Shown: in pieces, positions 1-32,000 of the stretch
Numbering within the stretch: position 1 is the first letter of the stretch
Layout of the letters: the number at the start of each line of letters is the position of its first letter
DNA from: an uncultured Parasphingopyxis sp.
GTDB taxonomy: Bacteria > Pseudomonadota > Alphaproteobacteria > Sphingomonadales > Sphingomonadaceae
Direction: 5' to 3'
NCBI RefSeq assembly: GCF_937129435.1
Contig: NZ_CAKZNF010000018.1
Span: forward strand, 24,020 to 56,019
Length of the DNA: 32,000 nucleotides
Made by a program: the position numbers and the translations under genes
Notes under the pieces: model-generated
Databases searched by the model: none
What the model saw: only the letters and a program-made list of their open reading frames with translations
Told to the model about the DNA's origin: nothing

Positions 1-528
1 GCGGTGAAAATCCGGCGCGAGGTCATCGGCAAAGTCGCAAATTGCGATCTCGTCGCGCAGGATCGCGGCAACGCGGGCGTCGAGCGACCGGTCGGCGAGC
101 TGGGCTTCCAGAGACGCGAGCTGTGCGATGACCGGTCCGTCCAGTTGCTCGCACATCGCCTCGACCACCCGTTCCACCGGAGGCCAGATGATCTTCCGGC
201 ATCGCCCCACCAGCGCCTCGCCCGCCTCGGTCAACGCCACGCGGCGTTCGCGCCGATCCGCCGCACGCTCCGAACGGACGAGACCGAGATCGGCAAGCTG
301 CCGGATCGATCGCGTCACGCCGGGCTGGCTCGTTCCCACGGCCTGGGCCAACGCGCCCACGGCCATGGGGCCGCCTTGCAGCGCAGCGATGAGCGGCATA
401 TGGGCCGGCTGGACCGGCATCCCGGTCCGCTCGATCACGCGCGCCGCACCCGCCTGGAACTGCTCCGCCAGCCGTTTCAGCCGGCTGCCCAGAAAGGCCG
501 GTCCCATCGCCGCAATCACGTCCGCCAT
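1..528 (-). CDS. MarR-family HTH transcriptional regulator, N-terminal part only (gene runs off the left edge; the distal residues look like the start of a fused GNAT-type domain)
   Basis: Absent from the ORF track because it has no stop in the window. Reverse-strand ATG at 526-528, open for all 176 codons to position 1: MADVIAAMGPAFLGSRLKRLAEQFQAGAARVIERTGMPVQPAHMPLIAALQGGPMAVGALAQAVGTSQPGVTRSIRQLADLGLVRSERAADRRERRVALTEAG, a typical MarR winged helix. High GC3. The + ORFs 4..678 and 128..550 are its antisense shadows. Confidence 0.75.
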   Translation of the reverse strand, partial: MADVIAAMGPAFLGSRLKRLAEQFQAGAARVIERTGMPVQPAHMPLIAALQGGPMAVGALAQAVGTSQPGVTRSIRQLADLGLVRSERAADRRERRVALTEAGEALVGRCRKIIWPPVERVVEAMCEQLDGPVIAQLASLEAQLADRSLDARVAAILRDEIAICDFADDLAPDFHR

Positions 529-592
529 CCGCTCAACCCCTATTACATAACACGTTATATTACATGCTATGTAGTCAGTGATCGGTCAAGCG
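529..592 (-). promoter_or_regulatory. AT-rich promoter/operator region upstream of the MarR gene
   Basis: Sharp local drop in G+C. TATTACAT direct repeat at 541-548 and 558-565. Inverted repeats ATAAC-ac-GTTAT (547-558) and TACAT-gct-ATGTA (561-573). MarR regulators usually bind palindromes in their own promoters. Confidence 0.3.
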
Positions 593-1279
593 CTAATCGG
601 CTCCATCCCGCAATCGCGCCGCCGCACGCTCCGCAGCCGCCTGCCGTTCGCCGGCAATACCGGCGAGGCGATCGTTGAGATAGGCGACGATCTTCGGGTC
701 CGCCTTGCCGGGCGATCCGCCGTCGAAAGGCGGTGCGGGATCGTACTCCATCGACAGCTGGATCGTGCGCGCCATCCGCTCGCCATGAAGTTGGGCGGCC
801 AGCGTCAGCGCGAAATCGATGCCGCTGGAGACGCCCGCGCCGGTGATTCGGTTGCGGTCGATGACGACGCGCTCACGCACCGGCTCGGCACCGAACAAGG
901 TGAGCTGATCGATCCATTGCCAGTGACTCGTAGCGCGATAGCCGGTGAGCAGGCCCGCGGCCGCCAGCACCAGCGATCCCGTGCACACCGAAGTGATCCA
1001 CTGCGCCCCTTCCGCCTGCCGCCGCAGAAAGGTGAGCGTCGCCTCGTCCTCCATTAGCGCCATCTGGCCGAAGCCGCCGGGGACGAACAGGATATCGGCA
1101 CGCGCGCAATGATCAAAATCGACCGTCGGCACGATCCTGAGGCCGTTGCCGTCGGTCACCGGATCGGTGGTCTTCCAGGCAAGGCTGATCTTGGTGTCGG
1201 GCATCCGCGCGAACACCTCGAACGGGCCGGTGAGGTCGAGCTGGGTGAATTGCGGAAAGACGAGCATGACGATGTGCAT
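593..1279 (-). CDS. DJ-1/PfpI family protein, isonitrile (isocyanide) hydratase-like
   Basis: Translation MHIVMLVFPQFTQLDLTGPFEVF...ITSVCTGSLVLAAAGLL...GAGVSSGIDFALTLAA...EYDPAPPFDGGSP has the nucleophile-elbow Cys and the C-terminal motif of the InhA-like DJ-1 subgroup. The ORF track starts at 1285, but AAGGAGA abuts that ATG. The second ATG (1277-1279) has 7-nt spacing, so it is preferred. Confidence 0.85.
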   Translation of the reverse strand: MHIVMLVFPQFTQLDLTGPFEVFARMPDTKISLAWKTTDPVTDGNGLRIVPTVDFDHCARADILFVPGGFGQMALMEDEATLTFLRRQAEGAQWITSVCTGSLVLAAAGLLTGYRATSHWQWIDQLTLFGAEPVRERVVIDRNRITGAGVSSGIDFALTLAAQLHGERMARTIQLSMEYDPAPPFDGGSPGKADPKIVAYLNDRLAGIAGERQAAAERAAARLRDGAD

Positions 1280-1413
1280 GGGCATTCTCCTTCGTTTCAG
1301 GTGATGCCCAGGCGATCGGCTGTCTTGGTCCGCGTTCCCCGATGGTGTCCCATCTCGAATCGCCAGTCGCGCGGACGGCGACCTTGTAGCAGATTACGAC
1401 CGATTCGGGAGGA

Positions 1414-4400
1414 TCAATAATCCCGGCTGATCTCGACGCTGGCGCCGGCGCGGCCGATCGAGCTGATCGTCGAAAGCAAGGAGAGCCAGCGCGTGACGCG
1501 GAATTCGACATCGGTCGCCGAATAGCCCTGCCCGTCGGTGATCACCTCGACATAGAGGTTGCGCGTCACATAAAGCCCGCCCGCGACCGCCGTCTCGCGG
1601 TCCTCTGCAGGGTCGGCGGGGAGCACGCGCAGCCGGTCGAGCCCAATCGCGTCGCGCACGGCGTTGATCGGATTGAGCCCGCCACCCCCGCCGCCCTGGA
1701 GCGAGGCAACCGCCGCGCCGAGCTGCAATGCCTCCGGCGCGGACAGGTTGGTGATCGAGGTACCGAAGAGCAGGCGGCTCAGCAATTCGCTCTGCGGCAG
1801 CGCGGGCGTGCTGGTGAAGGCGATTTCGGGCTCGCTCGCCGTGCCGCCGATATTGATCTGCGCGTTCAGCCCCTCGACGTCGCCGGCCGCGACGATGTCG
1901 AGCCCCGGATTGATCGGGCTGCTGCCGTAGAAATCGATCCGCCCTTCCTCGAGCTCGAAGCGCTTGCCGGCAAATTCATAGCCGCCGCGCACCAGGTCCA
2001 TCTGCCCCAGGATGCGGAAGTCGGCGACGCTGCCGGAGACCTCCAGATCGGCGCTCCACTCGCTGTCGAGACCGAGACCGCGGACGAGGAAACGGTTGCG
2101 CGCATCGACATCGATGGCGAGTTCCCAGTTGATCGGCGGCGGTGGCTCTACGGGCAGATCGCGGCGCGCGTTGATCTCCGTGACGTTGAGCTGCGGTACC
2201 GTCGTCGAAGGCGTAACGTTGCCGAGCTCGAAAATCCCCTCGATCAGGTCGAGATCGCCGGTGATGCTGCCCTGCGGAATCGCGGCTTCATTCCCCGCCA
2301 CCGTGCCGGGCGGCGCCTGCAGCGTGATCGCGATCGGACCCGAAACGCGAGCCGAGATGTCGTCGCGGCGCAGCAGCCAGGCCCCGTTCGCCTCGAGCCG
2401 GATATCCATGCCGAGGCCGCTGGCAAGGCCGAGATCGAACACCGCGCTGCCCGACAGCGTGCCGCCGCCCGGCGTCGCGCCCGTGAAGCTCGGCAGGCTG
2501 AAGCGCGAGCCGTCGAAAAAGCCCTCGGTTGTAATGCCGGTGACGACGGTGCCGGTCAGCCCGCTTTCGAGCCGCGCATTCTCGGTCCGGATCGATCCCG
2601 AATAGTTCGGGTTGTTGAGCGTTCCGCCGGCATCGGCCCGCGCGACGATCGGGCCGGAGATGCTGAACGCTTCATTGCCGGTCAGCTGCCAGATGGTTTC
2701 GGACGGGCCGCTGTAACGCAATTCGGCGAAGAGCGGAGCGGCGGCGATCTGCTCGCCGAAGCTGCCCGATCCCGAGAAGGGACTGAGCCGCACCTGGCCG
2801 CGCATCACCTCTTCGCCTTCGGTTTCCATGATCGCGCGCGCGGCGAGCTGGTCCTGCCGCAGCCGCGCGTTGATCCCGACATTCACCGGGCGCGGACGCA
2901 GCGCAAAGCCTTCGCGCGTCAGGCTGCGGATGCGGATTTCGGCATCGGCGGTCGGCACCGTTTCGCCCGGCGCGAGGCGGTAGGCCAGCGATCCCGTCAG
3001 CTCGCCACCGAAGCCGGTTTCCGGATAGAAGATGTCGATCAACGAAAGCGGCACCGCATCCATCGAGGCATCGACGACCGTCTCTTCGCCGATCCGGCCC
3101 GCGACGGTGGCGCCGCCTCCGGCATAGCGGATCGTCGATTCGTCGATCACCCAGTCATCGCCTTCGCGGCGGATGCGGACTTCGCTGAGCTCAATCGGTT
3201 CGCCTTCAAACTCGCCGCCGCCGTTGATCACGTACTGATCGGGCGCGAGTTCGGCATTGGCGGTGAAATCGAATTCGCGGCCTCGCGCGCCCGCGACGCT
3301 GATGGTCGCATCGCCATAGCCGCCGCGATAATCCACATTGCCTGCAAGCCGCGCGATCGAGAGGCTGCCGCGCGAGACGCCGACAGCCTGCACCGTCGCG
3401 GTGATCTGCGGCGCATCGTCGTAGAGCAGCACGTCGAGATCGAGCATGCCTTCGCGGATCGTCGTCGCAATCTCGCCGCCGAGTTGCGCCTCGTCCGCGG
3501 CAAGATCGACGCGCACCGCCTGCACGCCGCCCACCGGCTCGAGCACGATATCGCCGTCGAGGCCGCTGCCCGTCAGGTCGAACGCGCCGATAAACCCGTT
3601 TTCGGCGAGCGTCAGCTGACCCGTCGTCGTCGTATCGGCGACGAGCAGTTGCGCGACGTTCACCACCACATGCCCCTGTGTCGGCAAGGCAATCACGCCC
3701 TGCGAGGTGAAGGCGCCGGCGATCGAACTGCCCTCGGCCTGGTAGTTATAACCGGCGCGCGTCGGATCGAGATTGAGCGTCACGTCTTCGAGCCGTGCCG
3801 AGGGCAGCGGATTGGCAAGCGCCAGCGCGACGGCGGGCCGCGCGGCCGCGCCCTGCGCGCGCACGGTAAACGCGCCATATTGCGCCGAGCTGCCCGATCC
3901 CCGCAGATCGATCCGCCCGGCCTGGGTGTCGTAGCTGCCGCTGCCGGTGAAGTTCAGACCGGACGAGCGGACGCGCGCATTGGAGAAGCGGAAGCGCCCG
4001 TCGGTGCCATAGGCGAATTGTGCGTCGATGACCGGCAGGCTCTGCGTCAGGCCCTGGACGGTCCCGTTCTCGAGGCTGCGCGTCACGATCCGCGCATTGC
4101 CCGCAACCTCGAACCCGCCGCGCGCGCCGGGGCGTACATCGACGTCAGTCCGCAGGTCGACAAGGCCGAGACCGTCGACATAATAGTTGCGAATCTCCCC
4201 ATCGAGCCCGACGACATAGCGTCCGCTATCGAAATCGTAGACCGCAGAGGCCCTGCCGCTGACCCGGTCGGACCGGACGGCGACATCGTCGGCGACGATC
4301 TGTTCTTCGGTGATCATCAACACGCCGTCGACCGACAGATTGCCCAGCAGCTCTTCCGCCTCTGCCCCGGCACCGAAAACGCGGGTCGCGCGCGCCTGGA

Positions 4401-5661
4401 TCGGCAGCGCATAGGGCGGATCGCCGATCCGGCCCTCGCCCACCGCGACGAGGTTCTCGAAGCCCGTTTCGCCGAAGGCCGCGCGCGGCGCGGTCAGGCG
4501 GTAGTTGAACGAGGGCTGCGCATAGGGGCCGTTGAGCCGGAGCGTGAGGCGCACATTCTGTCCGCTCATATCCTCGGCCAGCGCCTGCGGTTCGAGCACG
4601 CGGATATCGGTGACGAGGCCGTCATAATGACCGTTGCCGAGATCGAGCGCGCCGCGCCCGTCGATCACCGCGGCGGCGGACCGGACGTTGAACTGCCCGG
4701 CGAGCCGCTGCTCCTCGAACGTCCCGCTAGCCGTCAGCATCACCTCGGGCGCGGTGAGCCGCCTGACGAGTCCGGGGTCGAAGATCGGCTGCGTCCGCAC
4801 GCGGCCGCCCAGCGTATATTCGCCGTCGCGCGCGGACAGGTCGAGCGCCATCACGCGCTGCTCGCCGCTATCGACGATCGCGCGGCCGTCCCAGCGTTCC
4901 CAGGCGCCTGATCCCGCGATGTCGATGGCCAGCGCGCGGCCGAAACCCGACAGCTCCGCGATCACCCCGTCTTCGGGCGCCGCCACCTGCAGGTCGATAT
5001 CGAAGACGTCGCCATCGGGTTCGGCATCGAGGACGAGCGCCAGCCGGTCTCCACCATCCACGGCACGCGCGTTGAGGTTCACCTGAGCGCGGCCGCCCCG
5101 GATATCCGCATTGCCCGCAATGGCGAGATCGCGCTGTTCGCCCGTGATCGCCTCGCCGAAGCGCATCCGTTCGATATCGAGTTCTCGCAGCAGGATATCG
5201 AAGCCCGGCAGCAGCGGCTGATCGGGGTCCTCCGACGGGATCAACGCCGGCGCACGGTGCAGGATCGCCAACTCGGACGACGCGCTTTCGATGTGGAGCC
5301 GGTTGCGGAAGAGATAGGCGAAGGGCCGCCAGTCGACGGTGATCTCGGGCGCCTCGAAGAACAGGCCGTCGGGATCGTAGAGCCGCAGGTCCGAAATCTG
5401 CATTTCGCCATAGATCGACCCGTCGATCCGGCCGATGCGGATGCGCATCCCGTTCGCCGGCTCCATCGCCTCGATCTGGTCGATGATGAAGCGGCGGCCC
5501 GGCGGCGTATCGAGCGCAAACAAGGCGACGATGATCAACCCGATCAGGCTGAGGAAACCGGCCAGCGTCCAGCGCTTCCAGCCCCAGCGCTTGCGGACGC
5601 GCACGCGCTCTTCGGTCGCTACCGGCTCAGCGTCGGTCAGGTCGCCCGGCTGGCTGGCCAT
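1414..5661 (-). CDS. tamB: Translocation and assembly module inner-membrane protein TamB (DUF490 family)
   Basis: 1415 aa. N-terminal membrane anchor (WTLAGFLSLIGLIIVALFAL), long beta-rich repeat body, and a C-terminus typical of TamB/DUF490 (...GLYVTRNLYVEVITDGQGYSATDVEFRVTRWLSLLSTISS). Its start overlaps the tamA stop as TGATG at 5659-5663. Confidence 0.9.
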   Translation of the reverse strand: MASQPGDLTDAEPVATEERVRVRKRWGWKRWTLAGFLSLIGLIIVALFALDTPPGRRFIIDQIEAMEPANGMRIRIGRIDGSIYGEMQISDLRLYDPDGLFFEAPEITVDWRPFAYLFRNRLHIESASSELAILHRAPALIPSEDPDQPLLPGFDILLRELDIERMRFGEAITGEQRDLAIAGNADIRGGRAQVNLNARAVDGGDRLALVLDAEPDGDVFDIDLQVAAPEDGVIAELSGFGRALAIDIAGSGAWERWDGRAIVDSGEQRVMALDLSARDGEYTLGGRVRTQPIFDPGLVRRLTAPEVMLTASGTFEEQRLAGQFNVRSAAAVIDGRGALDLGNGHYDGLVTDIRVLEPQALAEDMSGQNVRLTLRLNGPYAQPSFNYRLTAPRAAFGETGFENLVAVGEGRIGDPPYALPIQARATRVFGAGAEAEELLGNLSVDGVLMITEEQIVADDVAVRSDRVSGRASAVYDFDSGRYVVGLDGEIRNYYVDGLGLVDLRTDVDVRPGARGGFEVAGNARIVTRSLENGTVQGLTQSLPVIDAQFAYGTDGRFRFSNARVRSSGLNFTGSGSYDTQAGRIDLRGSGSSAQYGAFTVRAQGAAARPAVALALANPLPSARLEDVTLNLDPTRAGYNYQAEGSSIAGAFTSQGVIALPTQGHVVVNVAQLLVADTTTTGQLTLAENGFIGAFDLTGSGLDGDIVLEPVGGVQAVRVDLAADEAQLGGEIATTIREGMLDLDVLLYDDAPQITATVQAVGVSRGSLSIARLAGNVDYRGGYGDATISVAGARGREFDFTANAELAPDQYVINGGGEFEGEPIELSEVRIRREGDDWVIDESTIRYAGGGATVAGRIGEETVVDASMDAVPLSLIDIFYPETGFGGELTGSLAYRLAPGETVPTADAEIRIRSLTREGFALRPRPVNVGINARLRQDQLAARAIMETEGEEVMRGQVRLSPFSGSGSFGEQIAAAPLFAELRYSGPSETIWQLTGNEAFSISGPIVARADAGGTLNNPNYSGSIRTENARLESGLTGTVVTGITTEGFFDGSRFSLPSFTGATPGGGTLSGSAVFDLGLASGLGMDIRLEANGAWLLRRDDISARVSGPIAITLQAPPGTVAGNEAAIPQGSITGDLDLIEGIFELGNVTPSTTVPQLNVTEINARRDLPVEPPPPINWELAIDVDARNRFLVRGLGLDSEWSADLEVSGSVADFRILGQMDLVRGGYEFAGKRFELEEGRIDFYGSSPINPGLDIVAAGDVEGLNAQINIGGTASEPEIAFTSTPALPQSELLSRLLFGTSITNLSAPEALQLGAAVASLQGGGGGGLNPINAVRDAIGLDRLRVLPADPAEDRETAVAGGLYVTRNLYVEVITDGQGYSATDVEFRVTRWLSLLSTISSIGRAGASVEISRDY

Positions 5662-7712
5662 CAGAAGGCCTGGCCGAGAGAGACGTAGACGGCGACGACG
5701 GCGTCACCGGGCTGCGGGTTCAGCGGCGTACCGACATCGATCCGGATAGGCCCGAAATTGCTGTAATAGCGCAGCCCCAGCCCGGCGCCGAAGCGCAGGT
5801 TCGAGAAGTCGGGATAGATATCGTCATAGATCGCGCCGGCATCTATGAAGGGCACGATACCGAAATTGCCGAAGCGATAGCGGCCTTCGAGCGAAACTTC
5901 GAACAGGCTGCGGCCGCCGATCGGATCGTTATTGGCGTCGCGCGGGCCGATCGACTGATAGCTGTAGCCGCGCACCGATCCGCCGCCGCCGGCATAGAAG
6001 CGTCGCGACGGCGCGATCGACAGCGTCGTCGCCCCCGGCATCGATCCGACGCGCACGCGCCCCGCCAGCGTCAGCGCGTCGGTCGCGGGGAAATAGAAAC
6101 TGCCGTCGAGCTGCACCCTCGCATAGCCGACGAACCCGTCCTCCAACGATGCCTCGGGCGAGATGAAGGCGCCGAGGCGGAAACCCTGTTCGGGATTGAG
6201 CAGATCGTTGGTGCTGTCGAAATTGAGCCCGAGCGGCAATGCGGCAATGAAGAAGGTCCGGCGCCCGACCTGACCCGCCGGGCCCACGATATCGCGCTCG
6301 TCCGACGCCAGCAATTCGGCGCCAACCGACCAGTACCAGTCCTTCTGCCAGAGCTGGTTGGTAATGCGCGCGAAGCTCGCGGTGAAGCCGGCGGTGCGGG
6401 CGTCATAGGCATCGCGGTTCAGATTGTTGGCGTAGATTTGCGCCGTCAGCACCTGGTCTCGCGCGAGAAAATTGTTGCGGCGGAAAGCGATGCTGGCGAG
6501 CTGCTCCTCGGTGCCGGCAATGCCGCGGATCGTCAGCGCGCCTTCGGGGCGGAACAGGTTGCGGTGCTCCCAGCTCGCCTCGACCCGGGCGCCGCGCCCG
6601 GTGTCGTAGCCGAGCGAACCGGCCACGGTGCGCGGCGGCGCCGGCTCCATCGCGACGGCGATATCGACGAGTTCGCCATTGCCGGCATCGACCGGCGTCA
6701 GTTCGACGCGCGAGATCAGGCCGGTCTGGATGAGCGCCCGGCGCAGGTCGTCGACCATCCCGGTCGAATAGAGTTCCCCCTGGCGGAAACGCGCGATCGT
6801 CGCGACATGCTCGGCGCCAAAGATCGCCTCCTCGCCCTCGGTGACGCGGATCGAGCCGAAATCGCGCTCGCCGCCCGGATCGACGGGCTGGGTCAGGATG
6901 GCGATGCGGTTGGCGTGGTCGACGACCACCTCTTCCTCGCCAACCCGGGCGAAGGGATAGCCGCGGTTGCCGAGTTCGGTGCTGAGCCGCGCCTGTTGCG
7001 TCGTCACCGTTGCGGCATCGACCGGATCCTCGGCCTCGACGTCGAACTGGGCGCGCAGTTCATCGGTCCGCTCGCCCGCCGACGCGAGGCCCGGCAGTTC
7101 GACGCGCTCGAAGCGATAGAGCGGGCCGGTTTCGATATCGAAGACGACATCGACGCCGTCACCTCCCTGCTCGCCGACGATATCGGCGGCCACCTGTGCA
7201 TCATAATAACCATGCGAGCGCAGGATCTGGCGCATCAGCTCGATATCGGTCTCGGTACGGCGATCGATCTGGGCGACGACAGCCGGATCGCCGTCATTCT
7301 CGCGCAGGACGGAGAGCGCGTTGAACTGGGTGCGAATATCGTCTTCGTCCTCGCCCTCAAGGTCCGCGAGCCCGTTGAGTACGACCTCGTAGCGCTGTTC
7401 GGCATTGAAGGCGGTCGCAGTCTCGGCATCGCCGACGACGCTGTCGCCGACCTCCGACATATCCGGCCATTCGACGCCGAAATTCGCGACATCGGTCAAC
7501 GGCGCGGCGGCGCCCAGTTCATCGGCGCGATCGAGCGGGCCCAGTTCATTGGTGTTGAGCGACTGGACCTCTTCGGCGACCTCTTCCTCCACCTCTTCGG
7601 CGGCGTCGCTTTGGGCTCCCGTCTGCGCGGCAAGCGGGTACGGCGCGGCAAGCGCGCACAGCGTGGCGAGCGGCCCGAAAAACGCCCGGCCCGGCTTCGG
7701 CAACCCGGTCAT
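5661..7712 (-). CDS. tamA: Outer-membrane Omp85-family protein TamA (autotransporter assembly complex)
   Basis: 683 aa. Signal peptide (...LCALAAPYPLAAQ), POTRA-like N-terminal part, C-terminal beta-barrel ending in ...GDAVVAVYVSLGQAF (terminal aromatic). Translationally coupled to tamB. Confidence 0.9.
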   Translation of the reverse strand: MTGLPKPGRAFFGPLATLCALAAPYPLAAQTGAQSDAAEEVEEEVAEEVQSLNTNELGPLDRADELGAAAPLTDVANFGVEWPDMSEVGDSVVGDAETATAFNAEQRYEVVLNGLADLEGEDEDDIRTQFNALSVLRENDGDPAVVAQIDRRTETDIELMRQILRSHGYYDAQVAADIVGEQGGDGVDVVFDIETGPLYRFERVELPGLASAGERTDELRAQFDVEAEDPVDAATVTTQQARLSTELGNRGYPFARVGEEEVVVDHANRIAILTQPVDPGGERDFGSIRVTEGEEAIFGAEHVATIARFRQGELYSTGMVDDLRRALIQTGLISRVELTPVDAGNGELVDIAVAMEPAPPRTVAGSLGYDTGRGARVEASWEHRNLFRPEGALTIRGIAGTEEQLASIAFRRNNFLARDQVLTAQIYANNLNRDAYDARTAGFTASFARITNQLWQKDWYWSVGAELLASDERDIVGPAGQVGRRTFFIAALPLGLNFDSTNDLLNPEQGFRLGAFISPEASLEDGFVGYARVQLDGSFYFPATDALTLAGRVRVGSMPGATTLSIAPSRRFYAGGGGSVRGYSYQSIGPRDANNDPIGGRSLFEVSLEGRYRFGNFGIVPFIDAGAIYDDIYPDFSNLRFGAGLGLRYYSNFGPIRIDVGTPLNPQPGDAVVAVYVSLGQAF

Positions 7713-7815
7713 GCGGGTTCGATAGCTGCAATGCAGGAGCCGCGCTAGGGCGAATTAGCGCTCTTTTTGGCGTTGAAGACGAAAATTTCCGAGGCGCGAG
7801 AAAGACTTGGGGCGA

Positions 7816-8028
7816 TCAGTGGATCGTGCCGATCACGTCGTCCGATCCCATGATTGCGACGAACCGCTCGATCTGCCGCCAGCGGCAGAAATGGATGACA
7901 TTGCCGAGGTCGCGGCTGCGGTCCGCCCGCGCCGATGCCTCGGCGGGCGCGGCATGGCCATATTCGTCGAGCAGTTGCGTCGCCAGCTCGGCCGCCTGGC
8001 GGTCGGCGATATACACAATGTCGTCCAT
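7816..8028 (-). CDS. Small conserved hypothetical protein (70 aa)
   Basis: Internal ATG (8026-8028) of track ORF 7816..8307: MDDIVYIADRQAAELATQLLDEYGHAAPAEASARADRSRDLGNVIHFCRWRQIERFVAIMGSDDVIGTIH. Good GC3. The longer N-terminal extension is Pro/Arg-rich and unlikely to be real. Confidence 0.5.
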   Translation of the reverse strand: MDDIVYIADRQAAELATQLLDEYGHAAPAEASARADRSRDLGNVIHFCRWRQIERFVAIMGSDDVIGTIH

Positions 8029-8203
8029 GGATGGGGCTCTCGATCTGGGGGCGTGCGGCCCGATTGCGCGGTGATGGGCGGATAGCAGCGACACCTTAAC
8101 GGCAGGCCGCGCGAAACTGGTCAACCGATCGTTAGGTGTAATTTGCGCCGCCAACCAAACCGGCGGATGACAGCGCCGCCCGGCAATGCCATAGGCCCGG
8201 CCC

Positions 8204-8374
8204 ATGGAAGAACGCAGCGGATCAAAGGTCGCCGGCGGCGGCATATTCATCGCAATGGGCGTCATCGGCGGCGTGATCGCCGGCGCCGCGCTGGGCCAGC
8301 CGAGCATCGGGTTTCTGGCGGGGCTGGGGATCGGCGTGGCCCTGGCGGTCCTGACCTGGCTGATGACGCGTTAG
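8204..8374 (+). CDS. Small predicted membrane protein (56 aa), below the ORF-track size cut-off
   Basis: ATG 8204, TAG 8372-8374: MEERSGSKVAGGGIFIAMGVIGGVIAGAALGQPSIGFLAGLGIGVALAVLTWLMTR. Two Gly-rich hydrophobic helices and strong GC3 bias. The overlapping track ORF 8143..8379 is an Arg-rich frame shadow. Confidence 0.45.
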   Translation: MEERSGSKVAGGGIFIAMGVIGGVIAGAALGQPSIGFLAGLGIGVALAVLTWLMTR

Positions 8375-8400
8375 TTTGACAGACCTCGCCTTCGGCTCGG

Positions 8401-8486
8401 CGCCGCACCAGCCCGCACCCCCACCCGGCCTCCCATTGATTATATCCTAGATGGGAGGCCGGGTGGGGGTGCGGGCTGGTGCGGCG
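8401..8486. repeat. Perfect 36-bp inverted repeat with a 14-nt AT-rich loop (very long hairpin; REP/MITE-like element or bidirectional terminator)
   Basis: 8401-8436 CGCCGCACCAGCCCGCACCCCCACCCGGCCTCCCAT is the exact reverse complement of 8451-8486. Loop is TGATTATATCCTAG. It lies between convergent genes ending at 8374 and 8516. Confidence 0.9.
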
Positions 8487-8515
8487 ATTTTCCGCCAGGA
8501 AAATTTTGACGACAA

Positions 8516-9193
8516 TCACGCGATCTTCCGCCCCGCCCAGACCACGCGGCCGATCACATTCACATCGCCGGGCCCGCAATCGGGCCAGTCGGGATAGCCG
8601 GGATTGTCGCTCTTGATCGTGAAGCGCCGCGTGCCGCGCTGGCGCGCCGGGTTCATCGCGATCCGCTTGACGATCAGCGCATCGTCCTGCCGCAGCACAT
8701 AGATACCGTCGCGCAGCCGCTCGGCCCCGTCGCCCCGGTCGACGAGGATCTCATCGCCGTCCGATAGCACCGGCTCCATCGAATCGCCTTGCACCGCGAT
8801 GATCGAGAGCTCGTTCGGGTCGCTCGCCGCCATGTCGCGCAACCAACGCTTCGGAAAGGCGATCCGCGACAGCTCCGCCTCTTCCTCGGCCAGCGCCCCT
8901 GCCCCCGCCGACGCCCCGACGGCGTAACGCGCGACCGCGGTCAGGTCGCCGCCGAAATCTCCCGGGGTCACACGGCTTGCTCGCTCCGGCGCGCCAAGCA
9001 CGCTTTCCGCGACGCCGAAATATTCGGCGAGCACGCGCCTGTCGTCCTCGGCCAGCTTCTTCGGCGTCCCGCGCCGGATGAACTGCTGCACATAGGCCGG
9101 GTTGCGCCCGATCAGCCGCGACAGCGCGGAAAGATCGTCGCCGCGTTCGCCCGCCAGCCGTTCGAGCGCCTGTCTCGGGGTCTCCTCCACCAT
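8516..9193 (-). CDS. CI/LexA-like repressor: N-terminal HTH plus C-terminal S24 self-cleaving peptidase domain
   Basis: 225 aa. HTH-like LSALSRLIGRNPAYVQQFIRRG, Ala-Gly-rich linker (VGASAGAGAL), S24 Ser motif VQGDSMEP and Lys motif ALIVKRI. Confidence 0.85.
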   Translation of the reverse strand: MVEETPRQALERLAGERGDDLSALSRLIGRNPAYVQQFIRRGTPKKLAEDDRRVLAEYFGVAESVLGAPERASRVTPGDFGGDLTAVARYAVGASAGAGALAEEEAELSRIAFPKRWLRDMAASDPNELSIIAVQGDSMEPVLSDGDEILVDRGDGAERLRDGIYVLRQDDALIVKRIAMNPARQRGTRRFTIKSDNPGYPDWPDCGPGDVNVIGRVVWAGRKIA

Positions 9194-9203
9194 GGCGCCA
9201 ATA

Positions 9204-9233
9204 TAGGATAGGATTTTTCCTAGACAAGTAGGA
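9204..9233. promoter_or_regulatory. Candidate operator: clustered TAGGA half-sites including the palindrome TAGGA-TTTT-TCCTA
   Basis: TAGGA at 9204-9208, 9209-9213 and 9229-9233; TCCTA at 9218-9222. Located 11-40 nt upstream of the S24 repressor start in an AT-rich divergent region. Confidence 0.3.
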
Positions 9234-9249
9234 AATCGCCGATGATGTA

Positions 9250-9264
9250 GAACATCTCAGGAAC
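9250..9264. promoter_or_regulatory. Candidate alphaproteobacterial LexA box (GAAC-N7-GAAC = GTTC-N7-GTTC on the other strand)
   Basis: GAACatctcagGAAC is an exact match to the direct-repeat core of the alpha SOS box. It is centred in the 122-bp divergent region between the S24 repressor (start 9193) and the small ORF (start 9316). Confidence 0.45.
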
Positions 9265-9315
9265 AAAAAGCCTTGGCGATTCGGGATCGCGCCGGGCGGG
9301 CAACAGGAGGGCCAT

Positions 9316-9507
9316 ATGCCATTGCTGATGGAAATCACCCGCTTCCTCGACAGCGCCGATATGGCGCCGGCGACATTCGGCCGCCGGGCGGTCAACGATC
9401 CCCGCCTCGTCTTCGATCTCAAACGGGGCCGCGAGCCGGGCAAGCGGGTTAGCGCACGCGTCCGCGCCTTCATCGCTGCCTATCGGAAGGGCGCACCATG
9501 CAACTGA
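9316..9507 (+). CDS. Small hypothetical protein (63 aa), possibly a Cro-like DNA-binding protein
   Basis: AGGAGGG Shine-Dalgarno 5 nt upstream of the ATG, strong GC3 bias. Divergent from the repressor. Its stop overlaps the next ORF start by 10 nt. Confidence 0.55.
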   Translation: MPLLMEITRFLDSADMAPATFGRRAVNDPRLVFDLKRGREPGKRVSARVRAFIAAYRKGAPCN

Positions 9508-9809
9508 GCGGCGCAGCCGGCGCACTGATCCGCGCCCTCGCCCGGCGCGCGGGTGCTATGCCGCATATCGAGGAGATCGGCTCGCGCCCCTGGGCCAGCA
9601 TCACCTTCACCGGCGCGCGACACCGGATCGCGCTGCGCTTTTCCGGGCCGGACTCGACGGCATCTGCTGAACGGATGTGCGACGGGCTCGATCACGCCGA
9701 ATTCGAGCTCGGCCGCCATTTGCTCGTCGATATCGATGTCGTGGAACGCGAAGAGGAGGATGCGGGGTGCCGCATCCTCCTCGAAGCCTTGACCGTCGAA
9801 GACGGGTAA
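9498..9809 (+). CDS. Hypothetical protein (103 aa), overlapping and probably co-translated with the 63-aa ORF
   Basis: Strong GC3 bias and a GGAAGGG SD-like sequence upstream. Acidic C-terminus (VVEREEEDAGCRILLEALTVEDG). No family recognised. Confidence 0.6.
   Translation: MQLSGAAGALIRALARRAGAMPHIEEIGSRPWASITFTGARHRIALRFSGPDSTASAERMCDGLDHAEFELGRHLLVDIDVVEREEEDAGCRILLEALTVEDG
9753..9782. terminator. 13-bp GC-rich hairpin with tetraloop embedded in the 3' end of the 103-aa ORF; possible terminator for the convergent GSP26-like gene
   Basis: GAGGAGGATGCGG-ggtg-CCGCATCCTCCTC. On the minus strand it lies about 40 nt downstream of the stop at 9822 and is followed by TTCGCGTTCC. Confidence 0.3.
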
Positions 9810-9821
9810 AGATGTTGGGGG

Positions 9822-10310
9822 CTACATCGCCGTTTCGAGGTGACCCATCTCGCTTTCGTCGACCTTGCCGCCGAACAGCATCTTGATGACGCCGCCCATC
9901 GACATGTCGGCTTCCCACATCTCGGCATGCTGCAGTTCGACGCAGAGCATCGCGAGCTTGGGATCGTCGCGCCCGCCTTCATACCAAGCCGCAACAGTGT
10001 TGTTCCAGAAGCGGTCGATCATGTCGGGGTCCGTCACGCGGGACAGCGTTCCCTTCATGCAGGCGAAGAAATCATGGCCCTTGGCGGCAAACTGGATCAT
10101 GGCGTTCGGGTCCGTCGCCATGCCCTGGGTCAGCCGATTGTCGGTGTTGGTGTAGATGAAGAGCCTGTTCGGGAAATCGTCGTCGAATTTGAGCGCCATC
10201 GGTTCGCTATGGGCATCCTGCGAGGGAATGCCGACAAGAGCATAGGGGCTGTCGTCGAGCTTCTCCCAGAGCATGTCGATCATTTCGCGGGGGCTGGGGG
10301 CGTCGGTCAT
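9822..10310 (-). CDS. Pyridoxamine 5'-phosphate oxidase-like protein, general stress protein 26 family
   Basis: Internal ATG at 10308-10310 preceded by AAGGAG. MTDAPSPREMIDMLWEKLDDSPYALVG...RLFIYTNTDNRLTQGMATDPNAMIQFAAKGHDFFACMKGTLSRVTDPDMIDRFWNNTVAAWYEGGRDDPKLAMLCVELQHAEMWE fits the COG3871 pattern. The track N-terminal extension to 10445 lacks an RBS. Confidence 0.8.
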   Translation of the reverse strand: MTDAPSPREMIDMLWEKLDDSPYALVGIPSQDAHSEPMALKFDDDFPNRLFIYTNTDNRLTQGMATDPNAMIQFAAKGHDFFACMKGTLSRVTDPDMIDRFWNNTVAAWYEGGRDDPKLAMLCVELQHAEMWEADMSMGGVIKMLFGGKVDESEMGHLETAM

Positions 10311-10344
10311 CGGTTGAACTCCTTGACTTGGGGTGTGGGAGATC

Positions 10345-10370
10345 AACGGGCGAACCGTCTGAAATGTTTC
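10345..10370 (-). promoter_or_regulatory. Possible EcfG-type general stress promoter (GAAAC-N17-CGTT) for the GSP26-like gene
   Basis: On the minus strand, -35 GAAAC (10366-10370) and -10 CGTT (10345-10348) with a 17-nt spacer, ending 35 nt upstream of the ATG. One mismatch to GGAAC. Confidence 0.3.
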
Positions 10371-10450
10371 GGGAAACAGTTCGAGTCTTCGACGAATGGA
10401 ACGTGCGCCGAGCCGGACAGATAGCTCTGCCCTCGGCTCGCCCATCTGGC

Positions 10451-10542
10451 GTCATTGCGAACGAAGCGAAGCAATCCAGAGCCACATGCTTTGCCGCTCG
10501 CGGCTCTGGATTGCCGCGTCGCCTTCGGCTCCTCGCAATGAC
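10451..10542. repeat. REP/MITE-like imperfect palindromic element, family B, copy 1
   Basis: GTCATTGCGAACGAAGCGAAGCAATCCAGAGCC...GGCTCTGGATTGCCGCGTCGCCTTCGGCTCCTCGCAATGAC. Its 39-nt right arm is identical to 31639-31677. Intergenic, downstream of the thiolase gene. Confidence 0.8.
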
Positions 10543-10562
10543 GAAAAGTCAGAATGCCGTTG

Positions 10563-11744
10563 CTAGAGAACCTCGAAAAGCCCCGCCGCGCCCATGCCGC
10601 CGCCGACGCACATGGTCACGACGACGTATTTGGCGCCGCGGCGCTTGCCCTCGATCAGCGCATGGCCGGTGCAACGCGCACCGGTCATGCCATACGGATG
10701 GCCGATCGAGATCGAGCCGCCATTGACGTTGAGCAGCTCGTCCGGAATGCCGAGCTTGTCGCGGCAGTAGAGCACCTGGACGGCGAAGGCCTCGTTCAGC
10801 TCCCAAAGGCCGATATCGTCGACGGAAAGATCGAAGCGTTCGAGCAGTTTCGGGATCGCGAAGACCGGGCCGATGCCCATCTCGTCGGGCTCGGTTCCGG
10901 CGACGGCCATGCCGACATATCGGCCGAGCGGCGTCAGCCCCTTTTTCTCGGCGGTCGAGGCTTCCATGACGACGCAGGCCGAGGAACCGTCGGAAAGCTG
11001 CGAGGCGTTACCGGCGGTGATCGTGCCGCCTTCGCCGATCACCGGCTGGAGCGACTGCAAGCCTTCGAGCGTGGTCGAGGGGCGGTTGCCCTCGTCCTTG
11101 GCGATGGTGACGGTTTCCTCGCTGGTTTCGCCCGTTTCCTTGTTCGTGTTGAGCTTGACCGTCGTCGTCTCGACGATCTCGTCGTCGAACTTGCCGGCCT
11201 CCTGCGCGGCGGCGGTCCGCTGCTGCGATTGCAACGAATATTCGTCCATCGCCTCGCGGCTGATGTCGTAGCGCTTGGCAACGACTTCGGCCGTTTGCAG
11301 CATCGGCATGTAGATATTGCCGTGCATCGCGATCAGCTCCGGATCGGGCATGACGCGCATTTCCTTGGTCTGCACGAGGCTGATCGATTCGAGCCCGCCG
11401 GCGACCACGCAGTCCATCCGGTCGACGATCACCTGCTTCGCTGCCGTCGCGATCGTCATCAGCCCCGAAGAGCATTGCCGGTCCATCGACATACCCGCAA
11501 CCGAGGTCGGCAGCCCGGCCCGCAAGGCGATCTGACGCGCGACATTGGTGCCGGTCGTGCCCTGCTGCAGCGCCGCACCCATGATGCAGTCATCGACCTC
11601 GCCGCCCTCGATCCCGGCGCGCTCGACCGCCGCCTTGACCGCGAAGCTGCCGAGCGTCGGCCCCTTGGTATTGTTGAACGCGCCGCGATAGGCCTTGCCG
11701 ATCGGCGTACGGGCGGTGGAAACGATAACGGCGTCACGGGACAT
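10563..11744 (-). CDS. Acetyl-CoA C-acyltransferase (thiolase)
   Basis: Start [21 protein letters not shown] at the ATG 11742-11744 with AAAGGAA RBS. Active-site motifs [27 protein letters not shown] and MCVGGGMG. Confidence 0.9.
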
Positions 11745-11801
11745 TGTGGGTGTTCCTTTCAGTGATTCTGTTCTGTTTTGCGGTTTGTCTAGCGAGGTAT
11801 T

Positions 11802-12256
11802 TTGACTCACGCAAAGACGCTAAGACGCAAAATCCGTATGATTGTTCACGATGCGCTTGATGCCTTCCTTGAAGGTGGCAGCGCCGAAATTCATCAAGAG
11901 ACCCAGGGGCAGGTCTAGAAGCCGCAGATAGGTCAGCACCTGCTTGCCATGAACCGCTTGCAGGCGTTCGACGGATTTGAGTTCGATCAGAAGCCGGTCT
12001 TCGACCAGAATATCAGCGCGAAACCCTTCCTGGATCGCCAGTCCCTTGAAATGGATCCCGACCGGCTTTTGCCGGTCGATTTTCAAACCACGTTCTTCCA
12101 GTTCGAAGGCCAACACCGCTTCATAGACCGATTCCAGCAGTCCCGGCCCCAATTCCTTGTGGATGTGAAACCCCGCATCGACCGCAATCCGCGCAAGCTC
12201 TTCGACAGAATGGCTCACGCTTATTCTTTGCGTCTTCGCGTCTTCGCGTGAGTCAA
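11802..12256 (-). mobile_element. 455-bp cassette: GxxExxY nuclease-fold gene bounded by 30-bp terminal inverted repeats, inserted between maoC-like and thiolase genes
   Basis: Left 11802-11831 is TTGACTCACGCAAAGACGCTAAGACGCAAA. Right 12227-12256 is TTTGCGTCTTCGCGTCTTCGCGTGAGTCAA (28/30 complementary). Each arm contains a tandem GCGAAGAC-like unit. G+C inside is visibly lower than in the flanks. Confidence 0.5.
11820..12218 (-). CDS. GxxExxY protein (PD-(D/E)XK nuclease superfamily)
   Basis: 132 aa, GTG start. ...HKELGPGLLESVYEAVLAFELEERGLKIDRQKPVGIHFKG...FRADILVEDRLLIELKSVERL...HGKQVLTYLRLLDLPLGLLMNFG carries the GxxExxY motif and the D...ExK core. Its stop codon lies inside the left inverted repeat. 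Confidence 0.85.
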   Translation of the reverse strand: MSHSVEELARIAVDAGFHIHKELGPGLLESVYEAVLAFELEERGLKIDRQKPVGIHFKGLAIQEGFRADILVEDRLLIELKSVERLQAVHGKQVLTYLRLLDLPLGLLMNFGAATFKEGIKRIVNNHTDFAS

Positions 12257-12260
12257 TTCC

Positions 12261-12719
12261 TCAAACGAAAAACTGCGAGATCCATTCGGCAATCAGGGCG
12301 GGCTTGTCCTCGCCCTCGATCTCGACGGAAAATTCGAGCGTCTGCTGATACTGGCCGGGGCGCTTTTCGGTGAGCTCGAGCAGCTTGAAATGGCCGCGCA
12401 CGCGCTTGCCGGATTTTACCGGCGCGAGGAAACGCGTTTTGTTGCCGCCATAGTTGACGCCCATCTTCACGCCTTCGGGACGCGGGCAATCGCTCTCCGC
12501 CATCATGCGCGGGAAGAGCGACAGCGTCAGAAAGCCGTGCGCGATCGTCTGGCCGAAGGGCGTCATCTTCGCGGCTTCGGGATTGACGTGGATGAACTGG
12601 TGATCGCCGGTTGCGTCGGCAAACTTGTCGATCATCTCCTGATCGACGGTGATCCATTCGGACGTGCCGAGCGTTTCGCCCACCTTGCCCATCATTTCGT
12701 CGATGCTGATCGTTGCCAT
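12261..12719 (-). CDS. MaoC-like (R)-specific enoyl-CoA hydratase / hot-dog dehydratase
   Basis: Start MATISIDEMMGKVGE at the ATG 12717-12719 preceded by GAGAGGAG. ...FADATGDHQFIHVNPEAAKMTPFGQTIAHGFLTLSL is the MaoC hydratase motif. The track start at 12749 lies inside the repeat element and is rejected. Confidence 0.85.
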   Translation of the reverse strand: MATISIDEMMGKVGETLGTSEWITVDQEMIDKFADATGDHQFIHVNPEAAKMTPFGQTIAHGFLTLSLFPRMMAESDCPRPEGVKMGVNYGGNKTRFLAPVKSGKRVRGHFKLLELTEKRPGQYQQTLEFSVEIEGEDKPALIAEWISQFFV

Positions 12720-12744
12720 CCCGTCGCTCCTCTCGTTTCGGATC

Positions 12745-12833
12745 GTCATGCTGAACTTGTTTCAGCATCCACCTTTCATTCCGCATGGTCCGTGCGATGG
12801 GAGAGGTGGACCCTGAAACAAGTTCAGGGTGAC
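12745..12833. repeat. Gene-less inverted doublet of hairpin family A (REPIN-like)
   Basis: GTCATGCTGAACTTGTTTCAGCATCCACCT (12745-12774) and AGGTGGACCCTGAAACAAGTTCAGGGTGAC (12804-12833), separated by about 30 nt. Each arm is itself an 8-bp stem with a 5-nt loop. It is the same hairpin that flanks the GIY-YIG gene at 15952 and 16379. Confidence 0.85.
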
Positions 12834-12891
12834 GGTGAAGCCTCACCTTATCGTTATGCGGCGTGTCCGCAAGGCGTTATAGGGCCGCGCC

Positions 12892-15800
12892 ATGGCTAGC
12901 ACGAAACACGACCCCGATTCCCTAACGTCCGCCGCCTGGCTCCACATGGAAGAGGTGCACCGCGCGCCCGAAAACGAGGTGCTGGCGCCGCTGATCGAGC
13001 GCGCCCGACTCGCGCCCGACGAACGCGAACGGATCGAGCACCGCGCACTGGGCCTGCTCGCCGAATTGCGCGAGGGGCAGCGGACGGGCTGGGTCAACCA
13101 GTTCCTCCAGGAATATCGCCTGAACACATCGGAGGGCGTCGCGCTCCTCAGTCTCGCCGAGGCGTTCCTGCGGGTGCCCGATGCCGACACCGCGGACAAG
13201 CTGATCGCCGACAAGATCGGCGAAGGAAACTGGCGCAGCCATGCCGGCAAATCGCATTCGGGGATGGTCAATTCGGCCACCTGGGGCCTCGTCATCGGTC
13301 GCGCGCTCGTGGGCGAGAAGACGACGGCAAACGCCCTGCGCCGCCTGATCAGCCGTACGGGCGAACCGTTCGTGCGGCAAGCGGTCGGCGCGGCGATGCG
13401 GCTGATGGGCGAGATCTTCGTCATGGGCCGGACGATCGACGAAGCACTGAAGCGCATGAAGCGGCCGGAAAACAAGGGCTTTACCGCGAGCTTCGACATG
13501 CTCGGCGAAGCAGCGCGGACCTTCCCCGATGCCGATCGCTATTTCGAAAGCTATATGCGCGCGATTCAAGCCGTCGGCGCCGCGCGGACCGAGGGGTCGA
13601 CCGAGGTCAACCATTCGATCTCGGTCAAACTGTCGGCGCTCCACCCGCGCTACGAGGTGGCGCAATGGGGCCGCTGCGTGCCCGAACTCACCGACCGGCT
13701 GGAAGCGCTGGCCGAGGCGGCTGCGAAGGCGCAGATCGGCCTGACCGTCGATGCCGAGGAATCGGAACGGCTCGAGATGAGCCTCGACATTATCGAGCAT
13801 GTCGCCGAGATGCCGAAGTTTGCCGGCTGGAACGGATTCGGCATGGCGATCCAGGCCTATGGCAAGCGCTGCCAGCGCACCATCGGCTGGGCCGAGGCGC
13901 TGGCCGAGCGCACGAACCGGTACATCCCCGTCCGTCTCGTCAAGGGCGCCTATTGGGACAGCGAGATCAAGCACGCGCAGGAAAAGGGGCTGCGGCACTA
14001 CCCCCTCTTCACGCGCAAGGTGAACACCGACACCTGCTATCTCGCCTGCGCGAAGGATATGCTCGAAGCCAAGATGATCCGCCCCGCCTTCGCCACGCAT
14101 AATGCGTTGACGGCGGCGACGATCATGGAATGGGCGCCCGACCCGAAAAGCTTCGAATTCCAGCGGCTGCACGGCATGGGCGAAGGGCTGTTCGAGGATC
14201 TCGTGCGGGAGCAGGGCTATCGCTGCCGCATCTATGCGCCGGTCGGCGGCCATCGCGACCTCCTCGCCTATCTCGTCCGCCGCCTGCTTGAGAACGGCGC
14301 CAATTCGAGCTTTGTCCACCAGCTTGCCGACGAGCATCTGAGCGATGCCGACCTGCTGCGCGATCCGGTGGAGCGCTGCGCGGAAGTGGGCGGGACGCGC
14401 CATCCGTCGATCCCGCTGCCCGAAGACCTGTTCATGCCGCAAAGGAAGAACAGCGAGGGGCTGGACCTCGACGACTGGCGCGTGCTCAACCGCGTGACCG
14501 AGGGCATTGTCGAGCGCGGCGATATCGGCGATCCGCCGGCCCAGCCAAAGGACGTGAATGCGTTGATCGAGAAGGCCGGCAAGGGCTATGCCAAATGGTC
14601 GCTGCTCCCGGTCGAAGAGCGCGCTGCACGGATTGCCCGGCTGGGCGAGTTGCTCGAGGAACATCGCGGCGAGCTGATGGCGCTCGCGGTGCACGAAGCC
14701 AACAAGACGATCCCCGATGCGCTGGCCGAGATACGCGAGGCGATCGACTTCTGCCGCTATTACGCAGCCGAAGCGCGCGAGAAATTGCAGCCGCTCGAAA
14801 TGCCCGGCCCGACGGGTGAGACCAATGTCCTGCGGATGGAGGGCAAGGGCGTGTGGTGCTGCATCTCGCCCTGGAACTTCCCGCTCGCCATTTTCACCGG
14901 GCAGGTGGCCGCCGCGCTCGTGACCGGCAATGCAGTGATCGCAAAGCCGGCCCCGCAGACGCCCCGCATCGCGGCGGCCGCCGTTCGGCTCGCGCATGTC
15001 GCCGGGATCCCGGAGGATGCGCTGCTGCTCGCCCCCGGCGGACCGAAAATCGGCGCGGCGCTGACCGGCGACCCGCGCATTGCCGGCGTCGCCTTTACCG
15101 GCTCGACCGGCACGGCCAAGGCCATCGCCAAGTCGCTGCTCGAGGACGACGACCGGCCGATCGTCCCGCTGATCGCCGAGACGGGCGGCATCAACGCGAT
15201 GATCGTCGATTCCACGGCGCTGCCCGAACAGGTCGTCGCCGATGCCGTCGCCTCGGCTTTCGGTTCGGCCGGGCAACGCTGTTCGGCGCTTCGTCTCCTG
15301 CTGATCCAGAAGGATGTCGCCGAAAAGATGATCGAGATGCTGAAAGGCGCGATGGCGACGCTGCAGGTCGGACAACCGGAAAACCCGGCGAGCGATGTCG
15401 GACCGGTCATCGACCAGGCGTCCTATGACAAGCTGATGAGCTATCGCGAGACGATGGCCGACCGGATTCTTGCGACCTGCGATGTGCCCGAACAAGGGCT
15501 ATATGTGCCGCCGACACTGATCCGGCTCGACAGTGCCGAGGACCTCACCGCCGAATGGTTCGGGCCGATCCTGCATGTCGCGACATGGAAATCGGGCAAG
15601 CTTGAACAGACGGTCGCGCGGATCAACGCCAAGGGCTTCGGCCTCACCATGGGCCTGCACAGCCGCATCGCGCGGGCCGGCGAGATCGTCGAAATGCATG
15701 CCCGCGTCGGCAATCTCTACGTCAACCGCACGATGACCGGCGCCGTCGTCGGCTCGCAGCCCTTTGGCGGCGAAGGCCTGTCGGGCACCGGCCCCAAGGC

Positions 15801-15918
15801 CGGCGGCCCGCACTACCTACCCCGCTTCTGCGCCGAACGGGTGACGACGATCGACACGACGAGTGCCGGCGGCAATGCGACGCTGCTGAGCCTGGAGGAA
15901 GCGGGGATGGGGATTTGA
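12892..15918 (+). CDS. putA: Bifunctional proline dehydrogenase / L-glutamate gamma-semialdehyde dehydrogenase PutA (form without an N-terminal DNA-binding domain)
   Basis: 1008 aa. PRODH barrel region (...SVKLSALHPRYE...VRLVKGAYWDSEIK...) followed by an ALDH domain with ETGGINAMIVDSTALPEQ and the catalytic Cys in GQRCSALR. The start could alternatively be the Met at 12946. Confidence 0.9.
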   Translation: MASTKHDPDSLTSAAWLHMEEVHRAPENEVLAPLIERARLAPDERERIEHRALGLLAELREGQRTGWVNQFLQEYRLNTSEGVALLSLAEAFLRVPDADTADKLIADKIGEGNWRSHAGKSHSGMVNSATWGLVIGRALVGEKTTANALRRLISRTGEPFVRQAVGAAMRLMGEIFVMGRTIDEALKRMKRPENKGFTASFDMLGEAARTFPDADRYFESYMRAIQAVGAARTEGSTEVNHSISVKLSALHPRYEVAQWGRCVPELTDRLEALAEAAAKAQIGLTVDAEESERLEMSLDIIEHVAEMPKFAGWNGFGMAIQAYGKRCQRTIGWAEALAERTNRYIPVRLVKGAYWDSEIKHAQEKGLRHYPLFTRKVNTDTCYLACAKDMLEAKMIRPAFATHNALTAATIMEWAPDPKSFEFQRLHGMGEGLFEDLVREQGYRCRIYAPVGGHRDLLAYLVRRLLENGANSSFVHQLADEHLSDADLLRDPVERCAEVGGTRHPSIPLPEDLFMPQRKNSEGLDLDDWRVLNRVTEGIVERGDIGDPPAQPKDVNALIEKAGKGYAKWSLLPVEERAARIARLGELLEEHRGELMALAVHEANKTIPDALAEIREAIDFCRYYAAEAREKLQPLEMPGPTGETNVLRMEGKGVWCCISPWNFPLAIFTGQVAAALVTGNAVIAKPAPQTPRIAAAAVRLAHVAGIPEDALLLAPGGPKIGAALTGDPRIAGVAFTGSTGTAKAIAKSLLEDDDRPIVPLIAETGGINAMIVDSTALPEQVVADAVASAFGSAGQRCSALRLLLIQKDVAEKMIEMLKGAMATLQVGQPENPASDVGPVIDQASYDKLMSYRETMADRILATCDVPEQGLYVPPTLIRLDSAEDLTAEWFGPILHVATWKSGKLEQTVARINAKGFGLTMGLHSRIARAGEIVEMHARVGNLYVNRTMTGAVVGSQPFGGEGLSGTGPKAGGPHYLPRFCAERVTTIDTTSAGGNATLLSLEEAGMGI

Positions 15919-15951
15919 CACGCGGATAGGTGACACAGCACGGCATTATCT

Positions 15952-16379
15952 GTCATGCTGAACTTGTTTCAGCATCCATATGCCTCATCCTATATGGCAG
16001 CGTGTGACCGAACCCAAACAGCCCTGCGTCTACATCCTCGCCAAGCGGAAACACGGCGCGCTCTACATCGGCGTAACGTCAAATCTGACAAAGCGGCTGT
16101 ATGAACATCGCACCGGAGCAGTACCCGGTCATGCGAAACGGCATTCCATCAAATGCCTCGTCCATTTCGAGCAGTTCGAAGATATGCCCAGCGCGATCGC
16201 CCGCGAGAAGCAGCTGAAAAACTGGCATCGCGACTGGAAATGCAACCTTATCGAACGCGACAATCCCGATTGGCACGACATTGCGGCGGATTGGCGGTTC
16301 GATCCGGTTTGAGGTGCGGCCGCCGTTCCATAGCCATGAGCGGTGAGGCATATGGATGCTGAAACAAGTTCAGCATGAC
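15952..16379 (+). mobile_element. 428-bp cassette: GIY-YIG nuclease gene bounded by perfect 33-bp inverted repeats of hairpin family A
   Basis: 15952-15984 GTCATGCTGAACTTGTTTCAGCATCCATATGCC is the exact reverse complement of 16347-16379. Nothing lies between the arms except the 110-aa ORF. G+C is lower than in the flanks. It sits in the convergent putA/mscS intergenic region. Confidence 0.5.
15980..16312 (+). CDS. GIY-YIG nuclease family protein (UPF0213/YhbQ-like)
   Basis: 110 aa. PCVYILAKRKHGALYIGVTSNLTKRLYEHR...AREKQLKNWHRDWK contains the GIY-YIG, Arg and Glu core motifs. The ATG lies inside the left repeat (CATATG). Confidence 0.85.
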   Translation: MPHPIWQRVTEPKQPCVYILAKRKHGALYIGVTSNLTKRLYEHRTGAVPGHAKRHSIKCLVHFEQFEDMPSAIAREKQLKNWHRDWKCNLIERDNPDWHDIAADWRFDPV

Positions 16380-16390
16380 GGCCTTCATAG

Positions 16391-17566
16391 CTAACTCCCT
16401 GTCACCACCGGGTTCGCGCCTTCGCCATCTCCGCTGGGATAGGGCATGATCGCCTCTCCGCTGGGCGCGGCCGTGAAGGTGGTCTGCGTCGGATAGGCGA
16501 ATTCGAGGCCCTCTTCGGAGAAGCGGCGGAAGATGGCGATGCCGACCTCGTGCCGGGCCTTGATGAAATCGGCATAATCGGCGCTCGGGACGTCGAACAG
16601 CACCTCATAGTCGAGGCTCGACGCACCGAAGCCGGTGAAGCCCGCGCGGGCCAGCGTGTTGCCGAGCTTCTCCACCTCCTCCTGCAGGAATTCGGGAATG
16701 CGCGCGGCGAGATCGGGCGGGGTCTGGTAGATCACGCCGACGTTGAAGATACCGCGCCGCCGCTCGAGCTGGGTGTTGTTGGAGATTTCCTTCGACAGCA
16801 ACAGCGAATTGGAGATGATCTTCTCCTCGCCGTTCACCGACCGGATCCGCGTTGTCTTCAGCCCGATCTTTTCGACCGTGCCGAAGGTGTTGTCGTAATG
16901 AATGCTGTCGCCCTTCTTGAAGGGCTTGTCGAAGATGATCGACAGCGCCGCAAACAGTTCCTCGAAGATGCCCTGCGCAGCCAAACCGATGGCGATGCCG
17001 CCGACGCCGAGGCCCGCGACAAGACCCGTCACATCGACGCCGAGATTGTCGAGCACGACAATCAGGGCCACGGCAAACACCGCGACGGTCACCGAAATGC
17101 GGATCAGCGTCATCGCCGTGCCCAGCGTTTCGGCGTGGTCCTCGTCGGTCTCGGCCCGGATCAGGATGAAACCGAGGATAATCTCGCGTACCCAGATCGC
17201 GACCTGCAGCACGGTGGTGACGGTGAACAGGAAGGTGACGACGCCATCGAGCCGTTCCGGGCTTTCGGCAAAGGTCGTCACGATCTTCGCCGAGACCATC
17301 AGCATGAACCAGTGCTTGGTCTTCCAGAGCGCTTGACCGACGACACTGGACAATGTCGTTTCGTTCGGGTTGCGATCTCGCAGCCGCCGGCCGAAGTGCC
17401 GCATCATTTCCAATATCAGATAGACGACAAGCCCGCCTGCGGCGGCGATCAGAAGCTCGACATAATGGTTCGAGACCCATTCCGAGGTGCTCGTCCAGAA
17501 ATCGGCCAGCGCATCGCTGCTCGGCATCGATATGGCCGCGTCGCCGGCTGTATTCGTCGTCGTCAT
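16391..17566 (-). CDS. Mechanosensitive ion channel family protein (MscS-like)
   Basis: 391 aa. Several N-terminal TM helices, then the MscS beta-domain signature ...IIFDKPFKKGDSIHYDNTFGTVEKIGLKTTRIRSVNGEEKIISNSLLL. Only 10 nt separate it from the topoisomerase IB gene. Confidence 0.9.
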   Translation of the reverse strand: MTTTNTAGDAAISMPSSDALADFWTSTSEWVSNHYVELLIAAAGGLVVYLILEMMRHFGRRLRDRNPNETTLSSVVGQALWKTKHWFMLMVSAKIVTTFAESPERLDGVVTFLFTVTTVLQVAIWVREIILGFILIRAETDEDHAETLGTAMTLIRISVTVAVFAVALIVVLDNLGVDVTGLVAGLGVGGIAIGLAAQGIFEELFAALSIIFDKPFKKGDSIHYDNTFGTVEKIGLKTTRIRSVNGEEKIISNSLLLSKEISNNTQLERRRGIFNVGVIYQTPPDLAARIPEFLQEEVEKLGNTLARAGFTGFGASSLDYEVLFDVPSADYADFIKARHEVGIAIFRRFSEEGLEFAYPTQTTFTAAPSGEAIMPYPSGDGEGANPVVTGS

Positions 17567-17576
17567 AAATCCCCGT

Positions 17577-18587
17577 TCAGGCTGCTTTGGCAGGCGCGGC
17601 CGGCGCTTCGAGCGTATCGAGAAATTCGATCAGGCCGCGTTCGTACCGTGAAAGATATTTGGTCTTGCGGGGCAGGTTCAACCCCCCGAAGTGTTCGGGC
17701 GCCCCATCCTTGGCGAGTTCGATGAGCGCGGGATGGACATAGCTCTTGCGGCTGATCGCCGGTGTATTGCCGAGCGATTCGGCGATCGGATCGAGCAAGG
17801 CCTTAAGAGTCATGGGCTCTTCGCCCGCGTCATGGAGCAGTTCGAAGGCAAGCGCGCTAGCGCCCCAGGTACGGAAATGCTTGGCGCTGAAATCGCCGCC
17901 CATCGTTTCGTGGATATAGTCGTTGACGTCGCAGCTCGACACGCCGTGGCGCTGGCCGTCGCTGTCGAGATACTGGAACAGCTGCTGCCCCGGCACGTCG
18001 CGGCACCGGCGGACCATACGGGCCAGCGTGCCGTCATTGATCGTGATGTTGCGCTCCTTGCCCGATTTCGCGCGATATTCGAGCCGCAGCTTGCCATGCG
18101 CAAAATGCGCGTGGCGATCGCGCAATGTCGTCGCGCCGAAGCTCTTGTTCGACTTGGCGTAGATGGAATTGCCGATCCGGACCTTGCCGAGATCGAGGAG
18201 GCGCACGACCGCGGCGAGCACCGAATCGCGTTGTAGCGAGCCCTCCGCCATATCGCTCTGCACGCGGGCGCGGATCAGCGGCAGCTTGCGGCCGAATTCG
18301 GCGCACATCTCGTATTTCGCCGCCTCGCGCTGGGCGCGGAATTCCTCGTGATAGCGATATTGCTTGCGGCCCTTTTCGTCATAGCCGGTCGCCTGGATAT
18401 GGCCGTCGGGCGAGGGGCAAATCCAGACATCGCTCCAGGCAGGGGGAACGGCGAGCGCGTTCAACCGGCCGATCTCGTCCTGATCTTCGATCCTCTCGCC
18501 ATCGGGATCGGTATAGCCCCATCCCTTGCCGTAGCGGCGGCGGGTGATGCCCGGAAGGTCATCATCGACATAGGCGATCTTGGTCAT
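17577..18587 (-). CDS. DNA topoisomerase IB (poxvirus-type bacterial TopIB)
   Basis: MTKIAYVDDDLPGITRRRYGKGWGYTDPDGERI...PPAWSDVWICPSPDGHIQATGYDEKGRKQYRYH...TLRDRH..., with the catalytic Tyr context SRKSYVHP near the C-terminus. The start at 18587 is preferred because of a GGAG upstream and because the predicted promoter lies inside the longer track ORF (to 18641). Confidence 0.85.
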   Translation of the reverse strand: MTKIAYVDDDLPGITRRRYGKGWGYTDPDGERIEDQDEIGRLNALAVPPAWSDVWICPSPDGHIQATGYDEKGRKQYRYHEEFRAQREAAKYEMCAEFGRKLPLIRARVQSDMAEGSLQRDSVLAAVVRLLDLGKVRIGNSIYAKSNKSFGATTLRDRHAHFAHGKLRLEYRAKSGKERNITINDGTLARMVRRCRDVPGQQLFQYLDSDGQRHGVSSCDVNDYIHETMGGDFSAKHFRTWGASALAFELLHDAGEEPMTLKALLDPIAESLGNTPAISRKSYVHPALIELAKDGAPEHFGGLNLPRKTKYLSRYERGLIEFLDTLEAPAAPAKAA

Positions 18588-18631
18588 GGGTAAGCGGCGC
18601 TCCTGCGTCGGCATCGCTGCCGCATCGGACA

Positions 18632-18657
18632 AACGCCACATCCCGCCGCGCGGTTCC
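18632..18657 (-). promoter_or_regulatory. EcfG-type general stress promoter (GGAAC-N17-CGTT) reading toward topIB-mscS
   Basis: On the minus strand, -35 GGAAC is the complement of 18653-18657 and -10 CGTT is the complement of 18632-18635. The spacer is exactly 17 nt. Confidence 0.45.
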
Positions 18658-18683
18658 GGAACGATGTCGGCGCCCGCACCGTT
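18658..18683 (+). promoter_or_regulatory. EcfG-type general stress promoter (GGAAC-N17-CGTT) reading toward the PfpI-family gene
   Basis: -35 GGAAC 18658-18662, -10 CGTT 18680-18683, 17-nt spacer, about 39 nt upstream of the ATG at 18722. The two -35 boxes form the palindrome GTTCCGGAAC (18653-18662). Confidence 0.5.
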
Positions 18684-18721
18684 GGTTGGAGGACAACCCG
18701 TTTGAATTGAGGAGTAAAAGC

Positions 18722-19282
18722 ATGCCCAAGTCCATCGAAGACGCGAAAATCCTGATCGTCGCCACCAACGGCTTTGAATATTCAGAACTGACCAAGCCGC
18801 GCGATATCCTCGCCGGCAAGGGCGCCAGCGTCACCCTCGCCTCGCTCGACACCGACGAGATACAGGGCGAAAGCGGCGGCGAGCCGCAGGGCAAGGTGAA
18901 GCCCGACACGACCATCGGCGAGGTATCGGCCGAAGATTTCGACGCGCTCGTCCTGCCCGGCGGGGTCGGCAATCCCGACACGCTGCGCATGGAGAAGGAC
19001 GTGGTCAGGCTGATCCAGGCGTTCGACAATGACGACAAGCCAGTGGCCGCGATCTGCCATGCTCCGTGGCTGCTGATCGAGGCCGATCTGGTCGACGGCA
19101 AGACCGCGACGAGCTGGCCTTCGGTCCGCACGGACCTCGCCAATGCCGGCGCGAACGTCGTCGATCAGGAAGTGGCCGTAGACGGCAATATCATCACCAG
19201 CCGCAACCCGGACGACATTCCCGCCTTCACCGATGCGATCATCGAAGCGGTCACGTCGAAGGCGATGGCCGAAGCCGCCTAG
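18722..19282 (+). CDS. DJ-1/PfpI family protein (type 1 glutamine amidotransferase-like, PfpI/general stress protein 18 type)
   Basis: ATG 18722 preceded by GAGGAG. MPKSIEDAKILIVATNGFEYSEL...DALVLPGGVGNPD...KPVAAICHAPWLL...VDGNIITSRNPDDIPAF has the Cys-His nucleophile elbow. Confidence 0.85.
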   Translation: MPKSIEDAKILIVATNGFEYSELTKPRDILAGKGASVTLASLDTDEIQGESGGEPQGKVKPDTTIGEVSAEDFDALVLPGGVGNPDTLRMEKDVVRLIQAFDNDDKPVAAICHAPWLLIEADLVDGKTATSWPSVRTDLANAGANVVDQEVAVDGNIITSRNPDDIPAFTDAIIEAVTSKAMAEAA

Positions 19283-19288
19283 CCTCGA

Positions 19289-20674
19289 TCAATAGCCGGG
19301 CGCAAGCTTGCTTGCGCCCGGCGCCTCGAGCTCTTCGATCATCGGCTTGAACCCCTGCGCCTTGCGTTTGCGCGCGAGATAGGTGTCGAAGCCGATCTCG
19401 ACCGATACCAGCATCCAGAAAAAGGGCTGATAGGCGATGCCGACAAAGGCGGCGCCCAGCAAGAACGTCAGATGTGCGTGTTGTAGCGCCGTCGCCAAAG
19501 GCGAGACCCACTTTTCGTCATCCGGGATGTGATCGCCGCGATAATGCCGCCTGAGCCACTCCATCCGCAAGATACCGATGCCATGGATCAACAGCCATAG
19601 ACCGAGGCCGATCCAGCCCTGTTCGCCGAGCATCTCGAAATAGGCCGAGTGAAAGGCCCGGCCCTGATCGACAACCAGCCGGCGGGTCACGCTGGTCGCC
19701 CCGCCGCCTGTCTCCGTCGCCTCGGTCGTATGATAAACGATCGCATTCTCGCGATAGATTTCAAACCCGCCGCCAAGCGGATGATCCTGCACATATTCGA
19801 ACGTCCAGCGCCACACGGCGAGCCGCGTACCCGCGCTTTCGTCGGCCTGGAAATTGCTGATCGTCCCCATCCGTTCCGAAAAGGCGGAGGGGAGGAAGGG
19901 CAGGGAAACGAGGCCCAGCAGCGCCGCGCCCGCGATATACATTCCCTTGCGCTTCACGTCGCGCAGCTGGAGCATGGCGAGAAAGGCGATGCAGACGAGC
20001 CCGGTGCGCGCCTGCGTCCCGATCGGCGTGAGCAGGCAGGCGAAGATCAGCGCATAGCAGAATACCGACACGCGCCAGTCCGGCTTGAAGACCGTCCCCC
20101 ATCTGGTGAACCAGAGCAGAATCGGAATGATCATGATCGCCGCCGTCGTCAGCGTCGAATCCTCGTAGATGCCGCTGTTGTCGTCGACCATCATGGCGAA
20201 GCTGCCATAGCCCGAGCCGCCGAGCGCGGTCTTGATCCCCGCGCCGATCACGATCGCGGCGAGCGCCAGGCACATGAACAGCAGCACGCTCTCGATCCGC
20301 AGCTTGGTGCGCAGCGTCAGCGGCAGGAAGATGGCGAAGAGCAGCGATTTCCACGCCCAGTCCCATTTCGCCCAGCTCTCGATCGGGAAGGCGGCAACAT
20401 AATATGTCGTCAGCGCGCAATAGACCAGCAGCAACGCGATCAGGATCTGCCGCGGCGCGATCCGCACATCGTCCTTCTTGTCCGCCACGATCCATCCGCC
20501 CACGGCCAGCACGAACATCACCAGCGACACCGGGATGTTGTTGAGCAGGTAGTAAGACAATCGCTGCGGCGAGACCGTATCGATATAGATATAGCCGAGG
20601 ATGAAGATGAACGGCCGCTTCAGCCCGAGCAGGCACAGCGAACCGAGAAAGCCGACAAAGCCGAGGTCACGCAC
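19289..20674 (-). CDS. O-antigen ligase-like (Wzy_C) polytopic membrane protein, resembling the exosortase-A-associated putative O-glycosylation ligase family
   Basis: About 12 TM helices. The N-terminus from the GTG at 20672-20674 reads (V)RDLGFVGFLGSLCLLGLKRPFIFILGYIYIDTVSPQRLSYYLLNNIP, as recalled for that family. The track start at 20758 adds an Arg-rich 28-aa extension, so the start is uncertain. Confidence 0.8.
   Translation of the reverse strand: MRDLGFVGFLGSLCLLGLKRPFIFILGYIYIDTVSPQRLSYYLLNNIPVSLVMFVLAVGGWIVADKKDDVRIAPRQILIALLLVYCALTTYYVAAFPIESWAKWDWAWKSLLFAIFLPLTLRTKLRIESVLLFMCLALAAIVIGAGIKTALGGSGYGSFAMMVDDNSGIYEDSTLTTAAIMIIPILLWFTRWGTVFKPDWRVSVFCYALIFACLLTPIGTQARTGLVCIAFLAMLQLRDVKRKGMYIAGAALLGLVSLPFLPSAFSERMGTISNFQADESAGTRLAVWRWTFEYVQDHPLGGGFEIYRENAIVYHTTEATETGGGATSVTRRLVVDQGRAFHSAYFEMLGEQGWIGLGLWLLIHGIGILRMEWLRRHYRGDHIPDDEKWVSPLATALQHAHLTFLLGAAFVGIAYQPFFWMLVSVEIGFDTYLARKRKAQGFKPMIEELEAPGASKLAPGY
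19295..19322. terminator. 12-bp perfect hairpin just downstream of the PfpI gene, embedded in the last codons of the convergent ligase-like gene
   Basis: GCCGGGCGCAAG-cttg-CTTGCGCCCGGC. It starts 13 nt after the PfpI stop. No strong T-tract follows. Confidence 0.35.
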
Positions 20675-20834
20675 GCTGGCTGTCCCCCTCCGCCTTGGGC
20701 GCCCGGCCGAAAATGTCGCGCGGCGCTGCCTCCGGATCGGCGGCGTCGTCATCGACATCAGGCCGGAACGCCAGCCGCCAGGCGGCGATGAGCATCAGCC
20801 CATGGCTCAGCGCTAGCGAGAAAAGGTCGATCAT
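20667..20834 (-). CDS. Possible small membrane protein (55 aa) upstream of and overlapping the ligase-like gene
   Basis: MIDLFSLALSHGLMLIAAWRLAFRPDVDDD... has one hydrophobic helix. Its stop overlaps the proposed GTG start of the next gene (GTGCGTGA). Weak RBS; it could instead start at 20891. Confidence 0.3.
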   Translation of the reverse strand: MIDLFSLALSHGLMLIAAWRLAFRPDVDDDAADPEAAPRDIFGRAPKAEGDSQRA

Positions 20835-20943
20835 GGCGTGTTCCGGTCTCCGGGCGTCGGGCCGCATGCGGACCCTGGGCGTCTGTGCCATTTAGCGCCG
20901 AGCGGTTGACGGGCCGTTAAGCAGTTCGTGGCAGAGAGCCGGC

Positions 20944-22146
20944 ATGCGGATCCTGCACGTCCTCGACCATTCGATGCCGCTGCACAGCGGCTATACCTTT
21001 CGCACGCGCGCCATCCTGAAAGCGCAGATCGCGCGCGGCTGGGACGTCGCCGGAGTGACCGGCGTGCGTCACACGCAAGACGGCCCGCCGGTCGAGGAGG
21101 TCGACGGCCTCACCTTCTACCGCACCCCGCCGATCGCCAGGGTGCCGAGCCCGCTGCGCGAGGTGCGCGAAATCGGCGCGCTGGCGAAACGGATCGGCGA
21201 GGTGATCGAGGAGTGGCAGCCCGATCAGCTCCACGCCCATTCGCCGGTGCTGAACGCGCTCGCGGCGCAGCGTGCGGCAGACAAATACACGCTTCCGCTG
21301 CTCTACGAGATTCGCGCCTTCTGGGAAGATGCGGCCGTGGGCAACGGCACGGGCCGCGAGGGATCGGCCAAATATCTCGCGACCAAGATGATGGAGACGC
21401 ATGCGGCCAAGCAAGCCGATGCGGTCGCCGTGATTTGCGAGGGGCTGCGGCAGGACCTGATCAAGCGCGGCGTATCGGGCGACAAGATTATCGTCTCGCC
21501 TAATGGCGTCGACATGGCGCTGTTCGGCGAGCCGGGGCCGCGCGACGAAAAGCTGGCCGACGAACTCGGCTTCGAGGACGGCGAGGTCATCGGCTTCATC
21601 GGCAGCTTCTACGATTATGAGGGACTGGACGACCTGATCCACGCGATGCCCGCCCTGATCGCGATCCGCCCGCACGCAAGGCTTTTGCTCGTCGGCGGCG
21701 GGCCGATGGAGGCGGCGCTGAAGGCGCAGGCCGAAGCCTCGCCCGTCGCCCATGCGATCCATTTCACCGGCCGCGTTCCGCATCACGAGGTCGAGCGCTA
21801 TTACAGCCTCATCGATATCCTCTGCTATCCGCGCAAGAAGATGCGGCTGACCGATCTCGTCACGCCGCTCAAACCGCTCGAAGCGATGGCGCAGCGGCGG
21901 CTCGTCGCGGCCTCGGATGTCGGCGGCCATCGCGAGCTGATCGAGGACGGGGTGACGGGCACATTGTTCGCCCCGGAAGACCCGGGCGCCATCGCCGCTG
22001 CGCTCGCCGGGCTCTTCGCCAACCGGTCGGAATGGGAAGAACGGCGGGAAACCGCGCGGAAATTCGTCGAGAAAGATCGTAACTGGTCGTCAAACATTTC
22101 CCGTTATGCCCCTGTTTACCAAAAACTTACGGGCAAGGCGGTATAG
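20944..22146 (+). CDS. Family 4 glycosyltransferase, resembling the PEP-CTERM/exosortase A (XrtA)-system-associated glycosyltransferases
   Basis: 400 aa. MRILHVLDHSMPLHSGYTFRTRAILKAQIARGWDV... N-terminus and a GT4 C-terminal EX7E region (...PLKPLEAMAQRRLVAASDVGGHRELIEDGVTG). Confidence 0.9.
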   Translation: MRILHVLDHSMPLHSGYTFRTRAILKAQIARGWDVAGVTGVRHTQDGPPVEEVDGLTFYRTPPIARVPSPLREVREIGALAKRIGEVIEEWQPDQLHAHSPVLNALAAQRAADKYTLPLLYEIRAFWEDAAVGNGTGREGSAKYLATKMMETHAAKQADAVAVICEGLRQDLIKRGVSGDKIIVSPNGVDMALFGEPGPRDEKLADELGFEDGEVIGFIGSFYDYEGLDDLIHAMPALIAIRPHARLLLVGGGPMEAALKAQAEASPVAHAIHFTGRVPHHEVERYYSLIDILCYPRKKMRLTDLVTPLKPLEAMAQRRLVAASDVGGHRELIEDGVTGTLFAPEDPGAIAAALAGLFANRSEWEERRETARKFVEKDRNWSSNISRYAPVYQKLTGKAV

Positions 22147-22148
22147 CC

Positions 22149-23180
22149 ATGAACATGAATTTGGATGCGCTCAGAGCCGGTAAGCCGGCATTCCTCGCCC
22201 GCCTGCCGAAGGTGCCGGTGGCTTCCGCCATATCGGGCCTTATCGTGGCAGCGCTGATCCTGATGACGCCGAACACGCTGTTCGAAGCGTTCATCGTCCA
22301 GACCGGCCTTCCCGGCATGATTGACGCCGCCGCGCCGCCGCTCGGTGCCAAGGCGCGGATCGTGTTCGCGCTGATCGCCGCCGTCATCGTCACGATCGGC
22401 GCCTGGGTCGCATTGTCGATCCTGCTGCGCGATCGCGGCGGCGATACGGCGTACGGCTATGGCCATGACGAAGAAAACGGCCTGCCGCCGCGACGCCGCG
22501 CCGACAGCCATCCCGACCACCCGGCCCGCGCACCGCTGATGGCGCATGACCTGGGCGCGCCGCTCGATCTCGTCACCGTGGCGCCCGACGAGCCCTCAGA
22601 CGACTTCGCCGATTTCGGCCCCGCCGACGCCCCCGCGTTCGGCGAGCCCGAACAGCCCTTCGAGCCGGCGCCCGCCGCGTTCGATCCGCCTGCCGAACAG
22701 AGCCCGCGCTTCGCGCCCGACGCGCCGAGCTGGGAAGAGCCGTTTGCGCCGCAGCCCGAGCCCGCACAGTCGACTCAGTCCTTCGAGCCGCCGGCGTTCG
22801 AAACGCCCGCCTTCGACCCGCCGGCACATAATCCGCAACAGGCCGAAACGCCCGCTGCGCCCGAGCCGGAACCTGCGCCGGAACCTGTCGCCCAGGAGCA
22901 GGAGCCGGAACCCGTCTTCACCGTTCCGCTCAAACCGCGCCCGGCTGCCGGCGAACCGGCGACCGAAGCGAGCGGACCGCAACCGGCTCCGCCGCAGCGC
23001 GATGTGCAATCGGAACTGGGCGAACTGATAGACCGGCTCGAAGCCGGCCTTGCCCATCGCCGGGAGCGGCTCAACAAGCAGGCGCAGCCCGAAGCCGCCG
23101 CACCGGAAGCCGCGACCACCGATGGCGCGCTGCGCGAGGCGCTCGACGCGCTGCAACGGCTGACCGCCAAGGGCGCCTGA
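22149..23180 (+). CDS. Hypothetical membrane-anchored Pro/Glu/Ala-rich protein with a C-terminal coiled-coil-like tail
   Basis: 343 aa. The ATG is 2 nt after the GT4 stop. Two N-terminal TM helices, a low-complexity acidic proline-rich region (FEPPAFETPAFDPPA...PEPEPAPEPVAQEQEPEP), and a C-terminal helical segment (ELIDRLEAGLAHRRERL). Confidence 0.65.
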   Translation: MNMNLDALRAGKPAFLARLPKVPVASAISGLIVAALILMTPNTLFEAFIVQTGLPGMIDAAAPPLGAKARIVFALIAAVIVTIGAWVALSILLRDRGGDTAYGYGHDEENGLPPRRRADSHPDHPARAPLMAHDLGAPLDLVTVAPDEPSDDFADFGPADAPAFGEPEQPFEPAPAAFDPPAEQSPRFAPDAPSWEEPFAPQPEPAQSTQSFEPPAFETPAFDPPAHNPQQAETPAAPEPEPAPEPVAQEQEPEPVFTVPLKPRPAAGEPATEASGPQPAPPQRDVQSELGELIDRLEAGLAHRRERLNKQAQPEAAAPEAATTDGALREALDALQRLTAKGA

Positions 23181-23187
23181 CGCAAAA

Positions 23188-23216
23188 AAGGGGAGAGGCC
23201 TGAAGCCCCTCCCCTT
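23188..23216. terminator. Intrinsic terminator hairpin between convergent genes (best fit for the minus-strand peroxiredoxin gene)
   Basis: AAGGGGAGAGGC-ctgaa-GCCCCTCCCCTT, preceded by AAAAAA on the plus strand, which is a U-tract after the hairpin on the minus strand. Confidence 0.6.
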
Positions 23217-23264
23217 CTTGCGACCCGAAAGACGTTGCCTCCGGGCTATTTGCTTCGCTCCGCG

Positions 23265-23813
23265 CTATGCGGCTTTCTGCATGCTTCCTTCGCGCAGCCA
23301 GTTCAGCACGGTTTCCGGCGCGGTTTCGCCATAGGGATCGTCATCGGAGCCGACATCGTTGATGCCCGGTTCCTCGAACCAGCCGGTGATCTTGCCGTCC
23401 TCGACGACCATGGCATAGCGCCACGAACGATCACCGAAGCCGAGATGGTTCTTCTTGATGAGCATGCCCATGCGGCGGGTGAAATCGCCCGAACCGTCCG
23501 GCAGCATCTTCACCTTCTCGATGCCGAGAAACCTGGCCCATTGATACATGACGAAGGCGTCGTTGACCGAGGCGCAATAGACCTCGTCAACGCCTTCGGC
23601 CTTGAAGTCGTCATAGTGACGCTCGAAGCCCGGTGCCTGCTCGTTGGTGCAGGTCGGCGTGAACGCGCCCGGAAGCGAGAAGACGACGACGCGCTTTCCG
23701 GCAAACAGGTCTTTCGTCTCGACCTCTTCCCAGCGGAACGGATTGTCGCCGCTCAGGCTTTCGTCGCGGGTGCGGGTTTTCAGGGTGACGTGAGGGATTT
23801 CACGACCGATCAT
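23265..23813 (-). CDS. Peroxiredoxin, Prx5 subfamily
   Basis: 182 aa. AAGGAGA RBS and the peroxidatic Cys motif FSLPGAFTPTCT. Overall Prx5-type layout. Confidence 0.9.
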   Translation of the reverse strand: MIGREIPHVTLKTRTRDESLSGDNPFRWEEVETKDLFAGKRVVVFSLPGAFTPTCTNEQAPGFERHYDDFKAEGVDEVYCASVNDAFVMYQWARFLGIEKVKMLPDGSGDFTRRMGMLIKKNHLGFGDRSWRYAMVVEDGKITGWFEEPGINDVGSDDDPYGETAPETVLNWLREGSMQKAA

Positions 23814-23846
23814 AAGATTGTCTCCTTGTTAATCGACGGTTTCGAT

Positions 23847-23861
23847 TTGTGCAACGCACAA
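23847..23861. promoter_or_regulatory. Perfect palindrome TTGTGC-AAC-GCACAA in the peroxiredoxin promoter region (candidate regulator site)
   Basis: 6-3-6 palindrome 34-48 nt upstream of the peroxiredoxin ATG in an AT-rich intergenic region. Confidence 0.3.
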
Positions 23862-23944
23862 TAATGCATTCTGTCCATTAAGGCAAAGTGAGTTGGTCGT
23901 TTTTCGTGATCGGAAATCCCGATCAACGCTGCAATGCAGCAAGG

Positions 23945-24700
23945 TCATTCGGCCGGTTGGGCGACGCCTTTCACGAATCGTTCGACATGCGGATTACCGC
24001 AATCTTCGAGCGTGTCGACCGGCCCCGTCCAGATGATCTCGCCCTCGTAGAGCATCGCCACGCGGTGCGCGACACGGCGGGCCGATTTCATGTCGTGGGT
24101 GATCGTCACTGCCGTCACGCCGAGATCCTCGACCAGCTCGACGATCAGGTCGTTGATCACGCTGGCGCGGATGGGATCGAGCCCCGTGGTCGGCTCGTCG
24201 AAGAAGATGATCTCGGGGCGCGGCGCGATGGCGCGGGCGAGCGCGACTCGCTTCTGCATCCCGCCCGACAGCTCGGCCGGATAGAGATCGAGCACATCGC
24301 CGCCCAGATTGACGCGTTCGAGATTTTCGCGCGCGATATCGCGCATCTCGCGCTTCCGCAGCATACGTCCCTGTGTCAGCGAGAAGGTGACATTGCGCCA
24401 GACGGGCAGCGAATCGAACAGCGCGCCGCCCTGAAACAGCATGCCGAATTTCGTGCGGATCCGTTCGCGGTCGGCGGCGCGCATCGCGGTCATGTCCTCG
24501 CCATCGACACGGATCGTTCCGGCATCGGGTTCGACCAGCCCGAGAATGCATTTGAGCATCACCGACTTGCCCGACCCCGAACCGCCGATGATGGCAAGCG
24601 ATTCGCCCGGTGCGACGGAGAGCGTGACATCGCGCAGCACCTGATTGCTGCCGAACCGCTTGGCGACATGGTCGAGCGCGAGCTTGGGCGTCTCCGCCAT
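23945..24700 (-). CDS. mlaF: ABC transporter ATP-binding protein, MlaF-like
   Basis: Internal ATG 24698-24700 overlaps the mlaE stop (TGATG). MAETPKLALDHVAKRFGSNQVLRDV..., Walker A GGSGSGKS, signature LSGGMQKRVALARA, Walker B IIFFDEPTTGLD. The track ORF to 25000 is an out-of-frame N-terminal extension into mlaE. Confidence 0.9.
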   Translation of the reverse strand: MAETPKLALDHVAKRFGSNQVLRDVTLSVAPGESLAIIGGSGSGKSVMLKCILGLVEPDAGTIRVDGEDMTAMRAADRERIRTKFGMLFQGGALFDSLPVWRNVTFSLTQGRMLRKREMRDIARENLERVNLGGDVLDLYPAELSGGMQKRVALARAIAPRPEIIFFDEPTTGLDPIRASVINDLIVELVEDLGVTAVTITHDMKSARRVAHRVAMLYEGEIIWTGPVDTLEDCGNPHVERFVKGVAQPAE

Positions 24701-25500
24701 CAGCCGAACGCCGCCACGGTGAGCACGAGGTTGGCGGCAAGGATCGTCACAAAGGCGGCGACCACCGCGTTGGTCGTCGCCCGCCCGACGCCCGCCGCGC
24801 CGCCGCTGGCGCTGAGCCCGGCATAGCAACCCGACAGCGCGATGAAGAAACCGAAGACCGCCGCCTTGACCAGCGACATGACGATATCGTCCGCCTCCAG
24901 AATGTCCGCCGTCATGCTCAGATAATTGGCCGGGTTGAAGCCGAGCTTCGCCGTCGAGAGCAGATAGCCACCGAAGATCCCGAGAATGTTCGCGAGGCAA
25001 ACCAGCAGCGGCATCGCGATGATCGCGGCAAACAGGCGCGGCGCGATCAGATAGCGATAGGGATCGGTACGCAGCGTCCGCATCGCGTCGATCTGTTCGG
25101 TCACACGCATCGTGCCGAGTTCGGCGGCCATCGCGCTCGACACCCGCCCCGCCACCATCAGACCGGTGAGCACCGGCCCCAGTTCGCGGACCATGCCGAT
25201 GACGACCACGGCGGGGACAGTCGATTGCGCGTTAAAGCGCGACCCGCCGGTGTAAATCTGCTGCGCCAGCGCGGCGCCCGTAAAGATCGCAGTCAGCGCG
25301 ACAACGGGGATCGAAAGCCAGCCGATCTGGAAGAATTGCTCGATCAGCCGCGTGGGATAGTAAGGCGGCGTCAGGCCGCGTCTGATCGTGCGCCCGGCGA
25401 AGATAGCCGCGCTGCCGACCCCGGCAAAGCCGTTGACGACCGGCCGGCCGATCGCCGCCAGCGCCGTCACGACCGTATTCTGTGTCCCGCTCTCGCTCAT
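24700..25500 (-). CDS. mlaE: ABC transporter permease, MlaE family
   Basis: 266 aa. ...GMVRELGPVLTGLMVAGRVSSAMAAELGTMRVTEQIDAMRTL... is the MlaE signature region. Its start overlaps the alr stop (ATGA). Confidence 0.9.
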   Translation of the reverse strand: MSESGTQNTVVTALAAIGRPVVNGFAGVGSAAIFAGRTIRRGLTPPYYPTRLIEQFFQIGWLSIPVVALTAIFTGAALAQQIYTGGSRFNAQSTVPAVVVIGMVRELGPVLTGLMVAGRVSSAMAAELGTMRVTEQIDAMRTLRTDPYRYLIAPRLFAAIIAMPLLVCLANILGIFGGYLLSTAKLGFNPANYLSMTADILEADDIVMSLVKAAVFGFFIALSGCYAGLSASGGAAGVGRATTNAVVAAFVTILAANLVLTVAAFG

Positions 25501-26546
25501 ATCCAGAGGCGCTGATAGCGGCGGCCCAGCCCGGTAAGCAACTCATATTGCGAAAGACCCGATTGCGCGGCAGCCGTCGGCAGGTCGTAATCGACGGCGA
25601 TCCAGTCGCCCTCGGCGACCTGCGGACAGGCATCGACCGACACGGCGATCAGGTCCATCGAGACGCGGCCGACCACGGGGCACTCGACCTCACCGAAGTG
25701 CGCCATGCCGCTTCCCGAAAAGCCGCGCAGATAGCCGTCGGCATAGCCGATATGGAGGATCGCGAGCTCGGTGTTCGCGGGCGCCCGGAAGGTCGCGCCA
25801 TAGCCCACGGTTTCGCCCGCCTTGGCCGTGCGCCGCTGGATCACCTCGGCCTCGACAGCCACGACGGACGCGATCTCGTTTTCCAGCCTCGGCACCTGAA
25901 TGCCGCCATAGAGCGACAGGCCGGGCCGCGTCAGGCCGAAGGCATAATCGCCGCCCAGCGCCACGCCGGCCGAATTGGCGAGGCTCAAGCGCTTAGCCGA
26001 TGCCCGTTCGCCGATCCAGGCCAATGCCTCGCGCTGCTGCCGGTTCAGCGGATGGGACGGCTCGTCCGAACAGGCGAGATGGCTCATGAGTGTGTGTACG
26101 TTGAGGCCCTTCAGGATGCCCCCCGACACCTGTTCGGGCGTCAGGCCGAGCCGGTTCATGCCGGTATCGACCATCACGTCGCAGGGCGCGCCGCCCATTT
26201 GCTGCCAGCGCTGCACCTGTTCGGGCGAGTTGAGGCAGGGCCGCGCATGACCCGCCTTCGCCGTCGGCATATCCGCCGCGCGCACGCCGTGAAAGACCGT
26301 CAGCGACAGCCCCTCGGTCATCTCCGCGATCTCGAGCGCTTCGGCCCATGTCGCGACGAAGAAATCGCGGCACCCGGCATCGATCAGCCGCGGCACGACC
26401 TGCGTCACGCCGAGCCCATAGCCGTCCGCCTTCACCGCCGCACCACAGGCCGCATCGCCCGACAGCCGGTCGAGCGCGCGCCAGTTCCGCGCCAGCGCAT
26501 CGCCGTCGAGCCGGAGCCGCAGGGGAGCCTCCAGAATCGCCATCAC
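25497..26546 (-). CDS. alr: Alanine racemase
   Basis: 349 aa. PLP-Lys motif AAVKADGYGLG, GRVSMDLIAV, and C-terminal YELLTGLGRRYQRLWI. Confidence 0.9.
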   Translation of the reverse strand: MMAILEAPLRLRLDGDALARNWRALDRLSGDAACGAAVKADGYGLGVTQVVPRLIDAGCRDFFVATWAEALEIAEMTEGLSLTVFHGVRAADMPTAKAGHARPCLNSPEQVQRWQQMGGAPCDVMVDTGMNRLGLTPEQVSGGILKGLNVHTLMSHLACSDEPSHPLNRQQREALAWIGERASAKRLSLANSAGVALGGDYAFGLTRPGLSLYGGIQVPRLENEIASVVAVEAEVIQRRTAKAGETVGYGATFRAPANTELAILHIGYADGYLRGFSGSGMAHFGEVECPVVGRVSMDLIAVSVDACPQVAEGDWIAVDYDLPTAAAQSGLSQYELLTGLGRRYQRLWI

Positions 26547-27289
26547 GCCGCGCCACCGTCTGCGAGCAGCGACCGATAGCTATGCTCGTCGAACAGCTCT
26601 TCGGCATAGGCCGTATCGGCATCGCTGAAATAATCGCGCCACCCGCCAACGACTCCGCGCCGGACCTTGTAGCTGTCCGGATCGGCCGGATCGCGCGGCC
26701 GCAGCCCGGCCCCATAGAGGCGTTGTCCTTCACCTGAACGTTCGACGCGGCGCATGTTGTCGTATTTACCGGCCTCGACCGCCGCCTCGACCGCCGCCTC
26801 GTCGGAATCGCGCTCGAGCACGAAGCGCGCCGCGCGCGCAAACTCCTCGTGCGCATCCCGGCGCATTCGCTCGTAGCGGATCACTTCAAAGTCGGAGATC
26901 GTCTCGCCGGCGCGCGACCAGAGCAGGTTGAAGCGGATGATCTTTTCCAGACCGTGCAACGGATCGCGCAGAAAGGCCGCCATGTCGCCTTCGTAGAATC
27001 GCTTGCGGCGGGTCGCCTGAAAAAAACCGGAAACCGCCGTGTCGCGCGGATCGCGCAGCAGGAAGAGGACGCGGCAAGCGCGATAGACGGCGGGGCCGCA
27101 CAAGACGGCCTCGAAGGGCTGTTTCGCGATATGCGCGGCACCGCCATGGCTGACATGGAAATCGGCGCCCAGTTGATCGAGCATGTAGCGCACCCAGGTG
27201 CGGCCCGATTTGGGGAAGGCGAGCAGCACCGCAGCGCCGGGCGGCGGCGGCGGTTCGTGCTGCCGGATATAGATGTCGCTCGAAGACAT
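26543..27289 (-). CDS. Sulfotransferase domain protein
   Basis: 248 aa. PAPS 5'-phosphosulfate loop FPKSGRTW, 3'-phosphate motif LLRDPRDTAVS, and C-terminal RRGVVGGWRDYFS. Its stop overlaps the alr start by 4 nt. Confidence 0.8.
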   Translation of the reverse strand: MSSSDIYIRQHEPPPPPGAAVLLAFPKSGRTWVRYMLDQLGADFHVSHGGAAHIAKQPFEAVLCGPAVYRACRVLFLLRDPRDTAVSGFFQATRRKRFYEGDMAAFLRDPLHGLEKIIRFNLLWSRAGETISDFEVIRYERMRRDAHEEFARAARFVLERDSDEAAVEAAVEAGKYDNMRRVERSGEGQRLYGAGLRPRDPADPDSYKVRRGVVGGWRDYFSDADTAYAEELFDEHSYRSLLADGGAA

Positions 27290-27345
27290 CGCGCGGCCTT
27301 AGCCAAAACTCCCGGTCTTGGGGAGGCTTGTCTGATGGTCCGGAT

Positions 27346-28986
27346 CTATGGCTGCTCTTCGAAATCGGTCGGCAGACCGCCCGGGATGCCCCACCAGGCG
27401 ACGACCACGCCGAACGCCACGACGGCCCAAGTGTACCAGAGCCCGGCATAGAGATCGCCCGTCCGCGCCACGATATAGCCGGCGATCAGCGGCAGAAACC
27501 CGCCGAGATAGCCTGCGCCGACATGATAGGGGATCGACATCGAGCTGTAGCGGATTTTTGCCGGAAACATCTCGGCAAGCAGCGCGGCAACCGAGCCGTA
27601 GGTCAGCGCCGAGAGGACGCCCATGACGAGGAGCAACGCGAAAATCCCGACAATCGCACCCGCAGAAAGCTGCTGCGGCGTGAAATCGAAGCCGTAGGAT
27701 CCGAGCGCGGCCTGGATGCCCTCGCGCCGGGCTATGCCGTCCTCCATCCATTCGGGCGCGATCGCGATCGACTCGCCACCGACGGTCAGCGAAACCGCGT
27801 CAGCCGCCTGAACGTCGTATCGCACGCCGCTCGCCGTCAGCGTTTCGAGCAGCTTGCCGCAATCGCTCTGCGCGCTGCCATAGAGTTCGGCGAAGGGATC
27901 AGTCGTGCATTCCGGGCCCGCGACGACGACCGGGTTCTCCGCTGCCGCCCGTGCCAGCCCCGGATTGGCAAGACTCCCCATCGCCCAGAAGACCGGGAAG
28001 AGCAGCGCCAGCGCCGCGATCGCGCCGATGATGATCGGCTTCTTGCGCCCCACCCGGTCCGACCATTTGCCGACGATGACGTAGAAACTCATCGAGACGA
28101 AGCCGGCGGCGAACAGGATCAGCTCGACCGTCAACTCGTCCACCCGCATCGGCCCGCGCAGGAAGGACAGGCCGGAAAAGAACGCGGTGTACCAGATTGT
28201 CGTCAGCACGCCGGTGATCCCGAACAGCGCCACGAAGATGCGGCGCTTGTTGCCGGGATAGCTGAAGCTTTCGGCGAAGGGATTGGCCGCCGTCTCGCCC
28301 GCTTCCTTCATCGCCTGGAAGACCGGGCTTTCCGAGAGCTTCAAGCGCATCCAGAGCGAAATGCCGAGCAGGATGATCGAGAGCAGGAACGGGATTCGCC
28401 AGCCCCAGGCGGCGAAATCGTCGGCCGGGATCAGGAAGCGGCAGGCCAGCACGACGGCGATCGACAGCACGAACCCGCCGACGACGCTCGCCTGGATGAA
28501 GCTGGTGTAGAAACCGCGCTTTTCGGGCGGCGCATGCTCGGCGACATAGATCGCCGCCCCGCCATATTCGCCGCCCAGCGCCAGCCCCTGAAGGATACGC
28601 AGCCCGATGACGATGATCGGCGCGGCCAGCCCGATCGAGGCGGCCGAGGGAATCATGCCGACCCCGGCCGTCGCGATGCCCATCAGCGTGACCGTCACGA
28701 GAAAGGTGTATTTGCGCCCCAGCCGGTCGCCGAGAAAGCCGAACAGGATCGCGCCCAACGGCCGGAAGCCGAAGCCCACGGCGAACCCCGCCCAGACGAG
28801 CAGCAATTGAAGCGTCTCGTTCCCCGCCGGGAAGAACGCCGCCCCGATCAGCGCGGCGAGCGTGCCGTAGATGAAGAAGTCATACCATTCGAACACCGTG
28901 CCTGCCGAGGACGCGGCGATGACAAGCCGGATTTCCTTGGGCGTCGGTTCGCGCATGGCGGCGCCCGATATTGCTGTTTCGGCCAT
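27346..28986 (-). CDS. MFS transporter, metabolite:H+ symporter (MHS/ProP-like) family, with an about 100-aa insertion between TM9 and TM10
   Basis: 546 aa. GGGAGGAGG RBS. MHS motifs FEWYDFFIYG and GFLGDRLGRKYTF, with 12 predicted TM segments. Confidence 0.9.
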   Translation of the reverse strand: MAETAISGAAMREPTPKEIRLVIAASSAGTVFEWYDFFIYGTLAALIGAAFFPAGNETLQLLLVWAGFAVGFGFRPLGAILFGFLGDRLGRKYTFLVTVTLMGIATAGVGMIPSAASIGLAAPIIVIGLRILQGLALGGEYGGAAIYVAEHAPPEKRGFYTSFIQASVVGGFVLSIAVVLACRFLIPADDFAAWGWRIPFLLSIILLGISLWMRLKLSESPVFQAMKEAGETAANPFAESFSYPGNKRRIFVALFGITGVLTTIWYTAFFSGLSFLRGPMRVDELTVELILFAAGFVSMSFYVIVGKWSDRVGRKKPIIIGAIAALALLFPVFWAMGSLANPGLARAAAENPVVVAGPECTTDPFAELYGSAQSDCGKLLETLTASGVRYDVQAADAVSLTVGGESIAIAPEWMEDGIARREGIQAALGSYGFDFTPQQLSAGAIVGIFALLLVMGVLSALTYGSVAALLAEMFPAKIRYSSMSIPYHVGAGYLGGFLPLIAGYIVARTGDLYAGLWYTWAVVAFGVVVAWWGIPGGLPTDFEEQP

Positions 28987-29037
28987 GCGGCCTCCTCCCT
29001 CTCTTTCGCGCTTTTAGGGATGGATTGGCGCGCTGCG

Positions 29038-29170
29038 CAATCCTCCCCGGCACGGGGAGGGGGACCGCCGAAGGCGGTGGAGGGGCACCCGCCAATAGCG
29101 ATGCGCTTGTGGATGGTGCCCCTCCACCATGCTCTGCATGGTTCCCCTCCCCGTGCCGGGGAGGAATCCG
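29038..29170. repeat. Composite nested-palindrome element (family C) in the divergent MFS/S9-peptidase intergenic region
   Basis: Outer arms CCTCCCCGGCACGGGGAGGGG (29042-29062) and CCCCTCCCCGTGCCGGGGAGG (29144-29164). Inner perfect 14-bp arms GGTGGAGGGGCACC (29077-29090) and GGTGCCCCTCCACC (29116-29129). Each outer arm also folds on itself (CCTCCCC/GGGGAGG). Extra mini-hairpins CCGCC-gaa-GGCGG and ACCATGC-tct-GCATGGT. Confidence 0.8.
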
Positions 29171-29236
29171 GATCCCCCTTCCCTCGCGCTTCGCCTCGCG
29201 CCATATTCGCGCCACGCACATCGAAGGGGTCCGCAC

Positions 29237-31171
29237 ATGTTTCGCATCGCCGCAACACTCTCGCTCACCGCCGTTCTGTCGCTGGCCGCCGTGCCGCTCG
29301 CCGCCCAACAGGTCGAGGAGCGCACCGTCGGCAGCGCAACGCTGCAGAACGTCCCCGCCATCCCCGCCGAGATCGAGGAAGCGGTTCAGCGCTACCAGAA
29401 TTATCGCAGCGCGCAGTTCGAGGACTGGCTCGAGGACGGCACAATGCTGATCACGACCCGCTTCGGCACGACGAGCCAGGTGCATCTCGTCGCCGAACCC
29501 TATGGCCAGCGCAGCCAGCTGACCTTTTTCGCCGAACCCGTCACCGGTGCGACGGCCGAACCCGGGCATCAGCGCTTCGCGCTCAACCGCGATACCGGCG
29601 GAGACGAATGGTATCAGATCGATCTGATGCCGGTGGGCGGCACGCCCGTGCGCTTTACCGAGCCCACGACACGGAACACGGCGCCCGTCTTCTCATCGGA
29701 CGGCGGCATGATGGTCTGGTCGTCGACCGGTCGCGAAGGCCGCTATACGATCTACGCCGCCGATCCGGCCGATCCCGCGAGCCGGCGCGAGATCGCGGTG
29801 TTCGACACGCCGATGTTCCCGGCCGATATCTCGGCGGACGGCGCCACGGTGATCCTGCAAAACTATGTGTCGAACAGCAACGCCACGATCCACCTGCTCG
29901 ACATCGCTTCGGGCGAGGCGCCACGGATCTCGCCCGATGGCGAAGGCACCGACGAACAGCCGCAATTCGCGCGAAACGACACCGCGATCCTGGCCATCAC
30001 CAACCGCACGAGCGATACGCGGCGGCTCGTCGAATATGCCCGCGACGGCGGCGGGATGACCATGGTGTCGCCGGAAAGCGAATGGGATGTCGAAACGTTC
30101 GACCTCAGCCACGATGGCCGCATCCTCGCCTGGTCGACCAACGAGGACGGCTATTCGCGGGTCCGCGTGACCGATTTCGTGACGCGCCGCGCCCTGCCGC
30201 AACCCGAACTGCCCGACGGCGTCCTCACCGCGCTCGATTTCGCGCCCGACAATGCACGGCTCGCGATCGGGCTGGAGAGCGCGACCTCGGCCGGCGACGT
30301 CTGGGTCTGGGGCGCTACATCGGGCGAGCTGGAGCGCTGGACCGAAAGCGAGCGCGGGCCGCTCGACCCTGCCACGCTGGTCGAGCCCGAACTGGTACGC
30401 TTCGAAAGCTTCGATGGCCGCTCGATCCCGGCCTTCGTCTATCGCCCCAATCGCGAGTCCGGCGAAGCGGTGCCGACGCCGGTGATCATCGACATCCATG
30501 GCGGGCCGGAAGCGCAGACCCGGCCCGGCTGGAACCCCGGCGCGCAATATTTCGCCGATACGCTCGGCGCGACGGTGATCCTGCCCAATGTGCGCGGCAG
30601 CGACGGCTATGGCACCGAATATCGCGATCTCGACAACGGCCCGCTGCGCGAAGACAGCGTCCGCGATATCGGCGCGCTGCTCGACTGGATCGCAGCGCAG
30701 CCCGGCCTCGATGAAAGCCGCGTTGCCGTCTACGGCCAGAGCTATGGCGGCTATATGTCGCTCGCCTCGATGATCCACTATTCGGACCGGCTGGTCGGCG
30801 GGGTTGAGCGCTACGGCATCAGCGACTTCCGCACCTTCCTCCAGAACACCGAAAGCTATCGCCGCGACATGCGCCGGGGCGAATATGGCGACGAGCGCGA
30901 CCCCGAAATGGCCGCCGTGTTCGAGAGGATCGCCCCGATGAACAACCTGTCGCGGATTTCGAAACCGATGCTGGTGATGGCCGGCGCCAACGACCCCCGC
31001 GTGCCGCTGTCGGAGAGCGATCAGGTGGTTGAGGGCCTGCGCGAGGCAGGTGTGCCGACCTGGTATGTTGTGTTCGCGGATGAGGGACACGGATTCCGGA
31101 AGAAGCCCAACAACGATTTGCGGCGGGCGGTGGAGACGGTGTTTTTGCGGGAGTTGTTTGACGGCGAATAG
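29237..31171 (+). CDS. S9 family serine peptidase (prolyl oligopeptidase / dipeptidyl aminopeptidase-like), secreted
   Basis: ATG 29237 with a GAAGGGG RBS. Signal peptide MFRIAATLSLTAVLSLAAVPLAAQ, beta-propeller N-terminal half, and catalytic triad contexts GQSYGGY, GANDPRV and ADEGHGF. The track start at 29129 lies inside repeat C. Confidence 0.9.
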   Translation: MFRIAATLSLTAVLSLAAVPLAAQQVEERTVGSATLQNVPAIPAEIEEAVQRYQNYRSAQFEDWLEDGTMLITTRFGTTSQVHLVAEPYGQRSQLTFFAEPVTGATAEPGHQRFALNRDTGGDEWYQIDLMPVGGTPVRFTEPTTRNTAPVFSSDGGMMVWSSTGREGRYTIYAADPADPASRREIAVFDTPMFPADISADGATVILQNYVSNSNATIHLLDIASGEAPRISPDGEGTDEQPQFARNDTAILAITNRTSDTRRLVEYARDGGGMTMVSPESEWDVETFDLSHDGRILAWSTNEDGYSRVRVTDFVTRRALPQPELPDGVLTALDFAPDNARLAIGLESATSAGDVWVWGATSGELERWTESERGPLDPATLVEPELVRFESFDGRSIPAFVYRPNRESGEAVPTPVIIDIHGGPEAQTRPGWNPGAQYFADTLGATVILPNVRGSDGYGTEYRDLDNGPLREDSVRDIGALLDWIAAQPGLDESRVAVYGQSYGGYMSLASMIHYSDRLVGGVERYGISDFRTFLQNTESYRRDMRRGEYGDERDPEMAAVFERIAPMNNLSRISKPMLVMAGANDPRVPLSESDQVVEGLREAGVPTWYVVFADEGHGFRKKPNNDLRRAVETVFLRELFDGE

Positions 31172-31193
31172 ATTTGCGATCGGATAGGCCGAT

Positions 31194-31559
31194 ATGGACG
31201 AGCTGCAATCGAGAGCCGAAGACCTGAAGCGACTTGCTGGACGCAAGCCGACTGACAAGCGATATGACATTATCCAAGGGGCGTTGCAGTCAAAGTGGGA
31301 AGGAGATCAATCGCTTGCGATCCAAGTCCTCGGCCAATGGGGCGGACGGCGAAGCATAGATATCTTGCGTCGTTTTCTCGAGACTTCCTATGAGAAACCC
31401 ATGTCATGGGCCGTGCGAAAAGTGTCGGTTAGAGCGCTTGCCAATACGATAGAGCAAGAGGATGCCGAGTGGATCGAGCGGCTCCACGCATCTCGATCTA
31501 ACAACATCGAAAAATTTGAACTACGCCCCTTGTTGGAGCGATTAAAAGCCATCCAGTGA
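31194..31559 (+). CDS. Hypothetical protein with HEAT-like repeat features, lower G+C
   Basis: 121 aa. ...LAIQVLGQWGGRRSIDILRRFLETS...AVRKVSVRALANTI resembles PBS-lyase/HEAT-like repeats. Codon usage and G+C differ from the flanking core genes. Confidence 0.6.
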   Translation: MDELQSRAEDLKRLAGRKPTDKRYDIIQGALQSKWEGDQSLAIQVLGQWGGRRSIDILRRFLETSYEKPMSWAVRKVSVRALANTIEQEDAEWIERLHASRSNNIEKFELRPLLERLKAIQ

Positions 31560-31592
31560 GCGTTTCACCGATCGCGCGTGAAGCATTTTGAC

Positions 31593-31677
31593 GTCATCGC
31601 GAGCGAAGCGAAGCGATCCAGGGTGTATCGCGACACGCTCTGGATTGCCGCGTCGCCTTCGGCTCCTCGCAATGACG
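31593..31677. repeat. REP/MITE-like imperfect palindromic element, family B, copy 2
   Basis: GTCATCGCGAGCGAAGCGAAGCGATCCAGGGTGT...ACACGCTCTGGATTGCCGCGTCGCCTTCGGCTCCTCGCAATGAC. Same orientation as copy 1, with the right arm identical over 39 nt. Confidence 0.8.
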
Positions 31678-31720
31678 CTAGAAATATTCAGCGTCGCTCA
31701 ATCGGGCAAACATTCGAAGA

Positions 31721-31897
31721 TCATTGGGGCGGTCCCCAAACCGCACCGTAGCAATATGCGCCACCCGCTTCGAACCACTGGCCGCCTGAGTCTATACATG
31801 CCTGACGCAATTGCCCACCACGCCACCACCAACCAGTGGCAACACCAATGAGCAGCGCGACGATACATGCCGCAATCAATTTATACCCGTTTCTCAT
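31721..31897 (-). CDS. Small predicted membrane-anchored protein (58 aa), below the ORF-track cut-off
   Basis: ATG 31895-31897 preceded by GGGAGAAA at 8 nt. MRNGYKLIAACIVALLIGVATGWWWRGGQLRQACIDSGGQWFEAGGAYCYGAVWGPPQ; TGA at 31721-31723. Confidence 0.4.
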   Translation of the reverse strand: MRNGYKLIAACIVALLIGVATGWWWRGGQLRQACIDSGGQWFEAGGAYCYGAVWGPPQ

Positions 31898-32000
31898 TTT
31901 TTATTTCTCCCGCCGACAATTTCGCCTTCTCCCAATCGCGTCCATCGAACGGCACTACGTCCACATCCAACCTGTCCCCTCGTCGAGAGCGCGGAGGTTC

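Follow-up and report, generated by a model that had tools for sequence, protein, structure and literature searches.

Between a MaoC-like dehydratase gene and a thiolase gene in the stretch of Parasphingopyxis DNA analysed here (the window, 32 kb) lies a 455-bp cassette made up of one small open reading frame, co-oriented with both neighbours on the minus strand, and two inverted arms. The features of this part of the window are listed below.

12261 to 12719, minus strand: upstream host gene, MaoC-like dehydratase (PF01575), 152 aa as in its homologues
12226 to 12256, minus strand: upstream arm (in gene orientation), TTGACTCA and then three heptamer units, CGCGAAG at 12248-12242, CGCGAAG at 12240-12234 and CGCAAAG at 12232-12226
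11820 to 12218, minus strand: GxxExxY gene, 132 aa, GTG start, TAG stop at 11820-11822
11802 to 11832, minus strand: downstream arm, reverse complement of the upstream arm
10563 to 11744, minus strand: downstream host gene, thiolase (PF00108/PF02803)
12744 to 12834, no strand assigned: gene-less palindrome of the GIY-YIG arm type (arms 12744-12788 and 12790-12834), in the divergent spacer between putA and maoC
15952 to 16379, plus strand: GIY-YIG cassette, with its open reading frame at 15980-16312 between 47-nt inverted arms

Read in the direction of the gene, the upstream arm is made up of TTGACTCA and then CGCGAAG-A-CGCGAAG-A-CGCAAAG; 4 nt separate it from the maoC stop and 7 nt from the GTG start. 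The units of the downstream arm read CGCAAAG, CGCTAAG and CGCAAAA on the plus strand, the last four codons and the stop of the GxxExxY gene lie inside this arm, and 57 nt separate it from the thiolase ATG. An earlier sequence-only reading of the window had described 30-bp inverted repeats with a tandem unit in each, enclosing a GxxExxY frame of low G+C content in the gap of a maoC-thiolase operon, and this anatomy was borne out in full. The repeats (11802-11831 and 12227-12256) are complementary at 28 of 30 positions (93%), GCGAAGAC-type units stand in tandem at 11811/11819 and 12230/12238, the TAG stop falls within the left repeat, G+C is 0.53-0.57 within the cassette compared to 0.62-0.68 in the flanks, and the gap is that between the maoC stop at 12261 and the thiolase start at 11744. 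A longer open reading frame call of the maoC-like gene extends to 12749. Allowing up to three mismatches, the arm 30-mer is found at two places in the window, both of them the cassette arms, and the window holds no further copy; none of 100 dinucleotide-preserving shuffles gave a match. In a near-identical contig (L001) the upstream arm has one additional unit. The cassette shows neither a promoter nor a terminator consensus, and the maoC-like gene is presumed to be its source of transcription. A gathering-threshold scan of the whole window with Rfam 15 and an E-value scan of the cassette gave no match at the cassette. In the minimum-energy fold of the sense-strand RNA (11780-12280) the two arms pair with each other (z = -5.9).

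By its profile matches the open reading frame belongs to the GxxExxY family, full-length and above the curated cut-offs of both PF13366 (PDDEXK_3; 132.1 bits against a cut-off of 22, profile positions 2-117 of 117) and TIGR04256 (133.5 bits against 35). It is the sole open reading frame of the cassette, where neither Pfam nor NCBIfam matched a transposase. Residues G26-L-L-E29-S-V-Y32, D69 and E79-L-K81 are invariant among 30 homologues, and the PD-(D/E)XK pattern GxxE...D...ExK is kept (E29, D69, E79 and K81). Using an AlphaFold2 model (pLDDT 92.8) as query, Foldseek returned PD-(D/E)XK folds only (Cas4 SSO0001, lambda exonuclease and Hjc; TM about 0.45-0.55), and since these matches are weak and generic no specific function can be transferred from them. 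From residues and model, which give the PD-(D/E)XK fold with confidence, we predict a minimal nuclease. A PDB sequence search with the protein gave no match even at E ≤ 10, and among defence and phage libraries PADLOC gave marginal matches only and PHROGs none. The dN/dS of the gene is about 0.07, pointing to strong purifying selection. The GxxExxY/PDDEXK_3 family is large, with 18,813 clusters at 50% identity matching at E ≤ 0.001, shows amino-acid identities of about 57-81% between phyla, and is listed as being of unknown function (PMC3424549).

To place the arms in the family we used 80 GxxExxY loci, selected solely for the similarity of their proteins and belonging to Proteobacteria, Chloroflexi, Verrucomicrobia, Bacteroidota and other groups. 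The repeat, which the sequence-only reading allowed might be found only here, recurs at about 85% of these loci as TCA(CGCGAAGN)x2-4 and its complement, and cassette-type arms surround GxxExxY genes in at least eight bacterial phyla. With CACGGAA or CGCAGAT as the unit, the same arm design is seen in homologues at 34-46% identity. The register is fixed: a distance of 1-10 nt usually lies between the upstream arm and the start of the gene, whose last codons are usually overlapped by the downstream arm. In most homologues the reading frame continues through that arm, and translated arms appear in the homologue proteins as SREDAKNAKG at the N-terminus and FASSRLRVNQ at the C-terminus. When the two arms were compared across loci, 86% of cells were paired (96% in the heptamer cores, 84% in spacers and ends) and 15 of 23 pairs had changed on both sides; no value as high was reached in 500 shuffles, and slid controls were 27-56% paired. 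On the evidence of these loci the arms are a hallmark of the GxxExxY family rather than a local accident. Three more specific ideas about the arms were rejected: a strand-specific RNA signature, as the excess of G.U over A.C intermediates (44 vs 30) is not significant (p = 0.13); a d(GCGAAGC) mini-hairpin, as the spacer base is variable; and local CGCG-AAGN-CGCG hairpins, which the CACAAAG variants are unable to form.

The position of the cassettes relative to host genes is strongly biased. The upstream neighbour is co-oriented with the cassette in 61 loci and not in 5 (n = 66, p = 3e-13), its stop lies at a median distance of 20 nt, and such neighbours are housekeeping genes (NadB, Dxs, Lpd, LysC, HemB). 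The insertion sites of 71 GxxExxY loci form about 40 different groups; one shared site, behind a 2-oxoacid oxidoreductase gene, accounts for 10 loci. The maoC|thiolase site is occupied in three genera (the window, Novosphingopyxis and Alterisphingorhabdus) and is empty in Parasphingopyxis marina, the closest named relative, and in one Sphingopyxis sp., the thiolase gene there starting 43-55 nt after maoC. The spacers at the empty sites are too diverged for base-by-base alignment with the occupied site. These junctions hold no arm-type hairpin, so that at this site arms and gene came together. The sequence-only reading had suggested comparing such junctions in relatives for an empty site and a target duplication; the former was found and the latter was not, flanking direct repeats of 1-6 nt at 180 elements being no commoner than in shuffled pairings. 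A classical insertion sequence or transposon is ruled out by the lack of both a transposase match and a target-site duplication in these 180 elements. The contrary case named by the same reading, a gene present at this position in all relatives with flank-like composition, does not apply, since empty sites exist and in 69 of 70 loci the G+C content of the GxxExxY open reading frame is some 8 points lower than that of the host.

Between the three genera the window copy has diverged about as much as its flanks. In the 24 contigs read for one identical GxxExxY homologue, it stands in a single context at all 10 places listed, among which there is no recent multi-site copy of the gene. The shared site in three genera, the flank-like divergence and the low dN/dS together show that the window copy is old and long-resident and is not a recent selfish insertion.

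Arms of the same type also occur without the gene. The flanks of the genome loci contain 28 gene-less hairpins, and an unbiased metagenome sample drawn by arm motif comprised 50 short hairpins, 6 GxxExxY cassettes and 6 elements with other content, a ratio of gene-less hairpins to GxxExxY cassettes of about 8:1. Divergent spacers hold 2 of 37 gene-less hairpins, against about 6 expected with a crude GC3-based gene caller. An Rfam E-value scan of one such hairpin gave generic miRNA-precursor matches below threshold and no real family. At shared sites in Sphingopyxis pairs, gene-less hairpins differ in both arms: all units of one show CGC to CAC, and the other shows GCG to GTG; their loops are unrelated and their flanks conserved. 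In a few cassettes HicAB and PIN toxin-antitoxin pairs are bracketed by the same arms. The arms are thus not tied to the GxxExxY gene. As most arm copies are gene-less and some enclose toxin-antitoxin genes, the repeat appears to be the primary unit and the nuclease gene a passenger or helper. On phage-like contigs there are up to 17 arms per 9.6 kb, yet GxxExxY relatives are nearly absent from the viral collection, so the hairpins can evidently spread or persist where no GxxExxY gene is linked to them.

A second nuclease cassette lies 4 kb from the first. The GIY-YIG open reading frame (15980-16312, plus strand) reported by the sequence-only reading is indeed enclosed by a 47-nt repeat (15952-15998 and 16333-16379, 89% complementary) with a hairpin ATGCTGAACTTGTTTCAGCAT inside. 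The palindrome of this family, GTCATGCTGAACTTGTTTCAGCATCC, differs from the GxxExxY arms. The cassette is missing from a 99%-identical relative of the window (contig L006), and arms of its type surround homologues at different sites in Tardibacter, Parasphingorhabdus and Sphingomonas radiodurans. Judged by these homologues, the GIY-YIG gene represents a second, parallel family of nuclease cassettes with its own conserved arms. The proposal that both cassettes belong to one class of selfish, single-nuclease elements stood in part. It agrees with a second nuclease family at differing sites and, for GxxExxY, with arms at most loci, some 40 sites, empty junctions and low G+C. It fails in that this GxxExxY copy is old and lacks a target duplication, and most arm copies are gene-less or enclose toxin-antitoxin genes.

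We suggest, at even chances, that the 455-bp cassette belongs to a widespread, apparently undescribed kind of palindromic element with a PD-(D/E)XK nuclease gene of its own, and that it is a long-resident copy which acts as a helper in the manner of REP/RAYT. Searchable literature yielded no description of the palindromic element, its arms, its link to GxxExxY or the GIY-YIG hairpin. Such an element would consist of inverted TCA(CGCGAAGN)x2-4 copies that enclose a promoterless nuclease gene in fixed register, and would settle immediately past the stop of a host gene, in this case maoC, that is well expressed and points the same way. The cassette would most likely be transcribed by read-through of the maoC-thiolase operon. 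Whether hairpin, cruciform or duplex, the heptamer-repeat stem would be what the nuclease recognises, with cuts made at or near it, and host repair would then copy, replace or homogenise elements with the arms serving as homology. By analogy with the RAYT transposase and REP/REPIN, the gene-bearing copy would be a single-copy helper for gene-less copies. Observed directly are the anatomy, arms that are conserved throughout the family and change in step, the gene-less and other-cargo derivatives, the empty sites, the lack of target duplication, the orientation and position bias, the intact catalytic residues and the purifying selection; nuclease action on the arms, read-through transcription and any mechanism of mobility are inferred. 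The stable residence of GxxExxY copies at single sites is counted in its favour because of the likeness to RAYTs. Against it stand the other cargo found in arms, the many arms of phage-like contigs when GxxExxY relatives are nearly absent from the viral collection, the lack of a second arm copy in the window and of a recent multi-site GxxExxY copy, and the fact that, to our knowledge, no transposase is known that consists of a lone PD-(D/E)XK nuclease.

The hairpins may instead have come first, as an independent REP-like element that is mobilised otherwise or that hosts and phages retain for use as an RNA-end or terminator structure, with GxxExxY and toxin-antitoxin genes homing into the loops. 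The nuclease would then cut gene-less hairpins and be copied in via the ~30-bp arms. We consider this unlikely. Gene and arms keep a fixed register and no loop remnants are visible, as would be expected had they co-evolved as one unit; the empty maoC|thiolase junctions argue for joint arrival of arms and gene, and GxxExxY copies appear stable and single-site rather than spreading. Such homing would, however, account for the excess of gene-less hairpins (~8:1), their density on phage-like contigs that lack the gene, the toxin-antitoxin pairs within the same arms, and the differing hairpin variants at one site in sister genomes, which fit replacement through arm homology.

An RNA-level module, comparable to the intervening sequences with open reading frames in 23S rRNA genes (Leptospira, Coxiella S23p; PMC4990558), seems more doubtful still. 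Here RNase III would cut the ~30-bp stem around the open reading frame, uncoupling maoC and thiolase mRNA and limiting GxxExxY translation, and arm conservation would reflect RNA structure rather than DNA mobility. Like those sequences the cassette has a small open reading frame and a long-stem inverted repeat and is inserted in a transcription unit (probably co-transcribed in our case); unlike them, it sits in an mRNA operon rather than an rRNA helix and encodes a nuclease rather than a four-helix bundle. The pairing of the arms in the sense-RNA fold, the near-constant co-orientation with the upstream gene, the lack of a promoter consensus and the two-sided changes that maintain pairing all fit RNA-level selection, and G.U intermediates are somewhat commoner than A.C, but this excess is not significant. 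Moreover, gene-less hairpins and phage copies require no open reading frame, and RNA structure alone would leave the 40 insertion sites, the empty sites and the low G+C unexplained. A regex for three conserved 23S motifs gave no match in the fetched loci, at an arm or elsewhere, so that by this measure none has the element inside a 23S rRNA gene; a 16S motif regex matched in two viral-collection contigs only, neither time at an arm. We note that a role at the RNA level is compatible with, and not opposed to, a DNA-level element.

Integron-like cassettes, with arms as the sites of some site-specific recombinase, are highly improbable: promoterless, small, co-oriented open reading frames, toxin-antitoxin cargo, palindromic boundaries and occasional tandem arrays with regular ~52-nt spacers recall integrons, yet a Pfam scan of called genes beside arrays L018 and L036 found no integrase domain (neighbours with Pfam matches were housekeeping genes, e.g. 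a gyrase B-type subunit and diacylglycerol kinase), no attI was found there, arms flank both sides of each gene in place of a single attC after it, and most cassettes are solitary, at conserved positions among ~40 different chromosomal sites. Equally hard to credit is the view of GxxExxY as a normal gene of the host that has a regulatory palindrome of its own, was fixed in the lineage and was never mobile, a view which would suit a site common to three genera, flank-like divergence, strong purifying selection and the single context of one homologue (10/10 places listed) and is contradicted by the same arms at many loci in many phyla, the ~40 sites, the empty site in the closest named relative, the consistently low G+C and the gene-less copies.

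The explanation as a palindromic element with its own nuclease draws on the resemblance to REPIN-RAYT systems (REP-associated tyrosine transposase; PMC3116915, PMC2817692, bioRxiv 10.1101/2022.05.22.493013). In both, a palindromic repeat flanks a low-copy, mostly vertically inherited gene as two inverted copies and is besides scattered through intergenic DNA in many copies that have no gene (here at the level of the GxxExxY family); both show long residence at a site, genome-specific repeat variants and no target-site duplication. In contrast to RAYT, an HUH/Y1 transposase of the IS200/IS605-like kind, the GxxExxY enzyme is a 125-130-aa PD-(D/E)XK nuclease whose activity on the repeats is presumed, and unlike REPINs its arms are 2-4 tandem heptamers that also enclose toxin-antitoxin pairs. 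Horizontal spread is a further difference, implied by proteins that are ~60-80% identical in different phyla and by the arms on phage contigs.

Other known elements match in fewer respects. MITEs and their parent insertion sequences likewise have terminal inverted repeats and short gene-less derivatives that outnumber gene-bearing copies, whereas the GxxExxY element has no DDE, serine, tyrosine or HUH transposase and no target-site duplication, and its position is fixed just past the stop of a co-oriented gene. Free-standing homing endonuclease genes (T4 seg/mob type, with I-Ssp6803I as a PD-(D/E)XK example) are also single small nuclease genes of atypical composition between host genes, have no transposase, and are patchily present among relatives, with occupied and empty versions of a site. 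They usually decay after fixation, and we know of none with terminal inverted repeats or gene-less derivatives; GxxExxY differs in having arms, gene-less derivatives and strong purifying selection.

We tentatively extend this reading, at somewhat less than even chances, to the family as a whole. GxxExxY proteins may be dedicated nucleases of cross-phylum heptamer-repeat palindromes and thereby a second, mechanistically different counterpart of REPIN-RAYT, whose arms would replicate, ferry toxin-antitoxin pairs, invade phages and settle behind the stops of housekeeping genes; this plan would also hold for GIY-YIG cassettes, with a different palindrome. The arms form a new family of repetitive palindromes that extends from Chloroflexi to Proteobacteria and phage contigs, splits core-metabolism operons by its cassettes, and is routinely read in annotation as spurious N- and C-terminal extensions of proteins (SREDAKNAKG, FASSRLRVNQ). 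For GxxExxY/PDDEXK_3, a family of unknown function, the heptamer-repeat palindrome flanking its own gene is now a candidate substrate. Should the arms prove to be the substrate of the nuclease, bacteria would have a second kind of domesticated partnership of repeat and enzyme, with a restriction-enzyme-like fold in place of the HUH transposase.

The sequence-only reading had described a GxxExxY gene set between inverted arms in the gap of a maoC-thiolase operon, and that description of the cassette (arms, tandem units, ORF, stop codon in an arm, low G+C and position) is borne out:

11802–11831 and 12227–12256: inverted arms, 30 nt each, 28/30 complementary
11820–12218, minus strand: GxxExxY ORF, 132 aa, with PF13366 (PDDEXK_3) and TIGR04256 (GxxExxY) matches

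The arm sequence has no further occurrence in the window and is absent from all of 100 shuffles. Tandem GCGAAGAC-type units are present in both arms; on the gene strand the upstream arm reads TTGACTCA and then CGCGAAG-A-CGCGAAG-A-CGCAAAG, and the TAG stop of the gene lies inside the downstream arm. G+C is 0.53–0.57 in the interior of the cassette versus 0.62–0.68 outside it. The MaoC-like, GxxExxY and thiolase genes are all on the minus strand, with 4 nt separating the stop of the MaoC-like dehydratase from the cassette and 57 nt separating the cassette from the thiolase gene. No sigma-70-like promoter or intrinsic terminator was detectable within or beside the cassette. Elsewhere in the window (1299–1380, minus strand) we noted a ZMP/ZTP riboswitch (Rfam RF01750; 61 bits, gathering score 39).

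Both profiles are matched full-length by the protein, far over their cut-offs, and E29 (in GxxExxY), D69, E79 and K81 are invariant among homologues. The AlphaFold2 model is confident (pLDDT 92.8), with the arm-encoded C-terminal residues disordered, and Foldseek returned PD-(D/E)XK nucleases only, at modest similarity (Cas4 SSO0001, lambda-type exonucleases, Hjc and a splicing endonuclease). No solved structure was detectable by sequence search, and no family in the defence-system and phage libraries claims the protein. With 18,813 clusters (50% identity) matching at E ≤ 0.001, the family is very large; the one survey to include PF13366 lists it as of unknown function and records multiple transfers between divisions (PMC3424549). 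Some members (P0361, P0366, P0367 and others) are 270–295 aa long and have two tandem GxxExxY domains, seen as two matched stretches.

The inverted repeat is a property of the GxxExxY gene family rather than of this locus. In many taxa the homologues end in ...NNHTDFASSRLRVNQ, which is the translated downstream arm (TTT GCG TCT TCG CGT CTT CGC GTG AAC CAA), and often begin with ...SREDAKNAKG..., the translated upstream arm. We compared 80 GxxExxY loci chosen by protein similarity alone (57–81% identity, one genome per species) from Sphingomonadales, Chloroflexi, Verrucomicrobia, Flavobacteriaceae, delta-proteobacteria, Nitrospinota, Acidobacteria and Hydrogenedentota. Some 85% are built alike, with TCA(CGCGAAGN)x2-4 on the upstream side of the gene and the reverse complement of that arm on the downstream side. 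The upstream arm usually ends 1–10 nt before the start codon, and the downstream arm usually covers the last codons or else lies no more than ~10 nt beyond the gene. Heptamer variants differ by lineage and the arms are always matched (CACAAAG/CTTTGTG, CGCGGAG/CTCCGCG, CACTAAG/CTTAGTG). Among 75 protein-selected elements anchored on the outer two units, 86% of cells were paired, versus 27–56% when the partner column was slid, and 15 of 23 pairs had changed on both sides, values reached by none of 500 shuffles; pairing was 96% in the heptamer cores and 84% at spacer and terminal positions. Even homologues at just 34–46% identity have the same arm design with other units (CACGGAA or CGCAGAT).

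The maoC-GxxExxY-thiolase order recurs in Novosphingopyxis and Alterisphingorhabdus coralli, where identity to the window is 80–81% for GxxExxY, 73–80% for MaoC and 81–85% for thiolase. In these copies the arms persist and the TAG stop still falls within the arm, and the outer arm ends vary by genus in a compensatory manner (TTGAC/GTCAA vs GGTTTC/GAAACC). The empty maoC|thiolase junction sought in relatives was found in Parasphingopyxis marina (55 nt), whose thiolase is the most window-like among named relatives (89%), and in a Sphingopyxis sp. (43 nt); in one relative (L089, 4435–4971) an unrelated 178-aa gene with a weak CMD-family match occupies the spacer instead. Since occupied, empty and other-gene junctions all occur among relatives, presence at this site is patchy: either an old insertion was later lost or the site was invaded repeatedly, and insertions may recur at this junction. 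Synonymous sites are saturated among the three orthologues (pS 0.69–0.81, pN 0.12–0.15), and the resulting dN/dS of ~0.07 shows that selection maintains the protein. A near-identical short-read contig (L001, 524–554 against window 12226–12256) has three GCGAAGAC units in its upstream arm against two in the window, with the downstream arm the same; unit number therefore slips between close strains. One homologue with many identical public copies stood in a single context in all ten places shown (24 contigs read), and GxxExxY genes seem to behave as stable residents.

The arms occur mostly without a gene. In 5-kb flanks of genome loci we found 28 arm pairs with loops of 20–180 nt and no ORF, usually of the same heptamer variant as the resident cassette. 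Scanning metagenome contigs by arm motif alone, a sample unbiased as to cargo, gave 63 arm pairs: 50 short hairpins, 6 with GxxExxY and 6 with other content. Three independent cassettes hold toxin-antitoxin pairs rather than GxxExxY, and some loci carry tandem cassette arrays with spacers of ~52 nt (coordinates are those of each locus):

L036, 3895–4627: HicA/HicB cassette bracketed by heptamer-repeat arms
L157, 1182–2042, and L018, 3273–4196: PIN toxin and antitoxin cassettes bracketed by heptamer-repeat arms
L018, 1651–3295; L036, 3895–5478; L045, 4601–4961; L014, 4742–5628: tandem arrays of arm-bounded units

Since the spacers within any one array are alike, we suggest that whole units were amplified locally together with their flank. 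At same-site gene-less hairpins of sister Sphingopyxis genomes, with conserved flanks and unrelated loops, every unit of one arm shows G->A and the other arm the matching C->T, a pattern that looks like replacement or templated homogenisation and not independent point mutations.

In a viral collection the arm motif was present in 49 stretches, at densities reaching 17 arms per 9.6 kb, and GxxExxY relatives were almost absent. Four IMG/VR contigs (L229, L255, L252, L248) have very dense arm-type hairpins amid small genes but lack a GxxExxY gene; a conserved 16S rRNA motif is present in two 'viral' contigs (L216, L242), which may be bacterial. The hairpins could be independent, with the nuclease a homing lodger in their loops, a view favoured by phage copies of the arms without the gene and by toxin-antitoxin cargo in the same arms. 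The fixed register between gene and arms and the absence of hairpins from empty sites speak against it, and we consider this explanation unlikely.

A second nuclease gene in the window is bounded in a similar manner:

15980–16312, plus strand: GIY-YIG gene between 47-nt inverted arms (cassette 15952–16379)
12744–12834: gene-less GIY-YIG-type palindrome, 45-nt arms, 78% complementary, in the divergent putA-maoC spacer and overlapping the longest maoC ORF call
L263, 1873–2360 (Tardibacter); L264, 1951–2427 (Parasphingorhabdus); L265, 1940–2471 (Sphingomonas radiodurans): GIY-YIG homologue cassettes

The arms carry a small hairpin, ATGCTGAACTTGTTTCAGCAT. A near-identical Parasphingopyxis MAG contig (L006, flanks 99% identical) lacks the cassette and has ~30 nt of different sequence in its place in the putA/MscS spacer; the cassette was thus gained or lost recently. 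GTCATGCTGAACTTGTTTCAGCATCC-type arms like those of the window bound the homologues in the three other genera (after cysS in Tardibacter, between ruvB and ruvA in Parasphingorhabdus), with extra gene-less copies beside them. Because the GIY-YIG homologues share their own arm type across genera, the proposed class of inverted-repeat-bounded nuclease cassettes is valid for two nuclease folds that differ in the palindrome they are paired with.

Neighbouring genes were assigned with a simple caller based on third-codon-position G+C, which agrees with the supplied calls for L004–L006. The GxxExxY cassette is co-oriented with its upstream neighbour in 61 of 66 cases (p = 3e-13), and a median of 20 nt separates that neighbour's stop from the upstream arm. 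These upstream genes have housekeeping functions (L-aspartate oxidase, Dxs, dihydrolipoyl dehydrogenase, aspartokinase, HemB and others). Sorting the 71 loci by insertion site gives ~40 groups, of which the largest comprises ten genomes from several sphingomonad genera. The ORF has a lower G+C than the locus around it in 69 of 70 cases (8 points on average). A target-site duplication, which had also been sought, was absent from the elements' flanks. Orientation bias and fold are compatible with arms that pair as an RNA stem and are processed in the manner of an rRNA intervening sequence; an excess of G.U pairs was not significant, however, and this seems somewhat less probable still than a homing lodger. 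An integron-like system is very improbable; Pfam showed no integrase domain among the called genes beside two of the arrays (L018 and L036). An ordinary host gene is contradicted by the family-wide arms, the gene-less copies and the ~40 site groups.

What emerges is a conserved palindromic element that comes with or without a gene and is found at many insertion sites, alongside sites that are empty, and without target duplication. Its position is fixed just behind co-oriented genes and its arms evolve in concert; the predicted nuclease is intact and under selection. We propose that read-through would transcribe the cassette, that the nuclease may act on the heptamer-repeat stem, and that host repair would then copy or homogenise elements, the gene-bearing copy thereby serving the gene-less ones. 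A full-text literature search, which omits most subscription journals, found no description of the GxxExxY arm architecture or of the GIY-YIG hairpin; an earlier description is possible. The closest precedent is REP/REPIN with RAYT, whose gene is single-copy, vertically inherited and flanked on both sides by inverted repeats (PMC3116915, PMC2817692, bioRxiv 10.1101/2022.05.22.493013). The enzyme of the GxxExxY element is unrelated to RAYT, however, and the element thus lacks the defining feature of that system. We regard it as a variation on a kind already known, in which a family of palindromic repeats is accompanied by a single-copy enzyme gene.

Follow-up and report, generated by a model that had tools for sequence, protein, structure and literature searches.

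A probable Ssn cassette, a GIY-YIG nuclease gene between inverted CTGAAC-stem hairpins, in the putA-mscS gap of an uncultured Parasphingopyxis

Our analysis of a 32-kb stretch of DNA from an uncultured Parasphingopyxis sp. (hereafter, the window) indicates that the gap between putA and mscS very probably holds an Ssn cassette, consisting of a gene for an Ssn GIY-YIG nuclease and two cognate hairpins of the CGTC-tagged REP type. Ssn proteins are GIY-YIG nucleases with a single domain, and inverted hairpin repeats termed NTS or SRM lie on either side of their genes (Chenal et al., Nat Commun 2025, PMC11893778); the family, its flanking SRMs and its cleavage of single-stranded DNA (ssDNA) specifically and upstream of the hairpin have been established experimentally in four homologues (PMC11893778). 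The original prediction described the locus as a RAYT-like architecture, in which a nuclease gene is bracketed by an inverted, dispersed hairpin, and knew of no description of such a system. While the topology holds, NTS-ssnA-NTS and SRM-Ssn arrangements were published in 2025, in a paper that itself draws comparisons with IS200/IS605, RAYT and REP (PMC11893778). Because the arrangement is published and the window protein is homologous, the locus represents a new member of a known system rather than a new kind. Directly observed are the anatomy of the locus, its homology to SsnA, a gene-hairpin unit that recurs across genera and an insertion polymorphism.

The cassette lies between convergent genes, putA (12892-15918, plus strand) and mscS (16391-17566, minus strand), within a 472-bp intergenic segment (15919-16390), and its G+C content (0.549) is lower than that of putA (0.662), mscS (0.615) and the window (0.647); both the convergent gap and the low G+C relative to the flanking genes had been predicted. 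Positions 15952-15984 and 16347-16379 are exact reverse complements, in agreement with the predicted perfect inverted repeat, which grows to 47 nt at 89% complementarity when the left arm is taken as 15952-15998 (the hairpin plus an inner extension, CCATATGCCTCA...) and the right arm as 16333-16379. Each arm is palindromic, as anticipated, and reads ATGCTGAA-CTTGT-TTCAGCAT, giving an 8-bp stem and a 5-nt loop. The left Ssn-related hairpin (15951-15978, plus strand), a CGTC-type REP recognized from its sequence, its ssDNA fold and its match to a consensus of 224 related hairpins, is composed of a TGTC head (15951-15954), the stem strands ATGCTGAA (15955-15962) and TTCAGCAT (15968-15975) on either side of the CTTGT loop (15963-15967), and a CCA tail (15976-15978). 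The right hairpin (16353-16380, minus strand) is its reverse complement, with a CGTC head at 16377-16380 (minus strand) and CCA after the stem. Both heads are directed away from the ssn gene. As ssDNA, the two cassette hairpins fold at -6.7 and -9.1 kcal/mol (z about -3). No T-run follows them and a promoter/terminator scan revealed no convincing terminator, and a search of Rfam over positions 12000-17000 gave no match at E <= 1.

The hairpin 21-mer occurs three times in the window and its 15-nt core four times, as compared to 0.00 and 0.02 copies expected from shuffles, and this recurrence is not due to chance. Outside the cassette, the CTGAAC-family hairpin forms a gene-less inverted doublet (12744-12834) in the divergent intergenic region between MaoC and putA, 3 kb upstream, such that the 32 kb contain four hairpins (one doublet and the cassette pair) and a single copy of ssn. 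The doublet, which folds as ssDNA at -33.3 kcal/mol (z -8.7), had been correctly located, but not as a repetition of one identical hairpin: its left unit (12744-12771, plus strand) has the ATGCTGAA stem, while its right unit (12807-12834, minus strand) carries the stem variant ACCCTGAA...TTCAGGGT. Elsewhere in the window, a PDDEXK_3 nuclease gene (11802-12256) is likewise bracketed by inverted repeats, as are most of its homologues; the arms of these repeats are made of heptad repeats.

The sole ORF between the arms with a family match, ssn (15980-16312, plus strand), extends for 110 aa from an ATG (15980-15982) within the left arm, as had been noted at the outset. However, alignment with 28 canonical cassettes identifies an in-frame GTG at 16004 as the usual start, and judging from sequence a 102-aa product beginning there is more likely than the 110-aa product from ATG 15980. 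The promoter scan found no sigma-70-like promoter for ssn. Pfam returned one significant domain, PF01541 (E 6.6e-14; residues 15-89), in a protein that is smaller than the 150 aa used to delimit the Ssn family. The predicted catalytic residues are Y18, Y29 and E76; across 31 homologues Y18 and E76 never vary and Y29 is kept in at least 90%, and R39, H43 and N95 are also conserved in the family. When an AF2 model of the ssn product (pLDDT 79.7) was used for a fold search of the PDB, the top 17 matches were all GIY-YIG domains, with UPF0213, SLX1 and UvrC (1zg2, 6seh, 1yd6) as the nearest solved structures by sequence or fold. Neither the model nor Pfam places anything outside the catalytic core of about 100 aa, and no further DNA-binding domain is present. 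NCBIfam gave a weak match to a group I intron endonuclease model (E 0.007), and Pfam and NCBIfam do not resolve the cd10448 subfamily. As the GIY-YIG-domain matches found by PADLOC were weak and sub-significant only, the ssn product is not a known defense-system component.

Membership of the Ssn family has been defined by homology to SsnA at E < 1e-10 with at least 75% coverage, and corresponds to CDD domain cd10448 (GIY-YIG_unchar_3) (PMC11893778). Our reference was the N. gonorrhoeae SsnA orthologue, not the N. meningitidis sequence, two gonococcal chromosomes being filed as plasmids in PLSDB. By BLASTP, the window protein is identical to gonococcal SsnA at 45 of 91 positions (49%) in a gapless alignment (E 4e-33), and tblastn against N. 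gonorrhoeae NZ_CP119140.1 gave 49.5% identity over 83% of the query (E 1e-22 in a 7.3-Gb database), so that with the gonococcal reference the homology is well inside the published thresholds. The gonococcal SsnA ORF (94 aa) contains Y6, Y17 and E64, the residues mutated in N. meningitidis SsnA (PMC11893778), and Y18, Y29 and E76 of the window protein align to them, always 12 positions further along. When an NTS-flanked homologue served as the query of a protein search, the top matches came from Patescibacteria and none from Neisseria.

The hairpins likewise resemble those of the published system. For SsnA, the three nucleotides ahead of the palindrome and the C behind it have been shown to matter (PMC11893778), and the window hairpins keep both of these elements; with their GTC head, palindrome and C, they lie within 500 bp of the gene on both sides (15951-15978 and 16353-16380), the distance used to define Ssn loci. 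Nevertheless, the published SRM pattern, HGTCWYN(0-2)YYVSBRHN(0-5)WNVSBRGN(0-2)RNCYNB, has no match in the window; the CTGAAC stem fails it at the V/S positions. Among 80 related loci, the pattern matched anywhere in six and on both sides in one, and test sequences of the NTS and CCCGGA types do match it. The mismatch is a failure of the search heuristic and not of the structural definition. Sphingomonads have been counted among the SRM-rich taxa, and 42% of ssn genes have been reported to carry the motif on both sides (PMC11893778); since the CTGAAC hairpin escapes the pattern, such flanking figures are probably underestimates.

A second published description also fits. According to Di Nocera, De Gregorio, Rocco 2013 (PMC3733652), CGTC-tagged REPs are defined by a CGTC (or TGTC/CCTC) head, an 8-9 bp stem starting with A-T, T-A pairs, a 4-5 nt loop and a CCA tail, and are said to occur mostly in Alphaproteobacteria, mostly as inverted dimers, between convergent genes. 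The window hairpins have this structure (8-bp stem, 5-nt loop family) and share the unpaired CGTC/TGTC head, the AT-starting 8-bp stem, the CCA tail and the convergent-gene setting; by their sequence, they are therefore assigned to the CGTC-tagged REPs of 2013. Those REPs were described without a transposase, whereas in the window and in the 2025 study the associated gene is a GIY-YIG ssn.

We then compared 80 homologous loci from about 79 genomes, mostly Sphingomonadales. An oriented CTGAAC hairpin is present upstream of the gene in 69 of the 80 loci, downstream in 65 and on both sides in 62, bearing out the predicted topology as well as the proposal that homologues would be flanked by inverted hairpins. 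At the density measured in the far flanks (0.057 hairpins per kb, which extrapolates to roughly 200 per 3.5 Mb), chance would place an upstream hairpin in only about 0.5 loci; density around the gene is approximately 47-fold higher, and the association between ssn and the hairpin is not due to chance. The spacing of the hairpins is exactly 374 bp in 25 loci, and this unit is uniform in different genera despite protein identities of only 55-60%. Within the uniform cassette the stop codon lies inside the right hairpin (in the window, the ORF ends at 16312 and the right hairpin spans 16353-16380). The 224 related hairpins yield the consensus CGTCA[T/C][C/G]CTGAACT[T/C]GTTTCAG..TCCA, with head positions 93-100% conserved and a TCCA tail, and the base of the stem shows covariation between T-A and C-G and between G-C and C-G in matching proportions. 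Over half of the far-flank hairpins (18/31) are in inverted doublets.

Where the CTGAAC hairpin is lacking, the loci have CGTC-headed hairpins of other types, inverted in the same way; in one of them (L070) the hairpins are the literal NTS consensus of Neisseria, and the protein that they enclose is 55% identical to that of the window. In a neighbor-joining tree, the non-CTGAAC loci cluster apart from the CTGAAC clade. Hairpin type thus tracks protein clade, a relation that the original prediction had proposed to test, and the CTGAAC stem, which escapes the published SRM pattern, is the dominant Ssn-associated hairpin of Sphingomonadales. The genomic contexts of the loci are diverse, with 98 flank-protein clusters among 153 flanks and none in common with the window, although one context, downstream of ruvB, repeats in 14 loci.

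Comparison with close relatives reveals empty sites, which it had been proposed to look for. In three Parasphingopyxis relatives putA and mscS abut, 3-6 bp apart, where the window has 472 bp, so the segment is an insertion relative to them, and presence/absence polymorphism exists at this site. In two of these three, the closest ssn homologue (78% identity) resides at another locus. The doublet at 12744-12834 is missing from the syntenic region of relatives L085-L088, and a hairpin doublet found in L019 is absent from L033, which is 87-89% identical. No target-site duplication or exact boundaries were found between filled and empty sites (window versus L085/L088, L019 versus L033 and L008 versus L010), as the intergenic DNA is too diverged for insertion boundaries to be defined at base level. 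The sole genome with two ssn copies, a metagenome-assembled genome, has paralogues that are 76% identical at the DNA level, giving no sign there of recent intragenomic transposition or bursts. The near-identical multiple copies, defined ends and target-site duplication of an autonomous insertion sequence are not seen.

Among known systems, Ssn is the closest in kind: its members and the window alike have a GIY-YIG protein of one domain and about 100 aa in which the catalytic Y/Y/E line up, along with hairpins that are headed by (C/T)GTC and have a C following the stem, and doublets of this hairpin are also scattered over other sites in the genome. The differences lie in the stem, which is of the CCCGCG or CCCGGA type in described Ssn systems and CTGAAC/GTTCAG here, and in the layout, as the gonococcal gene sits between two doublets whose nearest heads point toward it, while the window gene sits inside one doublet with heads outward. 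REPIN/RAYT systems resemble the window in layout only, with a low-copy nuclease gene bracketed by inverted hairpins and the hairpin family dispersed as doublets; like Ssn, they involve an ssDNA hairpin with a short unpaired 5' tag, and tag and hairpin co-vary with the protein. However, the RAYT enzyme is a Y1 HUH transposase and its hairpin head is GTAG, whereas the window enzyme is a GIY-YIG protein with no Y1_Tnp match and a CGTC/TGTC head. IS200/IS605 TnpA shares hairpin recognition in ssDNA, cleavage offset from the hairpin and small element size with Ssn, but its two hairpins are on the same strand and the element is mobilized as an ssDNA circle, whereas the window hairpins are on opposite strands and the enzyme differs in fold and chemistry.

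The likely activity of the window protein can be drawn from its homologues. SsnA binds its hairpin only as ssDNA, cuts a few nucleotides upstream and is inactive on double-stranded DNA and on RNA (PMC11893778), and by analogy this biochemistry supports the suggestion that the window protein may be the cognate cleavage enzyme of its hairpin. We infer that its cleavage would be ssDNA-specific, that it would be specific for CTGAAC hairpins and where it would cut. In this scheme, the enzyme of about 100 aa would bind the folded hairpin (predicted substrate TGTCATGCTGAACTTGTTTCAGCATCCA) only in single-stranded DNA, would distinguish it by its conserved GTC head, its stem sequence and the C beyond the stem, and would hydrolyze the strand at a point a few nucleotides to the 5' side of the head. 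As the heads point outward, the predicted cuts would fall immediately to the left of 15951 (top strand) and immediately to the right of 16380 (bottom strand), and the same geometry would apply to the doublet at 12744-12834 and to other dispersed copies in the genome. In N. meningitidis, activity was lost when the palindrome was given another sequence but its structure was preserved (PMC11893778), and recognition of CTGAAC must therefore be assumed to have co-evolved. The most likely role would be the processing of hairpin-bearing ssDNA that DNA uptake, conjugation, replication or repair generates, and this would influence recombination near the repeats. Within the family, a single function has been demonstrated, the modulation of natural transformation in N. 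meningitidis (PMC11893778); it may not transfer to Parasphingopyxis, which is not known to be naturally transformable.

A further possibility, which is compatible with an Ssn cassette and simply adds a function to it, is that the cassette represents, or derives from, a mobile element of the RAYT or IS kind and that Ssn disseminates hairpin doublets. Such mobilization we consider conceivable but doubtful. The cassette is built like an IS or REPtron, the compact 374-bp unit has been kept across genera despite protein divergence, its contexts are many, and the empty putA-mscS site, the homologue at a different locus in two relatives and the two doublets absent from relatives all speak for movement. 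The 2013 study found no transposase for CGTC REPs (PMC3733652), and the 2025 study raised the same hypothesis, that Ssn spreads hairpins, without testing it (PMC11893778); searches of the later literature found nothing on Ssn mobilization. The empty-site comparisons, though, show neither target-site duplication nor a clean boundary, copy number is low (80 loci from about 79 genomes, and divergent paralogues in the two-copy genome), and the ruvB-downstream context of 14 loci suggests long vertical inheritance. To our knowledge, GIY-YIG enzymes are hydrolytic nucleases with no strand-transfer or covalent-intermediate chemistry, and insertion would thus need host functions. Moreover, the function demonstrated in Neisseria is restriction of transforming ssDNA and not mobilization (PMC11893778). 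Should mobilization occur, Ssn might nick ssDNA by the hairpins, with doublets and the 374-bp cassette copied to new intergenic sites by host repair or replication, a route to which we give limited credence.

Two other readings account for the gene's position between the hairpins and were rejected. A selfish GIY-YIG homing gene that cuts empty doublets and copies itself into the spacer by double-strand-break repair would be placed exactly where the doublet spacer would be, as ssn is, and GIY-YIG homing endonucleases exist; there is also the weak NCBIfam match (E 0.007). This is very unlikely, because characterized relatives do not cut double-stranded DNA (PMC11893778), the protein lacks a DNA-binding domain beyond its core, and empty doublets persist beside the gene and in relatives with 1-2 gene copies per genome. 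That a housekeeping protein of the UPF0213/YhbQ type has merely come to lie beside terminator or mRNA-stabilizing REP hairpins is scarcely credible. In its favor, CGTC REPs are, according to the 2013 study (PMC3733652), mostly downstream of genes and between convergent ORFs, and the nearest solved structures are UPF0213, SLX1 and UvrC. UPF0213/YhbQ and SLX1 do share the GIY-YIG core fold with the window protein, but they have no association with hairpin repeats, and SLX1 contains a RING/zinc domain in addition and is partnered by SLX4. UPF0213/YhbQ (cd10456) proteins are also not the closest sequence relatives: the UPF0213 chains 1ywl and 1zg2 match only at E 0.0058 and 0.097, as compared to 49% identity to SsnA. 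Coincidence further conflicts with the roughly 47-fold hairpin density at the gene, the fixed orientation and spacing, the lack of a terminator-like T-run and the fact that relatives lack the whole segment in this convergent gap.

At present the locus amounts to a further Ssn cassette, of modest value to specialists; what it adds is a CTGAAC hairpin outside the SRM pattern, empty sites in relatives and a hairpin type that tracks clade. Potential ssDNA-cutting tools of the CTGAAC dialect make up an unlisted specificity class. The question of whether CGTC REPs are spread by Ssn dates from 2013 and was raised again in 2025, and comparative evidence of the sort seen in congeners, an empty site and a relocated copy, is what a test of it requires. 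Because the unit is uniform and insertion polymorphisms exist between congeners, the sphingomonad CTGAAC dialect offers a good test bed. If spreading by Ssn proved true, partnerships of the REPIN type between repeat and enzyme would have arisen a second time, by an independent mechanism, and Ssn would be the missing partner of the CGTC-tagged REPs.

The interval between the convergent putA and mscS genes is occupied by a single cassette of low G+C content (54.9%, against 64.7% for the window) in which a nuclease gene lies within inverted hairpins, and each of these features had been recognized in the original prediction. The window comes from an uncultured Parasphingopyxis, as judged by a 100% protein match. 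The arm at 15952-15984 is, as had been claimed, the exact reverse complement of 16347-16379, and a longer version of the repeat, with 47 nt per arm, is 89% complementary (15952-15998 / 16333-16379). Each arm forms a hairpin with ATGCTGAA and TTCAGCAT as its stem strands and CTTGT as its loop. An unpaired head, TGTC in the left arm and CGTC in the right, faces outward and a CCA tail faces inward; folding as ssDNA gave a z of about -3 for both arms. The sole ORF with a family match between the arms is found at 15980-16312 (+) (Pfam GIY-YIG, E 6.6e-14), and no second copy of this gene was found in the 32-kb window. While the 110-aa ORF predicted to begin at an ATG in the left arm is present, alignment with canonical cassettes indicates that translation probably starts at the GTG at 16004. 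Owing to 4-nt and 23-nt insertions, the window copy measures 401 bp rather than the canonical 374 bp. Searches of the locus returned no match in Rfam, only weak matches in PADLOC and nothing informative in a promoter/terminator scan. The 15-nt hairpin core occurs four times in the window (0.02 expected), twice at the cassette and twice in a gene-less inverted doublet at 12744-12834, which folds as ssDNA into one long hairpin (-33.3 kcal/mol, z -8.7). The doublet had been described as built of the same hairpin; its inverted arrangement holds, but its right unit is a compensated stem variant (ACCCTGAA/TTCAGGGT).

The window hairpin conforms to the CGTC-tagged REPs as defined by Di Nocera et al. 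(2013, PMC3733652): a CGTC or TGTC head, an 8-9-bp stem whose first pairs are A-T and then T-A, a 4-5-nt loop and a CCA tail. These repeats are chiefly alphaproteobacterial, occur mostly as inverted dimers and apparently lacked a dedicated transposase (Di Nocera et al., 2013), a partner gap that is closed by Chenal et al. (2025, PMC11893778). That study described ssnA, a 94-aa single-domain GIY-YIG gene associated across phyla with hairpins like the NTS repeat of Neisseria (CGTCATTCCCGCGMAVGCGGGAATCYRG; overlapping the dRS3 and CGTC-1 repeats). Most ssnA homologues are hairpin-flanked, the hairpins being named Ssn-related motifs (SRMs), and Sphingomonas is among the SRM-rich taxa. For four purified Ssn homologues, binding required the hairpin to be single-stranded DNA, and cleavage fell a few nt upstream of it. 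SsnA cleavage was abolished by Y6A, Y17A and E64A; the C that follows the palindrome mattered most for binding, and the three nt preceding the palindrome mattered most for cleavage. NTS-ssnA-NTS was likened to an insertion sequence and compared with IS200/IS605, RAYTs and REPs (Chenal et al., 2025). Because the Ssn system was described in 2025, the proposal that the window holds an undescribed system was not borne out. Its structural insight was nonetheless right, and its suggestion that the nuclease is the cognate enzyme of the hairpin would appear correct by homology with purified Ssn proteins that cut their own hairpins.

To place the window protein, we used the N. gonorrhoeae orthologue rather than N. 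meningitidis SsnA as the Neisseria reference (tblastn against PLSDB, two records; 49.5% identity, E 1e-22, 83% coverage). These 2.17-Mb records (NZ_CP119140.1 and NZ_CP119142.1) are filed as plasmids in PLSDB and appear to be chromosomes, a database artefact. The N. gonorrhoeae ORF encodes 94 aa with Y6, Y17 and E64 and is surrounded by NTS repeats; its gapless alignment to the window protein (45/91 identical) places these catalytic residues on Y18, Y29 and E76, which are invariant or nearly so in the family. A further homologue, at locus L070, is flanked by literal NTS-consensus hairpins and is 55% identical to the window protein. An AF2 model (pLDDT 79.7) displays the GIY-YIG beta-beta-alpha-alpha-beta-alpha core followed by two C-terminal helices, and the 17 best fold matches in the PDB are without exception GIY-YIG domains (UPF0213, SLX1, UvrC). 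As sequence similarity to these structures is only marginal, we rejected a UPF0213 identity and assign the protein to Ssn. The published degenerate SRM pattern has no match in the window and does not match the CTGAAC stem; among the best 80 of at least 591 related loci it matches anywhere in 6 and on both sides in 1, while NTS and CCCGGA control sequences do match. In our view this reflects the limits of a heuristic derived from 29 genomes and does not place the cassette outside the family. The cassette belongs to the known Ssn system, with a sphingomonad hairpin dialect that the published pattern does not capture and that is effectively unlisted.

To examine the association of gene and hairpin across genomes, a profile from a 31-sequence homologue alignment was scanned against one genome per species, yielding at least 591 matches, of which the best 80 loci (~79 genomes, almost all Sphingomonadales) were analysed. 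Within this set, 62 of 80 loci carry an oriented CTGAAC hairpin on both sides; within 200 bp, one lies upstream in 69 and downstream in 65, with an upstream hairpin expected by chance in ~0.5. Hairpins are ~47-fold enriched near the genes (193 in ~72 kb, compared with 31 across 540 kb of distant flanking DNA). Of the 62 two-sided loci, 25 have a core-to-core distance of exactly 374 bp; these cassettes come from different genera, and the unit is uniform in Sphingomonadales (e.g. L007, 3941-4340). The canonical start codon lies only ~27-30 nt from the left hairpin tail, and the stop in many loci is a TGA within the right hairpin (C-TGA-AAC), an arrangement so tight that it leaves no space for an internal promoter. 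Across 224 hairpins, the CGTCA head and TCCA tail are 83-100% conserved and two stem-base pairs covary (T-A with C-G; G-C with C-G). Loci lacking CTGAAC hairpins have other CGTC-headed hairpins in the same inverted layout (CCCGGA, GCCGGC, and a CATTCCCGCG...CGCGGGAATC type in L070 and L075), and, in a simple NJ tree without support values, the proteins from these loci group apart from the large CTGAAC clade, which is suggestive of matching between hairpin type and protein clade. Conservation and co-variation, like cassette anatomy and homology, are directly observed. Over 7.5 kb, the L010 contig shares 93-95% identity with L008, a contig from a Sphingorhabdus MAG. The MAG to which L010 is assigned is labelled Maricaulis salignorans, and the contig is probably mis-binned there, so the apparent presence of its ssn clade outside Sphingomonadales should be treated cautiously.

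From the purified homologues we infer the activity, dialect specificity and cut sites of the window Ssn, which would recognize the folded hairpin in ssDNA and hydrolyse the strand a few nt 5' of its head. With the heads facing outward, one cut is predicted immediately beyond each end of the cassette, in the top strand to the left of 15951 and in the bottom strand to the right of 16380; the same geometry would apply at the doublet (12744-12834). In the 224 hairpins, from genomes of >60% G+C, G is strongly depleted (4-13%) over the 8 nt that directly precede the CGTC head, where C, T and A predominate; the window's right-hand hairpin is an exception. The 8-nt stretch is the region in which Ssn homologues reportedly cut, and the depletion could be a cleavage-site preference.

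The window also contains a second nuclease gene between inverted repeats, at 11823-12218 (-) (132 aa; PF13366 PDDEXK_3, E 1.5e-38 / TIGR04256 GxxExxY), from a family listed as of unknown function. A 30-nt inverted repeat (11802-11831 / 12227-12256, 93% complementary) encloses the gene, and the cassette (11802-12256) has 54% G+C. Of the 68 testable loci among 80 metagenomic homologues, 58 have the gene enclosed by an inverted repeat, with arms of CTCAC followed by two or three tandem GCGAAGN-type heptads (e.g. GCGAAGA/GCGAAGG); our literature search found no paper on such bracketing of PDDEXK_3/GxxExxY genes. The cassette is absent from the thiolase-MaoC gap of the relatives L085, L086 and L088. 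Where the window holds it, L085 (9855-9943) and L086 (4794-4882), the two Parasphingopyxis MAGs that also lack the window's ssn cassette and gene-less doublet, have a hairpin doublet in another dialect, one resembling NTS (CGTCATCCCGGCGAAAGCCGGGATC), indicating that one gap has received different inserts and that the genus has more than one hairpin dialect.

Comparison with relatives revealed empty sites for the ssn cassette. In these two MAGs (MscS 67% identical) and in P. marina, putA and mscS abut with 3-6 bp between stop codons, so compared with these genomes the 472-bp window segment is an insertion; in P. algicola the site holds a beta-lactamase gene. The closest ssn of the two MAGs (78% identity) is at another locus, between hairpin doublets, and the doublet at 12744-12834 is missing in all four relatives. 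A doublet in Sphingomonas desiccabilis (L019, 5975-6094) is likewise absent from an 87-89% identical region of Sphingomonas sp. PL-96 (L033, 5987-5998), where a G+C-rich palindrome (CTCCCCGC TCGC GGGGAG) looks like a terminator stem; the exact base positions of the doublet ends could not be established in this pair. The neighbours of ssn vary widely, the 153 flank proteins of the 80 loci falling into 98 clusters; one gene recurs in 14 loci of several genera (L005, L007, L008, L011, L022, L024, L025, L030, L041, L042, L044, L051, L059 and L060), upstream of the cassette in 13 and downstream in L005. By the motifs of its L007 copy this gene reads as ruvB, a context that points either to long-standing vertical inheritance or to a favoured site beside a recombination gene. 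Several results count against recent transposition: ssn is present in 1-2 copies per genome, the two copies of one MAG share 76% identity, and the filled/empty site alignments allowed neither a target duplication nor a clean boundary to be defined. We know of no strand-transfer step in GIY-YIG chemistry. Taken together, ssn looks like a RAYT-style gene that is mostly vertically inherited and occasionally relocates.
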